Shown one piece after another: positions 1 through 52,969 of a stretch of DNA of 52,969 nt. The translations under genes and the position numbers were made by a program. This stretch comes from a virus (taxonomy: Duplodnaviria > Heunggongvirae > Uroviricota > Caudoviricetes). The notes below the pieces were generated by a model. It was not told the origin of the DNA. It saw only the letters and a list, made by a program, of their open reading frames with translations, and did no database searches. How positions within the stretch are numbered: position 1 is the first letter of the stretch; each line of letters opens with the position of its first letter. The stretch is from positions 1-52,969 of the IMG/VR virus record IMGVR_UViG_2718217885_000014. The stretch is one strand, 5' to 3'.

Positions 1-603
1 TCATGGATTTTTTTGACTGAAAGCGACAATGTAAGAACAACTCTGGCCGCTATCTGGGTTTCTCATTTGGTACTCGCTGGCAAAGGTAAGAGCAAGACAA
101 TCACCGGCTTGTAAATGCTGAGTCTGATGATTGACTCGAAAATCAAGGCTGCCGCTTAACATCCATAGAGTTTGTCCAGAAAGATGCTCATTTGCAGAGG
201 CAGGGATAGTCAATTGCCCCATAGGGGGGATTTCAACTTTTATTAGTTCCGGACATGCACCCGCTGGGGACAAAGACCAGCGGGTAATGCCTGTTTCTTC
301 ATCAATCCAATGTTGTTGCTGGTCAGTCAAAAGTACAAGTGAATTCTGTTGCATCTCAAGCTCTGCAAAAAGCTTTGATAGCGTAATATTCAGTGCATTA
401 GCTAACCGACTAAGTATTGTTGCACTGGGGCTTGAAGTGCCTCGTTCAACTTTGCTGATCATCGCCTGACTGACACCAGATCGTTGGGCAAGCTCTGTAA
501 CAGTCAAGTTTCGAGACTTTCTGAGCTTGAGTAACAAACGTGCAATATCGCTATCGACTATCTGATTTTTAGCTCTTTTATCCATTCTTCTCCCCTCTTT
601 CAC
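1..603 (-). CDS. XRE-family HTH transcriptional regulator with C-terminal cupin-like domain
   Basis: 200-aa ORF; N-terminal HTH resembling XRE/Cro family (LTVTELAQRSGVSQAMISKVERG); C-terminal half cupin-like. TGA stop at 1-3. Confidence 0.65.
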   Translation of the reverse strand: MKEGRRMDKRAKNQIVDSDIARLLLKLRKSRNLTVTELAQRSGVSQAMISKVERGTSSPSATILSRLANALNITLSKLFAELEMQQNSLVLLTDQQQHWIDEETGITRWSLSPAGACPELIKVEIPPMGQLTIPASANEHLSGQTLWMLSGSLDFRVNHQTQHLQAGDCLALTFASEYQMRNPDSGQSCSYIVAFSQKNP

Positions 604-1083
604 CGACCTGATTATGCCATTACATAAATTGCGATTAAATAAATGATTTTACACGTCTCAAATGCATTTTTTCTATACGTTATAGCTTTAGAGTAAGAGC
701 TGGTAACTTCAACTTCCGTATTTGGCACATAACAGTCCTGGATACAGTGACGCACAGTTTCTTTACAAAAACATAGCTACATAGAGGTTGATCATCGTGT
801 CAAATGTACTGTAGAAATACCTACAATAATATTTTTTTTGCTAATATGCGTATAAATGAATAACTATAGACAGATAAAAATATTAGCAAAAATAAAATTT
901 CCAGCACATTAAACCACAACAATAATACAACACTTGGCAAGTTGACCATAAAGAATGAATAAAACGAAACAATAATTCAAACTTAAACAAACTATAAACA
1001 GTTAAACAATATACAATTGACTCATTAAGTTAGATATAAAAAATACATATTCAATCATTAAAACGATTGAATGGAGACCTTTT

Positions 1084-2037
1084 ATGCGGGCGAAACTTCT
1101 GGGAATAGTCCTGACAACCCCTATTGCGATCAGCTCTTTTGCTTCTACCGAGACTTTATCGTTTACTCCTGACAACATAAATGCGGACATTAGTCTTGGA
1201 AATCTGAGCGGAAAAACAAAAGAGCGTGTTTATCTAGCCGAAGAAGGAGGCCGAAAAGTCAGTCAACTCGACTGGAAATTCAATAACGCTGCAATTATTA
1301 AAGGTGCAATTAATTGGGATTTGATGCCCCAGATATCTATCGGGGCTGCTGGCTGGACAACTCTCGGCAGCCGAGGTGGCAATATGGTCGATCAGGACTG
1401 GATGGATTCCAGTAACCCCGGAACCTGGACGGATGAAAGTAGACACCCTGATACACAACTCAATTATGCCAACGAATTTGATCTGAATATCAAAGGCTGG
1501 CTCCTCAACGAACCCAATTACCGCCTGGGACTCATGGCCGGATATCAGGAAAGCCGTTATAGCTTTACAGCCAGAGGTGGTTCCTATATCTACAGTTCTG
1601 AGGAGGGATTCAGAGATGATATCGGCTCCTTCCCGAATGGAGAAAGAGCAATCGGCTACAAACAACGTTTTAAAATGCCATACATTGGCTTGACTGGAAG
1701 TTATCGTTATGAAGATTTTGAGCTAGGTGGCACATTTAAATACAGCGGCTGGGTGGAAGCATCTGATAACGATGAGCACTATGACCCAGGAAAAAGAATC
1801 ACTTATCGCAGCAAAGTCAAAGACCAAAATTACTATTCTGTTTCAGTCAATGCAGGTTATTACGTAACACCTAACGCAAAAGTTTATGTTGAAGGCGCAT
1901 GGAATCGGGTTACGAATAAAAAAGGTAATACTTCACTTTATGATCACAATGATAACACTTCAGACTACAGCAAAAATGGTGCAGGCATAGAAAACTATAA
2001 CTTCATCACTACTGCTGGTCTTAAGTACATTTTTTAA
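1084..2037 (+). CDS. ompT: outer membrane protease OmpT (omptin)
   Basis: 317-aa translation matches E. coli OmpT almost residue for residue from memory (MRAKLLGIVLTTPIAISSFASTETLSF...), including signal peptide. Confidence 0.95.
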   Translation: MRAKLLGIVLTTPIAISSFASTETLSFTPDNINADISLGNLSGKTKERVYLAEEGGRKVSQLDWKFNNAAIIKGAINWDLMPQISIGAAGWTTLGSRGGNMVDQDWMDSSNPGTWTDESRHPDTQLNYANEFDLNIKGWLLNEPNYRLGLMAGYQESRYSFTARGGSYIYSSEEGFRDDIGSFPNGERAIGYKQRFKMPYIGLTGSYRYEDFELGGTFKYSGWVEASDNDEHYDPGKRITYRSKVKDQNYYSVSVNAGYYVTPNAKVYVEGAWNRVTNKKGNTSLYDHNDNTSDYSKNGAGIENYNFITTAGLKYIF

Positions 2038-2223
2038 CGAAGTTAACCAGATTTTCTCCCGGGTGGTATTGTATAACCCCGGGGAATTTGTTTACAGTTA
2101 CAAGTAGACAATATCCACTAATTTTGTAAGCATTTAACCTATGTCATAACGTGTAATCTCTTACCGCAACACAAGACCTCAATATATTCAAATTTTATCT
2201 TTATTCCGATATTCAGAGACACA

Positions 2224-3708
2224 ATGCGAAAAATAATTACTCATTTCAAAGTTGTTTTAACGTTACTTCTACCAGTAACCGTATCTGCCCAGCAGATACA
2301 GTGGCAATCCTGTATGGCCAGTCAATTCAACCACTGGTTTGGTGAGGAAAAACCGTCTCCTGACTTACTATGTGGTTATTTGTCTGTTCCATTAAAATAT
2401 ACAGACACAGGCGGAGATGCTTCTTATGAAAAAAAATCACAAGTCAAACTAGCGTTGACAAAATTGCCGGCAAAAAGCAAGCATAAAGGAAGTATCCTGA
2501 TAATAAGTGGTGGTCCCGGGTTACCAGGCATAAATCCTTATATTAACTTTGACTGGCCAGTCACAAATCTTCGTGAGTCATGGGATATTATTGGATTTGA
2601 TCCTCGAGGCGTCGGACAGTCCACTCCGACAATAAACTGCCGGCAATCAGATACAGAGACTCAGGAAAACATAACCGGAAAGCAACAAGTATTAAATAAA
2701 ATTAATGCCTGTATCCATAATACCGGAGCCGAAGTCATTCGCCATATCGGCTCTAACGAGGCTGTATACGATATTGATCGTATTAGGCAAGCCTTGGGGG
2801 ATAAACAACTGACAGCCGTGGCGTATTCGTATGGAACTCAAATTGCAGCCTTATATGCAGAACGTTTTCCCTACAACGTAAGATCTATCGTTCTTGATGG
2901 AGTCGTCGATATCGATGACCTGGAGGACAACTTCACATGGCAACTCAAACAGGCACAGAGTTATCAGGAAACGTTTGATCGCTTTGCATCCTGGTGTGCG
3001 CGTACAAAAAGTTGCCCGCTTTCTTCAGACAGAGATAAGGCAATAACTCAGTTCCATGAGCTATTATCAAAATTACATCACAAACCTTTATTAGACAGTA
3101 AGGGAGAAAATATATCTTCAGATGAACTCATATCATTAACAACAGACCTTCTGCTATGGCGTTCATCATGGCCAACCCTTGCAACTGCCATACGCCAGTT
3201 CTCTCAGGGGATTGTCAGTAATGAAATTGAAACTGCGCTCAGTGCTCCGATAGCCTCAGAAGAGTCAAGCGATGCTTCGGGGGTAATCCTTTGTGTAGAT
3301 CAGGGGGATGAGCAATTAACACCAGAAGAGCGAAAATCCCGAAAAGACGCTCTTGCGAATGCCTTCCCGGCTATTAACTTTGACAATGGACGTTCCGATT
3401 CACCTGATTTTTGTGAATTATGGCCAATACATAGCGACCTGAACAAAACTCGCCTGAAAAATACTGTTCTGCCCTCTGGTTTACTGTTTGTAGCACACAA
3501 ATACGACCCAACAACGCCCTGGATTAATGCCCGTAAGATGGCAGAGAAATTTTCCAGCCCGTTACTAACAATAAATGGTGATGGGCATACATTAGCTCTC
3601 ACCGGAGTTAATTTATGTGTAGATAAAGCAGTTGTACATCACCTGATCACTCCACAAAAAATAGAAAATATATACTGCCCAGGAAATTCTGAAGCAGAAA
3701 TACAATAA
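2224..3708 (+). CDS. secreted alpha/beta hydrolase (peptidase S33-like)
   Basis: 494-aa ORF with N-terminal signal peptide (LLLPVTVSAQQ) and a GxSxG nucleophile elbow (AYSYGTQ); followed by a strong terminator. Confidence 0.65.
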   Translation: MRKIITHFKVVLTLLLPVTVSAQQIQWQSCMASQFNHWFGEEKPSPDLLCGYLSVPLKYTDTGGDASYEKKSQVKLALTKLPAKSKHKGSILIISGGPGLPGINPYINFDWPVTNLRESWDIIGFDPRGVGQSTPTINCRQSDTETQENITGKQQVLNKINACIHNTGAEVIRHIGSNEAVYDIDRIRQALGDKQLTAVAYSYGTQIAALYAERFPYNVRSIVLDGVVDIDDLEDNFTWQLKQAQSYQETFDRFASWCARTKSCPLSSDRDKAITQFHELLSKLHHKPLLDSKGENISSDELISLTTDLLLWRSSWPTLATAIRQFSQGIVSNEIETALSAPIASEESSDASGVILCVDQGDEQLTPEERKSRKDALANAFPAINFDNGRSDSPDFCELWPIHSDLNKTRLKNTVLPSGLLFVAHKYDPTTPWINARKMAEKFSSPLLTINGDGHTLALTGVNLCVDKAVVHHLITPQKIENIYCPGNSEAEIQ

Positions 3709-3729
3709 TTTCAAAATATTCCGCCATTT

Positions 3730-3780
3730 GCTCCCAATGCAAAACATATATTGCATTGGGAGCATATTCATATTTTTGTT
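3730..3780 (+). terminator. rho-independent terminator downstream of hydrolase gene
   Basis: Perfect 12-bp inverted repeat GCTCCCAATGCA / TGCATTGGGAGC at 3730-3741 and 3752-3763, followed by a T-run at 3772-3778. Confidence 0.55.
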
Positions 3781-3891
3781 CTTCTTGTATGAAATCGTCT
3801 CATGTACACGGCCCTTTTTTCGCCGAGAACTGATATTACTTTAATCAAAAGTTGACGTGTCAGATTCGAAGTAAATTTATAAAATATCAAA

Positions 3892-4128
3892 TCAATATAC
3901 ATTTTGCACCTTCGAGATAGTAATGGCTGTTACTGTAATATGAGTTACAAACAGCTTCATACCCAGAGCTACTGATGTATCAACACGATTCAACAATACC
4001 CGATATTTATTCCATGCCTCCAGCAACGATGTTTCTTCCTCCGTTGTGATTTCCAGGTCTACAGCATCCTGAAGTGGCGCAATATGCTCACTGGCTATCT
4101 GTATCACATAAAACTGCAACACCCGCAT
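3892..4128 (-). pseudogene. tail fibre assembly protein remnant (tfaX-like fragment)
   Basis: 78-aa ORF containing a motif remembered from Tfa-family proteins ([17 protein letters not shown]) but lacking the rest of a Tfa protein; lies just distal to the intact tfa. Confidence 0.35.
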
Positions 4129-4408
4129 TGCTGCCTGCAGCCCCCGAAAACATGACCGACATCATTAGGGTGAACATCGTCAGCCCCTGTATACAGCTGC
4201 CTGTTACTGCTGTTCACCACATCACGCATATCAACAAACGGGAGATTCAGCGTGGAGCAGCATTCCATTATGGCTACACGAACAGTATCAAGTTTCGCTG
4301 TATGACTCAGTGGTGTTGCCGGGCCAATTGTAACTTCGCGATTTTTTCTGGGCTAATTGACGTATAATTCTGGGCGGAAAGCGCGCCCAAAAAGCCCGGA
4401 ATTGACCG

Positions 4409-5002
4409 CTAATTATCGCTAATCACCATTTCCCTGATTGAACGCAAATCATCCAGATTATTCAGTTGTTCCTTCATCTCGCGCTGGCGTTCGTGGATTT
4501 TAAAGCCCTCCGTCACCATGGCCGCCATCATGGCATCGTTCAGCGCAATAAGTTTCTCCCTGGTCAGTACGACGTTGTTATTATCCGCATCAGTCCAGAA
4601 AAAACCCTCCGGAAGCAGTCCGGCCTGTGCTGTTGCAACCACGGGGGCAAGGCGTGACTGCGAGGTTTTTCCACCATCAAAACGACGGCCATCAAACGTG
4701 AAAATAAACTCAACGTTTTCCTGACTGTCGCGCCATGCCTCAATTTCCCGCTTTTTGGCATCCTTTGCCGCTGCAATAAGTTCCGGCGTGACGGTGAACG
4801 GGGCGATTTCGCCCCATTTCCCGCTTTGCAGCTCCTGCCAGATGTGCTGGCCTGTCGGGGCCATATCATCCTGTATGGCAGTATACAGGGCGAACTCCGT
4901 TTCACCTTCAAATAACACCTCGCAGTCAACCGCACCATTTTCAAGATAATGTGCGTTTCTGATACCTTTCACCGCTCTGATTTTCATGCCTGATTTCCTC
5001 AT
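4409..5002 (-). CDS. tfa: tail fibre assembly protein Tfa
   Basis: 197 aa; C-terminal region resembles lambda Tfa (REKLIALNDAMMAAMVTEG); immediately downstream of stf. Confidence 0.85.
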   Translation of the reverse strand: MRKSGMKIRAVKGIRNAHYLENGAVDCEVLFEGETEFALYTAIQDDMAPTGQHIWQELQSGKWGEIAPFTVTPELIAAAKDAKKREIEAWRDSQENVEFIFTFDGRRFDGGKTSQSRLAPVVATAQAGLLPEGFFWTDADNNNVVLTREKLIALNDAMMAAMVTEGFKIHERQREMKEQLNNLDDLRSIREMVISDN

Positions 5003-7098
5003 TACTCAATGCGTACAAAAAGACCGATAAAGCCACGCTGAGTACCATAATTGTTACCCAGGCCCGAAAGCGCCGTGTAACGACCGGGGAAGTTGTATTC
5101 ACCGGCACCGCCAATCACAACCTGCGGTGAGGATGCGTATGTCCCTGTATCACTAACCTGTGCACTCATGGCCAGAGGACCAAGACGGGAACCCGGCACA
5201 GTATCACCGAGTCCCAGAGAAGCATTTTCACCAAAACTTTCTCCCTGATATACCGCCATAATCGGCACACCGACGGCCGGGTATTGGTAATATGAGAACG
5301 GACCATTACCGGCGGTTGAGGACATCAGATATGCCAGGGAGTTGCCGTCATACACAATAAGGCTTGATGTTGCATTCCAGCTGTTACCACTGTAGCGATA
5401 ACGCATACAATGTATGCTGTGCTCATCCTCGTAATACTGGTTGTAGTACAGCAGCGTTTTGAATTTACGCGCCGTGTCTGATTCGTCGTTATCAGACGGT
5501 GACCACATCACATCAATGATACCGTTAAATTTCGTGGTCCCCTTCAGCAGCGTGGAGGAGTCCGCAATACTGACCGCATAACGCCCCGGGGTGACTGTCT
5601 GCAGCCATATAACGAAATCAGCCTGTCCGTTAAATGACAGAGCTTCGGCGCTGGTGAATGCCTGTCCAAACCCATACATCCCGGACAGGGCCAGCCTGCC
5701 CGGTGTGCGGTCACGGATATCACTCTGGGGTTCCATCGTCGCAGCCGCGCTCAGCTCAAGCTCCGTGCGCATGGCTTCAGCCGTGTCATGCGCCAGTAAT
5801 GCGCGGGCCTTCTCTGACAGCGGAGACAGTGAGGCATTCCCGTCTGTATTGAAGTACAGAAGATTATCTGCCCGTTGCGTCAGTGCGCTGATTGCCGTTA
5901 AGACGTCATTAAGCGGTTGTTTGCCTGCCAGCGCGTTTGTGATTGTCGTCGCAAAGTTCGGGTCATTGCCCAGCGCCGCTGCCAGTTCGTTCAGGGTGTC
6001 CAGAACTTCCGGTGATGAGCCAACCAGCGCAGCAAGCAGTTTGCGCACAAACGCTGCGTTCGCTGCTTCCAGACCGGCGGCATCATCCGGTGGGGTTGGG
6101 GTGGTTGGGGTGCCGGTGAAGGCCGGGCTGTCCAGTGGCGCTTTTGTTTTCGTTTCGTCCATGACGGCTTTGACAGCCTTTGGCGTGGCAGCCAGTTCCT
6201 CGCTGTCGTTGTCCGTATAACTACAGAGTTGCACCAGACCTTTTTCTGTCGTGCTGGCATTTGTTGCATTCAGGTCATCAACTATCTGCTGCGCCTCATC
6301 CCTGTACTGTTTCGCTTCCTGCGCATTGTCTGCACCTGCATCCTGGCTGGCTTTAGCCTGTCGGGCGTATTCGGCGGCACTGTTTTTGTGCCCCAGCGCA
6401 GCATTTGCCGACAGTTCTGAACTGGTCGCTGCTGATGATGCGGTATTATGATAAAGGCGGGCACGTTCGGCGGCATCGACTGATTCGTCCCGCGCTGTGC
6501 CTGATGTCTGTGCGCTGTTTTCAGCCTCACCCGCAAAACGTTCCGCATCATCACGGGCCGTTGCGGTTGTCGTCACATCCTGTGCCGTCTGCTGTGCGTT
6601 TCCGGCTGCAGCTTCGGCGCTCTGCTGTGTCTGATTTTTTAGCTCTTCTGCCTCATCCTTACTAACCGCCGCAGATGTTGCTGCATTGATTGCATCATCA
6701 GCAGCTGTTTCTGCTCTCTCCCTGTCACTGACCACCTGCTCAGACAAGCGAACAACGGTATTTACCATTTCCTCAAAACGCTTCATTACCTCAGGGCGTA
6801 AATCACCCTCCTTTGGTGCATCCAGAAAAGCATTCAGCGTATCCGGCTCATCTGTCGGTGCAACATAAATTTCCCCCGCCTTTACAGGAGGATGCCCTGA
6901 GCGGGACAAAAATACATCATAAAATCCCGGCTCAGCATTAATAGTATACCCGCCATCACTTCCCGTAAGACAGGTTGCCACAATATTAACCACAACTGTC
7001 GGACTGGTTCTTCTGGCACGCAATTCAATCGCACAGTTTACGACAGGCTCACCCGCTCCGTCCTTCAGGACACCTGAAATCTTTACTGCCATATTCAC
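5002..7098 (-). CDS. stf: side tail fibre protein Stf
   Basis: 698 aa; N-terminus MAVKISGVLKDG as in lambda Stf; Ala/Ser-rich repeat shaft; conserved motif ATPKAVKAVMDETKTKAPLDSPAFTGTPT. Confidence 0.85.
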   Translation of the reverse strand: MNMAVKISGVLKDGAGEPVVNCAIELRARRTSPTVVVNIVATCLTGSDGGYTINAEPGFYDVFLSRSGHPPVKAGEIYVAPTDEPDTLNAFLDAPKEGDLRPEVMKRFEEMVNTVVRLSEQVVSDRERAETAADDAINAATSAAVSKDEAEELKNQTQQSAEAAAGNAQQTAQDVTTTATARDDAERFAGEAENSAQTSGTARDESVDAAERARLYHNTASSAATSSELSANAALGHKNSAAEYARQAKASQDAGADNAQEAKQYRDEAQQIVDDLNATNASTTEKGLVQLCSYTDNDSEELAATPKAVKAVMDETKTKAPLDSPAFTGTPTTPTPPDDAAGLEAANAAFVRKLLAALVGSSPEVLDTLNELAAALGNDPNFATTITNALAGKQPLNDVLTAISALTQRADNLLYFNTDGNASLSPLSEKARALLAHDTAEAMRTELELSAAATMEPQSDIRDRTPGRLALSGMYGFGQAFTSAEALSFNGQADFVIWLQTVTPGRYAVSIADSSTLLKGTTKFNGIIDVMWSPSDNDESDTARKFKTLLYYNQYYEDEHSIHCMRYRYSGNSWNATSSLIVYDGNSLAYLMSSTAGNGPFSYYQYPAVGVPIMAVYQGESFGENASLGLGDTVPGSRLGPLAMSAQVSDTGTYASSPQVVIGGAGEYNFPGRYTALSGLGNNYGTQRGFIGLFVRIE

Positions 7099-7156
7099 CC
7101 CACAAAAAAGCCCGCCTGAACCGGCGGGCTGTCATAACACTGTGTTACCTGGCTAA

Positions 7157-7756
7157 TCAGAATTTATAACCGACACCCACGATGAAACCGTCAGTGCGCC
7201 AGTCGCCACTGCCGGAGCCTTCATAAGCAATATCAATGGCCACGGATTCGGTCGGGTTAAACTGCACGCCAGCTCCCCACGCCAGAGACGTGTTGCTGTG
7301 GCGACCGTCATCACTTCCGGTCAGCACATCGTGCGTTTTCCCCTTATTGTCAGTTACGCGGAGATAATCCCCGGAGAAAGTCGACACACGGCTGTAAGCC
7401 ACACCCGCCATCGCATACGCGCTGAACCATTCATTCACGCGCACAGACGGCCCCGCCATTACGCTGAACCAGCGGTTACGAACGGAATCTTCATGCCAGC
7501 GGGTATCACTGTAACGGGTCAGCTGGCGATTCTTGTCTCCTGCATAGCTGAATGACGTCACCAGCCCCAGCGTGTCCGTAAATTCATAACGGTATTTCAC
7601 GTTAATGCCCTTCAGGTCATCGTTTCCGGGCATATCAGTATGGGACTGAAGATACCCGCCGCTTAGTGTGGACTGATGCTCTGCTGCACTCGCTGGCGTA
7701 GCAGCGGCGATCTGCCAGACTACTGCGGACAAAATAACAGCACATAATTTACGCAT
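7157..7756 (-). CDS. lom: outer membrane protein Lom (Ail/Lom family)
   Basis: 199 aa with signal peptide and beta-barrel-like sequence ending in F; lambda position between J and stf. Confidence 0.9.
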   Translation of the reverse strand: MRKLCAVILSAVVWQIAAATPASAAEHQSTLSGGYLQSHTDMPGNDDLKGINVKYRYEFTDTLGLVTSFSYAGDKNRQLTRYSDTRWHEDSVRNRWFSVMAGPSVRVNEWFSAYAMAGVAYSRVSTFSGDYLRVTDNKGKTHDVLTGSDDGRHSNTSLAWGAGVQFNPTESVAIDIAYEGSGSGDWRTDGFIVGVGYKF

Positions 7757-7823
7757 AATTACCTCTCGCTTTTCTGCAATAAAAAAGGCGCCATTTCTGG
7801 CGCCCGTATATGGGTTATAAAAT

Positions 7824-10800
7824 TCAGCTGATACTGATGCCTGCGGTGGCTTTCTTCATCACCACAACCAGCAAATCGCTGATACTTGCTGTGGGATACC
7901 AGTCATTTACCAGCCATGATGACACCGAAAACTCCAGCGTCATGTGGCCGCGACCAGCTGGCATATCAATAACGCCACTGTAAATCAGCGTATTATCCAG
8001 CGCGGTACGGTTATAAATTTCAGCACCGTTTTTCCGTACTATCAGGCGGCATGACGAATAAATATCGTTATTCTCCCGCTCATGTTTAGCGCCGCTGAAT
8101 GCCACCGCCGGAATAACAATCTGCCGGTCAAACGGCTGATCGTCATAAACCCTGACGGTGATGGTCCCTGATGGCCACCGTTCCGGTGCACGGGAGTCCC
8201 GGGGGAAAGCTTTGCCCACTGTTTTAACGAGATCGCCTTCAATCTGGTTGGCGGACAGTTTTCCCAGAACCCGACAGTTCTCGTTAATCGTGACGTTGTT
8301 GAGCGTCCCGGAGTTCGCATTCACGTTACCGCTGATATCGGCATTTTTCGCCGTCAGCCGCCCGTCCGGTGTCAGGGAAAATACCGGCGGATTGCCGCCG
8401 CTGGTAATGGTGGGAGCCGTCAGGCGTTTCAGGAACACGTCGTTCATGAATATCTGATCGCCCTGACCAACAAACATCGGCTTTGTGTTGCCATTCGCAG
8501 GATTAATCATCGCAATCCTGTCTGCCGCCAGCAGCACCTGGCTCTGCATGCCGTCAGGGGTGTTCTCAATACCGGCACCGATACCCGCAATATAAAGGCG
8601 ACCATCCTGCATCTGCTGCAGTTTCACGGCCCACATACTGTTCAGGTTATTACTGGTGTCCGTCTGAACCTTTTGTATCTGCTGGATGGTGGCCTCCTGA
8701 TCTCCCAGCTTCTGGTCCGTTGTCGTCATGATTTCACTGCTTTTTTGATCCACATACTGGCGAACCTGCGCTATCTGGCGTGCATTCTCCTCATTACTCT
8801 GACTGACCGTCTGCGTGAGTTCGCTGCTGACGTTATCCACTCTCTGGCTCACCTGTGATATACCCAGTGACAGCTCATCATTTTTTTTCGCAACCAGCTG
8901 TGTGAGGCTGTTTTCTGTCTCCCCGATTTTTTGGGTCACTTCAGCAATATCACTCTCTATCTGCTGATTGATCTCATCCTCCAGTTGCTCAACTTCACTG
9001 CGCAATGCCGAGGCATTAATACGATCGTTCAGCTCCTGCCCCAGCAGGGTGCTGTTTATTTTCCCTTCAAAAAAATTGAGATACACCTCAGCATCATTAA
9101 CCGGCCGGCCGACAGCTTCCACAAACGCTGATTTACCGACGATGTTCACACTGCGGATATAAAAGTAATAATCATGGCCCGGCCTGATATTAATACTGGC
9201 AGCTATCCAGTACAGCGCCGTGCCAAGATAGCGGGCTGTGGTTTCAACCTGCCTGATATCAGCAATCCGTTTTTCCGAGAACCAGAACTCAAACTGTACC
9301 GTCGGGTCATACACCGCAAGACGCGGGACTGCCGTTATCTGAAAATACCCCGGTATCAGTTCAATAGTGACAGGCGCTGCCGGTGCCGCAATCCGGAACG
9401 ATACCGACGCCGGATCACCCTGCTGCCCCCGGGCATTTACAGCCCGGACCGTCAGCATATAACGCCCCAGCGCCAGTTGTCTGAAGCGGTATGTGGTTTC
9501 CGTCGTCCGGGCTGTGCTGACCAGCCGCTCACTGCCGTCGTCCGCTGCCACGGTCAGGCGAAGCATGAAGCTCACGCCCTTCACCACCTTCGGCGTGTCC
9601 CAGCGGGCCAGTACCTGATACTCCCCGCTGTCTGCGGTGACTTCGGCGGTAAGGTGCTGCACCGCTGGCGGTGTGACACCATTCACCGTGCCGCTCTGGT
9701 CGCCGTCAAAGTGCGCCCCGTTATCCACGATGGCTTCTTTTTCCGGTACATGCTGCACGGCAGTGATGGCATACGTGCCGTCGTCGTTCTCACGGATACT
9801 CACGCAGCGGAACAGGCGCTGGCGCAGCGTCGGCAGCTTCAGCCCCCACACGCTGTATTCGGCAACGCCGTCAGGAACACGGCTCACTTTCACCTTCATG
9901 CCGTCGGTGACGGACTGAACCTCCACGCTGACCGGATTGCCATTTCCGTCAACCAGGCTTATCAGCGTGGTGCCGGAGGATGGCAGCGTGATTTCACGGT
10001 CGAGCGTCAGCGTCCGGGTCTGGCTGTTCACCGCCAGCACACGACCACCGGTGCTGATACCGGCATAGTCATCATCACAGATTTCAATAACATCGCCCGG
10101 TACATGGCGAAGCCCTTCGGCACCCACGCTGAAGTCCACGGTCTGCGTTTCCAGCAGTTCCGTTTTAATCAGCCACAGCCCGGCGCGGTGCGCCTGCCCC
10201 CGGCTGGTACAGCCAAAGGCATCCATCTTCGTGACGTTACGACCGTAACGGGCAATGGCCTGCGTGTCCTCCACAAGCTCTGTTGCCGTCTCCCAGCCGT
10301 TGTCCGGGTCAATCCAGTTCACCTCAACGGCATTATGGCGGTCCTTCAGGGCGCTGAAGCTGTAGCGGAACGGCGCGCCATCATCCGGCATCACCACATT
10401 ACTGCGGTTATAGGTCCACACCTTATCTGATGGTCGGTCCTGCACGAACGTCAGCGTCTGCCCGTTCCATACCGGCATACAGCGCATCGCCGAGCAGAAA
10501 TCACTGAGCACATCCCACGCCTTGCGCTGTGTGGTCAGGTACGCATTACAGGTGATGCGCGGCTCCGTGCCGCCAAAACCGTCCGGCACCGACTGATCGC
10601 AATGCTGGCCGATGACATACAGCGCCCATTTGTCCACATCCGCCGCACCAAGACGTTTCCCCATGCCGTAGCGCGGATGGGTCAGCATATCCCACAGACA
10701 CCAGGCCGGGTTGTTGCTGTATGCCGGCTTAAACGTTCCGTCCCAGATACCGCTGTATTGCCGCGTCTGCGGGTTATAGTTCGACGGCACCTGCAGAATG

Positions 10801-11522
10801 CGCCCGCGCAGATGATAATTACGGCTCACCTGCTGGCTGCCGAACTGCTCCGAATCCACCTGCACGCCGACCAGTGCCGTGTTCGGGTAGCACTGTTTCA
10901 CATCGATGATTTCAGTGTATGACGACCAGAGCGTTTTGTTCTGCAGCTGGTCTGTGGTGCTGTCCGGCGTCATCCTGCGCATCCGTATATTGAACGGGCG
11001 CGGCGGCAGGTTACCCACCACCACCGAGGCCAGATACTGCGAGGTGGTTTTGCCCTTAATGGTGATGTCTTTTTCCGTCACCCAGCCACCATTACGCTGG
11101 ATCTGAACCAGCAGGCGGACTTCCGACGGATTCCGGTCCCCCTTTGAGGTGGTTTCCACCAGTGCCTGCACACCGAAGGTAAAGCGCAGACGGTCAATGT
11201 TTGCAGATGTGATGGTCCGGGTGATCGGCGTGTCGTATTTCACTTCCGTACCCAGCACCGTCTCGGAACCGGAGGATTCAAATCCCTCCGGCGGTGCCTG
11301 CTCCTGCTCACCTGCCCGGAACACGACCGTGACACCGGAGATGTTGGTATTCCCCTCAGTGTCCAGCACCGGCGTACTGTTCAGCAGCACGCTTTTTAAT
11401 CCATCCACCGGACCTTCAATCGGCCCTTCGCTGATGGCATCAATCACACTCAGTAACTGCGTGGACTTCAGGTTGTCCTTCGCTTCGCGCGGGGTATGCC
11501 CCTTACTGCTGCCTTTACCCAT
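7824..11522 (-). CDS. J: tail tip host-specificity protein J
   Basis: 1232 aa; N-terminus [45 protein letters not shown] matches lambda J; lambda gene order. Confidence 0.95.
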
Positions 11523-11582
11523 TCCTCACGCTCCATAAACGACAAAACCGCCCGCAGGCGGTTTCACATAAAACATTTTGCA

Positions 11583-12254
11583 TCAGCGACCAATCACCAC
11601 AACCTGACCACCGTCCCCCTCGTCTGCCGTGCTGATCTCCTGAGAAGCCACCCGCGACCCCACGCGCATTTCACCGTACAGAACAGGCAGAACATTGCCC
11701 TGGGCAACCATGTTATCCAGTGAGGAGAAATAGGTGTTCTGCTTACCGTTATCCGTTGTCTGTGTACGGGGAGTTCTGGCTTTCGGTGCCAGCATCTGCG
11801 CCACACCACCAAGTACCATACTGGCACCGAGAGAAAACAGGATACCGGTCATACCACCGGCCCCAATGGCTGCCCCCCATGCTGCAAGGGTGGCTCCGGC
11901 AGTAAAGAATGATCCGGCAATGGCGGCAGCCCCCAGGACAATCTGGAATACGCCACCTGACTTGGCCCCGGCGACTCTGGGAACAATATGAATCACAGCG
12001 CCGTCAGGCAGAACCTCATGTAACTGCGCCGTCAATCCGGACGTGCTGACGTCCCGCCCGGAAATCCGTACCTGATACCAGCCGTCGCTCAGTTTCTGAC
12101 GAAACGCCGGGAGCTGTGTGGCCAGCGCCCGGATGGCTTCGGCCCCCGTTTTCACACGCAGATCGATGCGGCGGCCAAATCGTTGTAAATCCCCGTAAAG
12201 GCAGATGCGTGCCATGCCTGGTGACGCCAGAGGGAGTGTGTGCGTCGCTGCCAT
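11583..12254 (-). CDS. I: tail assembly protein I
   Basis: 223 aa, MAATHTLPLASPGMARICLYGDLQRFGRRIDLRV as in lambda I; overlaps the K 3' end as in lambda. Confidence 0.9.
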   Translation of the reverse strand: MAATHTLPLASPGMARICLYGDLQRFGRRIDLRVKTGAEAIRALATQLPAFRQKLSDGWYQVRISGRDVSTSGLTAQLHEVLPDGAVIHIVPRVAGAKSGGVFQIVLGAAAIAGSFFTAGATLAAWGAAIGAGGMTGILFSLGASMVLGGVAQMLAPKARTPRTQTTDNGKQNTYFSSLDNMVAQGNVLPVLYGEMRVGSRVASQEISTADEGDGGQVVVIGR

Positions 12255-12895
12255 TTGTCGGTATACCTCTCTCGTTTGCTCAGTTGTTCAGGAATATGGT
12301 GCAGCAGCTCGCCGTCACCACAGTAAATGGCGGCATGATTCGGCACCGATGAACCAAAGCAGCACAGCAGCACATCGCCCGGTTGTGCTGATGACAACGG
12401 CACCTGATACAGCCCTGTGGCCTCCAGATTATCCAGATAGAGATTCTGACCTGATTTCCACCAGTCATCATGTCGGTAAAAATCCGGCAAATCGATACCT
12501 GCAAGATGATAGGCATCGCGGAACAGCGTATAACAGTCTGTCACCCCGTGCTCAAAACGCCGCCCGGTGAGATGCGGCACACAGCGGAACTTATGAATCA
12601 CTCCCCGGCAGACCAGCCACCACGGCAAATCACTCTGCACCTGCAGCCGCCGGTCGGCCTCACTCAGCCAGGGCAGACCACCGGGGTGGCTGTGGACCAG
12701 CGCCACAATCTCACCCTGCATTTCTGCCTGCAGCCAGTCTTCCGGCGACATACGGAAATACGCCTCCGGCTCACCGGAAATATTCACGCAGGGAAAATAT
12801 CTTTCCCCCTCCGGCGCTCTCACCACGAAGCCGCACGACTCCGCTGGCGCACATCGCCGGGCGTGCGCCAGAATCGCTGATTCTGTCTGTGTCAT
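12152..12895 (-). CDS. K: tail assembly protein K (NlpC/P60-like with MPN-like domain)
   Basis: 247 aa, MTQTESAILAHARRCAPAESCGFVV as in lambda K. Confidence 0.9.
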   Translation of the reverse strand: MTQTESAILAHARRCAPAESCGFVVRAPEGERYFPCVNISGEPEAYFRMSPEDWLQAEMQGEIVALVHSHPGGLPWLSEADRRLQVQSDLPWWLVCRGVIHKFRCVPHLTGRRFEHGVTDCYTLFRDAYHLAGIDLPDFYRHDDWWKSGQNLYLDNLEATGLYQVPLSSAQPGDVLLCCFGSSVPNHAAIYCGDGELLHHIPEQLSKRERYTDKWQRRTHSLWRHQAWHASAFTGIYNDLAAASICV

Positions 12896-12900
12896 GGGAT

Positions 12901-13599
12901 TTACTGCGAAAGTTTGTTAATGGAAAGGAAGCCGCCAAAGTTGCCGACGTTATTGCGGAACTTACAACCGCTCAGGCATTTGCTGCATTTATCCTTCGTG
13001 ATATCGGACGTTGGCTGGTCATATTCATCCGCGACAGCCGGACCGCTATAACCGCACTCATCACCGCGATAGGTCCAGGTGCAGGTGTTGGCCAGCATGA
13101 TACGTCCCGGAAAAACAGCGCCGTCCGTTTCCGTCGGCGTGGACAGTACAAAGGAGGCACTCACCGCGCTCAGTTCGCTGCACTGCTCGATGCGCCAGCG
13201 GCTGATCACCTCCTGCTCCGGATCGGCGTCACTGTTTCCGTTGACGAAGTTCACCGCATCCAGAAAACGGGCGTAAACCTTACGCCGGACCACCGTTCCG
13301 CCGACCAGACTCTGCAGATCTTCCGCCATCCCGGTGACCATACCGTACAGGTTAGAAACCGTCAGCGTGGGGCGCGTACTGGTGCCTTTGCCATTCAGTT
13401 CAAAACCACTCCCCTGAATGGGATACGGCTGATACTGTCGCCCCTGCCAGGTGACCGGCTCACCTTTTTCGTTCTGCTCATTACAGAAAAAATAACGTTC
13501 TCCACCGACCTCTGTCAGGTCGATTTCCCAGAGCACCACGCTGGCCGACTGCTCCGCACGGGTGCATTCATTCAGTGTTTCCTGCCGGATATCCTGCAT
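12901..13599 (-). CDS. L: minor tail protein L
   Basis: 232 aa matching lambda L (MQDIRQETLNECTRAEQSASVVLWEIDLTEVGGERYFFCNEQNEKGEPVTWQGRQYQPYPIQGSGFELNGKGTS). Confidence 0.9.
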   Translation of the reverse strand: MQDIRQETLNECTRAEQSASVVLWEIDLTEVGGERYFFCNEQNEKGEPVTWQGRQYQPYPIQGSGFELNGKGTSTRPTLTVSNLYGMVTGMAEDLQSLVGGTVVRRKVYARFLDAVNFVNGNSDADPEQEVISRWRIEQCSELSAVSASFVLSTPTETDGAVFPGRIMLANTCTWTYRGDECGYSGPAVADEYDQPTSDITKDKCSKCLSGCKFRNNVGNFGGFLSINKLSQ

Positions 13600-13928
13600 C
13601 AGTTCACCACCTGTTCAAACTCTGCGCTGAACTCAACACGCAGCATACTGACCCGCGACGACCATTTTGCGCAGGTCACCTTTATCTGCCGCCACTCATA
13701 AGGCGGCGTCCACAGAAAGGCTTTCCAGCCCCCGTGCTCAGCCAGAAACGACTCCAGCGCCGTGGCCTCCTCACGGGAGACAGACAGCGTCACGCTGTAC
13801 GTTTTCAGGTCAGCGTTCAGCCCGGCAGGCGCTCGCTGGGAATAGCCATCACCAAAGCGCACTTTCCTGACGGAAGGGGCCGAAACCACATCCATACCGG
13901 GTTTCACTTTCCAGCGGAAGGTTTTCAT
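13599..13928 (-). CDS. M: minor tail protein M
   Basis: 109 aa matching lambda M (MKTFRWKVKPGMDVVSAPSVRKVRFGDGYSQRAP). Confidence 0.9.
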   Translation of the reverse strand: MKTFRWKVKPGMDVVSAPSVRKVRFGDGYSQRAPAGLNADLKTYSVTLSVSREEATALESFLAEHGGWKAFLWTPPYEWRQIKVTCAKWSSRVSMLRVEFSAEFEQVVN

Positions 13929-16504
13929 CGTCCACCTCCGGAGAACAGGCCACCATCACGCATCTGTGTCTGAATTTCATCACGGGCACCCTTGCGGGCC
14001 ATGTCATACACTGCCTTCATCATCTGTGGACCTGGCAGACCATTCGTACCGTCGTTCTGAATCACCACGTGATTGTTCTGATTAAAATTAATGCCTTCAG
14101 CCCGCCGCATCTGCGCCGGACTTCCGGCACCGCCCACATAACCACCTTCCGCATAGCCCCGCATCAGGCGGTACAGGTTGCCGACACCAATCCGGCTGGT
14201 TGCCTCCTTCGTGAAGACAAATTCACCACGGTGAACAATCCCCGCTGGCTCATATTTGCCGCCGGTTCCTGTGAATCCTCCGGTTGCAAAATGGAATTTC
14301 GCCGCAGCGGCCTGAATGGCTGTACCGCCTGACGCGGATGCGCCGCCACCAACAGCCCCGCCAATGGCGCTGCCGATACTCCCGACAATCCCCACCATTG
14401 CCTGCTTAAGCAGAATTTCTGTCATCATGGACAGCACGGAACGGGTGAAGCTGCGCCAGTTCTGTTCACTGCCGGTCAGCATCGCCGCCATATTCTGTGC
14501 AATACCATCAAAGGTCTGCGTGGCAGCACTTTTAACCTGCGACATACTGTCCGTGGCGCTCTCTTTCCACTCGCTCCAGCCGGACCTGAGGCCTGCCATC
14601 CAGCTCCCGCGAAGCAGGTCTTCAGCCGCCCAGGTCTTTTTCTGCTCTGACATGACGTTATTCAGCGCCAGAGGATTATCGCCATACTGTTCCTTCAGGC
14701 GCTGTTCCGTGGCTTCCCGTTCTGCCTGCCGGTCAGTCAGCCCCCGGCTTTTCGCATCAATGGCGGCCCGTTTTGCCCGTTGCTGCTGTGCGAATTTATC
14801 CGCCTGCTGCGCCAGCGTGTTCAGGCGCCCCTGATACGTAACCTTGTCACCAAGTGCAGCCAGCTGGCGTTTGTACTCCAGCGTCTCGTCTTTATGCGCC
14901 AGCAGGGATTTCTCCTGTACAGACAGCTGGCGACGTTGCGCCGCCTCCTCCAGTACCGCGAACTGACTCTCCGCCTTCCACAAATCCCGGCGCTGCTGGC
15001 TGATTTTCTCATTCGCTCCGGCATGCTTCTCCAGCGTCCGGAGTTCTGCCTGAAGCGTCAGCAGGGCTGCATGCGCCCGGTCTTCCTGACGCTCCCCGGC
15101 TGACACTTTGACACCTGACGACTTCGGTTTTTTCAGCGTCGATTCATAATCCTTTTTCGCCGCCGCCATCAGCGTGTTGTAATCCGCCTGCAGGATTTTC
15201 CCGTCTTTCAGGGCATTATTCAGCTCTTCCTGCCGGTCAGTATATTTCTCCAGTGGCGTCAGCAGGCGCTCATACGCCTTCTGCGCCTCTCCGGTATACT
15301 TCAGCTGTGACGCCTCACGCTCAGCCCGGTCCCTTGCCACCAGTTCACCGGCTTTTTCCATATCCGACTGCAGCGTGGCTGCCGCCAGCCCCAGACGGGC
15401 ATTTTCACGGTCATCCCATGCACCCTGAAGGTTGGCACGGAAAGAGGAGGTCTTTCCCCGGCGCTGACTCCGGCTCTGGTACCACTGCCATTTTTTATCC
15501 GCCTCATCAAATGCCTTCTGCGCACTGGCGAGCATATCCGCTGAGGATTCAGGACGACCGATATCCAGGATGGCATCCCACATCAATTTGAATGCCTTCC
15601 CGGTTTTATCCGCCCAGTTTTCCAGCGTCCCCATGTTTTCTTTCAGGCGACGGGTCTGCTCATCAAAGCCTTTTGTGGCGATATCGTTCGCCGCCTGTAA
15701 GGCCCCTGCCTCATCCCCCGAACGCTGCAGCTGCGCAACATACGCAATCTGCTCTGCCGTCACGTTACGGAACTGGCGCGCCATAGCCATCAGTCCCGAC
15801 GTCGGGTCGGTGGTCAGCTTTCCAAAAGCCTCTGCAACCTTGTCCACTTCCACACCGGATGCAGAAGCAAAACGCGCCACACTCTGGTTGATGGCATCAA
15901 ACTGTTCACCACCACGCACACCGGCATTCACCAGGGCTGCCAGTGACTCACTCGCCTGGTTAAACGTCAGCCCTGCTGCCTGTCCGGCTCTGGACAGGAC
16001 CAGCATGCGATCTGCCGTCAGACCCGACTGATTGCCGGAAAGGACCAGCGTTTTGTTGAAATCGGACAGGGTTGAGTTGCCCTGATACCAGGCATACGCC
16101 AGCGCACCGGTCGCCACCGCCAGCGAGGTGGCCCCGACCATCGGCAGGGTGATCGCACCGGCAAGCCCCCTGAACATGGGGATCATCCCGCCGAAGGAGT
16201 CCTTAACCTGACCACCCTGTTGCAGCAGGATCAGCCACGGACTTTGCCCGCCTGCAAGCTGCGTGGCCACGTCGGTGAACTGTGCAGGCAGCATACGCAT
16301 GGCGGCTTTATACTGCCCGACGGAAATCCCCGCTTTCTGTGCAGCCAGCGCCTGCCGGTTCATCGACTGTTCAACGACTGCCGCTGTTTTTTTCGCATCA
16401 CTTTCCGTACCGGAAAAATGACGCCTGACTCTGGCCATCTGCTCGTCAAATCTGGCCGCATCAAGACTTAAATCAACGACCAGATCGCCTACCGGTTCAG
16501 CCAT
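13925..16504 (-). CDS. H: tail tape measure protein H
   Basis: 859 aa (lambda H is 853 aa from memory); N-terminus MAEPVGDLVVDLSLDAARFDEQMARV; coiled-coil-rich middle; Gly-rich C-terminal region. Confidence 0.9.
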   Translation of the reverse strand: MAEPVGDLVVDLSLDAARFDEQMARVRRHFSGTESDAKKTAAVVEQSMNRQALAAQKAGISVGQYKAAMRMLPAQFTDVATQLAGGQSPWLILLQQGGQVKDSFGGMIPMFRGLAGAITLPMVGATSLAVATGALAYAWYQGNSTLSDFNKTLVLSGNQSGLTADRMLVLSRAGQAAGLTFNQASESLAALVNAGVRGGEQFDAINQSVARFASASGVEVDKVAEAFGKLTTDPTSGLMAMARQFRNVTAEQIAYVAQLQRSGDEAGALQAANDIATKGFDEQTRRLKENMGTLENWADKTGKAFKLMWDAILDIGRPESSADMLASAQKAFDEADKKWQWYQSRSQRRGKTSSFRANLQGAWDDRENARLGLAAATLQSDMEKAGELVARDRAEREASQLKYTGEAQKAYERLLTPLEKYTDRQEELNNALKDGKILQADYNTLMAAAKKDYESTLKKPKSSGVKVSAGERQEDRAHAALLTLQAELRTLEKHAGANEKISQQRRDLWKAESQFAVLEEAAQRRQLSVQEKSLLAHKDETLEYKRQLAALGDKVTYQGRLNTLAQQADKFAQQQRAKRAAIDAKSRGLTDRQAEREATEQRLKEQYGDNPLALNNVMSEQKKTWAAEDLLRGSWMAGLRSGWSEWKESATDSMSQVKSAATQTFDGIAQNMAAMLTGSEQNWRSFTRSVLSMMTEILLKQAMVGIVGSIGSAIGGAVGGGASASGGTAIQAAAAKFHFATGGFTGTGGKYEPAGIVHRGEFVFTKEATSRIGVGNLYRLMRGYAEGGYVGGAGSPAQMRRAEGINFNQNNHVVIQNDGTNGLPGPQMMKAVYDMARKGARDEIQTQMRDGGLFSGGGR

Positions 16505-17335
16505 ACCGGACTCCTCCTGCGATCCCTTCTGATACTGTCATCAGCATTACGTCATCCTCCGTCATGTCCGCCACATCCGGGGAAGCGGGGATAACTTCAT
16601 TCCCGTCCGGGCCAAAGCGGACGCCTCCGGCAAGCCCTGCCGCTTTCTGCATCAGCACATCATCTTCAGGCTCTTCGTCAGCCTCACGCCGGTTCAGCAG
16701 ACTGAAATCCAGCGGATGCATATCCGGATCGCTGAAAAACAGGCTGAGCACGGTGTACGTCAGCCCGGAAAAGTGCATATCCAGCAGAACATCATGAAAA
16801 TAATGGGTACTGTAAAAGCGGTGCCAGTCGGCATACTCCGTGGATGACATCCCGGCAAGCATGGCACGCCAGTCGGGTCGCCCCATCTCGCGCGCCAGTT
16901 TCAGGGCAAAACTCAGCTCACCGTCGAACACTTTCCCGCAGAAACAGGCTCTGCAGGCCCGGCGTCCTCTGCCTGTTCAGGGGCATCATTCACCACAAAC
17001 TCATACATACCGGACAGCCGGTACACCACGTTTTCAGCATGAGAAATTGCCTCTGTGGGCCAGGTGGTAAGCACTTCCTGCTCAATCTGTTTAACGGCTT
17101 CATTCATGGAAGGCTGCTTTGTCTTCTGCGGATGGTTATGCCACAGGGACATAGCCACCACAAAAGCACCGGTTCTGATGGCGTCTTCCACTGTAAACTT
17201 CCGGTTGCTGTCTGACTCCGCCTGTTCTGCCTGCCGTTTCATCAGGGCGAGATGCTCAATGCGCTGCAGGGCTGACAGTTCAGAAAGCGTGACGGTCACA
17301 CCGTTATGTTCAAATGATTCGGTTTTCAGGAACAT
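16497..17335 (-). CDS. tail assembly chaperone G-T fusion made by programmed -1 frameshift
   Basis: Minus-strand slippery heptamer G GGA AAG (plus-strand ctttccc, 16931-16937) near the end of G; the -1 frame continues as the lambda T sequence (FDGELSFALKLAREMGRPDWRAMLAGMSSTEYADWHRFY) to 16497. Confidence 0.75.
16913..17335 (-). CDS. G: tail assembly chaperone G
   Basis: 140 aa, MFLKTESFEHNGVTVTLSELSALQRIEHLALMKRQ as in lambda G; TGA stop at 16913-16915. Confidence 0.9.
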   Translation of the reverse strand: MFLKTESFEHNGVTVTLSELSALQRIEHLALMKRQAEQAESDSNRKFTVEDAIRTGAFVVAMSLWHNHPQKTKQPSMNEAVKQIEQEVLTTWPTEAISHAENVVYRLSGMYEFVVNDAPEQAEDAGPAEPVSAGKCSTVS

Positions 17336-17350
17336 CGCTGACTCTCCGGA

Positions 17351-18091
17351 TTAACTGGCGGTGACGGTAATTTCTGCAACCGCAGCAAACTCACCATTAC
17401 CGGATACAACCGGAATGTTGACCTTGCCTGCAGCAACGCCGTTCACGGTGATGGTCATACCACTGACCGACACGGTGGCTTTTGTTTTATCCGCAGACAC
17501 CGCACGAAAGCTCTTGTCGGTTACGCCCTCCGGCTGGAATGCCACGGTCAGCGTGGTGCTCTGCCCTTTCACCACCGAGGTGCTGGCAGGCGTCACGGTC
17601 ATGCCGGTTGCCGCTGTTACCGTGCTGCGATCTTCTGCCATCGACGGACGTCCCACATTGGTGACCTTCACCGTGCGGGTGATCACTTCCTTCGCCGTCA
17701 CCGCCTTACCGATACTGCTGACCCAGCCACGGAACACATCGACCGTGCCGTTCGGGAAGCGGATTTTATAGGCACGGGTATCGCCTTCATTAAACCACGC
17801 CAGCAGCGCCTGCTGCCCCTGCTCTCCGGGCATCCACGCCAGCGTGAAGCTGGTATCTCCGGCAGATTTCTGCCCCTGCCCGGTCGCAGTCCAGTCTGCA
17901 TCTTCATCATCGAGATAGCTGTCGTCATAGGACTCAGCGGTCAGTTCGCCGGGCGTCAGGTCTTTAACTTTTGCCAGACGCGACCAGTCAACGTCTGAAA
18001 GCGGGTTCGCATAAGGGTCGCCGCTCCCGTTATAAACCCACAGGGTGGTTCCGGCACCTTTCACCGGTATTGCTGGATTTGGTACAGGCAT
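17351..18091 (-). CDS. V: major tail protein V with C-terminal Ig-like domain
   Basis: 246 aa from internal ATG ([20 protein letters not shown]), matching lambda V; the track ORF begins 10 codons upstream at a TTG. Confidence 0.9.
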
Positions 18092-18098
18092 ATCGTCC

Positions 18099-18494
18099 TC
18101 ACATTTCATAGGTAATGACATAAGTCAGATCGGCTGAACTCCACAGGCCCGCATCATCGTCGCGCCGGTAGTCATAGCCGCTGGCCACCATACTGGTGAT
18201 CAAATCTGACAGTGCCGGGATATCACTCATCACCGGATAAATCCGGGACTCCATCCACGCATCCAGCTCTGAATCCGGCACCTGAGCAGGCAGGAAAACT
18301 TCGATATGCAGCTCCGCCTGCCAGGTATCGCTGTCCAGCTCTTCGCCCGTGTATTCAGCGCCGGTGAGATAAACGGCAACTGCCGGAAAATCCGCCTCAT
18401 CAAAAACAGCGGGGCGACCATCAAAAAACGTCGCCCCGGTGTCATGCTTCTCCAGTGCATCCAGTACGGCTGCACGGAGTTCAGTATGTTTCAT
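18099..18494 (-). CDS. U: tail terminator protein U
   Basis: 131 aa, [52 protein letters not shown] as in lambda U. Confidence 0.9.
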
Positions 18495-19069
18495 CGCTTT
18501 ATTACCATCCTCAGTTGATGCTGCAGCGCATAGCCCAGCTCTTTCGGAAGACGTTCACGCCGTATCCGCTCAATATTTTGTTTAAACGCCGTGGTCAGCG
18601 GCACCGCCATCGGGATTTTCACTACATCAATGGGGTAACGGTTTTTCCCGGCCACACGCTGCATGACATGCCAGCGGCCATTTTTCAGTTGCTGAATAAA
18701 CGCGCCGGGAATACGACGGTTTCCCACCACAAGCACGCTGCCGCCACCTTTCAGGGCTGAACGCTGCCCCTTTTTACGACGCCTGCGGCGCGAAAGGACA
18801 ACCCGCGCATTACCCAGCCTGATTACGGGCAAATCCCCCCGGTTAACTTTGATTCTGGCCTGCGGATTTTTGACCGTGGCCCTTTTCAGCCTGGCCCTTT
18901 CCTTTACCAGTTTCCGGCGTACCTTTGTCTCACGGGCAACCTGTGACGCCGACTGCGATATCGCGGATGAAGCAACGCGGTTAATGGCCATTGCGGCGGC
19001 ACCAGGCACCGCCGTTTTGCTGATACGGCTGAGGTTTTCAACGGCCTGCTCAAGACCTTTTATGGCCAT
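18491..19069 (-). CDS. Z: tail completion protein Z
   Basis: 192 aa, MAIKGLEQAVENLSRISKTAVPGAAAMAINRVASSAISQSASQVARE as in lambda Z. Confidence 0.9.
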   Translation of the reverse strand: MAIKGLEQAVENLSRISKTAVPGAAAMAINRVASSAISQSASQVARETKVRRKLVKERARLKRATVKNPQARIKVNRGDLPVIRLGNARVVLSRRRRRKKGQRSALKGGGSVLVVGNRRIPGAFIQQLKNGRWHVMQRVAGKNRYPIDVVKIPMAVPLTTAFKQNIERIRRERLPKELGYALQHQLRMVIKR

Positions 19070-19080
19070 ACATCCCCCTT

Positions 19081-19434
19081 TCAGCGGCGACGGTTAACGG
19101 CAGGCGGTACGCCCCGCCCAAGCCAGAGATGACAGCTTCCACCATCATCCGGCGAAACCCGGTCTATCCAGAAGTTTTCCTCACCGATGGTCAGCGTGTC
19201 TCCACGCCGCAGTTGCCGCACCTCATCAGTCCGGACAAACAGGGACGGGCTGGAGCCTTCAACGCGCACGCCCTGTCCGGCATAGCTGATATTTTCAGGG
19301 TCATCAAAAACACCACGTATTACTGCGCCGGACTGCTCACCGGATGTCATGGTGGCTGACGTTCCCATGTACCTGCGTATCGTTTCATCGGCGCGGGCAA
19401 TGGCAGCATCGAACAGGTTATCGAAATCAGCCAC
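19081..19434 (-). CDS. FII: head-tail joining protein FII
   Basis: 117 aa, MADFDNLFDAAIARADETIR as in lambda FII. Confidence 0.9.
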   Translation of the reverse strand: MADFDNLFDAAIARADETIRRYMGTSATMTSGEQSGAVIRGVFDDPENISYAGQGVRVEGSSPSLFVRTDEVRQLRRGDTLTIGEENFWIDRVSPDDGGSCHLWLGRGVPPAVNRRR

Positions 19435-19445
19435 AGCGCCTCCCG

Positions 19446-19841
19446 TTATTGCATTCTGGCCAGGCCACGTTCTGTCATTTCGGCTGCCACACCGGCAGAG
19501 ACACGGAACGCCGTTCCCGGCAGCACAAATGCCACAGCCTCATCCCGCGTGGCGTGAAGTGCATCGGTATGCAGCGTCACCAGTGCCACAACCGTGACCA
19601 GAGCAGCCGTATCAGTCACGGTATCCGTCTGTGCTGATACCAACTCATTTTCATGTCCGGTCAGCGCATTTTCCGGGCTGACAGACGTGTCCTGACCGGC
19701 TGCGTCATCCGTGTCATCAAGCTCCTCTTCCAGCTCTGCCACACGGAGCGCCAGTTCTTCTTTCGTCCCCGTCAGGCTGACATCACGGTTCAGTTGCTCA
19801 CCCAGCGACCGGAGACGGGCAATCAGTTCATCTTTCGTCAT
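19446..19841 (-). CDS. FI: DNA packaging protein FI
   Basis: 131 aa from internal ATG (MTKDELIARLRSLGEQLNRDVSLTGTKEELALRVAELEEELDD), matching lambda FI; track ORF starts 13 codons upstream. Confidence 0.85.
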   Translation of the reverse strand: MTKDELIARLRSLGEQLNRDVSLTGTKEELALRVAELEEELDDTDDAAGQDTSVSPENALTGHENELVSAQTDTVTDTAALVTVVALVTLHTDALHATRDEAVAFVLPGTAFRVSAGVAAEMTERGLARMQ

Positions 19842-19882
19842 GGACTCCTCCACAGAGAGAAAATGGCCCCGAAGGGCCATGA

Positions 19883-20908
19883 TTACGCCAGTTGTACGGA
19901 CACAAACGCATCAGGGTCAGCCAGCAGCATCAGCGGTGCTGACTGAATCATGGTGAACTCACGCGCCGGATCGCCGGTGGTCACCCAGTTTTTCGGGTAA
20001 CGGGCAGAGGCGTTAATGCCTTCGCGCTGTGCGTCCGCATCCTGAATGCAGCCATAGGTGCGCAGACCGCGTGCCTGAGTGTTCCCCAGCACCATCGTGT
20101 TGTCCGGCAGGAAGTTCTTTTTGACGCCGTTTTCCACGTACTGTCCGGAATACACGACGATGGCCACATCGCCATACATCCCCTTATAGGACACCGCTTC
20201 GCCCAGGTCTTTCACCGCTGTCTCCAGCTCGGAATTAGAGCCACGACGGGTATCCAGCTTCTCCCTGACGGCTTTGAAGGAACGGAACAGCGCCCAGCCT
20301 TTCGGATCGAACACGATGATATTCACCACACCGCTGGCGTTCAGCGCGTAGGCTTCGATATCGTCGGTCGGGTCATACGTGGACTTGTCACGCTTGCTCC
20401 ACTCCGTGCCGCCGGACTGCGTGATGTTATTCTCCTCACTGCGGCCCATATCCACCTCAACCGGATCGAAGGCTTCACCGGTCATGGTGTATTTGCCCTT
20501 AAGCACGGCAGAAACTGCCTGCATCTCTTCGACCTGAGCAATGGCCAGCTCTTCGTCACGCATGTTCTGCATGATGATGCGACGGCGGCGGTAAGCCGGG
20601 TCCGCCAGATTCTGCGGATCTTCATCCGGCAGGCGACGCAGGGTCATCTGCGGATTCACTTCATGCTTCGGCTTGACATATCCCGGCGTAAATTCAGAGG
20701 TGGAGCCGCCACGGGAACGGATAACCTCACCGGAAACAATCGGCGAAACGTACAGCGCCATGTTTACCAGTCCCGGAATTTGTGAGAGATAGACTTTCTC
20801 CGTGGTGAAGGGATAGCTCTCACGGAAAAAGAGACGCAGAAACAGCGGATCAAACTTAAATTTCTGCTCATTTGCCGCCAGCAGTTGGGCGGTTGTGTAC
20901 ATCGACAT
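19883..20908 (-). CDS. E: major capsid protein E
   Basis: 341 aa from MSMYTTAQLLAANEQKFKFDPLFLRLFFRESYPFTTEKVYLSQIPGLVNMALYVSPIVSGEVIRSRGGSTSEF, near-identical to lambda E. Confidence 0.95.
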   Translation of the reverse strand: MSMYTTAQLLAANEQKFKFDPLFLRLFFRESYPFTTEKVYLSQIPGLVNMALYVSPIVSGEVIRSRGGSTSEFTPGYVKPKHEVNPQMTLRRLPDEDPQNLADPAYRRRRIIMQNMRDEELAIAQVEEMQAVSAVLKGKYTMTGEAFDPVEVDMGRSEENNITQSGGTEWSKRDKSTYDPTDDIEAYALNASGVVNIIVFDPKGWALFRSFKAVREKLDTRRGSNSELETAVKDLGEAVSYKGMYGDVAIVVYSGQYVENGVKKNFLPDNTMVLGNTQARGLRTYGCIQDADAQREGINASARYPKNWVTTGDPAREFTMIQSAPLMLLADPDAFVSVQLA

Positions 20909-20963
20909 AAAAAAATCCCGTAAAAAAAGCCGCACAGGCGGCCTTTAGTGATGAAGGGTAAAG

Positions 20964-21296
20964 TTAAACGATGCTGATTGCCGTTCCGGCAAACGCGGTC
21001 CGTTTTTTCGTCTCGTCGCTGGCAGCCTCCGGCCAGAGCACATCCTCATAACGGAACGTGCCGGACTTGTAGAACGTCAGCGTGGTGCTGGTCTGGTCAG
21101 CAGCAACCGCAAGAATGCCAACGGCAGCACCGTCGGTGGTGCCATCCCACGCAACCAGCTTACGGCTGGAGGTGTCCAGCATCAGCGGGGTCATTGCAGG
21201 CGCTTTCGCACTCAATCCGCCGGGCGCGGTTGCGGTATGAGCCGGGTCACTGTTGCCCTGCGGCTGGTAATGGGTAAAGGTTTCTTTGCTCGCCAT
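20964..21296 (-). CDS. D: head decoration protein D
   Basis: 110 aa from second ATG ([52 protein letters not shown]), matching lambda D; AAGGG Shine-Dalgarno about 6 nt upstream of this ATG. Confidence 0.9.
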
Positions 21297-21305
21297 AAAC
21301 ATCCC

Positions 21306-21911
21306 TTACACTGGTGTGTTCAGCAAATCGTTAACGGCATCAGATGCCGGGTTACCTGCAGCCAGCGGTGCCGGTGCCCCCTGCATCAGACGATCCAGCG
21401 CAGTGTCACTGCGCGCCTGTGCACTCTGTGGTGCTGCGGCCAGAATGCGGCGGGCCGTTTTCACGGTCATACCGGGGGTTTCTGCCAGCACGCGTGCCTG
21501 TTCTTCGCGTCCGTGAGCCTCCTCACAGTTGAGGATCCCCATAATGCGGCTGTTTTCTGCCGCAACCGCTGCGGTGATCTGCGCGTTCACGTCCGGCTGC
21601 GCCGCGCTGGCGTTCTCGCCCTCCGTCGCTGGCACCACGTCAGTAACGTCAGCCTGCGAAGCAGTGGCTGAAACAGTTGTTGATTGAGTCTCTTTGGTCA
21701 TTCGCCCTCCTGAGATACGGGATTTACGTGCATCCAGTGCATCACGCATGACGGTGATCGCATCGGTGCTGTTAACAAGTTCATCAGCCAGTCCGGCATC
21801 AATGGCCTCCTGACCGCTGTACACTGCAGCCTCGGTATCCAGCACAGCCTGCACGGACAGGCCGGTATATGCCGACACCTTCTGCGCAAACATCTGGCGG
21901 GTTGCGTCCAT
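21306..21911 (-). CDS. Nu3: scaffolding protein Nu3 (in-frame internal start within C)
   Basis: In-frame ATG (plus-strand cat at 21909-21911) exactly 606 nt upstream of the C stop, the size remembered for lambda Nu3; encodes MDATRQMFAQKVSAYTGLSV. Confidence 0.7.
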   Translation of the reverse strand: MDATRQMFAQKVSAYTGLSVQAVLDTEAAVYSGQEAIDAGLADELVNSTDAITVMRDALDARKSRISGGRMTKETQSTTVSATASQADVTDVVPATEGENASAAQPDVNAQITAAVAAENSRIMGILNCEEAHGREEQARVLAETPGMTVKTARRILAAAPQSAQARSDTALDRLMQGAPAPLAAGNPASDAVNDLLNTPV

Positions 21912-22605
21912 CCGGGACTGCAGTGTCTCCCGGACGTCATCCGGAAGATGGCTGTAAGGATTGCCATCCACCTTATGGCTGCCGCTGTAAATCAGCGTGA
22001 TTTCCACGCCCTGTTTCTCCAGGGCAGCACCGTAATTACTGTGAGCCATCATGACGCCGATGGAGCCTGTCCGGGCGGTCTGCGTGACCAGACGCCGGGA
22101 GGCGGCACTGGCAAGCAGCTGACCTGCACTGCAGTTCATGTCGTTGGCCAGCGCCCATACCGGTTTTATGTCACGCACACGGGCGATGATGTCAGCGCAG
22201 TCAAATGCCCCCGCCACCATTCCGCCTGGCGTGTCCATATCGAGCAGAATGCCGTCCACCATCGGGTCGCTGGCGGCCTGTTGCAGACGGGCGATAATGC
22301 CGTTGTAACCGGTCATCCCCGAGTACGGCTGCAGCGCCCGCGTCCGGCTGACCAGCGTGCCGGACACCGGCAGCACGGCGATGCCGTTCATGACCTGATA
22401 ACTGCGGGCCTGTCGTGGTCCGTCATCATCACCGGATAATGCCAGCGTCGCGAGTGCCTCCTGGGCAGTCAGGCTGTCGCCGGACACCGCATCCGTCAGG
22501 CGGCTGATCCCAAGCTGGCCTGCAAGCGCACAAAAGAAAACCCGCGCATAGGCGGGTTCAAGCATCAGCGGCTCATTAAAGGCCATGCTGGCAATATGCG
22601 GGAGA

Positions 22606-22625
<20 letters not shown>
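21306..22625 (-). CDS. C: prohead protease / minor capsid protein C (S49/ClpP-like)
   Basis: 439 aa starting at GTG (plus-strand cac at 22623-22625) followed by TAELRNLPHIASMAFNEPLMLEPAYARVFF as in lambda C; start overlaps the end of B as in lambda. Confidence 0.9.
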
Positions 22626-26306
<3,681 letters not shown>

Positions 26307-26332
<26 letters not shown>

Positions 26333-26852
26333 TCAGCAACCCCGGTATCAGTTCATCCAGCGCGGCTGCTTTGTTCATGGCTTTGATGATATCCCGTTTC
26401 AGGAAATCAACATGTCGGTTTTCCAGTTCCGGAAAACGCCGCTGCACCGACAGGGGGATCCCGTCGAGAATACTGGCAATTTCACCTGCGATCCGCGACA
26501 GCACGAAAGTACAGAATGCGGTTTCCACCACTTCAGCGGAGTCTCTGGCATTTTTCAGCTCCTGTGCGTCGGCCTGTGCACGCGTAAGTCGATGGCGTTC
26601 GTACTCAATAGTCCCTGGCTGGAGATCTGTCTCGCTGGCCTGCCGCAGTTCTTCAACTTCCCGGCGCAGCTTTTCGTTCTCAATTTCAGCATCCCTTTCG
26701 GCATACCATTTTATGACGGCGGCAGAATCATAAAGCACCTCATTACCCTTGCCACCGCCTCGCAGAACGGGCATTCCCTGTTCCTGCCAGTTCTGAATGG
26801 TACGGATACTCGCACCGAAAATGTCAGCCAGCTGCTTTTTGTTGACTTCCAT
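26307..26852 (-). CDS. Nu1: terminase small subunit Nu1
   Basis: 181 aa, MEVNKKQLADIFGASIRTIQNWQEQGMPVLRGGGKGNEVLYDSAAVIKWYAERDAEIENEKLRREVEEL as in lambda Nu1. Confidence 0.95.
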
Positions 26853-27029
26853 TGTTCATTCCACGGACAAAAACAGAGAAAGGAAACGACAAAGGCCAAA
26901 AAGCCCGTTTTCAGCACCTGTCGTTTCCTTTCTTTTCAGGGGGTATTTTAAATAAAAACATTAAGTTACGACGAAGAAGAACGGAAACACCTTAAACCGG
27001 AAAATTTTCATAAATAGCGAAAACCCGCG

Positions 27030-27041
27030 AGGTCGCCGCCC
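27030..27041. other. cos: cos cohesive-end site (cosN 12-nt overhang; flanking 26941-27060 matches the lambda left end including cosB)
   Basis: Plus strand 26941-27041 is the reverse complement of the remembered lambda left-end sequence (GGGCGGCGACCTCGCGGGTTTTCGCTATTTATGAAAATTTTCCGGTTTAAGG...); AGGTCGCCGCCC at 27030-27041 is the complement of the 12-nt cohesive end. Confidence 0.85.
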
Positions 27042-27240
27042 CGTAACAGGCCGGATCGCCAGAAAGGACCCGAAAATGATAATAATTATCAATTAAATAA
27101 AAGTTATCTCAACCGACAAGTTCACCATGAAAGAGGACAAATAATGAGTTCGGTCTCAATGCATTAATTGATCTGCATCAAATTTAAGTAAAAACATCTT
27201 TGGACAATACAGAACACTGCAGTGAATATGGAAAAAGACA

Positions 27241-27453
27241 ATGTCATCGAAGAACAAAACCAGCAAAACAACAACCCGTAACATCCGTTTTCCCAATCAC
27301 ATGATTGAGCAGATCAATATCGCCCTTGAGCATAAAGGCTCCGGCAACTTTTCGGCATGGGTTATTGAAGCCTGTCGCCGGAGGCTGGCAGCAGACATAA
27401 AATGTGCCCGTCAGTTAACTGTAACAAAGAATGATACACCGTCTGCTCTGTGA
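27241..27453 (+). CDS. small cos-proximal hypothetical protein, possible ribbon-helix-helix DNA-binding fold
   Basis: 70-aa ORF; region NIRFPNHMIEQINIALEHKGSGNFSAWVIEACRRRL resembles RHH/CopG-type proteins; transcribed away from cos. Confidence 0.5.
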   Translation: MSSKNKTSKTTTRNIRFPNHMIEQINIALEHKGSGNFSAWVIEACRRRLAADIKCARQLTVTKNDTPSAL

Positions 27454-27564
27454 TAACTGTTCATATAACCATTTCTTTATATTGCTGAATTTACAAAAAG
27501 TCGCAGTTATTAGTCGTATTTATTCCGAATTGAAATCATCCGTCATATAAAATAAAAAAGAATA

Positions 27565-27572
27565 ACAATAAT
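27565..27572. repeat. 8-bp target-site duplication ACAATAAT (left copy) of IS66-family element
   Basis: ACAATAAT immediately outside the IS terminus; identical copy at 30277-30284. Confidence 0.8.
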
Positions 27573-27602
27573 GTAAGCGGCTCGCCAGAACCGTATTGAT
27601 AT

Positions 27603-29174
27603 TTACTGAGAGGTCAGATCAACTTTCCAGGGCAACAGATCGCGTACCCGGTTTGCCGGCCAGTCCTGGATATGCTCAATGACGTAACGCAGCCATTTTT
27701 CTGGTTCCACATTGTTCAGACGGCATGTGCCGATCAGCGAGTACAACACCGCCGCATGTTCGCCACCGCTGTCGGAACCCGCGAAGAGCCAGTTTTTCCG
27801 GCCTACGGCCACTCCCCGTAAGGCGTTCTCTGCGATGTTGTTGTCGATTTCCACCTGGCCATTACTGCAGTACACGTTCAGGCCATCCCACTGTTTCAGC
27901 AGGTATGCGAACGCTTTTGCCGTATCCGAGTGACGCGACAGTGTTTTCATCTGAGTCTGTATCCAGTCATACAGTGACTGCATCAGTGGCGCAGCTCTGG
28001 CTTTTCTTGCCGCCAGACGCTGTTCTGCTGTACATCCCCGGACTTCTGCCTCTATGGCATACAGTTCACCGATACGCTGCAGGGCTTCCGTGGTGATGTC
28101 GGTGGGCACTCTTGCATGCACATCGTGGATTTTTCTCCGGGCATGAGCCATACACGCGGCTTCCGTTATTCTGCCGGATTCGTATAACACCCGGTAACCA
28201 CCGTAAGCATCGGCCTGAAGCACACCGCTGTAACCGGCCAGATGATTCTGTGGATGGACGCCTTTCCGGTCCGGGCTGTACGCGAACCAGACCGCCGGAG
28301 GCATCTGTGAACCGGCGTTACGGTCATCACGGACGTAGACCCACAGCCGGGCAGTCCTTGTTTTACCACTGCCCGGCTCCTGGACCGGGACGGGGATATC
28401 ATCGGCATGGACTTTACCGGGCATCAGCACATACTGGCGCAGGACGTCATACAGCGGCTCCAGCAGTTCAGCAACGGCACCTGTCCAGCGCCCCAGCGTG
28501 GCGCGGCTCAGCTCCACGCCCTGGCGACGGTATATTTCTGACTGGCGGTATAACGGCAGATGGTCTGCATATTTCCCGGTGACAACATGGGCCAGAAGCC
28601 CCGCTCCGGCATAACTGCGTGCAATGGGTTTTGAAGGTACTGGTGCCTGCACGATATGGTCGCACCGGCAACAGGCCAGTTTCGGACGTTGTGCTTCGAT
28701 AACCTTAAAGGCGCTGCTGATAAGCTCCAGTTGCTCTGACACATCACATCCCAGAGAACTGAGTTCGCCACCACAGGCCGGGCAGCATTCCTCTTCCGGC
28801 CGGATAACCCGGGTTTCACGGGGAAGTGAGGTCGGTAACGGTTTACGGGCAGAAGACTGGCGCAGGGGGGATGGCAGTGCCGGGTCATATTGCTCACCCA
28901 GCGTTTCTGCCATTTCTTCCTGAAGTGCGCTGATTCGCTCCTGTGCTTCCTGTATCTGCCGTTCGGTTTTTGCACGAAGTTTTTCTGAGCTTTTACCGAA
29001 CTGCATACGCTGCAGTTTCGCAACCAGCGCCTTCAGCCGGTTGATTTCGGAAGCATAAGCCGCCACCCGCTGTGAGAGCAGGCGGTTGTATTCAGCCATC
29101 TGGCGGATGGTGTCCTGTTGTGTCTGCAACAGTGCCCGCAGGCGGGCATTCTCATGAGCAAGTGAGGTGTCCAT
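27603..29174 (-). CDS. IS66-family transposase TnpC
   Basis: 523 aa with N-terminal coiled coil, CxxC zinc-finger motifs (CPACGG, CCRCDH) and the conserved IS66 transposase core. Confidence 0.9.
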
Positions 29175-29193
29175 ATCCTCACTTTACATCGGG

Positions 29194-29541
29194 TTATATG
29201 CGGATTCCAGCGCGTTCCGTTCGTTTCGGGTGCTTCCAGTTGATGCCCTCAAGAAGCATGGACAACTGAGCCGGAGTAAGGTGAACCTTTCCATCGCGGG
29301 TGACCGGCCAGACGAAGCGGCCCCGCTCCAGGCGTTTGGTGAAGAGGCACAGTCCGTCGCTGTCAGCCCACAACACTTTTATCTGGTCACCCCGGCGTCC
29401 GCGGAAGATGAACAGATGCCCGGAGAACGGGTCATCCTTCAGGACGTTCTGAACTTTTGATGCCAGGCCGTTAAAACCATTTCGCATGTCGGTGATACCG
29501 GCAACCAGCCAGATACGTGAACCGGCAGGGAGAGATATCAT
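29194..29541 (-). CDS. IS66-family accessory protein TnpB
   Basis: 115 aa, MISLPAGSRIWLVAGITDMRNGFNGLASKVQ..., typical IS66 orf2 product. Confidence 0.9.
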   Translation of the reverse strand: MISLPAGSRIWLVAGITDMRNGFNGLASKVQNVLKDDPFSGHLFIFRGRRGDQIKVLWADSDGLCLFTKRLERGRFVWPVTRDGKVHLTPAQLSMLLEGINWKHPKRTERAGIRI

Positions 29542-30191
29542 CAGTGGCTGCTCCCTTTCATTTCGCGGATAAGTGTCTGTAATAACGCCGGTGTCAGTTC
29601 ACCTTTCAGCCTGAGAGTTCCGGCCGGCAGAACCAGCTCGCAGCACAGACTGTCTGGCAGTGTATTTATCTGTTCAGGTATCTGCACTGGTGCCGGGATT
29701 TTATTATCCGGCTCCGGAGTTAACGTCACGGGAAGTAGCGATGTTTCATGTTCGCCGGGCGGCTGCAGGCCGCCGTTACGCCAGAGATGCCGCCAGTTAA
29801 AGAGCAGGTTATCGTTGATTCCGTTCTCACGAGCTATTTGTGCGACACAGGCACCGGGTAAAAGAGTCCGCTGAACAAGTCTCCATTTAAACTCCGGTGA
29901 AAATCGGTTCCGGCGGGGTTTCTCTGCTTTCACAGGCTGAGTCACGGTCGGGGTTGAAGGATATCGCCCCGGGAAAAGAGCCCGGGCCAGTTGCCCGCAG
30001 GAATATTCACCGGAAAGGGGCCAGTCAGTGAATACCTGGTGAAATCGCCTCACCAGAGAAAAAATGGCGGTTTTGCTGACACCAGTCTGCGCAGAAATGC
30101 GCGGGTACGACAGTGACTCGTCAAATCTCAGCTGTAGCACACGCAGGATCAATTCCGGATTATCTGCCAATACCGCCTTTCGTGCATTCAT
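29541..30191 (-). CDS. IS66-family accessory protein TnpA (orf1)
   Basis: 216 aa; position and size typical of IS66 orf1; stop/start overlap with tnpB. Confidence 0.85.
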   Translation of the reverse strand: MNARKAVLADNPELILRVLQLRFDESLSYPRISAQTGVSKTAIFSLVRRFHQVFTDWPLSGEYSCGQLARALFPGRYPSTPTVTQPVKAEKPRRNRFSPEFKWRLVQRTLLPGACVAQIARENGINDNLLFNWRHLWRNGGLQPPGEHETSLLPVTLTPEPDNKIPAPVQIPEQINTLPDSLCCELVLPAGTLRLKGELTPALLQTLIREMKGSSH

Positions 30192-30276
30192 CTTAAATGT
30201 CCTTTTACTGCGAAAATGGACATTAGTATCGGAAACAGGAAAGGGAGGCGAAAGACGGTTTAAATGATGCGCTTAC

Positions 30277-30284
30277 ACAATAAT
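30277..30284. repeat. 8-bp target-site duplication ACAATAAT (right copy) of IS66-family element
   Basis: Identical to 27565-27572. Confidence 0.8.
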
Positions 30285-30311
30285 AATCTTCTACCCTTAT
30301 CAGTACCTTTA

Positions 30312-30340
30312 CTGCTGTGCTCCAACACAGCAGTTTTTTT
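30312..30340 (+). terminator. rho-independent terminator
   Basis: Inverted repeat CTGCTGTG / CACAGCAG with 6-nt loop followed by seven T at 30334-30340. Confidence 0.55.
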
Positions 30341-30964
30341 GATTATGCTCACATATTTTTCATCCCCACCGCACTGCACATTATAACTGTTGCTTTTCAA
30401 TTCAGGCTTTGTGCAGGTATGTCTGAATCTCCTCCGGGAGAGGTCTTCATCGTTATCAGCCCCAAAACACACCAGCGACACTGACAAAGAGCCTGCGAGT
30501 GCAGTTGCCCCGTTTTCGTTTTATGATGTATTCACCCAGTCAAATAATGAGCAAATTCAATCCATGTCAGACGGCAGAGAATCATAAAATTTAACCATCG
30601 TGCTTACATAAACAATCCGATAAAGACTTAACATACTTAAAATCGCATATTGCATAAGAATAAATAATAAGTCATCAAAAAACATCGGGCAAAACTACCG
30701 CAACTCCAGTTAAAAAGACAATATATTAATCCAGCGACCTCATTTATTATTCAGAAATGCTTAATAATAAGATATTTCCTGTTATTCCTTTATGGAGATC
30801 GGGTAACGGCTCCATGCCAGTCTTGTTGAATGGCTCAAAAAATAAGAGAATAATTCATAACATATATTGTAATTCAGGCTCGGTTATTTCGAATTGAATA
30901 CTTGCATTAAAATCTGATAAAAAATTCGTCATAACAACAACATTCTCTTCTGCATGTGCCATAA

Positions 30965-30993
30965 CCTGCCGTAACAACCCGGCAGGTTTTTTT
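30965..30993 (+). terminator. rho-independent terminator
   Basis: Inverted repeat CCTGCCG / CGGCAGG followed by seven T at 30987-30993. Confidence 0.55.
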
Positions 30994-31193
30994 ATTGAAT
31001 AAATTTCCGGTTTCTTCCACCATCGCACCGGCCAGGCGACTATGAGGGGACAACGCCGCGCTCCGTTAACGCAGTAAACCCCGGTGTGTATCGTTTTTGA
31101 TTATCCCCGCACACTCGCGCAGAGGAGTCTCCCCGTAGGGCTGCGGTCTCTGTTAATGCGGAAATACGGCGACGATACAACGCATTGAAAAAA

Positions 31194-31661
31194 CTATTTC
31201 AGGCACTGAGTACGGATATATTCCTGAAGCGTTCTCAATGCTGCCTGGTCGCTGATGATTCCGTCTCTGATACCGAGAACGTTTCGTCCAGCAACTGGAG
31301 AGAGTTCGACGCTGGCATCATTGCCCACGCGGGCGGTGGCGGTGGCTTCACGCACGGAGCCTGGACAGGTGGCGTTGATCCGCAGGCGCTTACGACCAGC
31401 GGTAACATCAGCACGCAGAGTTTCATTTTCAGCTCTCGCATCGGCTAATTCCCTCGAGTATTTTGCATCGAGCGCAGCAACATCGTGCTGGCGCTGCTGC
31501 ATGTCAGCGATGGTGGCGGTCGCCTGCTTCAGCTCACTGACTTTTTTATCACGCTGTTCTTTGTAGGCGATGGCGTTATCACGGTAATGATTGACCGCCC
31601 ACGACAGGCAGACGATGATGCAGATAACCAGAGCATAAATAATCGCGGCGACTCTGCTCAC
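31194..31661 (-). CDS. Rz: i-spanin Rz
   Basis: N-terminal transmembrane segment [34 protein letters not shown] resembling lambda Rz; probable GTG start overlapping the R stop (GTGA at 31658-31661); track ORF extends to a TTG at 31676. Confidence 0.8.
31235..31426 (-). CDS. Rz1: o-spanin Rz1 lipoprotein, embedded in the +1 frame of Rz
   Basis: [15 protein letters not shown] lipobox signal then proline-rich [10 protein letters not shown], as in lambda Rz1; lies entirely within Rz. Confidence 0.75.
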
Positions 31662-32191
31662 TGATCTATCCCCCAACAGGCTAATGCGCTTTCCTGGTCA
31701 CGACGAATAACCTGTCCATAGCAGTTATTTGAACGTATGCGGCAATCGCGCCCACCATCTTTTATCCACCAGCGAATCGCCTCGCATGCACCCTTACGAT
31801 CACCGGCATTCAGCCGCTTATAAAACGTCGACGGGAAACACTTACCGGGGCCAATGTTATAGGGACAAAATGACGCTATACCCGCTTTCTGTGGTTCGGT
31901 CAGTGGTACTTTAATATTGCGTTCCACCCATGCCAGCGCCTTATCACGTTCAATAGCGTTAACCTGGTCGCATTTTTCCTTCGACAGCTTCATTCCCGGT
32001 ATGACGGGCTTACCATCCACCATTGTGGCACCACGACAGATGGTCCATATACCGGAACCATCGCGGTATGCCGTAGTGTGGTTACCCTCTTTTTCATCCA
32101 GAAACTGGTCAAGTATTTGAGGAGCAGACGCGCCTGCAGCAATCAGCGCCAGAACGGCAGCCGACAGGCCGTATCTGATTTTTGCGTTCAT
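31658..32191 (-). CDS. R: phage lysozyme R (T4-lysozyme family), probable SAR endolysin
   Basis: 177 aa; weakly hydrophobic Gly/Ala-rich N-terminus ([19 protein letters not shown]) then E-D-T catalytic region ([20 protein letters not shown]); resembles K-12 prophage lysozymes RrrD/RrrQ from memory. Confidence 0.85.
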
Positions 32192-32254
32192 GGATATTTA
32201 TCAGGATTTATCGGTTTCTGCCCACGGACAGGTTTATCTGTTCCGGTCAGTGGC

Positions 32255-32605
32255 TTAAGGTTGTGATTCCGGAGGAGTCTTCAGAGAACCAGTAATTCTT
32301 CCTGGTAGCTCTCCTTTGTAGGTTATCCACACATTCTGCGCCTCTAAAATTACGGGGCGCTTTTCCGGCGACTGCTCATCCCCTTCACATAACCCGGCAG
32401 CAACATCCAGGAAGACCTGTCTGATGCGCCTTCTGGCTGCTGCTTCATAAAACTCCAGCGCGGCACCTTCAACACGGTCCAGCGAGATGTCCAGGTCAAA
32501 AATTTCACCGTCAAAGCGTTTTTTGTCCCGTAACGCTAAAGTTACCGTAACTTTATTCTCAAAATTGCGGATCCCTTTCACAATCAGTTCATAGTTTTGA
32601 GTCAT
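32255..32605 (-). CDS. hypothetical protein between holin and lysozyme (YdfR-like)
   Basis: 116-aa ORF occupying the position of ydfR in the K-12 Qin lysis cassette; function unknown. Confidence 0.6.
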   Translation of the reverse strand: MTQNYELIVKGIRNFENKVTVTLALRDKKRFDGEIFDLDISLDRVEGAALEFYEAAARRRIRQVFLDVAAGLCEGDEQSPEKRPVILEAQNVWITYKGELPGRITGSLKTPPESQP

Positions 32606-32609
32606 TGAA

Positions 32610-32825
32610 TTACTCTCCCCGTGCAGCCTTACGCTTGTCTTCTCTGATTTTGAAGTACAGATTTGTCAGATAAGTCAGGAAGCCCAGAACCAGACTCCCC
32701 AGTACACCAATCGCAGCCCACTGTGACGGACTGACCTGATCAAGCCACTGTAAAAACCAGTAGCCAGCACTGCCTGCGGAGGTGCCGTAGGCAATGCCCG
32801 TTGAAATTTTGTCCATGGATTTCAT
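32610..32825 (-). CDS. S: class II holin (phage 21 S-type pinholin) with dual-start motif
   Basis: 71 aa from [63 protein letters not shown], near-identical to phage 21 S; Met1-Lys-Ser-Met4 dual start at 32814-32825. Confidence 0.85.
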
Positions 32826-32936
32826 AACCCCCACCTCGCAGATGCGGGCGTTGTGTAATGGAAACAAAAAAGGCCACCAGCGGCCCGTAAAAACAACACC
32901 CAATCAAAGGCACCCGCAGATGCCTTTTGCGTGGTG

Positions 32937-33089
32937 TTATTCAGATTTGCGCAGTAAAGGCCGGAGCACGACCAGCACCATCACCACCAGCACACCATCT
33001 GCCAGTACCGACATCAGCCGTCCGGTAAAATCCACCACCACTACCAGAAACAGCAGGATGGCAGCCAGCACAAGGCGCGCACTTTTCAC
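32937..33089 (-). CDS. putative small two-transmembrane protein (not in ORF track)
   Basis: In-frame GTG at 33087-33089 overlapping the TGA stop of the upstream TerB-like gene (GTGA); encodes about 50 aa with two hydrophobic stretches (LVLAAILLFLVVVV and VLADGVLVVMVLVVL); internal ATG at 33012-33014 is an alternative start (25 aa). Confidence 0.3.
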   Translation of the reverse strand: MKSARLVLAAILLFLVVVVDFTGRLMSVLADGVLVVMVLVVLRPLLRKSE

Positions 33090-33511
33090 AGGTACTGCTC
33101 CAGTGGTAGCTGCAGCGCCTGAGCAATTTTCTTCAGTTGCGCTTCTTCATCCGGGCCAATGCCGTCCTGGTCAGCGATATCCAGACACAGGCACAGCACA
33201 TTAACTGCGTCATCAGTACCGGCAACATCAGCCAGCTGACGAAGGGCTTCAGCATTGGCAGAGCGCGGCGACGCTTCATAACGGGCGCGGATATTTGCAC
33301 TCATTTGTGCAATCTCACCGGAGAACGGCGCAAAGGCAGGAAGTGCTGCAATGGTTTTCTCCAGTACCGCGATTTCTTTCGCGTCACAGGTGTCGTCAGC
33401 GTATGCAATGGAATACGCACCCCAGACGGTCGCCTCCACTGCGTCGCGGTTCTCCATCTTCTTCACTTCGGTAATGGCCTTGCGAGTTTTCTTTTTGAAA
33501 ATACCAAACAT
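33086..33511 (-). CDS. TerB-like (tellurite-resistance TerB / DjlA N-domain fold) protein
   Basis: 141 aa with TerB-like pattern (acidic helices, LDIADQDGIGPDEEAQLKKIAQALQL); located between the late tRNA genes and the holin. Confidence 0.55.
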   Translation of the reverse strand: MFGIFKKKTRKAITEVKKMENRDAVEATVWGAYSIAYADDTCDAKEIAVLEKTIAALPAFAPFSGEIAQMSANIRARYEASPRSANAEALRQLADVAGTDDAVNVLCLCLDIADQDGIGPDEEAQLKKIAQALQLPLEQYL

Positions 33512-33685
33512 CGTGACTTTTCCTTTTAGTGGGTGAGCCTGCGCCCGGGGGTGACCAGCCCACAGAGAAAGTCACACTGACCATCCCGTAAGCTCACCCC
33601 TGAAAGGCTCTGTGGTTTTTGATATGCGCCGGGCGTGGCGCGGATACAAAAAAGGCCCGCCAAAGCGAGCCGGGAAAAATAAGTC

Positions 33686-33762
33686 TGGCGCGTTGTACTG
33701 GATTCGAACCAGTGACCGATTGCTTAGAAGGCAATTGCTCTGTCCGACTGAGCTAACAACGC
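33686..33762 (-). tRNA. tRNA-Arg (anticodon UCU)
   Basis: 77-nt cloverleaf folded by hand: acceptor GCGTTGT/ACAACGC, D-arm GCTC/GAGC, anticodon stem ATTGC/GCAAT with loop CTTCTAA, T-loop TTCGAAT, encoded CCA. Confidence 0.8.
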
Positions 33763-33775
33763 ATGATGCAGATAA

Positions 33776-33856
33776 TGGACCGCCATCGAGGACTCGAACC
33801 CCGCACCAACAACCCTGTTATCGTGTCGTCTGCTCTTCCTGATGAGCTAATGGCGG
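33776..33856 (-). tRNA. tRNA-like gene with atypical anticodon arm (anticodon not assignable; possibly degenerate)
   Basis: Acceptor CCGCCAT/ATGGCGG, D-arm GCTC/GAGC, T-arm CGGGG-TTCGAGT-CCTCG and CCA are canonical, but 27 nt lie between D and T arms and no standard 5-7-5 anticodon stem-loop could be folded by hand. Confidence 0.45.
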
Positions 33857-33863
33857 TATGTTA

Positions 33864-33939
33864 TGGTGGCCCTTGCTGGATTTGAACCAGCGACCTGGCG
33901 ATTATGAGTCGCTCGCTCTCACCACTGAGCTAAAGGGCC
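33864..33939 (-). tRNA. tRNA with CAU anticodon (Met, or Ile2 if lysidine-modified, as ileZ of phage 933W)
   Basis: 76-nt cloverleaf: acceptor GGCCCTT/AAGGGCC, D-arm GCTC-AGTGGTGA-GAGC, anticodon loop CTCATAA, T-loop TTCAAAT, CCA. Confidence 0.8.
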
Positions 33940-33979
33940 GGGCGCAGGATAATAACGGTACGTAACTAATTCTGCAATA

Positions 33980-35038
33980 TCATCCGTTCTGACTGACTAA
34001 ATCCTGAACTTCCTTGACCGTCTGCTCAAAACGCTCAGTCTCCAGCTCAACGCCAATTGCACGACGTCCCAGCGCCATCGCTGCTTTGACCGTCGAACCC
34101 GACCCCATGAAAAAATCTGCAACCAGATCTCCCGGACGACTGCTTGCGCTGATTATCTGCTGCAACATTTCTGCCGGTTTTTCGCACGGATGTTTCCCGG
34201 GATAGTACTGCACCGGTTTATGCATCCACACATCGGTGTACGGCACCTGCACAGTCACACCGAAATACCGCCGCAAATTTTTATATTCTCTCAGCAGTTC
34301 CGTATACTGCCGGTTCAGTTCACTGTATGTGCTGACCAGCTGGTGGTGTGGCTGCTCCAGTTCACCGCGCTGATGTTTTTCTGCTGCAACACGCGCAAAC
34401 AACGCCTGCAATTTGTTGTAATCAGCTTCGTTCGGTAACTGCCACTGACTGGTACCAAACCAGTGCGAAGCCATGTTTTTCTTTCCGGTGGCTTCCGCTA
34501 TCTGTTTTGACGTTATTCCCAGTTCGGCACGAGCATCCCTGAAATACGATATCAGCGGTGCCATTATGTGCTGTTTGAGTTCCCTTTCTTTTGCCGCATA
34601 GCCGTCACTTTTGCCGCGATATGGCCCCTGGTAATGTTCAGCAAACAGAACGCGCTCTGTGGCAGGAAAATATGCGCGCAGACTTTCTTTATTACACCCA
34701 TTCCAACGTCCAGACGGCTTCGCCCAGATGATATGGTTAAGCACGTTGAAACGTTCACGCATCATGATCTCAATATCAGATGCCAGGCGATGCCCACAGA
34801 ACAGGTAAAGGCTTCCGGCAGGTTTCAACACCCGCCAGAACTGGGCCAGACAGTGGTCCAGCCACTTAAGATAATCTTCGTCCCCTTTCCACTGATTGTC
34901 CCAACCGTTGGGTTTCACCTTGAAGTAAGGCGGATCGGTAACAATCAGGTCAATGGAATCATCAGGCAGGGACTGAATAAAATGCAGGCAATCAGCGTTG
35001 ATTAAATCAACACTGTTTATTTTTACAGTATTTTTCAT
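33980..35038 (-). CDS. DNA methyltransferase (N6-adenine/N4-cytosine family, beta-class), no adjacent endonuclease
   Basis: 352 aa; catalytic DPPY motif near N-terminus (LIVTDPPYF) and AdoMet-binding FxGxG near C-terminus (DFFMGSGST). Confidence 0.85.
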   Translation of the reverse strand: MKNTVKINSVDLINADCLHFIQSLPDDSIDLIVTDPPYFKVKPNGWDNQWKGDEDYLKWLDHCLAQFWRVLKPAGSLYLFCGHRLASDIEIMMRERFNVLNHIIWAKPSGRWNGCNKESLRAYFPATERVLFAEHYQGPYRGKSDGYAAKERELKQHIMAPLISYFRDARAELGITSKQIAEATGKKNMASHWFGTSQWQLPNEADYNKLQALFARVAAEKHQRGELEQPHHQLVSTYSELNRQYTELLREYKNLRRYFGVTVQVPYTDVWMHKPVQYYPGKHPCEKPAEMLQQIISASSRPGDLVADFFMGSGSTVKAAMALGRRAIGVELETERFEQTVKEVQDLVSQNG

Positions 35039-35188
35039 GGATCAGTAAGCGTAACTCTGGTAGGCTCACTCTGCTTTTGCGCTAAAGCAGTGGGCCGTGG
35101 TTCGCTTGTGACCAGTAAGCATGAGCGAATGGCTGGCAGGTGCTACCAACACCCACCAGCCGCCCATTTTCACAGCAGGAAACCGCCA

Positions 35189-35392
35189 TTACTGGCAGCG
35201 TCTGAATTTATTCCCGTACCCGCCGTTATCCTTCGCCAGACCCGCCAGAACTAACTGAGTCAGTATTAACTGGCACCGGACTTCGCTTACTCCGGTAGTT
35301 CTCGTCATCATGCGTGGCGTTACCCACTTGTCAGCAGGTAAGAAATGAAGGACTGCGGCGGCGGTTTCTGTCATATCTTGCTGTTTTAGCAT
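35189..35392 (-). CDS. hypothetical small protein
   Basis: 67 aa from ATG at 35390-35392 (MLKQQDMTETAAAVLHFL...); track ORF extends 28 codons further upstream, probably non-coding. Confidence 0.4.
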   Translation of the reverse strand: MLKQQDMTETAAAVLHFLPADKWVTPRMMTRTTGVSEVRCQLILTQLVLAGLAKDNGGYGNKFRRCQ

Positions 35393-35512
35393 GTTTTTTC
35401 CCTTCTGGTTAACATGACATACCAATAACTCTTGTCTAAAAAGCCAGCAAGATAAAAAGTCAGTATTCACGACCACCAGCGTGTTTACTGTACTGCACCA
35501 AGTTTACAGGTA

Positions 35513-35540
35513 CAAAAAAACCGCTCAGCGGCGGGTTTAA
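35513..35540 (-). terminator. candidate rho-independent terminator (possible tR' equivalent)
   Basis: Minus-strand GC-rich hairpin (CCGC-TGA-GCGG core, extendable) followed by seven U (plus-strand A-run 35514-35520). Confidence 0.4.
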
Positions 35541-35588
35541 GTTGTGTGGCGAAGTAACCACTCTTAACAGCATATTTGATTTTTTACG

Positions 35589-35617
35589 ATTGTAAACGGT
35601 TGATTATTCATCTCCAA
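35589..35617 (-). promoter_or_regulatory. candidate sigma-70 promoter (possible late promoter PR' equivalent)
   Basis: Minus strand: -35 TTGGAG (35612-35617), 17-nt spacer, -10 TACAAT (35589-35594); about 60 nt upstream of the hairpin/U-run at 35513-35540. Confidence 0.3.
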
Positions 35618-35661
35618 TAAAAATAATTGTGTAGGTATGCCCTTAACAATGGATAAGAAAC

Positions 35662-36108
35662 ATGAATAAAATGACTGTATTATTACTTAGCGCAACTATC
35701 ATTTCAGGTTGTACTTCTTCCGTACCATTGATAAAGAAAACTCAATCAGGAAAACCTGAGGGGGTTTATCAAAATACGACAAAAGATAAAGTCAAAGATG
35801 CCCTTGTGAATTACTGCAATAGTAGAGGGTTGATAATTTACAACGCGGATAACAGCAGTGTTATATGTGGTAAAGAACTGGAAGGCGGGTCTGCTGTTTT
35901 TGGACAAATGTTAATCGGCAATGCCTATTCAACAACCCCGGTATCAAAAGTCAGATTTACTATCGCTCAAGTTAATAACGATACAAAAGTGTGGGCCGAT
36001 ATGTGGATGGAAACTCAAATGGCAATGGGGCAAGTACAACAAATGGCTATAACAGACAACGCAAGCAAAAACACTATCCAACAACGTCTTGATGAATTAA
36101 AACCTTAA
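35662..36108 (+). CDS. lipoprotein of unknown function (moron)
   Basis: 148 aa with lipobox (LLLSATIISGC); on the strand opposite to all flanking phage genes; AT-rich upstream region, hairpin downstream. Confidence 0.75.
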   Translation: MNKMTVLLLSATIISGCTSSVPLIKKTQSGKPEGVYQNTTKDKVKDALVNYCNSRGLIIYNADNSSVICGKELEGGSAVFGQMLIGNAYSTTPVSKVRFTIAQVNNDTKVWADMWMETQMAMGQVQQMAITDNASKNTIQQRLDELKP

Positions 36109-36128
36109 GTAAATTAATTAAATAAAAT

Positions 36129-36151
36129 GGGGAGAAATAAATCGACTCCCC
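36129..36151. terminator. hairpin between lipoprotein gene and Q (likely terminator, mainly for minus-strand transcripts)
   Basis: GGGGAG-N11-CTCCCC stem-loop; on the minus strand it is followed by an A/U-rich tract (AUUUUAUUUAAUU). Confidence 0.4.
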
Positions 36152-36193
36152 ACACATTAAACTGATTCAATTACCCCCTCAATAAGAGGTCTT

Positions 36194-36574
36194 CTAACGA
36201 TCCATCTCTAGCTCAATTTCTAACATCATTAACATGCCATCAACTACACCTTCAGCCTTTTGCAATAAACGCCCAACCCAGCAATCAGAACGCCCATGTT
36301 TACGGGCAAGCGCCATAAACGTCATACCACCTACATAATAATCCACTAATAAATCGTGCAAATCGCTGTTGTTCTTTTTCAGGCGAGCCATGCACCCACA
36401 AATGATCATCGCGTCATCGTCACAACATTGCGGGCGGGATTTTACTTTTGAAGGGATTAGTCCTTTAAATCCTGCAGCAATAGACGACCAGGTGACATCC
36501 TCGTGATTATTTGCCACCCATGCCCCCCAACGTTCAAGAACCATTTGAATATCACGCATCAACTTTCTCCACAA
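36194..36574 (-). CDS. late-gene antiterminator Q (QuuD/phage 82 Q-like)
   Basis: 126 aa; from [76 protein letters not shown] it matches K-12 QuuD from memory. Confidence 0.85.
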
Positions 36575-36576
36575 AA

Positions 36577-37566
36577 TCAGGCCAGAACGCCAATTGCCAG
36601 CGCACGATCGATAAAACGAAATATCAGCTCCAGCTGGGAGCCATACTTCTCTTCAAATGCCACGGTATCCGCATGCAGCTCGTCGTGATGCTTTCTGCAC
36701 AAAGGCAACACAAAAAGGTCATGCGCTTTTGTTCCCATTCCACCCTGACCGTGACCTATCAGGTGGTGGGGATCATCAGCAGGCTTTCCACAACATGCAC
36801 ACGGCTGTGTCTTAACCCAGCGCGTGTACTTTTCATTAACCCAGCGGCGACGTTTGGGGCGTAACATAAAAGACTCCGGCGACTCCGGATCCACTTTCAG
36901 CGCCAGCACCTTTTTCGCTTTATCCTGGATGATGCTGGTGGCAGGAACCGAAGGCACAAGGTCACACTCCCGGGTGACAGACGGCACAACAGGCGTCGGT
37001 AATCTCAGTGCCTTACGGGCTGCACTTTCCGGTAAGGCATCCGCCAGGTCATTACGAGCCAGCCACCAGCATAGTTCCGGCATTGTCACAACGTGACTGT
37101 CATCAAAACCGAGATCCCGACGCACGACAGATAACACCCACCGGGCACAGTTATCCGTTGCCATTGATTCCAGCCGTTCCGTGAACTGATCGCGCAGCTG
37201 GTTATCGCAGTGCCAGCACAGACGGATTGCGCCCGGAGCGTGTCGCATTGTGGTCATATTCTCGCTGTGCCAGTCGGAATGAGGCCACTGGCAGCCTTTT
37301 TCACGAAGTAACCAGCGTTCAAGACATTCCACGCCACCAGCACGACGGATTACCGCCTCATTGCGGAACATAGCCCGAACGGCAGGATCATCCGCCAGCG
37401 GTTGTGATGCCGCCGGAACGGCACCACTGGCAAAAGATGAATAACGTTCCGGCTCAGGCTCCAGCAGGACACGCCCCTGCATAAACAGGGGCATCAGTTC
37501 TGAACCGGGTCTGAACAATACGATCCCCATACGTGGGGCAATTTCAGGGGTCAGTAGTGCTCTCAA
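36577..37566 (-). CDS. DUF968-domain protein (YdfU-like)
   Basis: 329 aa with C-terminal Cys/His-rich region ([43 protein letters not shown]); nin-region position. Confidence 0.7.
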
Positions 37567-37575
37567 CGTAGAACC

Positions 37576-38091
37576 TCACAGCACAATCTGTTTCAGTTTC
37601 TGTACCGCTTTCCCCATATCCGCCATAGCATCAACAAACTCATCAAATTTACGACTTGCCATTCCATACGCCTGGAGGATTTCCAGTTTCAGAGGATCCA
37701 GTTGCTTTTTAATTTCCGCACGATCATTAAATTTCTTCTCTGCTTCTTCCGCAGCCCTGATCAGCTCCTCAGCATGCCTGCGTAATTCATCCGGAGTAAC
37801 GGTCTTTTTAATCACAACGGGTTCCTCTGTTTTTACTGGTATTTCACTATTTACTGCCTGATGTCCAAATTTAGGATGATGTAACGTTGTAGTTCTTCCA
37901 TCATTCACAACGACCAGAAGTCCACTGTCGCGGATAATGCCAATGAGTATCTCCTTATCCCTTTTATTCAGCAGACTGTACGCCTGCACTTTCTGTGATA
38001 TCTGGGTCAGTGTTGCGCCTTCCGGCATTCGTTCAACAAAACGTTTAACCCTGGATAAAACTGGCTGCAGATGGGGTGGTGTAATTCTCAT
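37576..38091 (-). CDS. hypothetical protein (N-terminal winged-helix-like, C-terminal coiled coil)
   Basis: 171-aa ORF, tightly packed in the operon; no recognisable family by eye. Confidence 0.55.
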   Translation of the reverse strand: MRITPPHLQPVLSRVKRFVERMPEGATLTQISQKVQAYSLLNKRDKEILIGIIRDSGLLVVVNDGRTTTLHHPKFGHQAVNSEIPVKTEEPVVIKKTVTPDELRRHAEELIRAAEEAEKKFNDRAEIKKQLDPLKLEILQAYGMASRKFDEFVDAMADMGKAVQKLKQIVL

Positions 38092-38106
38092 GCTCCACGC
38101 CTCCCA

Positions 38107-38922
38107 TCAGTGAACGGTATCGAGCAGCTTTAACAGCTCAGGGAATCGGGATTCGAAGAAATGCGGCTGCGTCTCGCGCGGATTTGCAGGACTGGTGATG
38201 TTCTTGCCGAACATGCAGCCTTTCGCCGTCAGCGACCAGAATTTTTTGATGTTGTTAATCGCGGTACGGCTGTATCGTTCGCGTTGTTCAACGATCCCCA
38301 GCTTCGCCATCTGGTGATATGCCTGATTAGCCGTCAGGCGGATACCATACTGCTTCAGCAGTGCACTCAGCGACAGCGTAGGGCGGCTTGAACCATCTGG
38401 CGCATCAGCAGGTGCATCAATGGCATAGATCGGCATAAGTTCAGGAAGACCTGCTACCTTTGATAATTTCTGGTATGCACCAAGTTTCGAGGAGTTTGAC
38501 AGATTTAGAGTCTTTGCTGCTGATTCAAGCAGAATGACCCCGGATTTAATTTTGTCGGATGTGGTTTCTTCTGGTGATGAATTATGAAGCGCATCAAAAG
38601 TACGTATCACTTTTAAGCTGAATGCCGGGCTGATCCACATTGCATATGCATAGACCAGCTCTTTACAGACATACGTCCCACCATTGCGCCCCTGAATGGT
38701 GATGACAGGAATACTACGGGAATCTCCCGTAGTTTCTTCTTCCAGTAATTCCACAAGAGCCTTCGTTTCAGGACGACGCATAAACTCGTGAACTTCCAGC
38801 GAACGGGAGGAGCGATTCTCACCAGCGGCAAGAAGAGCAGCTTTCTGAAGGTCGTTAAGACAGTAGTTAGATTCAAAGTACTGGCGCACAGAAACGCCAT
38901 CAATTACAAGCAACTGATTCAT
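38107..38922 (-). CDS. KilA-N domain protein
   Basis: 271 aa from ATG at 38920-38922 with GGAGA Shine-Dalgarno; N-terminus MNQLLVIDGVSVRQYFESNYCLNDL resembles KilA-N domain; track ORF starts 32 codons upstream without a Shine-Dalgarno. Confidence 0.65.
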   Translation of the reverse strand: MNQLLVIDGVSVRQYFESNYCLNDLQKAALLAAGENRSSRSLEVHEFMRRPETKALVELLEEETTGDSRSIPVITIQGRNGGTYVCKELVYAYAMWISPAFSLKVIRTFDALHNSSPEETTSDKIKSGVILLESAAKTLNLSNSSKLGAYQKLSKVAGLPELMPIYAIDAPADAPDGSSRPTLSLSALLKQYGIRLTANQAYHQMAKLGIVEQRERYSRTAINNIKKFWSLTAKGCMFGKNITSPANPRETQPHFFESRFPELLKLLDTVH

Positions 38923-39202
38923 TGGTTTCTCCACAAATTTCGGGACTGCACTCCCTTTTCGTTGATGCAAGATGAACTTACTGCGATTTTTAATAGTTAT
39001 CAAGGATACACTGTTCATAAATACAGTATCTTTAACGAGGTAATACCCAAATTTAGGGTGTTGCTCAATTCCGTTACCGAGTTGCTAATTTGCAACTCGC
39101 TTTTTCGTACTTACTGATAGTGATCTCGACCTTACCTTCCGGGATAACCGGTCCCCACTCCACCAGCATTCTTTTCACCTGTCTGTCGTCTTCCCACACC
39201 CC

Positions 39203-40539
39203 ATAAGCGCTAACTTAAGGGTTGAACCATCTGAAGAATGCGACGCCTCGGTGCCTCGTTAAGACGATGCCTCGCGTTCTTCAATTGCGTTTTGTAGGCT
39301 GTCAGGGATACTGTCCCACGAATGGCCACCTGTAAGCTCCAGATGACCATTTTTGTTATTCTCCACAACGAGTTAGTTCTTCTTTTCGGATCCGGCACTT
39401 CTGGGGGGGAAATCCAGCGATGGCTGGATTATGTCGTCAATTAAAAATGCGGCGAGTAGATTAGCAAATATCCACGCTTTCGCGAGTTCAGGTTCCTTTG
39501 CACGCAAAGCATCCAGGTGCAGCAAACTTTTGAGCCGCTTAAAAGCCAGTTCAATTTGCCATCGCAGACGGTAACAATCAGCCACTTGCTCTGCTGAATA
39601 TTCATCTTCCGGTAATGATGTTAGCAATAGCACATGGCCCGCTGCTTCCAGCGTTTCCGCCTGAACTACTCGTCCTTTTCGACGATTCTCGCTGAGCAGT
39701 CGGGTTTTACTGATTAATGCTTTTTCGGGAGGAAGTGATACGGCAATGAGACGTGCCGGAAAGGGAGCTCCGGCTTTTTTATTACCTGAATTGCCTATCA
39801 TTACAGTGGTTTCACCGTTCTTACCGCAATCCAGCCCGCGCAGAAAACCCATCATGTCAAAGCGCATTCCTTCTGCAGTTAACCAGCGCAATCCTCGCCA
39901 GTGAACCCGGACGATATAATCAGCTTCTCCAAAAGCAAGTGAGCGGATACATTCGGGACGCGAACCGAATCCCCGGTCAGCAATGCGTATCTCGTCTGCC
40001 GTTTGCGCAAATCGGTCCAGCCGTTCAGCGTCTCTGCTGTCGGTTAGCTCAAAATCAGTGAACTGACAGGTATGAGGATCATATCCCATATGTAGTCGCC
40101 ATTCAGCGCTGCCGCCCCCGGGCGCACTGATTGCTGTTCCATCGACAAGACGCAATCTCTTTCCGCTTGTACAACCCGTAACTGCGGCGCGTACAGCAAG
40201 TGTTTGTGCGGCAAGTATGCCAAACCAGTCGGCGGCATTCCGCAGCCGCTTCAGGAGAGCCACGTCAGATAATGTTGCAACGTCATGGAGCTGAGCCCAT
40301 GCAGTGACTTCACGTAATGACATCCCCCCGGGGCCGTAAGCCAGCCCCAGACGTAGCAGAGTTGCAGCATCACGAATTTCGCGGCGGCGGGTTAGAGCCC
40401 CGGCATTACGTGCCGAAGTATCCAGTTCTTCGGGCTTACCAATATGGGCCAGAATTGCTGACCAGTTATCGTGAGAGTAATTCATCGGCACGTTAAATCA
40501 TATCAGGCGTAATACCACAACCCTTAAGTTAGCGCTTAT
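39203..40539 (-). mobile_element. IS4-family insertion sequence (about 1.34 kb)
   Basis: About 22-bp terminal inverted repeats (ATAAGCGCTAACTTAAGGGTTG at 39203-39224, CAACCCTTAAGTTAGCGCTTAT at 40518-40539); flanked by 11-bp direct repeat TCCCACACCCC (39192-39202 and 40541-40551); one transposase ORF inside. Confidence 0.85.
39373..40485 (-). CDS. IS4-family DDE transposase
   Basis: About 370 aa; C-terminal YRLRWQIELAFKRLKS signature typical of IS4-family transposases. Confidence 0.8.
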   Translation of the reverse strand: MNYSHDNWSAILAHIGKPEELDTSARNAGALTRRREIRDAATLLRLGLAYGPGGMSLREVTAWAQLHDVATLSDVALLKRLRNAADWFGILAAQTLAVRAAVTGCTSGKRLRLVDGTAISAPGGGSAEWRLHMGYDPHTCQFTDFELTDSRDAERLDRFAQTADEIRIADRGFGSRPECIRSLAFGEADYIVRVHWRGLRWLTAEGMRFDMMGFLRGLDCGKNGETTVMIGNSGNKKAGAPFPARLIAVSLPPEKALISKTRLLSENRRKGRVVQAETLEAAGHVLLLTSLPEDEYSAEQVADCYRLRWQIELAFKRLKSLLHLDALRAKEPELAKAWIFANLLAAFLIDDIIQPSLDFPPRSAGSEKKN

Positions 40540-40814
40540 GTCCCACACCCCCGCGTGGGTCAGGGCGTCAAACAGCGCCTTGTTATAGTTGTCCAGATCG
40601 CGGATCCGGTTATCCGGAGGAAACAACACGATCTCCACTGAAGCAGGTGCCGACGTTGGTTTCGGCAGACGACGTAACTGCTCAACTATTGCTGCGCACG
40701 CCGCGCTCTGGAATTTTCGCCCCGCCGCGCTTATCAGGCTCTTACCAGCAAACGCCCCTTTGTTGGGGTGTCGCCAGTACGTGTTCACGCTGGGCGGGAA
40801 AGGCAGTATTAGCT

Positions 40815-41141
40815 TCATACTTTCAGGCCCCTCTCATGTAACCAGTGGGTTGCACGCAGCCTGGCGTTTTCCTCACCGGCAAGCAGTGAGCGGATAATCC
40901 CGACCGCCTCGCTGTCGTCGTCCTTCACCGCGGTATGAAGCGTTATCCCCCGGGCCACACCACGCTTTATCGTGATGACGCCTTTTTTCTCCAGTGCGCG
41001 AAGATGCTCCACCGCTGCATTCACTGAACGGTATCCCAGCATGGTTGCCACCTCCTGATTGGTTGGCGGGAAGCCACGTTCTTTCTGGTAAGAAATCAGC
41101 ATATCCAGCACCTGCTGCTGGCATTGAGTTAACGTCGTCAT
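40815..41141 (-). CDS. LexA DNA-binding-domain-only protein (winged helix, no S24 peptidase domain)
   Basis: 108 aa from ATG at 41139-41141 (MTTLTQCQQQVLDMLISYQKERGFPPTNQEVATMLGYRSVNAAVEHLRALEKKGVITIKRGVARGITL), resembling the LexA N-terminal domain; no C-terminal protease domain. Confidence 0.6.
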   Translation of the reverse strand: MTTLTQCQQQVLDMLISYQKERGFPPTNQEVATMLGYRSVNAAVEHLRALEKKGVITIKRGVARGITLHTAVKDDDSEAVGIIRSLLAGEENARLRATHWLHERGLKV

Positions 41142-41629
41142 TAAGCCCCCACGTAATTGCCTGACAGATACCACTCTTCACCCGATGCAGCGCGCTTGCT
41201 GCTTTTCCGTAAGCACCGCTCACGACGCGCCAGAAAATTGTTTCGTTCTGGCTTGGAGTGGCTTTCACGGAATGCCGCCATCCACACCGTTGCAGCACGA
41301 CGAAATAAGCCCCTGGACTCCAGTTCTTCCGCCTGGCGGGTCAGGCACAAAATCACCCGTGGATCGTTAGTGCCGACATAGAAATTGCGCACAGGTCTGG
41401 TTTCACGAACTGGTTGTGGTTCCGGCTCCTGCGCTCTCTCAGTCAGGCGTGGGAAATGTCTGCGTGTATCTCCTTCACAACGGTGAGCCACACGCCCACT
41501 CTGACGTAACTTGCTTGCTGACTGCAGAACGCGCTGTCGTGAGTAACCAGCAAAAGCATCCGCAATGTCTCCTGAAGTACACCCCGGATGGGCTTCAATG
41601 AATTTCTGAACTTCATTCAAAAGACTCAT
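41141..41629 (-). CDS. PerC-family-like regulator with N-terminal winged-helix region
   Basis: 162 aa; central motif ELESRGLFRRAATVWMAAF resembles the PerC/Pch signature from memory; occupies the slot after the replication initiator where lambda has P. Confidence 0.5.
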   Translation of the reverse strand: MSLLNEVQKFIEAHPGCTSGDIADAFAGYSRQRVLQSASKLRQSGRVAHRCEGDTRRHFPRLTERAQEPEPQPVRETRPVRNFYVGTNDPRVILCLTRQAEELESRGLFRRAATVWMAAFRESHSKPERNNFLARRERCLRKSSKRAASGEEWYLSGNYVGA

Positions 41630-42450
41630 AATCCCCCCCTGAATCCTGCCGGGATCTGGCTGTAGTCCACGTTGTCGTAACTGGCTTTGAAGTACGGGTC
41701 CTCGCGTCTGGCTGCAGATACCGCAGGAACTTCCCAGGATTCTTCGAAATGACGATCCGGACCAAAGAACGTGACAGCCTGTTTCACAAATTGTGTGCCG
41801 CTGTTACCCATCGCAGATACCCAGCCCGCGTAGCGTTTCACACCTTCCAGCATGGTTTCGGGGTTTACCCCCTCATTCAAACGGGCTTTCCAGGCTTTGA
41901 AGGCTGCAGATTTTGAATTGCCACCAGCACGTTTGGGATAGGCCAGCCATGCCTGCTCAAACTCCGGAGAGTATTCCGGTCGGTTTGAACGAACTCGCAC
42001 AGACTCATCAGCAGATGCACCAACAGCTATTGGTTCATTGACTGGTTCTTTGACTGGTTCAAAAGAGTGACTGGTTCTGGGTGAATCTCCTGCACTACCC
42101 CCTGGTGCAACTCCTGCACTACCTGGTGAATTTGCTGCACCAGATAGTGAATTATTTGCACTACCCCCTAGTGAATCTCCTGCACCATCAAGATGAAGGA
42201 GATAGATATTACTTGAGTTACCTTTTTCACCTTTCCGGGTGACTTTTTTTACCAGCCCAGACTCACAAAGGGCCGCAATATGATTCATCACAGAACGTTT
42301 GCTAATCTCGCACTGGTCAGCAATATGCTGGTAGCTGGGCCAGCACTCCCCCTGATCGCTGGCATTATCAGCCAGCTTGATCAGAACCAGTTTTCGCAAT
42401 GGATTACCCACTCGAATTTTCATCGCTTTAACCATCAGCTCCATACTCAT
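41626..42450 (-). CDS. replication initiation protein (lambda O-like, N-terminal HTH)
   Basis: 274 aa; N-terminal HTH domain (CWPSYQHIADQCEISKRSVMNHIAALCESGLVKK); low-complexity Gly/Ser/Ala linker encoded by DNA iterons; position after cro/cII-like genes. Confidence 0.75.
   Translation of the reverse strand: MSMELMVKAMKIRVGNPLRKLVLIKLADNASDQGECWPSYQHIADQCEISKRSVMNHIAALCESGLVKKVTRKGEKGNSSNIYLLHLDGAGDSLGGSANNSLSGAANSPGSAGVAPGGSAGDSPRTSHSFEPVKEPVNEPIAVGASADESVRVRSNRPEYSPEFEQAWLAYPKRAGGNSKSAAFKAWKARLNEGVNPETMLEGVKRYAGWVSAMGNSGTQFVKQAVTFFGPDRHFEESWEVPAVSAARREDPYFKASYDNVDYSQIPAGFRGGL
42078..42186. repeat. iteron array (five degenerate about 20-bp direct repeats) inside the replication initiator gene; probable origin of replication
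   Basis: Repeats TGGGTGAATCTCCTGCACTACCCCC, TGGTGCAACTCCTGCACTACC, TGGTGAATTTGCTGCACC, AGTGAATTATTTGCACTACCCCC, TAGTGAATCTCCTGCACC; three further TGACTGGTTC repeats at 42038-42079; AT-rich tract at 42187-42230. Confidence 0.6.
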
Positions 42451-42671
42451 GCTGCACCTCCGAGATGCTTCATGTTTTTTCCGGAGCGAAAGGCTATAAG
42501 CGGCATACTGACGCGGTAATTACGGCCCAGCGGTTCACAAATCACCTTCTGACATTCACGGTCAACCAGGCTAACACGTAGAACATGCCCTGCTGGCGTG
42601 GTGTACCACTGACCGGGGAGAGGACAACGGAAAGTCTGATTGGTAAATCGTTTGAAAATATTCCGGATCAT
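42447..42671 (-). CDS. hypothetical small protein
   Basis: 74-aa ORF whose stop overlaps the start of the replication gene by 4 nt. Confidence 0.45.
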   Translation of the reverse strand: MIRNIFKRFTNQTFRCPLPGQWYTTPAGHVLRVSLVDRECQKVICEPLGRNYRVSMPLIAFRSGKNMKHLGGAA

Positions 42672-43831
42672 TTACGCCCCCTTACCTCTGAAGAGTTCAG
42701 CGACGAATGAATAAGACGGGCAAGAAATGCCGCATCGTTAATTCGGTCATACAGACTTACAGCCAGCGGTGATTCAGCTTTTTCCAGCATGGGATAAAGC
42801 TGCTGCAACCAGACCTGATGAATTGATGAAATGTAGGAATAGAGTACGCTGGCGTTATGTGCAACGTCGCTCGGTACAGCGGGCTTTGAAAGCTGTTTCT
42901 CCATCTGGTTAAAGGCATTGATGTATGCCTCCTTGAACTGGGCTGCACGTTTGCCAGTGAAGCCCATTGCCAAGAACGCGAAGCCGTCGCGGGTGATGTG
43001 GTAGCAAGGAAGTTTGCGAGTACCGCCGTTGGGCTGGTGTACCCAAATTGATGTCTCCGCAAAATTGCGGGCACAAAACTCTGGAGAACAATCCAAAATG
43101 CGGATCTTTTTCAGAACATCGTCATGACGTTTAGAGAAGAAGTCAGCAACAGCCAAAGAAGATGTAACAGCCTGACCATCAACGATGGCAATTTCAGGTT
43201 GAGAGAGGGTTGGGAGAGTAGTCATGGTGACAGCCCCGGTAGTCAGTTTTTCAGAAAACTCACCACATGGGACGCCAATCACAGAGGTGGTGAGACGTAC
43301 AGGGTTGGCGTTACCGGAGACTACCGAACCCGGCCCGACCGAAGTCGGCCCTGTACGCCCCACCATAATTTGGGCGTAGCAATGCTCATGACACGAAAAA
43401 ACCGCATGAGCGCGGTTATGCTCAGTAATCAATTTCAGGACGCCAATCCCGGCACCCGTTTTATAAGGTGCCTGAACAGTGTAACGTCCCGGAATGGCAG
43501 AATCAATGTGCTGGTGGTCCTTCACACTCAACAAAATCACGCCTGAATTTCCACAAAGGACTAAAGCACTCATGCGGGTAGTCTTTGCGAAGATAGATAA
43601 CGCGCTGTGTATCTGGTTCCCAACGAATAACATGGACATAAAGCCCTCTTCCGTCACGAAACCAGCGGTTAAGTTCCTGCACAACTCGCCCCCCACAGTC
43701 AGGTAAAGTTCTCTGTGGTTACTTACAGCCAGGTGATTTGGTAATCTGCATTCATGCCGTAACAACAGGAGTTCAGCGACGCTGACCACCAGCTGTTGCG
43801 ACAAACGGTTATTTGCCGTTAAACTGTTCAT
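42668..43831 (-). CDS. Rha-family phage regulatory protein with about 200-aa N-terminal extension (possible alternative start at 43225)
   Basis: 387-aa ORF; residues from about 203 (MTTLPTLSQPEIAIVDGQAVTSSLAVADFFSKRHDDVLKKIRILDC) resemble the Phage_pRha domain; start ATG overlaps the stop of the upstream gene, supporting the long form; ATG at 43223-43225 would give 185 aa. Confidence 0.6.
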   Translation of the reverse strand: MNSLTANNRLSQQLVVSVAELLLLRHECRLPNHLAVSNHRELYLTVGGELCRNLTAGFVTEEGFMSMLFVGNQIHSALSIFAKTTRMSALVLCGNSGVILLSVKDHQHIDSAIPGRYTVQAPYKTGAGIGVLKLITEHNRAHAVFSCHEHCYAQIMVGRTGPTSVGPGSVVSGNANPVRLTTSVIGVPCGEFSEKLTTGAVTMTTLPTLSQPEIAIVDGQAVTSSLAVADFFSKRHDDVLKKIRILDCSPEFCARNFAETSIWVHQPNGGTRKLPCYHITRDGFAFLAMGFTGKRAAQFKEAYINAFNQMEKQLSKPAVPSDVAHNASVLYSYISSIHQVWLQQLYPMLEKAESPLAVSLYDRINDAAFLARLIHSSLNSSEVRGRK

Positions 43832-44379
43832 GCGTTAGTTTCTCCACAGACACAAAACGCCACGACGCCCGGAGCTGCACACTCGCGGGCGTCACTCTTT
43901 TCTGGAGCGCAAAAGATTTTGTAGACCAGTGCTGCATGCTCCTGGAGCTTCGAAATTGACAGATACAACTCATCATTAATTGCTGTCTGCTCGTGTGGCT
44001 CCACTACCCCATCTTCGATTGCCGAACGAATCTGCTTTGAGTAACTCCCGATCTGTTCGATGACTTCCAGCAGGCGCTGGTTTATATCGGCGTTCTCTAC
44101 TTCCTCAATTTCAGGAAGCGATACGAACACCCCACCAGCAGACTGTGCGACAGCATCCGCAATGTAGTGAGTGCCAGCTGCGCGCTGTAAAACCATTGCC
44201 CATCCCAGCGGGAAAATCTGATCGCCATCGGCACGAAGGCGGTTAAATAATGCGTTCTCTGTTACATCCAGCCAGTCAGCAGCTTCAGCGTAACCACCCG
44301 GCAACGCCGCGATAGTTTTTCTGACAGCTTTCACGTACCACTCAGGCTGTTTTTCTACTTTCCAGTGATGCTTACCCAC
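43828..44379 (-). CDS. hypothetical early protein in the cII position (YdaT-like, tentative)
   Basis: Proposed GTG start at 44377-44379 with GAGGAG Shine-Dalgarno 6 nt upstream; track ORF extends to 44490 overlapping cro; family assignment is a guess from position. Confidence 0.5.
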   Translation of the reverse strand: MGKHHWKVEKQPEWYVKAVRKTIAALPGGYAEAADWLDVTENALFNRLRADGDQIFPLGWAMVLQRAAGTHYIADAVAQSAGGVFVSLPEIEEVENADINQRLLEVIEQIGSYSKQIRSAIEDGVVEPHEQTAINDELYLSISKLQEHAALVYKIFCAPEKSDARECAAPGVVAFCVCGETNA

Positions 44380-44407
44380 GGTTAACTCCTCGTTTCTGTG
44401 GTTACGT

Positions 44408-44671
44408 TTACGCAACTGAACCGCTAACTTTTGAATAGCACTCTGGTAATCCATCATTTGGATTTGGATAAATATCAGGACGCAGCTCATGGGGGGTTAC
44501 GGACCAGTTCCCCAGCTCACAAAGTTGTAAAACTCGTTCCGACGGGACTTGATTGTTAATTACCCAATTAGCGACAGATTGAGTAGATTTAAAACCAAAG
44601 CGACGAGCTACTTCAGATAAAGACTTTCCCGCAGCCTTTACTGCTTTCTCGGTGTAGTTTTGAGATGACAT
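44408..44671 (-). CDS. cro: Cro-like HTH repressor
   Basis: 87 aa; HTH (LSEVARRFGFKSTQSVANWV); GAGGAG Shine-Dalgarno; divergent from cI across an operator/promoter region. Confidence 0.8.
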   Translation of the reverse strand: MSSQNYTEKAVKAAGKSLSEVARRFGFKSTQSVANWVINNQVPSERVLQLCELGNWSVTPHELRPDIYPNPNDGLPECYSKVSGSVA

Positions 44672-44698
44672 ATCTTTCTCCTCTGAAATCCAGAGGGG

Positions 44699-44741
44699 AT
44701 AATGCTACTTAAAGTAGCGAATTGCAACTACTTAAAATAGA
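44699..44741. promoter_or_regulatory. OR operator/promoter region (PR for cro, putative PRM for cI)
   Basis: Pseudo-palindrome GCTACTTAAAGTAGC (44704-44718) and related CTACTTAAAATAG (44728-44740); minus-strand PR: -35 TTGCAA (44722-44727), 17-nt spacer, -10 CATTAT (44699-44704); plus-strand TAAAAT (44733-44738) 5 nt before the cI ATG suggests a leaderless cI transcript. Confidence 0.6.
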
Positions 44742-44742
44742 A

Positions 44743-45483
44743 ATGACGAGCGTATGTGATGTGAGTAATCTTCTACCTATGGTAGAAGAACAGAAGTATC
44801 CAGATTTCGCCAAGAGACTAAACGAGTTAATGACAAACAAGGGAATTTCTGTCACCCAACTCAAAAGTCTTGTTGGCGTTACATATGAAATGGCGCGGCG
44901 ATACACAATCGGCGCAGCGAAGCCTCGTGCCTCTGTCATGAATAAACTTGCGTTGGCTCTGGGGGTATCGGCTTCATATTTAGAATATGGTGTTGGCGAG
45001 AGAGAAGGATGTAAGGAAATGGCAAGCATCCCCAATCCAACAAAACCCGACGTATACAGGATAGAAGTTTTAGATCTTAGCGTTAGCGCAGGACCTGGAA
45101 CCTATATGCTTTCAGACTATGTTGATGTGCTCTACGCCATTGAGTTCACAACAGAACATGCCCGTTCTCTTTTCGGTAACCGTTCTCAGGATGATATTAA
45201 GGTTATGACTGTAAATGGCGATAGTATGTCCCCTACTCTCGTTTCCGGAGATCGACTGTTTGTCGACATTTCTGTTCGTCACTTCCAGACTGATGGAATT
45301 TACTCTTTCGTTTACGGTAAGACTTTTCATGTTAAACGTCTTCAAATGCAAGGTGACAAGCTAGCCGTTCTTTCGGATAACCCTGCCTATGAGAAATGGT
45401 ACATCGATGAAAAATCGCAGGATCAGCTTTATGTAATGGGCAAGGCGTTGATTCATGAGTCAATAAAATACAATCGGTTATAG
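44743..45483 (+). CDS. cI: CI-type prophage repressor (XRE HTH plus S24 LexA-like autopeptidase domain)
   Basis: HTH (FAKRLNELMTNKGISVTQLKSLVGVTYEMARRY); S24 motifs VNGDSMSPTL (Ser) and FHVKRL (Lys); start uncertain (ATG 44743 chosen; in-frame ATG 44779 and track TTG 44722 are alternatives). Confidence 0.85.
   Translation: MTSVCDVSNLLPMVEEQKYPDFAKRLNELMTNKGISVTQLKSLVGVTYEMARRYTIGAAKPRASVMNKLALALGVSASYLEYGVGEREGCKEMASIPNPTKPDVYRIEVLDLSVSAGPGTYMLSDYVDVLYAIEFTTEHARSLFGNRSQDDIKVMTVNGDSMSPTLVSGDRLFVDISVRHFQTDGIYSFVYGKTFHVKRLQMQGDKLAVLSDNPAYEKWYIDEKSQDQLYVMGKALIHESIKYNRL
44771..44787. promoter_or_regulatory. 17-bp palindrome TTCTACC-TAT-GGTAGAA of unknown function
   Basis: Perfect 7-bp inverted arms with 3-bp spacer; differs from the OR/OL operator sequence; lies within or at the 5' end of cI depending on start choice. 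Confidence 0.35.
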
Positions 45484-45498
45484 TTCTAAGGGCATATA

Positions 45499-45846
45499 AT
45501 GGCTAGTGAGCAGGGATTCGAAAAGATTAACATGGATATGTTGGTCTCTTATTTCTCAGAAAAGAATATATATCTAAAATGTACACTATGTGGACACGAC
45601 AGATTGACTGTGCCTCAAGTCAGCGCGAATGTGGGCATGCCATGTACTATGAAACTTGGTAGTTATGTGAATGTTTTTACTGAAAAAAGCATTTATTCTG
45701 ATACTGCTAACCAGTATTACTTTTCACTAATATGCAACAATTGTGGAAATGAAATTCATATAAATGCGTTTTCAGTTTTGAACTGGGTAAATGAAAAGTT
45801 CCCAGCAAAAACGGAAGATGAAAAAAATGCCGACGCCGCAAAATAA
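45499..45846 (+). CDS. hypothetical protein with two CxxC motifs, first gene downstream of cI
   Basis: 115 aa; CTLCGH and CNNCGN motifs about 50 residues apart (possible zinc ribbon); starts 15 nt after the cI stop. Confidence 0.6.
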   Translation: MASEQGFEKINMDMLVSYFSEKNIYLKCTLCGHDRLTVPQVSANVGMPCTMKLGSYVNVFTEKSIYSDTANQYYFSLICNNCGNEIHINAFSVLNWVNEKFPAKTEDEKNADAAK

Positions 45847-46198
45847 TGTAGTACCATTTAATAGTGAACTTCCCACAATTAGAAGACACGGTGGAGATGG
45901 CGGAGGTGATGACATGCTTGAAGCCCGAGTCGCTAAGTTAGAAGCGAATGTTGAGGATATAAAAACAAATCTCGCAGAGATGAGAGCTGACATTCGTGAT
46001 TTGCGAAACGCTCTCTCCGACACCCGACGCGATGTCGCTGTTATCCTTCAAAAACAAATAGATATAGATGAAAAGTTGTCAAAAAAACCTAGCCTAAGTG
46101 AAGTCAACAGCGCTATTTCATCAGCCGTAAATAAACAGATCGCATGGACTGTTGCAACAGGCTTGGCGATTTTAGGTCTCGCCAAATTTATGTTTTGA
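45827..46198 (+). CDS. hypothetical coiled-coil protein with C-terminal transmembrane anchor, second gene downstream of cI
   Basis: About 123 aa from ATG 45827 (GGAAG 10 nt upstream); heptad-like region LEARVAKLEANVEDIKTNLAEMRADIRDLRNAL; C-terminal hydrophobic tail IAWTVATGLAILGLAKFMF; overlaps the 3' end of the preceding gene in another frame. Confidence 0.55.
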   Translation: MPTPQNNVVPFNSELPTIRRHGGDGGGDDMLEARVAKLEANVEDIKTNLAEMRADIRDLRNALSDTRRDVAVILQKQIDIDEKLSKKPSLSEVNSAISSAVNKQIAWTVATGLAILGLAKFMF

Positions 46199-46504
46199 TA
46201 AGTTTTTGACTATGACCTGCCCTAGTTTTCTTACTATCGAGGCTAAATCACACAATCCATTGAGTAGTAAATTCCCTACCGTTTTACACTTAGCCTCCAA
46301 AAACTCAACAATACTCTCATGATTGACTTCTCCCCACTTGATGATTAACTAGATCACATACTGATCTCAGCCACAATGAAACAATCCATCACGTTCTACA
46401 ACTCAGCTAACTTCACAATATAATTTTTTGATCATAGCCCCCAAAATATTTTACCTGTAAATTCAATGAATTAATTTCAAAATGCGTTTTTATGCCCTTA
46501 ACTT

Positions 46505-46541
46505 CTACTTTTTGTAGTTGATTTTTGCAACTTTAAGTAGC
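46505..46541. promoter_or_regulatory. OL operator/PL promoter region
   Basis: CTACTTTTTGTAG (46505-46517) and AACTTTAAGTAGC (46529-46541) share the CTAC..GTAG arms of the OR sites; possible plus-strand promoter TTGATT-17-CAATAT. Confidence 0.5.
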
Positions 46542-46669
46542 AATATCATTTTACCGACAACGAACAGGCAGGACGCCCACGAAGTAGCCGCCTGGGGCAT
46601 ATGAAGTCCAGGATGATTCGTTGAGTCATGTTGTGCCACTAGGCACTCATGTTAAAGCAGGTGTATGAA

Positions 46670-46945
46670 ATGAAAGTCCAGATTTTAAACAATAACTGTG
46701 AAGTCGTTTGGTCATACGACATAGCCGCCCCTGTAGATCAGAGCGGCGATAGCTGGACCAATGGGAAACATCAGATTATGGCTGGAGTTGTGTTCTCTTT
46801 ACGCCGTGCTTTGGAACAGGCTGAAGTATTTCCATCAGACCCTGAATGGAAATGGCCTTTTTCTATTTGTCCAAATTCGGAGAGCACATTTCAGAAAATT
46901 GGTCAGAAAGTCGCACTCGAAGAGCATCAGCCAACTGTTTCCTGA
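46670..46945 (+). CDS. hypothetical protein, first ORF after PL
   Basis: 92 aa from ATG 46670 with AGGTG Shine-Dalgarno; no recognisable family. Confidence 0.4.
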   Translation: MKVQILNNNCEVVWSYDIAAPVDQSGDSWTNGKHQIMAGVVFSLRRALEQAEVFPSDPEWKWPFSICPNSESTFQKIGQKVALEEHQPTVS

Positions 46946-47108
46946 TTTTTTCAGGTAACTCGTCGGCATCGCAGAAACAACAACGCTCGATCATGTTGAA
47001 AGCCGATTCGTAGAACTGTTTCTGCTGAGTGTCGCTGAGACAGGAAAAGAGCGACGTTACGATGATTTTATTAATTGCATTATCAAGTTCTTTTTCATCA
47101 AAAGTCAT
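46863..47108 (-). CDS. hypothetical protein, convergent with and overlapping the previous ORF
   Basis: 81-aa ORF with AAGGA Shine-Dalgarno; Cys-rich (CCFCD); overlaps 46670-46945 by 83 bp on the opposite strand, so one of the two may be spurious. Confidence 0.35.
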   Translation of the reverse strand: MTFDEKELDNAINKIIVTSLFSCLSDTQQKQFYESAFNMIERCCFCDADELPEKIRKQLADALRVRLSDQFSEMCSPNLDK

Positions 47109-47527
47109 TTGATTTTCCTTTTATGTATACGGGCTTAAAAGGATACCACCGAGCCTGAAGTGGTGAAAAGACAGGCACATAACAGCTAAGTATTTTCAAC
47201 CAAAGAGAATCCTTAGCGTTGTGGTGAATGCGGCTCAGCGCACGCGGGTTAAGGTTGAGGCTGACAGTCGACCTTCTGTGGATACCCACCCGTCTGGTGT
47301 GCAACCTTCGCCAGGCACCGGGAGGCACCCGACACCACAACTTTATGCTGTGTGTAGTCCTGGCGGTACCAGTTTGTACCCTTGCTTCCGGCTGGTACCG
47401 TCCTTTTTACAAAACAGAGAAGAGCATCACCGGACGACGGGCTCATAACCCAATCCAACCGGGCGGCTGCCACCGCAGGTGTTCTTCTCTGTTTTGTGGA
47501 GAAACCAACCGACCTTGCAGGGTCGAT

Positions 47528-47908
47528 ATGATGAGGAGCAGCAAAATGGCTAGCGAACGCAGTACTGATGTGCAGGCATTTATCGGGGAGCTGGACGGCG
47601 GCGTATTTGAAACCAAAATCGGCGCAGTTCTCAGTGAAGTCGCTTCCGGTGTGATGAACACGAAAACCAAAGGGAAGGTCTCACTCAACCTGGAAATCGA
47701 ACCATTTGATGAGAACCGTGTGAAAATCAAACACAAACTCTCATATGTTCGCCCGACTAACCGCGGGAAAATTTCCGAAGAAGACACCACCGAAACGCCG
47801 ATGTATGTCAATCGCGGTGGTCGCCTGACTATTCTGCAGGAAGACCAGGGACAATTACTGACTCTTGCCGGTGAACCTGACGGAAAACTACGCGCAGCAG
47901 GTCATTAA
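47528..47908 (+). CDS. hypothetical early-left protein (YfdP-like)
   Basis: About 126 aa from ATG 47528 (MMRSSKMASERSTDVQAFIGELDGGVFETKIGAVLSEV); the upstream 100 codons of the track ORF look non-coding. Confidence 0.6.
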   Translation: MMRSSKMASERSTDVQAFIGELDGGVFETKIGAVLSEVASGVMNTKTKGKVSLNLEIEPFDENRVKIKHKLSYVRPTNRGKISEEDTTETPMYVNRGGRLTILQEDQGQLLTLAGEPDGKLRAAGH

Positions 47909-47973
47909 TATCGTTCTTAATTAACTGATTATTTATCTCATCACTGAATATCTTTATATAGTGAGGACTTATT

Positions 47974-48798
47974 ATGTCTCAGAACTTAGACGCAACCGCA
48001 ATTAATCAAATCCATGCCCTTATTTCTGCTCAGGGTGTTAATGAAATTATCAGTAAGATTGGTGCCGATGCTGTGGCATTGCCTGAGAATTTCCGCATTC
48101 ATGATCTGGAAAAATTTAATTTAAATCGTTTCCGTTTCCGTGGTGCGCTTTCCACTGCAAGCATCGATGACTTTACCCGTTATTCTAAAGATCTTGCAGA
48201 TGAAGGCACCCGCTGCTTTATCGATGCTGATAATATGCGTGCCGTCAGTGTGCTTAACCTGGGTACTATTGATGAACCAGGTCACGCAGATAACACCGCC
48301 ACTCTCAAACTGAAAAAGACAGCACCGTTCTCTGCTCTGTTGTCTGTTAATGGCGAGCGTAACTCCCAGAAATCACTGGCAGAATGGATTGAAGACTGGG
48401 CCGACTACCTTGTGGGCTTTGATACTAATGGTGACACCATTCAGGCAACAAAAGCGGCTGCGGCGGTCCGTAAAATCACGATTGAAGCGAACCAGACCGC
48501 TGATTTTGAAGATAATGACTTCAGCGGCAAACGCTCTCTGATGGAGTCTGTCGAAGCGAAAACCAAAGACATTATGCCAGTGGCATTTGAATTTAAATGC
48601 GTTCCGTTTGAAGGCCTGAAAGAACGTCCGTTTAAATTACGCCTCAGCATTATCACTGGCGATCGTCCTGTACTGGTTCTGCGCATTATTCAGCTGGAAG
48701 CGGTGCAGGAAGAAATGGCTAACGAATTTCGTGATCTGCTTGTTGAGAAATTCAAAGACAGCAAAGTAGAAACCTTCATTGGTACTTTCAGCGCCTGA
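47974..48798 (+). CDS. yfdQ: DUF2303-type prophage protein (YfdQ-like)
   Basis: 274 aa, the length remembered for K-12 YfdQ; gene order YfdP-Q-R-S-T preserved. Confidence 0.6.
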
Positions 48799-48926
48799 TT
48801 TCATTACTGCAAATGCCCCTGCGGGGGCATTTATGGAAACATAATCGACTCAATAATCGCCGGATGGTGAGGGCTTCCTTTTACCAGAATTCAGCGTGGT
48901 GCAGCACATATAACGTGGAGAACAAT

Positions 48927-49463
48927 ATGCCATTTATTAAAACTTTTTCTGGGAAGCATTTTTATTATGACAAGATAAATAAAGACGACATCGTGATTAA
49001 CGATATCGCGGTTTCCCTTTCAAATATCTGTCGCTTTGCAGGACATCTTTCACACTTCTACAGCGTCGCCCAACATGCGGTGCTTTGCAGCCAACTGGTA
49101 CCGCAGGAATTTGCTTTTGAAGCGTTAATGCATGATGCAACAGAAGCGTATTGTCAGGACATCCCCGCGCCACTGAAACGCCTTCTTCCTGACTATAAAC
49201 GGATGGAAGAAAAAATAGACGCCGTAATCCGTGAGAAATACGGGTTACCCCCAGTTATGAGTACGCCCGTGAAATATGCCGATCTTATCATGCTGGCAAC
49301 CGAACGCCGCGATCTCGGGCTTGATGATGGCTCTTTCTGGCCTGTACTGGAAGGCATCCCGGCAACAGAGATGTTCAACGTGATTCCACTGGCACCTAGC
49401 CATGCCTACGGGATGTTTATGGAACGTTTTAACGAGTTATCGGAGTTACGCAAATGCGCATGA
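48927..49463 (+). CDS. yfdR: HD-domain phosphohydrolase (YfdR-like)
   Basis: 178 aa from ATG 48927 (GGAG Shine-Dalgarno); HD motif region (HLSHFYSVAQHAVLCSQLV...ALMHDATEAY). Confidence 0.7.
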   Translation: MPFIKTFSGKHFYYDKINKDDIVINDIAVSLSNICRFAGHLSHFYSVAQHAVLCSQLVPQEFAFEALMHDATEAYCQDIPAPLKRLLPDYKRMEEKIDAVIREKYGLPPVMSTPVKYADLIMLATERRDLGLDDGSFWPVLEGIPATEMFNVIPLAPSHAYGMFMERFNELSELRKCA

Positions 49464-49816
49464 ATGTTTTCGAAATGGAAGGGTTTCTTCGCGGGAAATG
49501 TGTACCGCGAGATCTGAAAGTGAACGAAACAAACGCTGAGTACCTGGTACGTAAATTCGACGCGCTTGAAGCTAAATGTGCGGCACTGGAAAACAAAATA
49601 ATACCAGTGTCAGCTGAACTGCCACCAGCAAATGAAAGTGTTCTGTTATTTGATGCTAACGGAGAAGGCTGGCTGATTGGCTGGCGTTCTCTCTGGTACA
49701 CCTGGGGACAAAAAGAAACCGGAGAATGGCAGTGGACATTTCAGGTCGGGGACCTTGAAAACTTCAATATCACTCACTGGGCAGTAATGCCAAAAGCGCC
49801 GGAGGCTGGAGCATAA
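49454..49816 (+). CDS. yfdS: DUF551-type prophage protein (YfdS-like)
   Basis: 120-aa ORF, matching the length and position remembered for K-12 YfdS. Confidence 0.6.
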   Translation: MRMNVFEMEGFLRGKCVPRDLKVNETNAEYLVRKFDALEAKCAALENKIIPVSAELPPANESVLLFDANGEGWLIGWRSLWYTWGQKETGEWQWTFQVGDLENFNITHWAVMPKAPEAGA

Positions 49817-50121
49817 TGACCACATTTACCAATAAAGAACTAATTAAAGAAATCAAAGAACGAATCAGCAGCCTAGAGGTTCGAGACGATATTGAGCGCC
49901 GTGCTTATGAAATCGCACTCGTATCTCTGGAAGTAGAGCCAGATGAACGCGAAGCCTATGAATTATTCATGGAAAAGCGTTTCGGTGACTTAGTAGATCG
50001 TCGGAGAGCAAAAAACGGCGATAACGAATACATGGCATGGGATATGACTCTCGGTTGGATCGTCTGGCAGCAACGAGCTGGTATCCATTTTTCAACAATG
50101 ACACAGCAAGAGGTGAAATAA
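49816..50121 (+). CDS. yfdT: hypothetical prophage protein (YfdT-like)
   Basis: 101-aa ORF; its stop overlaps the xis start (TAATG). Confidence 0.6.
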   Translation: MTTFTNKELIKEIKERISSLEVRDDIERRAYEIALVSLEVEPDEREAYELFMEKRFGDLVDRRRAKNGDNEYMAWDMTLGWIVWQQRAGIHFSTMTQQEVK

Positions 50122-50471
50122 TGGAGCCATACAGCCTCACACTCGATGAGGCCTGTCATTTTCTCAAGATATCCAGACCGACTGCCATTAATTGGATACG
50201 CACAGGGCGTCTTCAGGCAACACGCAAAGATCCCACTAAGAATAAATCTCCTTACCTCACAACACGACAAGCCTGCATTGCGGCTCTTCAGTCTCCGCTG
50301 CATACTGTCCAGGTGAGCGCGGGTGATGGCATAACAGAGGAAAGAAAATGTCACTCTTCCGCAGAGGTGAAATATGGTACGCCAGTTTCACATTGCCGAA
50401 CGGAAAAAGATTTAAACAGTCTCTTGGAACAAAGGACAAAAGGCAGGCGACAGAACTCCATGACAAGCTAA
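50121..50471 (+). CDS. xis: excisionase (AlpA/HTH_17-like)
   Basis: 116 aa from ATG 50121 (AGGTGA Shine-Dalgarno); HTH region [26 protein letters not shown]; 3' end overlaps the integrase start. Confidence 0.65.
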
Positions 50472-51511
50472 AGGCTGAAGCATGGCGGGTCAGCAAACTT
50501 GGTGAAATACCTGATATAACGTTCGAGGAAGCGTGTGTCAGGTGGCTTGAAGAGAAAGCACATAAAAAATCACTGGACGATGACAAAAGCCGGATCGGAT
50601 TCTGGCTTCAACATTTCGCAGGAATGCAACTAAGAGACATTACTGAATCAAAAATTTATTCAGCAATGCAGAAAATGACGAACCGGCGTCATGAGGAAAA
50701 CTGGAAACTCAGGGCAGAAGCATGCAGAAAAAAAGGGAAACCTGTTCCAGAATACACGCCAAAACCAGCGTCCGTTGCAACGAAGGCTACGCATCTTTCA
50801 TTTATAAAGGCCCTACTAAGAGCCGCAGAGCGTGAATGGAAAATGCTGGATAAGACACCAATTATTAAAGTGCCTCAACCAAAGAATAAACGGATCCGCT
50901 GGCTGGAGCCTCATGAAGCACAAAGGCTGATTGATGAATGTCCGGAGCCATTAAAGTCTGTTGTTGAATTTGCACTGGCAACAGGCTTAAGACGCTCGAA
51001 CATCATCAACCTTGAATGGCAACAAATAGATATGCAGCGCCGGGTGGCATGGATAAACCCGGAAGAGAGTAAATCAAACCGCGCAATTGGCGTTGCGCTG
51101 AATGATACTGCATGTCGCATATTGAAAAAACAAATAGGGAATCATCACCGTTGGGTATTTGTGTACAAGGAAAGCTGTACCAAACCAGACGGAACAAAAG
51201 CGCCAACAGTAAGGAAGATGCGGTATGACGCAAACACAGCCTGGAAAGCGGCGCTGAGACGGGCTGGTATTGATGATTTCAGATTTCACGACTTGAGACA
51301 CACCTGGGCAAGTTGGCTGGTTCAAGCCGGAGTCCCGTTGTCAGTGTTACAGGAAATGGGAGGCTGGGAGTCTATCGAAATGGTTCGTCGATATGCTCAC
51401 CTTGCACCTAATCACCTTACCGAACACGCACGGCAAATAGACTCGATCCTGATCCCATCGGTCCCAAATTTGTCCCAGTCAAAAAATAAGGAAGGTACTA
51501 ATGATGTGTAA
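50348..51511 (+). CDS. int: tyrosine site-specific integrase
   Basis: 387 aa; C-terminal catalytic region with R...HDLRHT...Y motifs ([26 protein letters not shown]); ends 14 nt before the 3' end of thrW. Confidence 0.9.
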
Positions 51512-51525
51512 CTTATTGATTTAGA

Positions 51526-51601
51526 TGGTGCCGATAATAGGAGTCGAACCTACGACCTTCGCATTACGAATGCGCTGCTCTACCAACTGAGCTATATCGG
51601 C
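51526..51601 (-). tRNA. thrW: tRNA-Thr (anticodon CGU), thrW; prophage attachment site
   Basis: 76-nt cloverleaf with anticodon loop TTCGTAA and encoded CCA; sequence matches E. coli thrW from memory; integrase converges on its 3' end. Confidence 0.85.
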
Positions 51602-51715
51602 CCTGAAAGGACATGTTCACGAACGTGAATCACGGTGGACAAGGTTAAAACTAACCGGGCGATGCGTCAATGGCCTTGTGAATCAAATGGCTACTTTTGC
51701 ATCACCCGGTTTTAT

Positions 51716-52969
51716 TTACGCACGAATGGTGTAATCACCAATGCCGATCCACTTGTAAGTGGTCAGTGCTTCCAGCCCCATTGGGCCACGCGCGTGGAGT
51801 TTTTGTGTGCTTACCGCCACTTCCGCACCCAGACCAAACTGGCCGCCGTCGGTAAAACGCGTAGAGGCGTTAACGTAAACAGCGGACGAATCCACTTCGT
51901 TAACAAAACGCTGGGCGTTGCGCATATCGCGGGTCAGGATCGCATCGGAGTGTTGTGTGCCGTGTTCACGAATATGGGCGATGGCATCGTCAAGATCGCT
52001 GACGATTTTGACGTTCAAATCTAATGACAGAAACTCATCGTCATACTCTTCGGCTTTAACAGCAACCACCTTCGCAGGGCCTGCCTGCAACTGCGCCAGT
52101 GCAGCTGCATCTGCGTGTAATGTCACGCCGCTTTCCGCCATTTGTTTGCTTAATGCGGGCAGGAAGCTATCGGCGATGTTTTTATTCACCAGCAACGTTT
52201 CAACCGTATTACATGTGCTCGGACGCTGAGTTTTCGCGTTGACGATCACTTTTAATGCTTCAGCGATCTCTACACTTTCATCAACGTAAATATGGCATAC
52301 GCCTATACCACCTGTGATCACCGGGATTGTCGACTGTTCACGGCACAGTTTATGCAAACCAGCGCCACCACGCGGGATCAGCATGTCGATGTATTTATCC
52401 ATACGCAGCATTTCACTGACCAGCGCACGGTCAGGATTATCAATCGCCTGCACGGCACCCGCCGGTAAGCCACAGGATTTCAGGGCGTCCTGAATCACCG
52501 CCACCGTTGCCGCGTTAGTGCGACAGGTTTCTTTGCCACCACGCAGGATCACCGCATTACCGGTTTTCAGGCACAGCGAAGCGACATCAACCGTCACGTT
52601 CGGGCGCGCTTCATAAATCACGCCAATCACCCCCAGCGGCACGCGACGACGCTCAAGACGCAGGCCGCTGTCCAGTACGCTGCCATCGATTACCTGCCCC
52701 ACCGGATCGGCGAGGTTACACACCTGGCGCACATCATCGGCAATGCCTTTCAGCCGTGCGGGCGTCAGTGCCAGACGGTCAAGCATCGCTTCGCCAAGGC
52801 CATTGGCACGCGCGTCAGCAACATCCTGGGCGTTAGCGTTGAGGATGATTTCGCTTTGTGCTTCCAGTTCATCGGCGATTTTTTCCAGCACGCGATTTTT
52901 TTCGCGGCTGGAGAGTTGCGCTAATTTATACGAGGCTTGCTTCGCGGCAATGCCCATTTGTTCCAGCAT
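51716..52969 (-). CDS. proA: gamma-glutamyl phosphate reductase ProA
   Basis: 417 aa, [58 protein letters not shown] matches E. coli ProA; ATG is the last codon of the window. Confidence 0.95.

Follow-up and report, generated by a model that had tools for sequence, protein, structure and literature searches.

Where does this lambdoid prophage start its replication, and what part do the repeats inside its initiator gene have in it? A preliminary description of the window (the whole stretch of DNA analysed here, 52,969 nt) had read them as an iteron-type origin inside the initiator gene. This reading is supported by the O position of the gene, its match to PHROG 270, the agreement between recognition helix and repeat, and the lambda-O-type C-termini found among relatives. 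Judged from the sequence comparisons below, the repeats and a conserved block beside them very probably form the replication origin of the prophage, a candidate that lies inside its own initiator gene.

The initiator gene in the early operon

The gene and its DNA-binding part are located as follows:

41626..42450, minus strand: initiator gene, 274 aa (ORF list, Pfam, PHROG, AlphaFold2)
42187..42450, minus strand: coding region of the winged-helix DNA-binding domain (Pfam HTH_36, AlphaFold2)

Three parts make up the initiator: a winged helix at the N-terminus (aa 1-88), a linker that is disordered (aa 89-157) and, from about aa 160 to 272, a helical domain at the C-terminus. Pfam places HTH_36 on aa 17-67 (1.8e-11, above the gathering score), with a weak DnaD_N match; Phage_rep_O is not matched. 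PHROG 270, 'replication initiation protein', covers aa 3-271 at 1e-88, and each half also has a PHROG match of its own (N-terminal, aa 1-149; C-terminal, aa 135-272), which suggests that the initiator is modular. In the AlphaFold2 model, pLDDT is 80-94 for aa 1-88 and 30-40 for aa 91-157, and the domain from about aa 160 is moderately confident. The repeats and the GAACCAGTCA block described below encode precisely the stretch that is predicted to be disordered. Foldseek returned only generic winged-helix proteins, matching the N-terminal part, among them DnaD-N (2v79), and the recognition helix is SKRSVMNHI (aa 50-58). For the C-terminal domain, no match was found in Pfam even at E = 10, among PDB sequences or with Foldseek.

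In the operon direction (leftward on the plus strand), the initiator gene is preceded by a small ORF in the cro position, a gene for a CII-like protein (a Phage_CP76 match), a Rha/Ash regulator gene and a 74-aa ORF, and a cI-like repressor is encoded on the opposite strand at 44722-45483 (+). The initiator gene holds the O position of a lambdoid early-right operon. PerC-like, LexA-like and RusA genes come after it, and no helicase or loader gene follows it in this phage. About 1.1 kb downstream of the initiator gene an IS adjoins a shortened rusA; the prophage may be partly decayed, even with its origin intact.

The gene is at least 98% identical (98-99% at the nucleotide level) to 'replication protein' genes of SfV (orf39), cdtI (orf46), mEp460 and Ayreon, and it is equally well matched (at least 98%) in Stx2c phages and some Stx2a phages. 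A 351-bp region was found in 925 of 5,426 complete E. coli genomes. The name given to the protein by the NCBI pipeline is only 'helix-turn-helix domain-containing protein'.

Five palindromic repeats encode the linker

Inside the initiator coding sequence, directly after the winged-helix domain (aa 1-88), Tandem Repeats Finder places an array of period 24 (42081-42185; 4.6 copies, 64% matches, score 77). Five degenerate repeats of about 20 bp had been described within the O-like gene, and they are indeed there, as the sole matches in 53 kb: the pattern GTGMA-N5-TKCAC (GTGMANNNNNTKCAC) has five exact matches in the window, all inside the array, starting at 42081, 42105, 42126, 42147 and 42171, compared with a chance expectation of 0.36 from shuffles, and none of 100 shuffles reaches five. 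A scan of the whole window for further AGTGCA-N5-TTCAC sites with one mismatch found none outside the array. The five iterons are:

42169..42187, minus strand: iteron 1, first in gene order, tGGTGCAGGAGATTCACTA on the gene strand
42145..42163, minus strand: iteron 2, TAGTGCAAATAATTCACTA
42124..42142, minus strand: iteron 3, TGGTGCAGCAAATTCACCA
42103..42121, minus strand: iteron 4, TAGTGCAGGAGTTGCACCA, a perfect dyad with arms GTGCA/TGCAC
42079..42097, minus strand: iteron 5, last in gene order, TAGTGCAGGAGATTCACCC, which continues straight into a 37-bp block

The spacings are 24, 21, 21 and 24 bp, each a multiple of 3. On the gene strand the iteron reads TRGTGCA-N5-TKCACYA, an imperfect palindrome of 15-19 bp, and the array forms more stable folds than its shuffles do (z = -2 to -3), a necessary result of the palindromes. 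The palindromy of each single repeat was absent from the preliminary description. Its proposal that the repeats encode a Gly/Ser/Ala-rich linker holds, as the iterons encode residues 88-124 of the initiator, DGAGDSLGGSANNSLSGAANSPGSAGVAPGGSAGDSP.

An A+T-rich tract borders the array on one side:

42187..42230, strand not specified: A+T-rich tract, 70% A+T over 40 nt, adjoining iteron 1 and encoding the wing KGEKGNSSNIYLLHL

The G+C content of the 40 nt from 42187 is 0.30, and just 3.9% of the 40-nt stretches in the window are equally low. The tract is the least stable stretch of the gene (its nearest-neighbour dG is about -34, while the window averages -43, sd 3.9) and codes for the Lys/Asn/Ser/Tyr-rich wing of the DNA-binding domain. 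Across 73 related loci it has 0.58 A+T against a locus average of 0.48, about 0.10 above background family-wide, and just 0.51 in G+C-rich hosts. The tract is real but modest. The earlier claim of an A+T-rich tract following the repeats holds, at a modest 70% and at the stated coordinates, as do those of the other elements; read in the gene direction, however, the tract lies upstream of iteron 1.

Repeat class follows the recognition helix

By tblastn of phage genomes, relatives share the N-terminal half only, the C-terminal half only, or both. Nine phage homologues with the N-domain were examined, including Min27, S137, ZF40, klb_E, AsXd-1 and Vibrio D67/D68, and each carries 3-5 palindromic repeats of its own at the same position, among them these units:

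Min27: GGGCA-N5-TGCCC
S137, ZF40, klb_E: YRTGCC-N7-GRCAC
Vibrio D67: GTGAC-N5-GTCAC, with recognition helix TAMRHI (read directly)

The peptides encoded by the relatives' repeats are unrelated (GAGDS, PVPPKST, PSDKMS), and repetition is therefore a property of the DNA and not of the protein. To this set of observations belongs a second one, obtained by pooling 80 bacterial loci retrieved by their N-domain with viral contigs: in some 150 different pairings of helix and array, the repeat class can be predicted from that of the recognition helix, with zero cross-over. The pairs are:

Helix S[KR]RSVxNH: repeat GTGMA-N5-TKCAC
Helix SKRSVMRHI (a single change): repeat GTGAC-N5-GTCAC, 3 of 3
Helix GRSTVKxH: repeat GGGCA-N5-TGCCC
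Helix CSKSAVxxH: repeat YRTGCC-N7-GRCAY, the 7-bp spacer going with a wing 3 aa longer

Repeat number varies at identical N-domains, with 5 repeats at 77 loci, 6 at two and 7 at one, and 8 in cdtI; protein retrieval from viral contigs gave near-identical copies only and was used for copy-number counts alone. Protein lengths of the family in the database, 242 to 302 aa, are in line with repeat number. Repeats that are matched to the helix and variable in number behave as would be expected of iterons matched to their initiator.

The last repeat adjoins the block in every relative. Downstream, the N-domain module is followed by C-terminal domains of at least six unrelated kinds, one of which, carried by some relatives, is homologous to the P-binding C-terminal part of lambda O (residues 143-270; 34% identity, E 3e-23). 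As for the genes that come next in relatives, AsXd-1 has those for a DnaC-like ATPase and a DnaB-like helicase, ZF40 one for a DnaB-like helicase, and Min27 and S137 one for a Toprim primase. Given the lambda-O-type C-terminus and these neighbouring replication genes, the module occupies the place of the origin-recognition half of lambda O.

A 37-bp block with frozen third-codon positions

Three TGACTGGTTC repeats had been noted beside the array, and the window contains exactly three, plus a partial fourth. On the gene strand they read GAACCAGTCA, with exact copies at 42039, 42051 and 42068 (span 42039-42077) and the partial copy, GAACCA, at 42031-42036. Listed only in passing before, these repeats belong to a 37-bp block, CCAGAACCAGTCACTCTTTTGAACCAGTCAAWGAACC:

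42044..42080, minus strand: family-invariant 37-bp block, CCAGAACCAGTCACTCTTTTGAACCAGTCAAAGAACC, in which two GAACCAGTCA units stand as direct repeats and a third begins
42031..42043, minus strand: extension of the block in this phage, comprising the rest of the third GAACCAGTCA unit and the partial fourth (GAACCA)

The block encodes RTSHSFEPVKEP in the disordered linker, and the third GAACCAGTCA unit is found in part of the family only. In all nine phage homologues the last iteron runs into a near-identical CCAGAACCAGTCACTCTTTTGAACCAGTCAAWGAACC. As regards origin families with other N-domains, the iterons of Vibrio phage D96a are followed by direct repeats, TCCTAACA.

Among eight divergent homologues picked by protein similarity, identical residues are encoded by identical codons in 96% of cases in the block (251/261, 12 codons) versus 40% in the N-domain (577/1430). 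A second set, diverse and chosen independently of the DNA, consisted of 80 loci retrieved by the N-domain protein alone from one-genome-per-species bacterial genomes (GTDB scan), whose hosts include Pseudomonas, Shewanella, Aeromonas, Marinomonas, Xenorhabdus, Erwinia and Marinobacter. The block is present at no more than 8/36 mismatches in 73 of the 80; five more have 3 nt deleted and two are divergent. Over these 73 loci, from about 70 gammaproteobacterial species, differences from consensus in the 11 core codons of the block are 7 synonymous and 159 nonsynonymous, whereas those in 36 conserved codons of the N-domain are 648 synonymous and 111 nonsynonymous. Amino-acid changes tolerated in the block include T to I, H to N, F to S/L and P to S. 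As third-codon positions are frozen while residues vary, and as the peptide is predicted to be disordered, the constraint acts on the nucleic acid. By these counts, the 37-bp block is the most strongly conserved DNA of the module. A scan with the block pattern gave more than 120 viral contigs, and all 111 with a complete 5′ part have the N-domain family upstream; conservation at the scanned positions is circular in such a set, and we therefore relied on the sets retrieved by protein.

Several other functions were considered for the block. TTGACT/TTGAAC hexamers within it have no -10 partner by eye, and a sigma-70 scan of 41400-45000 gave no promoter-like site near it, so a promoter was rejected. 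A programmed frameshift at TCTTTTGAA was rejected as well, with no in-frame slippery heptamer and with TTT variable at 40 of the 73 loci. A tendency of the two GAACCAGTCA copies to change together, which would have pointed to a co-evolving ligand, was not significant over 73 loci (Fisher p = 0.08) and was likewise not accepted; one locus, L272, is suggestive of such a change. Single-strand structure in the block does not exceed that of shuffles (z about 0.3-0.4), no IHF consensus was found near the element, and no DnaA box (TTWTNCACA) lies near the iterons, the two matches in the window being at 22765 and 32323 where 4.8 are expected by chance. With neither structure nor a DnaA-box or IHF consensus, these searches point to no ligand of the block.

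How the origin may open

The results above show the anatomy, the constraint on the DNA and the co-variation of repeat class and recognition helix; we infer that the initiator binds the repeats, that the origin fires there from an adjoining unwinding site, and that a host helicase is used. Dimers of the N-terminal winged helix would bind the five palindromic iterons, which are spaced 21-24 bp (about two helical turns) apart, and the resulting nucleoprotein array would distort the DNA and open one flank. The C-terminal domain would then bring in the replicative helicase, presumably through host DnaB-DnaC, since no helicase or loader gene comes after the initiator gene. The DNA of the element is transcribed with the operon and codes for a disordered linker, and it would thus be free to evolve as a cis-acting site.

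Either flank of the array could open. We favour the family-invariant block of 37-50 bp, with its two to three direct GAACCAGTCA units beside the last iteron; the alternative is the 70% A+T tract on the other side of the iterons. The opening site is uncertain, because the flank with the block is 56% A+T (78% in lambda) and the A+T-rich tract is on the opposite side. In G+C-rich hosts, no other spot is as constantly A+T-rich in relative terms as the block (0.56, the background being 0.42). Our tentative suggestion, doubtful as it must be at present, is that the block is a sequence-specific unwinding and helicase-loading element common to a large family of gammaproteobacterial phage origins. Its ligand would then be either the conserved part of the N-domain that does not determine specificity, acting on the single strand after melting, or a universal host factor. 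If this is true, the origin family has an iteron lock that evolves fast and is specific to the lineage, together with an opening site that is fixed without being strongly A+T-rich, and such a fixed site would explain why third-codon positions stay frozen beside six unrelated helicase-recruiting domains.

It is also conceivable, although we consider it unlikely, that the iterons form the origin while the block serves in something other than unwinding or loading, either as a recombination joint between N- and C-modules or as a site for RNA-level control or a host factor. The block does lie exactly at the break of homology between relatives, with six unrelated C-terminal classes downstream, its A+T content is just 56%, and the least stable DNA of the gene is the 70% A+T tract on the other side. 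Selection for exchangeability alone, however, would hardly have kept third-codon positions fixed in about 70 species when the flanking DNA is saturated with change, and unwinding elements are well established to contain direct repeats, next to the iterons, whose sequence is critical (PMC4980987). The lack of significant structure in the block, of a promoter-like site near it (41400-45000) and of DnaA or IHF consensus sites nearby also argues against this reading.

Regulatory and coding explanations of the repeats

A different question is whether the repeats are an origin at all. They might be operator sites, with the winged-helix protein a transcription regulator (autoregulation or roadblock) and the origin elsewhere. 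The bare NCBI name of the protein would fit a regulator, palindromic sites bound by dimers are typical of operators, and iterons are themselves often autoregulatory. We nevertheless find this highly improbable: the sole cluster in 53 kb is inside the gene and none is near a promoter, the position of the array matches that of lambda ori, the module of N-domain and repeats is fused to a lambda-O-type C-terminus in relatives, where helicase, loader or primase genes come next, and the PHROG families over the full protein length are replication initiators.

Least credible of all is that the array is a coding tandem repeat only, a Gly/Ser/Ala-rich linker expanded by slippage whose DNA has no cis-acting function: it is in frame with all spacings multiples of 3, the segment is of low complexity and predicted to be disordered, and copy number varies, but the units are palindromic as DNA, something that protein coding would not call for, equally palindromic units in relatives encode quite different peptides, the repeat class tracks the recognition helix of the adjacent DNA-binding domain, and the adjoining block has frozen synonymous sites and tolerates nonsynonymous change (7 versus 159).

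Significance of the module

No experiment on any member of this initiator family was found in the searchable literature, nor any description of this origin and its block (SfV, cdtI, mEp460, Stx2c phages); older reviews may list it. The module is common in E. coli, yet annotated only as a helix-turn-helix protein. Its medical relevance comes from Stx2c phages and some Stx2a phages, which have this type of initiator. In the work of Ogura et al., Stx2 phages were grouped according to replication protein, and toxin yield was correlated with the group (PMC4645166); a known start site and known specificity residues in these phages would make that link testable. The pairing of N in SVMNHI with GTGCA, and of R in SVMRHI with GTGAC, offers a compact system for the evolution of origin specificity, and in the annotation of phage and prophage genomes the DNA of the frozen 37-bp block can serve directly as a marker of this origin type. 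The main value of the findings lies in annotation and in a handle on the replication types of Stx phages, while the block might repay experiment.

Comparison with known origins

Among the closest known counterparts are SfV orf39, cdtI orf46, and the mEp460 and Stx2c genes, which are the same gene including repeats and block, cdtI having 8 repeats versus 5 here.

Iteron plasmids such as RK2 oriV, F and R6K resemble this locus in having a winged-helix initiator and an iteron cluster, and the GAACCAGTCA units resemble their adjacent unwinding element, whose 13-mer repeats are critical in sequence and position and are bound single-stranded by Rep (PMC4980987). Plasmid iterons, however, are direct repeats that lack symmetry, and the monomers that bind them have two winged-helix domains, whereas the repeats here are palindromic and the initiator has one such domain. 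Plasmid origins are also intergenic and usually carry DnaA boxes, which are absent here.

Among phages, the published view of lambda O, P22 gp18 and L gp18 is that each initiator recognises iterons of its own within its coding region (PMC8022706), and the general design of an origin within the initiator gene is therefore already known. Gene 18 of P22 and L is, like the gene here, a non-lambda initiator of lambdoid phages with its own repeats in the coding region, and its repeats were read as origins by the authors on the same comparative grounds (PMC8022706). The repeat sequences of P22 and L are unlike those here, phage L having six 11-bp TGTCCAACGGA units, and in both phages the initiator is paired with a DnaB-type helicase gene that is absent here.

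A further comparison is with lambda. Its ori, taken from the record, has 4 palindromic 18-bp iterons spaced 20/24/23 bp that encode aa 117-145 of O; downstream of them comes a tract of 41 nt with 78% A+T. Lambda ori/O (also 82, phi80, 933W and P27) shares with this locus palindromic iterons of 18-19 bp about two helical turns apart. In both, the iterons come right after the N-terminal DNA-binding domain and code for a linker (lambda aa 117-158; here aa 88-140), and the initiator is modular, with an N-terminus for the origin and a C-terminus for the helicase partner. Iteron number varies in both, with 4 in lambda and 5 to 8 here; 6 have been reported for Stx phages (PMC7466680). The N-domain is Phage_rep_O in lambda and HTH_36 here, the iteron sequences are unrelated, and no P-like loader gene comes after the initiator here. 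Where lambda has its 78% A+T tract downstream of the iterons, this locus has a direct-repeat block of fixed sequence and 56% A+T, and its A+T-rich tract lies upstream, within the part that codes for the domain. The suggestion that the locus mirrors lambda is thus right for the iterons inside the initiator gene and for the overall layout, but not for the A+T tract, which is on the opposite side with the block in its place. We conclude that this is very probably an origin, and that its design varies the lambdoid one already known, in which the origin lies within the initiator gene. It differs from the lambda plan in two points: the A+T tract is promoter-proximal, and a fixed direct-repeat block stands on the side equivalent to that of the lambda tract.

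Initiators with other domain combinations

Among the related loci compared, Vibrio phage D96a (L010) carries at about 1740-1900 an initiator whose C-terminus is the same as that of phage D67, while its N-domain is different and only distantly related. This initiator gene holds five GTGAC-N5-GTCAC palindromes; after them, in place of the GAACCAGTCA block, come two direct repeats of TCCTAACA, spaced 12 nt apart. From its sequence, the D96a arrangement suggests that iterons accompanied by short direct repeats may be a more general layout. A chimeric initiator was also found in L015 (IMGVR_UViG_2228664000_000056), in which the N-domain, iterons and block are as in the window's initiator family and the C-terminus shows homology to residues 143-270 of lambda O (E 3e-23). 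The next protein downstream in this locus has a GKPGTGKNH P-loop motif, which we spotted by eye in the translation.

Probably decaying or truncated initiator genes

In Pseudomonas bharatica (L225) and Erwinia tracheiphila (L262), the N-domain and the 37-bp conserved block are in different reading frames, and in Ca. Phlomobacter (L263) there is an in-frame stop at codon 8. All three genes probably belong to prophages in decay, yet each has kept the DNA block intact. In several database proteins (P0047-P0050, P0076, P0027 and P0040), the first 70-80% of the initiator is joined to another domain, such as RusA or PerC; such fusions are probably deletions or frameshifts that have lost the C-terminal domain and retained the N-domain and the putative origin.

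A terminator-like hairpin in the A+T tract

We also observed a hairpin resembling a terminator (TCACCTTTCCGGGTGA, with CTTTTTTT directly after it; window 42227-42251, + strand), which lies antisense to the initiator gene within the wing-coding A+T tract adjoining iteron 1. Since six such sites occur in 3.6 kb compared to 3.6 expected, the hairpin could be a chance occurrence.

Genes flanking the initiator

The following features were annotated around the initiator gene:

39373-40818, - strand: DDE transposase gene (372 aa, PF01609) and adjoining shortened RusA gene
42447-42671, - strand: 74-aa ORF matching PHROG 1153 (unknown function) at 2e-44
42668-43831, - strand: 387-aa ORF with an Ash-family domain (PF10554) and a Rha domain (PF09669)

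The RusA gene encodes 106 aa; its match stops at position 99 of a profile of 124 positions, and the tail is unrelated. The arrangement has the appearance of a rusA gene interrupted by an IS, and the prophage may therefore be partly decayed.

The 74-aa ORF, for which no Pfam family was found, has a stop that overlaps the initiator start codon (ATGA), and in cdtI, sal3 and ZF40 the initiator is immediately preceded by an unnamed ORF of equal size (225 nt). It may be part of the replication module. The Ash/Rha ORF has the CII-like gene on one side and the replication genes on the other; the annotation of sal3 places two separate antirepressor genes in the equivalent region.

Follow-up and report, generated by a model that had tools for sequence, protein, structure and literature searches.

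Described switches of comparable layout

In phage lambda, cro and cII are transcribed in one direction and cI in the other, followed by accessory genes (rexAB holds the position between cI and OL) and then by PL. The repressor combines a helix-turn-helix with an S24 domain, palindromic 17-mer operators lie over the outward promoters at a spacing of 23 bp, and the repressor mRNA is leaderless. The maintenance promoter PRM is located between OR2 and OR3, with OR3 covering its -10 to -35 region.

Two E. coli prophages encode a YdaS-type partner instead. The RacR-YdaS switch of the Rac prophage (E. coli K-12) contains three inverted-repeat operators, with O1 over the promoter of the cro-like gene ydaS and O3 centred on the A of the racR ATG (PMC9638921). 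PracR3, the strongest racR promoter, has its -10 hexamer 8 nt before this ATG and is leaderless by primer extension (PMC9638921). In the PaaR2-YdaS switch of CP-933P (E. coli O157:H7), which has OR and OL sets, a Cro of the YdaS type recognises overlapping sites, and paaR2 is leaderless according to 5' RACE, N-terminal sequencing and mass spectrometry (PMC8630535). A fourth system, HK639, has cI followed by accessory genes and PL, and its three operators (ATAAC-N4-GTTAT), spaced 24-26 bp, all precede the ATG of cI.

Organization of the immunity region

The locus described here is part of a 52,969-nt stretch of viral DNA (IMG/VR record IMGVR_UViG_2718217885_000014), called the window in the following. 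Judged from its sequence, the immunity region is an ordinary one of the lambda type with the build of the textbook lambda switch, and on balance we favour reading the locus as the lysis-lysogeny switch of an E. coli lambda-like prophage with an uncharacterised immunity specificity. A cI gene encoding a helix-turn-helix and a self-cleaving S24 domain diverges from a cro-like gene, three CTAC-N5-GTAG sites (44705, 44728 and 44773) are located in the intergenic region over the proposed divergent promoters, and a second operator set (46505 and 46528) is found beyond cI, at the proposed leftward promoter (Table 1). The general picture of lambdoid switches is unchanged by these results.

Table 1. 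Predicted features of the immunity region, with positions in the window.
Feature	Position	Strand	Description
cro-like gene	44408..44671	-	87 aa; YdaS-family helix-turn-helix; GAGGAG ribosome-binding site upstream
Proposed PR	44699..44727	-	-35 TTGCAA (44727-44722); 17-bp spacer with OR1; -10 CATTAT (44704-44699)
OR1	44705..44717		CTACTTAAAGTAG; 15-bp form GCTACTTAAAGTAGC at 44704-44718; conserved in relatives
OR2	44728..44740		CTACTTAAAATAG; 23 bp from OR1; 2 bp between its end and the PRM -35 hexamer
Proposed PRM -35	44743..44748	+	ATGACG; includes the upstream in-frame ATG
Proposed PRM -10	44766..44771	+	TAATCT; 17 bp after the -35; 7 nt between TAATCT and A44779
OR3	44773..44785		CTACCTATGGTAG; inside the 19-bp perfect palindrome 44770-44788; 45 bp from OR2
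cI repressor	44779..45483	+	234 aa (246 aa from ATG 44743); Pfam HTH_3 and Peptidase_S24
Two-gene cassette	45499..46198 (45499-45846, 45818-46198)	+	PHROG families of unknown function
OL distal site	46505..46517		CTACTTTTTGTAG; adjoins the PL -35 on its upstream side; conserved in 20 related loci
Proposed PL	46518..46546	+	-35 TTGATT (46518-46523); 17-bp spacer with the proximal OL site; -10 CAATAT (46541-46546)
OL proximal site	46528..46540		CAACTTTAAGTAG, within GCAACTTTAAGTAGC at 46527-46541; 23 bp from the distal site

Gene order and orientation, repressor architecture, the 23-bp spacing of palindromic operators over outward promoters, the maintenance promoter between OR2 and OR3 and, probably, the leaderless repressor mRNA are shared with lambda. 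Unlike lambda, the operators are 13-bp CTAC-N5-GTAG sequences, OR3 is placed on the start codon, two OL sites were found, the Cro belongs to the YdaS family and the cII-like gene to the CP76/YmfL family, and an in-frame upstream ATG lies inside the PRM -35 hexamer. The O3-on-ATG layout and the YdaS-type divergent partner are also those of RacR-YdaS. However, the RacR operator reads TAGGC-n3-GCCTA, the sites in Rac are spaced by 26 and 61 bp compared to 23 and 45 bp in the present locus, an S24 domain is absent from RacR, and the upstream ATG in Rac is directly followed by a stop, unlike the open frame found here. We therefore rejected membership of cI in the RacR family: BLASTP of cI against RacR gave E=0.07 (and E=0.38 for a RacR-sized relative), the operator differs, and only the layout is common. 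CP-933P is likewise lambdoid with accessory genes downstream of the repressor, but its operator repeats have the consensus GTTTAGTAA, its PaaR2 is about 15 kDa (judged from this mass to be without an S24 domain), and the downstream genes form a toxin-antitoxin pair. The gene order of HK639 is the same, and its cI is 73% identical in the C-terminal S24 oligomerisation domain but only 37% in the N-terminal domain. Since the DNA-binding domains diverge to this extent and the operators are different, the immunity specificity of HK639 differs and an HK639/HK022-type immunity was rejected.

In the cI alignment, we take VSAGPG (Ala-Gly) to be the S24 cleavage site, and GDSM and KRL to represent the Ser/Lys catalytic pair; cI had no match among PDB sequences. 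The cro-like gene matches Pfam PF15943 (E=4.6e-11) and PHROG 35 (transcriptional repressor), and the annotation of identical genomes names it a transcriptional regulator, while the cII-like gene (ymfL) belongs to the phage-186 CP76/YmfL family. The two-gene cassette stands where lambda has rexAB. PADLOC gave no convincing match for the cassette genes, just weak ones of a coiled-coil type. In relatives with this immunity type, the place of the cassette is taken by a ParA-family gene or by other genes.

Of 5,426 complete E. coli genomes, about 205 carry this immunity type. Across the 2.4-kb region, 16 complete genomes are identical or nearly so, strains 09-00049 and KFu022 among them. Searching with the N-terminal domain of the repressor alone yielded 43 loci, which are found in Enterobacterales, Acinetobacter, Haemophilus/Aggregatibacter and beta-proteobacteria.

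Operator sites

The repressor (N-terminal helix-turn-helix with the motif YEMARRYT, C-terminal S24 domain) is predicted to recognise five 13-bp CTAC-N5-GTAG sites. The sequence-only reading had placed the pseudo-palindrome twice between cI and cro and twice at 46505-46541, and all copies were located there. With up to two mismatches, CTACTTAAAGTAG has seven strand-matches in the window, representing four sites that all belong to the immunity region, whereas shuffled sequences gave 0.38 matches and 0 of 100 shuffles reached seven. The exact form CTAC-N5-GTAG has three copies in 53 kb (0.26 expected), all in the immunity region and one of them OR3. When one mismatch in the eight outer bases is allowed, the total of eight is not above chance (8.97 expected). 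The operator signal thus consists in clustering, exact copies and conservation rather than in the raw count.

The OR1/OR2 pair and the OL pair have the same centre-to-centre spacing of 23 bp and are located 1.8 kb apart; this spacing suggests cooperative operator pairs. The arrangement O1-(21-24)-O2-(44-45)-O3 is kept in about 40 of the 47 loci compared (window included), and across about 40 loci the operators keep their places with respect to the -35 and -10 hexamers. OR2 is a weaker copy in most relatives, with one or two outer mismatches. Loci with the same immunity and different cassettes keep both operator pairs. The sites also co-occur with the N-terminal domain of the repressor, which bears indirectly on their predicted binding by repressor and Cro.

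A search for a third OL site, at distances of 23 or 45 bp upstream from 46505, detected none; two sites were found at OL, compared to three in lambda and CP-933P. A palindrome at 46460-46472, AATTCAATGAATT, was rejected as an OL site for its unrelated sequence. Literature searches for four operator variants returned unrelated matches only, the operator sequences being present in no paper searched, and a search on Aaphi23 operators returned nothing informative.

The perfect palindrome overlapping ATG 44779 had been described as a separate site for a different protein. It is present and slightly longer than first described (CTTCTACC-TAT-GGTAGAAG at 44770-44788, centred on the A of this ATG), but it is not a separate kind of site: it contains CTAC-N5-GTAG like the others and is conserved together with the DNA-binding domain of the repressor. 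As the fifth copy of the operator site, it therefore presumably acts as OR3. In about 40 loci this site is 44-45 bp from O2, in some of them without an ATG in O3. The centre of O3 in Acinetobacter is not an ATG except for one ATG and a few TTG/GTG, with an annotated-type start downstream, and O3 is still kept in these loci although a Cro homologue is not detectable. Haemophilus loci have AAGGAG and an ATG downstream of O3. On these grounds, we consider OR3 independent of coding and of Cro. Judging from lambda and CP-933P, OR3 may well be a site for Cro, too.

Promoters and proposed regulation

OR1 would lie within the spacer of PR, which is expected to drive cro and the cII-like ymfL, and OR2 just upstream of the -35 hexamers of both PR and PRM. 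The PR layout recurs in relatives (e.g., TTGATT-17-CATTAT in locus L012) and is mirrored at PL, where the OL pair would repeat the OR1/OR2 layout behind cI and the variable cassette. In relatives, PL consists of TTGACA or TTGATT, 4 nt, the operator, and then CATTCT, CTATAT or TATTAT, a layout conserved in 20 loci. Identity to phage SfV, whose immunity is a different one, is 98.6% from 46557 on, homology resuming 10 bp past the proposed PL -10. The earlier view that OR and OL enclose a unit of cI plus cassette is borne out, since relatives with other cassettes keep both pairs, the PR and PL layouts match, and the SfV joint follows PL.

At PRM, the -35 position reads ATGACN in Enterobacterales-type loci, TTGGTG in Acinetobacter and TTGAAT in Haemophilus. 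The -10 hexamer follows TAnnnT in 79 of 79 unique sequences, despite its first T being the wobble position of the upstream frame, and in an information profile both hexamers are conserved while the 17-bp spacer between them carries almost no information. Agreement with the sigma-70 consensus is poor (8/12 for PR, 7/12 for PL and 7/12 for PRM), and because of these low scores a consensus promoter scan of 44400-46800 flagged none of the three. The promoter calls consequently rest on the comparative footprints. The top match of the scan, TCTACA-18-TATAAT (46395-46424), lies upstream of OL by 80 bp and is not accounted for by any model.

In the regulation that we propose, repressor bound to OR1/OR2 and to the OL pair would silence both PR and PL, with OR-OL looping possible. 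PRM, between OR2 and OR3, would start the cI mRNA at or adjoining A44779, and OR3 would turn PRM off when the repressor concentration is high. OR2 adjoining the PRM -35 could activate PRM as in lambda; such activation is uncertain, because the centre of OR2 would be at about -45 if A44779 is +1, compared to about -42 in lambda. The five predicted sites and three promoters are defined targets for footprinting and may be used for predicting shared immunity and as orthogonal repressor-operator pairs.

An antiterminator RNA following PL (similar to putL of HK639) was looked for with Rfam in 44000-48000, and there was none there. The sole Rfam match was a sub-threshold STnc100, further downstream.

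Start of the repressor gene

Of the two in-frame ATGs, the second (44779) and not ATG 44743 is most likely the start of the repressor gene, and its mRNA is probably leaderless there. The PRM hexamers would place the transcript start at or adjoining A44779, and the conserved TAnnnT ends 7 nt before it. Neither ATG has a ribosome-binding site ahead of it, in contrast to cro with its GAGGAG. The NCBI annotation pipeline uses 44779 in identical genomes, and homologous repressors begin within a few residues of this Met.

The sequence-only reading had proposed a leaderless cI as well, but starting at ATG 44743 from the hexamer TAAAAT, with the palindrome as a separate site (e.g., for Cro). While the leaderless idea is probably right, we find this version of it improbable. 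ATG 44743 is indeed nearly invariant (77 of 79 unique sequences, TTG never), its frame is always open, and the NCBI pipeline places the start at the corresponding ATG in Nissle 1917 and A25, and in CX12 at an in-frame TTG even further upstream. However, TAAAAT (present at 44733-44738) is separated from the A of ATG 44743 by only 4 nt rather than the 5 nt that had been given, too close for a normal start, which is found 6-9 nt past the -10. This -10 would lie inside OR2 and its -35 inside OR1, so that the promoter would be covered by repressor in a lysogen and be off exactly when repressor must be made. Furthermore, several relatives do not have the first T of TAAAAT (CAAAAT, AAAAAT), the palindrome tracks the repressor domain rather than Cro, and the invariant TAnnnT at a wobble position within the supposed coding region would have no explanation. 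Homologous repressors, too, begin near the 44779 Met.

A single start at 44743 could also be served by a leadered or nearly leaderless mRNA from a promoter in the OR1/OR2 region, with OR3 and TAnnnT intragenic and OR3 acting as a roadblock operator only. Rac offers a precedent, with RacR-type half-sites inside the coding sequence of racR and several promoters for this gene (PMC9638921), and the open frame and the conserved ATG are consistent with it. Nevertheless, no repressor-free promoter would be left while OR1 and OR2 are occupied, and the footprint of a -35, a variable 17-bp spacer and a -10 ending 7 nt before an ATG would be unexplained, which makes this a very improbable arrangement.

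The upstream ATG as a probable second start

We first read the upstream ATG as merely a -35 hexamer and revised this because of a stop-codon test. Between 44743 and 44779 (36 nt), in-frame stops occur in 0 of 35 clusters, while the two remaining frames contain stops in 14 and 12 of the 35; these 35 diverged lineages are not fully independent. For the open frame, a shuffling test on spacers from the first 19 loci had a P of about 0.003. Since the frame to 44779 is free of stops in all 35 clusters, ATG 44743 is probably a second start on longer transcripts. Tentatively, the switch may thus encode two forms of repressor from two in-frame starts, built into the repressor's own promoter. In a lysogen, the leaderless PRM mRNA would give the 234-aa form, beginning MVEEQK, while longer transcripts of an establishment type would be translated from ATG 44743 into a 246-aa form, beginning MTSVCDV, with an N-terminal extension of 12 residues whose sequence is unconstrained. 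As RNA, OR3 is predicted to form a 9-bp hairpin (-11.6 kcal/mol), and we propose that AUG 44779 is unusable on longer transcripts because it is buried in this hairpin and has no ribosome-binding site. A cII-dependent establishment promoter was looked for and not found, and the source of the longer transcripts is hypothetical because no establishment promoter was identified.

Another reading, which we find rather unlikely, is a single start at 44779 with ATG 44743 serving as -35 only, untranslated, its open frame being due to ancestry or composition. It agrees with the stretch itself, which has no codon periodicity, no third-position excess and no amino-acid conservation in its 12 codons. Homologues of other clades have no extension, and the pipeline start in identical genomes is 44779. 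The fixed distance of 36 nt could also be due to promoter/operator geometry and not to the reading frame. Against a single start at 44779, stops interrupt each of the other two frames in 34-40% of the clusters, the first -35 position is A in 77 of 79 sequences though T would be nearer the consensus, and no variants one base longer or shorter were found (spacing N27 in at least 119 viral contigs, N26 or N28 in none). The use of two starts, if true, would explain the A (not T) at the first -35 position, the exact 36-nt spacing and the lack of in-frame stops in 35 lineages. The conserved frame from an ATG inside a -35 hexamer presents a small puzzle of its own, that of how longer transcripts of a leaderless gene are translated.

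The same promoter/operator skeleton is combined with a probably leaderless start in Enterobacterales and with a ribosome-binding-site start in Haemophilus, which offers a natural comparison for the origin of leaderless repressor genes.

The immunity module and its distribution

The region forms the immunity module of a lambdoid E. coli prophage belonging to the SfV/e14-like group. Several complete E. coli chromosomes have an identical copy of the 2.4-kb immunity stretch, and 16 genomes contain at least 80% of it. Of 5,426 complete genomes, about 205 have the core of the immunity type (the cro start, the intergenic region and the cI start) at ≥92% identity. A search of deposited phage genomes found none with the entire region.

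Main features of the immunity module (window positions)
Feature	Position	Strand	Description
cII-like gene	—	minus	phage-186 CP76/YmfL family
cro-like gene	44671-44408	minus	YdaS-family helix-turn-helix
proposed PRM	ATGACG 44743-44748, 17 bp, TAATCT 44766-44771	plus	conserved skeleton
cI repressor	44779 (probable start)-45483	plus	helix-turn-helix and S24 peptidase domain
two small cassette genes	45499-46198	plus	no assigned function

The same immunity type, including its operators, also occurs at 92.5% identity on the 205-kb E. coli plasmid pEND_Eco 18005 (NZ_CP126947.1; locus L009, 3000-5500), which suggests a plasmid-integrated prophage or a phage-plasmid. Just beyond the cII-like gene (window 43500-43830; 2288-2383 in the identical genome L001), NCBI annotates a truncated DUF4222 pseudogene that overlaps a Rha-family regulator gene at its start. 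Part of the early region on the replication side may be decayed or rearranged.

Five putative operator sites of one kind

All sequences listed in the sequence-only reading were found in the window. With up to two mismatches, CTACTTAAAGTAG matches at 44705, 44728, 46505 and 46528 only, giving seven strand-matches against 0.38 in shuffles, and the spacing within each of the two pairs is 23 bp. The 53 kb contain three exact copies of CTAC-N5-GTAG (0.26 expected), and one of them, CTACCTATGGTAG (44773-44785), lies inside the palindrome at 44779 that had been set apart as a separate element. If one outer mismatch is allowed, the total of eight is at chance level, so the evidence rests on clustering, exact copies and conservation. 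The palindrome at 44779 is of the same kind as the other sites and tracks the repressor domain, as described below. The region thus has a single set of five like sites, not four and an unrelated fifth.

A search with the repressor N-terminal domain alone, taking one genome per species, found 43 loci, spread over Enterobacterales, Acinetobacter, Haemophilus/Aggregatibacter, Psychrobacter and beta-proteobacteria. Of 47 loci in the comparison (window included), about 40 have three CTAC-N5-GTAG sites, with spacings of 21-24 bp (first to second) and 44-45 bp (second to third). The centre of the third site is an ATG in Enterobacterales loci. In most Acinetobacter loci it is not, and the predicted start lies downstream; in Haemophilus loci AAGGAG and an ATG come after it. 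The third site is therefore a DNA element and not a by-product of Met-Val-Glu codons. A Cro homologue (58-71% identity) accompanies the Enterobacterales loci; the Acinetobacter loci have no detectable one yet retain all three sites, indicating that the sites follow the repressor domain. The cI of the window is, moreover, a domain mosaic: its C-terminal (S24) domain is 73% identical to that of HK639 cI, but its N-terminal domain only 37%, and the HK639 operators (ATAAC-N4-GTTAT) differ from CTAC-N5-GTAG, which again ties the latter to the N-terminal domain. On these comparisons, the palindrome at 44779 is best named OR3.

Two further arrangements were observed among the loci. Strain A25 (L010) has the same N-terminal domain joined to a short C-terminus without an S24 domain, beside ydaS, ydaT and dicB. 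In most Acinetobacter loci (L026-L049), the repressor frame continues without a stop for 69-378 nt upstream of O3, crossing O2 and O1 and reaching sequence antisense to the divergent gene, which is surprising given the AT-rich DNA.

Proposed outward promoters PR and PL

Read 5' to 3' on the transcribed strand, the end facing cro (PR) is CTATTTTAAGTAG-TTGCAA-TTCG-CTACTTTAAGTAG-CATTAT and the far end (PL) is CTACTTTTTGTAG-TTGATT-TTTG-CAACTTTAAGTAG-CAATAT. Both have a common layout, in which the distal operator adjoins the -35, the proximal operator fills the 17-bp spacer and the -10 follows. The hexamers are weak (8/12 consensus matches for PR and 7/12 for PL) and were not picked up by a consensus promoter scan; the layout was found again in relatives, frequently with stronger hexamers (TTGACA, for example). 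Both operator sets are kept in those relatives of the same immunity type that carry a different cassette between cI and OL (e.g., a ParA-family gene). Phage SfV, which has other operators and another cI, is 98.6% identical to the window from 46557 on, 10 bp past the proposed PL -10; a joint just past PL is what usually marks the edge of an immunity module. The proposed OR and OL around cI and its cassette are therefore well supported in a comparative sense.

Past this joint (46557-46700), different immunity types have in common the early-left leader and the first gene after it (46649/46670-46945, PHROG 3195, no assigned function), and the leader gave no match to known antiterminator RNA families. 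Further downstream in the early-left region, the gammaproteobacterial sRNA model STnc100 of Rfam aligns over its full length at 47196-47411 (plus strand), below threshold (32 bits, gathering score 47, E=2e-4). A perfect 13-bp palindrome, AATTCAATGAATT, unrelated to CTAC-N5-GTAG, lies at 46460-46472, 33 bp upstream of the distal OL site, near a consensus-like promoter match on the plus strand (TCTACA-18-TATAAT, 10/12, 46395-46424).

The proposed cI promoter and start

At every locus, the O2-O3 interval consists of 2 nt, a -35-like hexamer, 17 freely varying bp, TAnnnT, one base and O3. The first hexamer is ATGACN in Enterobacterales, TTGGTG in Acinetobacter and TTGAAT in Haemophilus. A pattern scan supplied extra sequences from at least 119 viral contigs and 84 metagenome contigs. 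In the information profile of 35 diverged sequence clusters, two conserved hexamers flank a spacer with almost no information, and the -10 is TAnnnT in all 79 unique sequences, despite the first T falling on a wobble position of the frame from the upstream ATG (44743). The A of the ATG at 44779 is the eighth base past TAATCT and is preceded by a pyrimidine, a normal position for a transcription start. Inspection of the sequence found no ribosome-binding site before either ATG; cro has GAGGAG. Homologous repressors start within a few residues of the 44779 methionine, where NCBI's pipeline also places the cI start in identical genomes.

A leaderless cI had been proposed from ATG 44743 with TAAAAT as its -10. 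The hexamer is present, but it lies inside O2, where it would be occupied by repressor in the lysogen, and the gap to the ATG is 4 nt, not 5. Only a promoter downstream of O2 can be active with O1 and O2 filled. The leaderless idea thus fits ATG 44779 with TAATCT better, and the maintenance transcript is most likely leaderless, with its 5' end at or next to A44779.

The upstream ATG nevertheless cannot be dismissed. No in-frame stop occurs in the 36 nt between the ATGs in 19 Enterobacterales-type loci from the protein search, nor in any of the 35 diverged clusters, against 14/35 and 12/35 in the other two frames (rough chance probability <1e-5 at a chance rate of about one third per lineage, before allowing for relatedness). 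The upstream triplet is ATG in 77 of the 79 unique sequences and never TTG, though this would be a better -35, and no length variants of one base more or fewer were found in the collections scanned. The encoded residues are not conserved, and the third-position excess seen in the coding sequence just downstream (90, 76 and 128 variable columns) is absent (23, 21 and 22). It thus seems that ribosomes translate across the stretch and that its particular sequence is of no consequence. As RNA, O3 is predicted to form a 9-bp hairpin (-11.6 kcal/mol). On longer transcripts, AUG 44779 would be buried in this hairpin without a ribosome-binding site, and translation from AUG 44743 would yield a 12-residue extension; the leaderless PRM transcript would have its 5' end inside the hairpin, leaving AUG 44779 free. 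No establishment promoter, a possible source of longer transcripts, was identified.

Parallels with characterized switches

RacR, the repressor of the K-12 Rac prophage, has three inverted-repeat operators, with the A of the racR ATG at the centre of O3, and the strongest racR promoter yields a leaderless transcript, as mapped by primer extension, its -10 lying 8 nt before the ATG (PMC9638921). The paaR2 transcript of CP-933P is leaderless according to 5' RACE, N-terminal sequencing and mass spectrometry, and its OR and OL sets are bound by PaaR2 and the YdaS-type Cro (PMC8630535). These switches share the way of working proposed for the window but are not homologues: RacR has no significant similarity to the window cI, and its operators differ from CTAC-N5-GTAG. 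Lambda, Rac and CP-933P are the closest functional parallels. The CTAC-N5-GTAG switch is of a thoroughly familiar kind, though its specificity is new and uncharacterised; its sole feature that might surprise a specialist is the conserved open frame that begins at an ATG inside a -35 hexamer.

The cassette slot

Genes are swapped in the slot between cI and OL (compare L003 2854-3930, L004 2728-3719 and L008 4078-5163), which in relatives of the same immunity type is filled by a ParA-family gene or other small genes. The two cassette genes of the window belong to PHROG 4293 and PHROG 3556, the second being coiled-coil-like, and neither had a convincing match in PADLOC. In lambda this position is taken by rexAB, which makes a role of the cassette in exclusion or defence worth considering.

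What the first reader, a model, noticed from the sequence alone, without database searches (positions are those of the whole stretch)
45499..46198. Uncharacterised two-gene cassette in the rexAB position, co-transcribed with the cI repressor
Two small genes follow cI directly (15-nt gap, same strand) and end just before OL/PL, exactly where lambda carries rexA-rexB. Genes here are expressed with cI in the lysogen, so this is a classic site for prophage-encoded exclusion or abortive-infection functions. Neither protein resembles RexA or RexB. The first (115 aa) has two CxxC motifs suggesting a zinc ribbon. The second (about 123 aa) is a coiled-coil protein with a single C-terminal membrane anchor, and its start overlaps the end of the first gene in another frame, suggesting coupled translation. 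A sensor plus membrane-effector pair expressed from PRM is a plausible novel defence module. I could not place either protein in a known family by eye.
Basis: partly seen in the sequence, partly recalled or inferred. Interest (0 to 1): 0.8.

Follow-up and report, generated by a model that had tools for sequence, protein, structure and literature searches.

The report
Uncharacterised prophage gene pair behind repressor
Directly behind the repressor gene of an E. coli prophage, where phage lambda keeps its rexAB exclusion genes, sits a conserved but unstudied pair: a small zinc-binding protein and a membrane-anchored coiled-coil protein that probably comes in two lengths. It is a good, still untested, candidate for a new phage-exclusion module.

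Summary
Gene A (45499-45846, 115 aa) has four invariant cysteines. Gene B (45827-46198, 123 aa) has a disordered N-terminus, a poly-Gly run, a heptad coiled coil and a C-terminal membrane anchor. Both follow cI (15-nt gap, 20-nt A/B overlap) and end 290 nt before OL, an inverted copy of OR.

Both genes are real: A has dN/dS 0.03-0.04. Neither matches RexA/RexB, Pfam, NCBIfam or PADLOC; they fall only in unknown-function PHROGs.

New findings:
- All 78 viral contigs with an A homologue carry a B-like gene immediately downstream.
- The pair sits behind several distinct S24-type cI repressors, or in antirepressor regions.
- B-core homologues with other partners occupy the rex site of HK544, VT1-Sakai and Klebsiella prophages, and the sieA site behind mnt in P22-like prophages.
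- A and B's N-terminal peptide combine with at least six unrelated coiled-coil/anchor tails.
- A very strong in-frame ribosome-binding site (GGAGGTGAT, made of Gly codons) precedes a conserved internal Met (45914). This implies long and short B isoforms.

Function is untested. My best guess (about 0.45) is a lysogen-expressed exclusion module with Rex-like logic.

The parts
44408..44671 (-). cro-like lytic repressor (YdaS/Cro-type HTH), divergent from cI
   Evidence: Pfam YdaS_toxin/HTH; phrog_35 transcriptional repressor; PGAP 'transcriptional regulator'.
44698..44754 (.). OR operator region with CTACTTAAAGTAG-type palindromes, between cro and cI
   Evidence: 57-nt arm, 75% complementary to 46491-46547 (I1). 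The palindromes can be read directly.
44779..45483 (+). cI-type maintenance repressor (HTH + S24 autopeptidase)
   Evidence: Peptidase_S24 E = 8e-17 and HTH_3; phrog_4; PGAP coordinates.
45499..45846 (+). Gene A: 115-aa Cys4 zinc-ribbon-type protein (phrog_4293)
   Evidence: Invariant C28, C31, C79 and C82; phrog_4293 E = 5e-31; dN/dS 0.03-0.04. AF2 pLDDT 67 with no fold match.
45827..46198 (+). Gene B, long form (123 aa): N-terminal peptide, poly-Gly, coiled coil, C-terminal anchor. Its start overlaps A by 20 nt.
   Evidence: Homologues start at MPTP...; N-extension dN/dS about 0.13; phrog_3556 E = 1.5e-47; AF2 model.
45827..45889 (+). B N-terminal peptide (MPTPQNNVVPFNSELPTIRRH). This is the part of B that co-occurs with A-family partners; the related motif elsewhere is [DER][FY]P[KRQ][HFY].
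   Evidence: Same peptide joined to different tails (L025-L027); motif seen across 78 loci.
45890..45907 (+). Gly-rich linker (GGDGGG) whose codons form the internal ribosome-binding site
45902..45910 (+). GGAGGTGAT: near-perfect extended Shine-Dalgarno sequence. Its GGAGG core ends 7 nt before ATG 45914.
   Evidence: Duplex with the 16S 3' end is -16.9 kcal/mol, reached by 0.1% of window ATGs. GGAGG lies 4 or 7 nt upstream in 23 of 25 distinct family sequences.
45914..46198 (+). Gene B, inferred short form (94 aa): the conserved core, coiled coil plus anchor only
   Evidence: Met42 of the 135-aa ORF (Met30 of the 123-aa long form) is nearly invariant. Many homologues are annotated from it at 94-98 aa. 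Production of the short form is inferred, not shown.
46139..46195 (+). C-terminal membrane anchor IAWTVATGLAILGLAKFMF (tail anchor with small-xxx-small motifs)
   Evidence: Highest 19-residue hydropathy window, 1.7; helix 90-122 in the model.
46199..46490 (.). 290-nt spacer between B and OL with no conserved ORF and no detectable intrinsic terminator
   Evidence: (z = -1.08). A related strain has an insertion of about 17 nt here.
46491..46547 (.). OL operator region, with a probable leftward-type promoter read by eye (TTGATT-17-CAATAT, 46518-46546)
   Evidence: Inverted copy of OR. The promoter is my reading; the scan did not flag it.

Best explanation
A and B form a mobile two-gene accessory ('moron') module of temperate phages of Enterobacterales. 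In this prophage it rides on the cI maintenance transcript, so it should be made in the lysogen.

A is a cytoplasmic Cys4 zinc-ribbon protein. B is tail-anchored in the inner membrane by its last 19 residues and carries a cytoplasmic heptad coiled coil that should oligomerise.

B is probably made in two forms. The long form starts at a weak start codon coupled to the end of A. It carries a roughly 20-residue peptide on a poly-glycine tether. The short form starts at an internal Met behind a near-perfect ribosome-binding site and lacks that peptide.

I infer that A docks on the N-terminal peptide of long B. The membrane-bound oligomer, mostly short B with a few long B-A units, would then act as a phage-exclusion device with Rex-like logic. 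A senses or binds something from an infecting phage, and the B assembly responds at the membrane. The response could be abortive membrane damage or a block to DNA entry.

Shown: the anatomy, the conservation, the obligate A-B pairing, the modular swapping, the genomic positions and the internal ribosome-binding site. Inferred: lysogenic expression, the two isoforms, A-peptide binding, and any anti-phage activity.
For: - **Position.** 15 nt after cI, same strand, inside the OR...OL immunity region. This region is a documented mosaic hotspot for accessory loci such as rexAB and bstA (PMC8585504, PMC7067206).
- **Pairing.** 78 of 78 IMG/VR loci with an A homologue have a B-like ORF overlapping it or within about 20 nt.
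- **Mobility.** The pair follows several distinct S24 cI repressors, or lies beside KilA-N/Bro-N/Ant antirepressor genes. An E. coli strain with the same cI and OL carries a very divergent A homologue (phrog_4293) plus a different coiled-coil/TM protein.
- **B-core relatives.** They have other upstream partners, overlapping or abutting them in the Klebsiella and Hafnia loci. They sit behind cI in HK544, VT1-Sakai and Klebsiella prophages. In P22-like prophages they sit behind mnt, at the sieA site next to gene 16 (P22 gene order from PMC10883804).
- **Modularity.** The same A and N-peptide combine with at least six unrelated coiled-coil/anchor tails.
- **Selection.** A has dN/dS 0.03-0.04; the B N-extension about 0.13.
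- **Dual start.** GGAGG lies 4 or 7 nt before the internal Met in 23 of 25 distinct sequences. Duplex energies are mostly -11 to -17 kcal/mol, against -5.0 for the long start. Only 1.8% of window ATGs reach -11.
Against: - There are no experimental data of any kind for either family. The literature searches found nothing.
- No PADLOC model matches.
- No terminator was found after B, and there are no expression data for the lysogen.
- About three quarters of the A-B loci lie in antirepressor regions, where lysogenic expression is not expected by default.
- The A model is of low confidence and matches no known fold.
- The internal Shine-Dalgarno sequence could in principle be a by-product of Gly codons.
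- A-peptide binding could not be modelled with these tools.
Confidence: 0.45

Rival explanations
1. The module tunes the phage's own immunity and induction circuit rather than excluding other phages. A and B would modulate the repressor, the antirepressor or induction, as RexA biases the lambda switch or Hex protects the 434 repressor.
For: The module is nearly always next to immunity regulators: cI, KilA-N/Bro-N/Ant antirepressors, or mnt for B-core relatives. There are precedents for rex-position genes that act on the switch (abstracts: bioRxiv 10.1101/2021.04.19.439022, PMC3564112).
Against: A membrane tail anchor and freely swapped coiled-coil tails are hard to fit to a DNA or repressor-directed role. 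The same positions are also simply the lysogen-transcribed or moron sites. In phage S107 a hairpin and a gap of more than 110 nt separate the pair from the antirepressor genes, which suggests an independent unit.
Confidence: 0.15
2. The pair is a toxin-antitoxin-like or addiction pair. B is a small membrane toxin and A its cytoplasmic neutraliser, and together they stabilise the prophage. This would also be compatible with abortive infection.
For: Two small, translationally coupled genes, the second a single-pass membrane protein with small-xxx-small motifs. The module is mobile and found in many contexts.
Against: There is no similarity to known toxin or antitoxin families. The short B form would lack the A-binding peptide and so could not be neutralised by A. 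Yet the gene pair is stably carried in 17 complete E. coli genomes.
Confidence: 0.15
3. The pair is a host-fitness or lysis-related membrane factor. It could be a lysogenic-conversion protein altering envelope physiology, or an XhlA-like holin accessory used in the phage's own lysis.
For: There are weak matches of B to 'hemolysin' PHROGs (E = 0.004-0.006). One of 34 family members matches Pfam XhlA. One UniRef name reads 'Hemolysin XhlA'. Dual starts are typical of holins (established knowledge).
Against: The XhlA match is not reproducible across the family (1 of 34). None of the contexts examined was a recognisable lysis cassette. All other matches are generic coiled coils.
Confidence: 0.1

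Closest known systems
Phage lambda RexA/RexB
   Same: Two genes directly downstream of cI on the same strand, between cI and OL/PL (lambda layout). One product is cytoplasmic and one is in the membrane. In Rex the ratio of the two products matters, and rexB has its own extra promoter (established knowledge; Parma 1992 as cited in PMC8585504). Here the short B form from a strong internal start would similarly give an excess of membrane component.
   Different: No sequence similarity. RexA is 279 aa and binds DNA (PMC11077077 abstract); it is not a 115-aa Cys4 zinc ribbon. RexB is a 144-aa protein with four membrane spans (my knowledge), not a coiled coil with one C-terminal anchor. No exclusion phenotype is known for A/B.
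P22 SieB/Esc and dual-start holins (lambda S105/S107)
   Same: One gene gives a full-length membrane protein and an in-frame shorter product from an internal start, and the two forms oppose or modulate each other (established knowledge).
   Different: No homology was detected. In B the two starts are 29 codons apart, and the long form adds a tethered peptide rather than a charge or a domain. The two isoforms are inferred here, not observed.
P22 SieA locus (immI, next to mnt and gene 16)
   Same: B-core homologues (P0028, 149 aa) with an 89-aa upstream partner sit immediately downstream of mnt and next to gene 16 in P22-like Salmonella prophages. That is the place P22 uses for sieA-orf59a-mnt (PMC10883804).
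   Different: I know of no sequence relation to SieA, but I made no direct comparison. That cassette lacks the zinc-ribbon A partner.
HK544 gp41/gp40 and VT1-Sakai H0053 (ECs2991/ECs2992)
   Same: A true homologue of the B core (37% identity, phrog_12602/phrog_3556), in the rex position behind a lambda-type cI and preceded by a small partner gene. It keeps the GG-DD-Met junction with GGAGG upstream.
   Different: The partner is a 93-aa protein without cysteines. B carries a 77-residue N-terminal domain instead of a short peptide. It is equally uncharacterised.
Bacillus PBSX XhlA (Pfam PF10779)
   Same: A small phage protein with an N-terminal coiled coil and a C-terminal membrane segment.
   Different: Only 1 of 34 B-family members matches the model, and the window protein does not. 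The genomic context is different (a lysis cassette).

Membership tests
Lambda RexA/RexB exclusion system | Sequence homology to RexA and RexB | tested here: not met
   BLASTP E = 3.0 and 0.53; hhalign probability 0.2%. No Rex family appears in the PHROG or PADLOC results.
Lambda RexA/RexB exclusion system | Location between cI and OL/PL, co-oriented with cI | tested here: met
   lambda layout for comparison.
Lambda RexA/RexB exclusion system | Exclusion of T4 rII and other phages with membrane depolarisation | not testable with these tools
   This needs plaque assays and membrane-potential measurements.
Known anti-phage defence systems (PADLOC-DB 2.0) | A significant match to any system protein model | tested here: not met
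   There are only weak coiled-coil-type hits (LmuB at 9e-5 over the coiled coil; PDC-S64 and PDC-S66 at 0.002-0.008). The partners of related cassettes also give no credible match, the best being a weak coiled-coil hit (PbeC, E = 0.0014).
Haemolysin XhlA (PF10779) | A match to the Pfam model across the family | tested here: not met
   The window protein has no hit at E <= 1. One of 34 homologues matches at E = 3e-4.
CpXC zinc-ribbon family (PF14353) | A score above the Pfam gathering threshold and two CPxC motifs | tested here: not met
   18.3 bits against a cut-off of 25.4. The motifs here are CTLC and CNNC, without the Pro.
Cys4 zinc ribbon (generic fold class) | Two CxxC knuckles conserved across homologues | tested here: met
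   C28, C31, C79 and C82 are invariant down to 23% identity. Metal binding itself was not tested.
Dual-start membrane proteins (holin/antiholin, SieB/Esc type) | A conserved in-frame internal start with its own ribosome-binding site | tested here: met
   GGAGG lies 4 or 7 nt upstream of the conserved Met in 23 of 25 distinct sequences; -16.9 kcal/mol in the window.
Dual-start membrane proteins (holin/antiholin, SieB/Esc type) | Two protein products actually made, with opposing activities | not testable with these tools
   This needs N-terminal proteomics, ribosome profiling or start-codon mutants.
Prophage moron / lysogenic-conversion locus | An accessory cassette present or absent between otherwise syntenic phages, at lysogen-transcribed sites | tested here: met
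   An alternative cassette lies between the same cI and OL. The same cassette follows different repressors. It is present in 17 of 5426 E. coli genomes. Transcription was not tested.

The most novel reading that the evidence does not exclude
A and B are the founding example of a broad, modular class of prophage exclusion systems. The common chassis would be a dual-start, tail-anchored coiled-coil protein (phrog_3556 and analogues). Interchangeable upstream partners, matched to a tethered N-terminal peptide or domain of the long isoform, would supply the specificity. These partners include the zinc ribbon A, a 140-155-aa beta-rich protein and roughly 90-aa proteins. Such systems would occupy both classical exclusion sites of enterobacterial temperate phages: rex behind cI and sieA behind mnt.
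Probability: 0.3. Interest if true: 0.8.

Novelty: new variant of a known kind. Interest (0 to 1): 0.62.

Why it matters
The cI-N interval is where RexAB, BstA and the 933W kinase were found, and each gave a new defence mechanism. This cassette is not homologous to any of them. It is absent from PADLOC-DB 2.0 and has no named function in Pfam, NCBIfam or PHROGs.

Four features make it a well-defined candidate for a cheap experiment, namely cloning 700 bp and challenging with phages:
- the obligate pairing of A and B;
- strong purifying selection;
- module swapping at both ends;
- presence at two independent classical exclusion sites.

The conserved internal ribosome-binding site, built from glycine codons, gives a specific and testable regulatory idea: the ratio of tethered to untethered subunits. 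It also bears on annotation. Gene callers currently split this family between long starts (120-150 aa) and short ones (94-98 aa).

Tried and rejected
- **Curated families.** Pfam, NCBIfam and PADLOC gave only generic coiled-coil or sub-threshold zinc-ribbon hits for A and B. The same held for the partners of related cassettes.
- **Solved structures by sequence.** Only generic coiled coils (Lpp, GCN4, sigma-1) for B, and nothing for A.
- **Deeper homologue search for A.** As a result the A alignment could not be deepened for structure prediction.
- **Rfam.** Nothing in the cassette or in the spacer.
- **Terminator after B.** None found by pattern scan or folding.
- **Internal promoter for B.** Promoter-like hits are no more frequent than in shuffles, so I make no claim.
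- **Literature.** HK544, ECs2992, rex-replacement, defence-hotspot and architecture keyword searches found nothing on these proteins. The Tai paper that mentions HK544 concerns a different system.
- **tblastn context classification.** My first attempt missed most loci. I replaced it with a Pfam scan of the upstream ORFs.

Full report
**What the window is.** The window holds a complete lambdoid-type prophage integrated at tRNA-Thr(CGT) next to proA. The immunity-region stretch I queried (44400-46700) is 100% identical to prophages in E. coli GB089, 09-00049, KFu022 and others.

The immunity region reads as follows:
- cro-like gene, 44408-44671 (-);
- operator region OR, 44698-44754;
- cI, 44779-45483 (+), with HTH and S24 peptidase domains;
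- gene A, 45499-45846 (+);
- gene B, ending at 46198 (+);
- a 290-nt spacer;
- a 57-nt inverted copy of OR at 46491-46547, which is OL;
- a + strand early operon (yfdP/Q/R/T-like genes, integrase).

In lambda the order is cI, rexA, rexB, OL.

**Checking the observation.** The details are correct.
- The gap between cI and A is 15 nt.
- A has C28-x2-C31 and C79-x2-C82. All four cysteines are invariant in an alignment of nine family members down to 23% identity.
- The 123-aa start of B (ATG 45827, MPTPQ...) is shared by homologues from other genera. It overlaps A by 20 nt in another frame. PGAP calls ATG 45818.
- In the AF2 model of B, residues 1-27 are disordered. A long helix spans 28-85 (pLDDT about 90), and a second helix spans 90-122 and includes the anchor.
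- Hydrophobic residues at core positions 2, 6, 9, 13, 16, 20, 23, 27, 30 and 34 give a textbook heptad pattern. The last 19 residues are the most hydrophobic segment.

Both genes are real. A has dN/dS of 0.03-0.04 against copies with saturated synonymous divergence. Each protein has a PHROG family of unknown function: phrog_4293 for A, and phrog_3556 for the C-terminal three quarters of B.

Neither resembles RexA or RexB. Neither matches any Pfam, NCBIfam or PADLOC family above noise.

Two qualifications apply. I found no intrinsic terminator between B and OL. Co-transcription with cI is inferred from the spacing alone.

**The pair is an obligate, mobile module.** A homologues are rare: four clusters in the large protein collection, and 17 of 5426 complete E. 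coli genomes carry this cassette. Scanning IMG/VR with two A alignments gave 78 loci. In all 78, an ORF begins within the last codons of A or within about 20 nt after it.

That ORF always has the same plan:
- a peptide of about 20 residues with a [DER][FY]P[KRQ][HFY]-type motif (FNSELPTI in the window type);
- a run of 5-9 glycines;
- a Met 1-3 residues later;
- a heptad coiled coil that typically begins with an (L/Y)Ex(R)VxKLE-like stretch;
- a C-terminal hydrophobic anchor.

The coiled-coil and anchor parts fall into at least six unrelated sequence types. These are combined with the same A and N-peptide. For example, L025-L027 keep the window's A and peptide but carry different tails.

The upstream neighbours fall into two groups. 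The first is S24 cI-type repressors, of which seven distinct upstream ORFs matched Peptidase_S24. They include that of Enterobacter phage ENT1, where the order is again cro, cI, A, B. The second is KilA-N/Bro-N/Ant antirepressor regions just upstream of the tape-measure gene, in Salmonella and Klebsiella siphoviruses such as S107, SPN3UB and ST101-KPC2phi6.1.

In S107 a hairpin and a gap of about 130 nt precede A. The pair may be its own transcription unit there; this is my reading of the sequence.

An E. coli strain (181.1) has the same cI and OL, about 96% identical, but a different occupant of the site. It carries a 105-aa protein of the same phrog_4293, a 210-aa coiled-coil/TM protein, and a clear terminator. 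The exchange runs from the cI stop codon to just before OL.

**The B core is a wider chassis.** The conserved part of B begins at the Met after the glycine run and has 49 homologue clusters across Enterobacterales. Many of these have different N-terminal regions and different upstream partners:
- a 140-155-aa beta-rich protein (phrog_5893) behind two different repressors in Klebsiella prophages;
- 92-aa and 147-aa proteins at the tail-fibre end of a Hafnia prophage;
- a 93-aa protein in the rex position of HK544 and of the Stx1 prophage VT1-Sakai, where B is 183 aa;
- an 89-aa protein immediately downstream of mnt and next to gene 16 in P22-like Salmonella prophages.

The last position is where P22 carries sieA-orf59a-mnt (PMC10883804). 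B-type cassettes therefore occupy both classical lysogen-expressed exclusion sites of enterobacterial temperate phages. All of these proteins are annotated as hypothetical or unknown.

**A conserved internal start.** The glycine run is encoded so that GGAGG lies 4 or 7 nt before the conserved Met in 23 of 25 distinct family sequences. In the window the sequence is GGAGGTGAT (45902-45910), followed by ATG at 45914.

The predicted duplex with the 16S 3' end is -16.9 kcal/mol. Only 0.1% of all ATGs in the window reach -16, and 1.8% reach -11. The same design is found in HK544 gp40. GGA makes up 25% of Gly codons in these runs against 11% in six long genes of the window, and it is fixed in position. 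Gene callers often start the protein at this Met, giving 94-98 aa.

The upstream extension nevertheless appears to be translated:
- it is open in frame in every lineage;
- it starts at a codon coupled to the end of A;
- it keeps an amino-acid motif across deep divergence;
- it shows dN/dS of about 0.13, on few sites.

Its own ribosome-binding site is weak, at -5.0 kcal/mol in the window. I infer that there are two products: a scarce long form with the tethered peptide and an abundant short form without it. This was not observed directly.

**How it most likely works.** These points are shown:
- a cytoplasmic-type Cys4 protein and a tail-anchored coiled-coil protein that are always together;
- modular exchange on both sides of a peptide/poly-Gly junction;
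- positions at immunity and moron sites.

The following is inferred. A binds the N-terminal peptide of long B, because that peptide co-occurs with A while the tail does not. B oligomerises through the coiled coil and through small-xxx-small motifs in the anchor. The assembly acts against incoming phages, either by damaging the membrane once A is triggered (Rex-like abortive infection) or by blocking DNA entry at the inner membrane. The short form would set the ratio of armed to unarmed subunits. This recalls the importance of the RexA:RexB ratio, and the SieB/Esc and holin/antiholin pairs (established knowledge).

I put about 0.45 on an anti-phage role. The rivals are:
- a modulator of the phage's own immunity circuit, suggested by the constant proximity to repressors and antirepressors;
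- a toxin-antitoxin-like addiction pair;
- a host-physiology or XhlA-like lysis accessory. The XhlA link fails as membership, with 1 of 34 members matching.

**Comparison and novelty.** By position and logic the closest known system is lambda RexAB. By gene design it is SieB/Esc or the dual-start holins. By homology it is only the uncharacterised HK544 gp40 / ECs2992 group.

The cI-N interval is already recognised as a mosaic hotspot for accessory and defence genes (Degnan 2007, as cited in PMC8585504 and PMC7067206). The kind of locus is therefore known. The proteins, their pairing rule, the modular tails and the internal start have not been described, as far as the databases and literature I searched show.

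I rate it a new variant of a known kind, with interest 0.62. It is a concrete and inexpensive experimental target with some unusual design features, but it has no functional evidence yet.

Noticed in passing
window 47196-47411 (+): Sub-threshold Rfam match to the sRNA family STnc100 (32.1 bits against a gathering score of 47, E = 1.9e-4, full model length). It lies in the early leftward-type operon and overlaps a stretch that PGAP marks as a frameshifted pseudogene in GB089.
   Followed up: no
window 46649-46945 (+) and 46863-47108 (-): The first two ORFs after OL are convergent and overlap tail-to-tail by 83 nt. Both are conserved phage families of unknown function (phrog_3195 at E = 6e-70; phrog_3311 at E = 1e-55). 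PGAP annotates only the + strand one, from a later start.
   Followed up: no
window 39373-40491 (-): An IS4-like (IS421 family) transposase ORF sits between the RusA-like and KilA-N genes of the rightward operon. It is annotated as such in the identical GB089 prophage, so the prophage carries an IS insertion.
   Followed up: no
window 33686-33939 (-): The prophage carries tRNA-Arg(TCT) and tRNA-Met(CAT) genes.
   Followed up: no
window 46199-46490; L007 (strain CX12): The 290-nt spacer between B and OL has no conserved ORF, no Rfam hit and no terminator. Strain CX12 carries an insertion of about 17 nt in it. What ends the cI-A-B transcript is unclear.
   Followed up: partly
L006 2628-3619 (E. 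coli 181.1): An alternative occupant of the same site: a 105-aa phrog_4293 protein with 23% identity to A, plus a 210-aa Ser/Asn/Ile-rich coiled-coil protein. The second has a TM segment followed by a Pro/Gln-rich tail of about 35 residues, and then a strong terminator. Its N-terminus has a DLYPNVK motif and a DGGNK-Met junction resembling the B design.
   Followed up: partly
L010 3521-3841 (Salmonella P22-like prophage): A third small gene follows the B homologue at the sieA site: a 106-aa protein with an N-terminal TM segment (phrog_10450). That cassette may therefore have three genes.
   Followed up: no
P0038 (E. coli, 134 aa): This protein is an in-frame fusion of the N-terminal part of the 89-aa partner (phrog_4231) with the B core, apparently through a deletion. 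It is independent evidence that the two genes are neighbours.
   Followed up: no

Follow-up and report, generated by a model that had tools for sequence, protein, structure and literature searches.

Processing by RNase III needs a 20-bp helix, as in the lambda N leader and at the T7 sites. The initiator tRNA is inspected by the ribosomal P site and by IF3 through three G-C pairs and the anticodon CAU, and VapC toxins cut tRNAfMet at the A38-C39 step. Among small RNAs borne by prophages, STnc100 and PasD are abundant and are usually encoded between Q and the lysis genes; PasD has been recovered bound to Hfq (bioRxiv 10.64898/2026.05.13.724894). The rprA gene is under Rcs control, and the processed form of RprA, which consists of its last 47 nt, is active (PMC9262595).

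Here we analyze a prophage leader that combines traits of these systems. The window, that is, the whole stretch of viral DNA under study, is 52,969 nt long, and an earlier note on it had singled out positions 47160-47527 as one GC-rich, structured, non-coding element. Our reading, to which we give a probability of roughly 0.6, is that the region encodes an sRNA-type module carrying the seed of RprA (module A), followed by a leader module of RNase III type that mimics tRNAfMet (module B). A literature search found no published description of module A or module B. Neither module carries annotation.

The early-left leader

The prophage in the window is a lambdoid of the SfV/ST64B type, located at tRNA-Thr beside proA. 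In the orientation of the window, the gene of the cI-like repressor is on the + strand, as is the early-left operon (orf33, yfdP, yfdQ, yfdR ... xis, int). The region is bounded by a short leftward ORF (46863-47108) and by yfdP (ATG 47546), and the signals around it are the following:

46520-46548, + strand: predicted early-left promoter PL (-35 TTGATT, 17-nt spacer, -10 CAATAT; hexamers read by eye)
47510-47525, + strand: hairpin P4 (CGACCU-UGCA-GGGUCG; fold -8.5 kcal/mol), between module B and the yfdP ribosome-binding site
47533-47538, + strand: yfdP Shine-Dalgarno sequence GAGGAG; the annotated ATG is at 47546-47548, and further in-frame ATGs are at 47528 and 47531

The operator-like repeats TACTTTTTGTAG and CAACTTTAAGTAGC overlap the predicted PL, and their half-sites match the palindrome GCTACTTAAAGTAGC of the cI-cro intergenic region (44704-44718). 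The GC-rich element lies after orf33, 650-940 nt 3′ of the predicted promoter. It had been placed at the head of the early-left operon, where lambda has nutL. The element does belong to the leader of that operon; however, with PL at ~46520-46548 it starts ~650 nt 3′ and therefore does not occupy the nutL position. We propose that the region is the untranslated leader between the promoter-proximal PL transcript and yfdP-yfdQ-yfdR...xis-int. In homologues, a hairpin is kept at the position of P4 with different stems (GGCGGUGGCAGCCGCC, GGCUGUGUCAGCAGCC, AGCGCCUGUGCAGAGGCGCU). ARAGORN detects three tRNAs in the window, all at 33686-33939 and outside the GC-rich region; real tRNA genes are also found in the late leaders of lambdoid phages.

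The high GC content is confirmed (0.56-0.58 at 47200-47500, compared with 0.38-0.46 in the flanks). The GGTACC motifs reported for the region are likewise present (47365-47370 and 47394-47399, with GTACCC at 47376-47381), but they are merely the arms of an intrinsic terminator.

Inverted repeat and coding capacity

The 14-bp inverted repeat CAAAACAGAGAAGA (47410-47423) / TCTTCTCTGTTTTG (47483-47496), described previously, is part of a perfect repeat of 15 bp formed by ACAAAACAGAGAAGA (47409-47423) and TCTTCTCTGTTTTGT (47483-47497). If two G·U pairs are admitted, it grows to a helix of 20 bp (47409-47428 / 47478-47497). Three loci of the 53-kb window have perfect inverted repeats of 14-mers spaced by at most 100 nt, whereas dinucleotide shuffles have 0.025 on average and 4 of 200 shuffles contained any. 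The inverted repeat thus far exceeds chance expectation.

The earlier note saw no convincing ORF. Strictly speaking, an open frame of 226 codons (47228-47908) continues in phase into yfdP, the PGAP annotation has a frameshifted pseudogene over the region, and phage 118970_sal3 has a longer annotated CDS. The profile of the YfdP family (phrog_204) also reaches 17 residues upstream of the annotated yfdP start. The region might be viewed on these grounds as an N-terminal extension of YfdP or as a decayed gene. Comparative data oppose this view: module B measures 90, 91, 92, 98, 109 or 115 nt among homologues, and coding is disfavored because these differences are not multiples of three and because the helices show compensatory substitutions, G·U pairs included. 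In addition, the same RNA modules stand before unrelated genes and a terminator lies inside the frame, so that a coding function is exceedingly improbable. A shorter upstream ORF after the inverted repeat (GUG 47496 to UGA 47531) was discarded, as inspection by eye indicated that its frame is not conserved among relatives.

Two separable RNA modules

Instead of the single element proposed previously, the region holds two separable, independently structured + strand RNAs. Their modular nature is evident in related phages. The match with ST64B spans 47204-47509 (BLAST and alignments). In Stx2c phages, the common part is 47361-47560, which comprises the terminator and module B, and the interior of module A differs. 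In phiES15, module A is present and module B is absent, and the downstream genes are kil and gam.

The leader, whole or in part, was detected in 2863 of 5426 complete E. coli genomes, about half, as well as in phages SfV, SfII, SfIV, ST64B and LLS and in Stx2c phages. In the CPS-53 prophage of K-12 both modules are lost by deletion of the region.

Module A, an STnc100-like domain followed by a terminator

Module A and its surroundings contain the following features:

about 47204-47408, + strand: module A, made of a multi-hairpin domain, a single-stranded seed and an intrinsic terminator
47218-47341, + strand: structured domain, with a closing helix of GUUGUGGUG (47218-47226) and CACCACAAC (47333-47341)
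47346-47359, + strand: UGCUGUGUGUAGUC, a single-stranded seed; processed RprA carries the identical, conserved seed at its 5′ end
47362-47408, + strand: intrinsic terminator, with an 11-bp stem of GGCGGUACCAG (47362-47372) and CUGGUACCGUC (47392-47402) and a 19-nt loop
47145-47164, + strand: small conserved hairpin ACCACCGAGCCUGAAGUGGU, then GAAAAGACAGGC; possible 5′ part of the sRNA unit

In the MFE fold, the structured domain is 124 nt long and has a 9-bp closing helix around five hairpins, one of which is CCGGG-AGGCA-CCCG (47318-47331). A scan of the whole window with Rfam at gathering threshold yielded nothing in the region. Under permissive conditions, STnc100 (RF02076) matched 47196-47411 with 32.1 bits (E = 4.2e-5), below the gathering score of 47 bits; the match covers the model end to end (positions 1-206 of 206). 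All other permissive hits were noise (HCV_5BSL1, ftsZ-DE, DicF, hairpin ribozyme). Homologues score 35-41 bits, with full-length matches in phiES15 (40.6) and sal3 (37.5) and a partial match in ST64B (35).

The consensus alignment and the MFE fold agree with the STnc100 architecture: a closing helix with UGGUGAAU, a hairpin CCGGGAGGCACCCGG, a linker and a terminator. Module A shares with STnc100 and PasD the UGGUG/CACCA of the closing helix, in which the UGGUGAAU motif is found too, and the hairpin stacked directly on that helix, followed by a single-stranded linker and the terminator. It is also prophage-borne and located directly before a long phage operon. In contrast, its middle hairpins are others, its linker is RprA-like and not STnc100-like, and its position is the early-left leader downstream of the repressor, not the interval between Q and lysis genes. 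We read module A as a divergent member of the STnc100/PasD family endowed with an RprA-type seed. Identity with PasB was considered and rejected, as PasB sits among structural genes. A resemblance of GGCGGTAC to the RfaH ops sequence GGCGGTAG was also discarded because the sequence of the terminator arm is not conserved.

What the closing helix encloses is hypervariable from phage to phage. In LLS/Klebsiella-type homologues, the stem CCGGG/CCCGG is replaced by GGUGG/CCACC, with three pairs changed and the AGGCA loop unchanged; covariation in module A draws on few independent lineages. Two loci (L094 and L100) have, in place of the interior, a tRNA-like sequence that possesses D and T arms as well as a CAU loop. 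The closing helix shuts the multi-hairpin domain in the manner of a tRNA acceptor stem.

The terminator combines a GC-rich stem and a U tract (CCUUUUU, with the U residues at 47404-47408), and its fold has a predicted energy of -20.5 kcal/mol (z = -3.7). Sequence and length of the stem vary among homologues; a stem followed by CCUUUUU is always kept. A consensus terminator scanner missed 47362-47408 because the loop is longer than 8 nt.

The small hairpin at 47145-47164 folds weakly (-5.1 kcal/mol), and its - strand scores as a terminator-like site. Many phages whose interiors differ conserve it 5′ of the RprA-like seed, and phage LLS has the same hairpin ~10 nt after the PL start. No convincing sigma-70 promoter was found just upstream of module A in the window, where the best candidate is AAGACA-17-TATTTT (8/12 by eye) and the promoter scan lists none for the module. 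The Stx2c-phage homologue has a near-consensus TTGACA-18-TACATT just 5′ of the closing helix. As module A lacks a convincing promoter of its own in the window, the sRNA may exist only after induction, from PL. RNA polymerase stopping at 47408 would release from module A an sRNA of ~200 nt, and processing, as in RprA, may yield a shorter form.

An RprA-type seed with complementarity to csgD

Alignment with K-12 rprA revealed identity over 14-19 nt of the RprA 3′ region in the window and its relatives. In phiES15 and LLS, up to 19 nt and the start of the terminator are common to RprA; L089 has CAACGAAUUGCUGUGUG. The phiES15 locus scores as RprA too (41 bits). The seed is invariant, or nearly so, in 17 aligned homologues while the terminators vary.

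The seed has 13 nt of perfect complementarity to ACUACACACAGCA in the csgD 5′ UTR, the same as RprA. The predicted seed-csgD duplex has an energy of -25.6 kcal/mol, compared with -17.4 ± 2.9 for shuffles. Inside the window, seed targets are at chance level (4 matches, 3.8 expected).

Module A is, however, distinct from RprA as a whole. An RprA proper (RF00034) would be expected to reach at least 70 bits and to include the rpoS-pairing region; in the window only the 3′ part aligns, and no Rfam RprA match was obtained in 46900-47700 at E values up to 10. The seed is flanked in the window by UUUAUG, without the rpoS-pairing part. What the two RNAs have in common is a seed UUGCUGUGUGUAGUC adjoining a rho-independent terminator, with UGCUGUGUGUAGUC single-stranded just 5′ of the terminator in both. 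They differ in that module A has an STnc100-like domain in place of the 5′ two-thirds of RprA, rpoS-pairing region included, and is encoded by a prophage and not at the core-genome rprA locus. The sRNA would pair, presumably with Hfq, to targets of RprA such as the csgD leader, and in this manner the prophage may tap the RprA regulon of the host.

Module B, a covarying three-way junction

Module B begins right after the U tract of the terminator and comprises the following elements:

47409-47497, + strand: module B, three-way-junction leader RNA (MFE -43.5 kcal/mol, z = -6.4)
47409-47428 / 47478-47497, + strand: helix P1, 20 bp, which contains the inverted repeat of the earlier note
47430-47433 / 47459-47462, + strand: helix P2, which closes the near-invariant core
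47463-47466 / 47473-47476, + strand: helix P3, of variable length among homologues
47436-47456, + strand: near-invariant 21-nt core GACGGGCUCAUAACCCAAUCC, in one arm of the junction, closed by P2
47439-47441 / 47449-47451, + strand: GGG/CCC stem of the anticodon-arm mimic, with loop CUCAUAA and CAU at 47444-47446, resembling initiator tRNA

Covariation was examined in 48 distinct early-left homologues of module B. In their alignment, pairing holds in 95% of the cells and both partners have changed in 10 pairs; none of 500 shuffles reached the observed covariation score, and the paired fraction fell to 37-53% in controls with slid partners. An independent analysis with RNAalifold recovered P1, P2, the anticodon-arm mimic and two of the four basal pairs of P3. 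All variable helices of module B covary. The comparison with homologous prophages that the earlier note had proposed thus shows a structure conserved with compensatory changes, and folds and substitutions alike support its view of the region as structured RNA and not spacer.

Conserved G·U pairs (U20·G98 in 41 of the 48 sequences, G4·U114 in 15 and G17·U101 in 8) assign module B to the + strand. They also make the alternative offered in the earlier note, a protein-binding site in DNA, unlikely because each would be an A·C mismatch on the opposite strand. One could still imagine that the repeat acts as DNA (operator, recombination site or origin), given its 15 perfect base pairs, or that the region is what remains, without function, of a phage tRNA gene, given the tRNA-like inserts at the module A position in L094 and L100 and the true tRNA genes of lambdoid late leaders and of the window itself. 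Aside from the strand asymmetry of the G·U pairs, this is countered by stems that covary rather than conserve their sequence, a core that is near-invariant, the variable length of P3, and a presence across genera and in half of the complete E. coli genomes that argues for selection. We consider either possibility very unlikely.

P1 is made in the window of 18 Watson-Crick pairs and two G·U pairs. Its pairing is conserved with covariation in relatives, frequently with a single internal mismatch (column 12/106). P1 has the length of an RNase III substrate, around two turns and at least 20 bp of mostly Watson-Crick helix. The RNase III hairpins of the lambda N leader and T7 (R1-R5) likewise consist of a helix of at least 20 bp placed in the leader ahead of the first ORF and after a promoter-proximal RNA or terminator. 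The difference is that the stem of module B closes a three-way junction with a conserved core and is not a simple bulged hairpin. The metY-rimP-nusA-infB leader displays the same order of tRNA-like RNA, terminator, long stem and ORFs, but beyond a 14-nt segment of tRNAfMet it has no sequence similarity with module B.

No Rfam match to module B was found in the window or in 11 homologous loci. Each genome has one copy; a second copy was sought in the window and after PR, and none was found. Module B is apparently an undescribed, three-armed leader RNA.

The core copies the anticodon arm of initiator tRNA

The core occurs once in the window (0 copies expected by chance), and covariance model R1 scores it with 61.9 bits. 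Within it, CGGGCTCATAACCC is a stretch of 14 nt identical to the anticodon arm of the metY tRNAfMet. Three consecutive G-C pairs close a CUCAUAA loop, as in the initiator anticodon arm. The likeness is restricted to that arm: D and T arms are absent and no cloverleaf is formed. A tRNA gene was rejected, as ARAGORN was negative and the Rfam tRNA model found no match in the region. We likewise discarded the idea that the CUCAUAA loop pairs with module A or with sequences around start codons, as the matches span 3-6 nt only and are unconvincing.

Helix P2, around the core, varies at six pairs when early-left, holin and Acidobacteria contexts are compared, and all six covary. When the flanks were fixed, the loop was seen in four further forms (CUCAUUA, CUCAUUC, UUCAUAA and CCCAUAA) and in no others. 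Thus, loop positions 32, 33, 37 and 38 vary, while CAU and GGG/CCC are unchanged in every variant seen.

Genomic contexts of module B

Searches with the exact core, which bias the sample towards unchanged cores, retrieved more than 120 viral contigs and 26 species genomes across Enterobacterales, together with an Acidobacteria prophage and further metagenome contigs. In the early-left type, the A of ACGGG in the core always lies 28 nt from where the T run ends. The end of the junction lies less than 50 nt from the start of the first gene where YfdP, an RdgC-like protein or a holin follows. In loci without yfdP and yfdQ, the first gene encodes YfdR or a xis-like protein and its start is further off. 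Altogether, the distance from core to start ranges from 58 to 135 nt.

Before lambda-type holin genes, module B is of a second type whose P1 is short. In L164, for instance, the late operon has the order Q, PR′, tR′, small ORF, terminator, motif, holin. The P1 helix has just 5-10 bp in the holin-type and Acidobacteria versions, and the long P1 is specific to the early-left type. RNase III cleavage, therefore, cannot be the conserved function of the core. As the motif stands before unrelated first genes, it is tied to operon leaders and not to yfdP.

One possibility is that module B serves as a translational operator of the first cistron, with occupancy of the 30S P site, or binding of MetRS as in thrS, tuning initiation. 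The short distance between junction and start where yfdP, rdgC or a holin gene directly follows is in favor, together with the invariance of the three G-C pairs and CAU, which are the very features that the P site and IF3 inspect, and the multiple or dual starts of several downstream genes (MKM holins; ATG ATG ... ATG in the window). To our knowledge, however, a P-site mimic in a bacterial leader is without precedent, complementarity between loop and start is 3-6 nt and not clearly over background by eye, and the distance from core to start varies as indicated above. Such an operator seems unlikely. The E. coli thrS operator does resemble module B in that a 5′ UTR hairpin near the ribosome-binding site copies the anticodon stem-loop of a specific tRNA; module B differs in copying the initiator tRNA instead of tRNAThr, and in preceding unrelated phage genes, which makes autoregulation by the downstream product impossible.

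Another possibility is that the mimic acts as decoy or sensor of a nuclease specific for tRNAfMet, such as the enteric VapC (MvpT). Cuts by RNase III in P1 would free it from the abundant early and late transcripts, and it would protect the initiator tRNA in the course of infection or induction. The 14 nt of tRNAfMet identity include the A38-C39 step, the extreme conservation of the core, extending to an Acidobacteria prophage, would be expected in a mimic of a universal molecule, and the operons whose leaders contain the motif are the two that phages transcribe most heavily. A long P1 could also allow the junction to be cut out as a fragment a few tens of nucleotides long. On the other hand, the proposal is purely inferential, loop positions 37 and 38, beside the cut site, vary (AA, UA, UC), the long P1 is missing from the holin-type copies, and the tRNA decoys so far described in phages are complete tRNAs (PMC11555353). 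We are thus inclined to doubt it strongly.

Comparison with antitermination RNAs

A structured RNA encoded in cis in the PL leader of a lambdoid phage without recognizable N is reminiscent of HK022 put and lambda nut, and either module B or the whole element might be an RNA for processive antitermination, which would modify RNA polymerase to pass the terminators of the early-left and late operons. The phage group has no recognizable N, a put-like mechanism has been suggested for the relative LLS (PMC12315714), the leader contains a terminator, and the motif is found in the leaders of both classic antiterminated operons, early-left and late.

The details do not fit. A put site is an RNA of ~70 nt with two stem-loops, located upstream of terminators and with copies after PL and PR. 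Here each module is single-copy, none is found after PR/cro, and module B lies 3′ of the terminator that would need suppression. Similarity to HK022 putL or putR in 47160-47527 was limited to chance 7-nt words (blastn-short), and the fold differs. Unlike put and nut, the element comes after and not before the first terminator, at least ~650 nt from PL, and neither boxA nor boxB was found in it. The nut boxA (YGCUCUUWA) has a single one-mismatch match in 46550-47560 (TTCTCTTTA, at 46793, inside orf33); such matches number 18 on the + strand of the whole window, which is chance level. A lambda-type nut site is consequently not recognized. In addition, no strong + strand terminators were detected in 47500-51700, late operons already carry a Q gene upstream, and STnc100 and PasD are reported as discrete sRNAs, which suggests working terminators. 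Antitermination by the element is, in our opinion, quite improbable.

The short words shared with put are confined to the PL-proximal leader, where the block 46559-46623 contains CGAAC.GG and CAGGAUGA. This block was rejected as a put homologue because the predicted fold and ST64B covariation place CAGGAUGA in a stem and not, as in put, in the apical loop; it may be a separate element. Some relatives have a boxA after the PL-proximal block. The sequence UGCUCUU is found in the P1 3′ arm of relatives; in the window it reads UGUUCUU and is base-paired.

Proposed function and significance

The reading that we favor, an sRNA-type module with an RprA seed followed by a leader that mimics tRNAfMet, can be outlined as follows. 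Transcripts that read through the terminator would fold module B directly before the yfdP ribosome-binding site. The lambda N leader and T7 suggest by analogy that the 20-bp P1 is most likely a processing and stability element of RNase III type, whose cleavage would free the operon mRNA from the sRNA and the terminator and set the 5′ end of the mRNA. The mimic arm most likely engages a factor that recognizes tRNAfMet: the 30S P site with IF3, a tRNAfMet-specific nuclease (VapC) or, possibly, MetRS. A bolder version would make module B a widespread, new leader RNA that mimics tRNAfMet for docking in the P site or as a VapC decoy, and module A a phage mimic of RprA that represses csgD, with RprA possibly descended from the family of module A. 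We view this version as doubtful.

Expression of module A, if it occurs, would mean that the temperate SfV/ST64B/LLS phages produce an sRNA whose csgD-targeting seed is exactly that of RprA. Prophages would then interfere with curli and biofilm formation and with the Rcs/RpoS network, and the family would link STnc100/PasD to a core-genome sRNA. Module B, in turn, would represent a new family of structured RNAs in phages. The association of a terminator and the motif in early-left and late leaders provides a clue to how N-less lambdoid phages arrange their read-through transcripts, and prophages of many Enterobacterales genera carry the leader, whole or in part. As the core of module B copies the part of the initiator tRNA that is inspected by the ribosomal P site, IF3 and VapC toxins, it may give a tangible point of entry to the ways in which phages control or protect the initiation of translation.

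Sequence Elements 5′ of the Leader RNAs

Downstream of the predicted early-left promoter (PL), the following elements precede the leader RNAs of the yfdP operon:

46559-46623, + strand: conserved block (AACGAACAGGCAGGACGCCCACGAAGUAGCCGCCUGGGGCAUAUGAAGUCCAGGAUGAUUCGUU, roughly 65 nt) that begins at the predicted PL +1
46649-46945 (+) and 46863-47108 (−): pair of ORFs on opposite strands, with an 83-bp overlap
47145-47164, + strand: hairpin ACCACCGNGCCUGAWGUGGU, followed by UAAAAGCAGGC (2142-2175 in comparison locus L007)

Identical copies of the PL-proximal block are found behind at least four different immunity/promoter regions, and the ST64B version carries a compensatory change in its hairpin, from CCUGG/CCAGG to CCGGU/ACCGG. 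The block shares CGAAC.GG and CAGGAUGA with putL and putR, the antiterminator RNAs of HK022; its fold, however, seems not to be the same. In some relatives the block is followed by a hairpin and a consensus boxA (GCUCUUUAACAA).

Each of the two overlapping ORFs has an end-to-end PHROG match (phrog_3195 and phrog_3311), both of unknown function. The + ORF is the one picked by annotators in SfV and in RefSeq.

Many phages keep the hairpin at 47145-47164 and the UAAAAGCAGGC after it at a position 5′ of their RprA-like seed, and in LLS the hairpin lies about 10 nt past the PL start. Read on the opposite (−) strand, the same segment is weakly terminator-like and is located immediately upstream of the leftward 81-aa ORF.

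Loops of the Leader and the K-12 Locus

In the two hairpins P3 and P4 of the yfdP leader (47463-47476 and 47510-47525 in the window) and in their homologues, UUGCAG/UGGCAG or UCCUAAC recurs as the loop of hairpins that are otherwise unlike. Such recurrence hints that these loops make sequence-specific contacts.

In the CPS-53 prophage of E. coli K-12 (L130, 3248-3604), unrelated sequence rich in repeats stands in place of the entire leader 5′ of yfdP, and TTATGATGAGGAGCAGCAAAATGG is the sole part kept. K-12 datasets are therefore uninformative on the RNAs of modules A (the STnc100-like unit) and B (the three-way-junction leader).

Other RNAs and Inverted Repeats

Three further RNA family matches are found in the window:

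43283-43370, − strand: C4 antisense RNA (82 bits)
43395-43471, − strand: isrK (60 bits)
3971-4168, − strand: IS009 (120.6 bits, barely above the gathering score of 117)

C4 and isrK adjoin each other in the early-right region, within or beside the gene for a Rha-family regulator, and the adjoining pair is also present in ST64B and in one Stx2c phage. A perfect 14-bp inverted repeat (3729-3764) lies near the IS009 match. A further perfect inverted repeat, of 15 bp, is found at 26877-26934 (AGAAAGGAAACGACA / TGTCGTTTCCTTTCT, arms 28 nt apart).

Relatives of Module A

Two IMG/VR contigs (L094 and L100) carry a tRNA-like sequence between GUUGUGG and CCACAAC, where module A has its STnc100-like interior. 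Its parts are D and T arms (the T arm being GGUUCGAGUCC) and an anticodon-like CAU loop to which a hairpin is added; ARAGORN called no tRNA in these two interiors. Their tRNA-like character suggests that the closing helix of module A is the equivalent of an acceptor stem, and that the RNA family is of tRNA origin.

Some relatives possess a second long-stem element 5′ of module A (L007, 2240-2330; also L215, L229 and L232). Its 3′ arm, AGUGCUCUUUCC-GUUGUGG, takes in the 5′ strand of the module A closing helix. Because GUUGUGG is common to both stems, it can pair either upstream or downstream in those relatives, a possible structural switch. The second long-stem arrangement is absent 5′ of module A in the window.

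When K-12 rprA (L205) was compared with the Rfam STnc100 consensus, RprA nt 30-45 (GCAUGGAAAUCCCCUG) were found to resemble the consensus GcaUGGUGAAUCCCCCuG, and ACAAC plus the seed is common to RprA and the phage RNAs. The prophage RNA family to which module A belongs may thus include RprA as a reduced relative.
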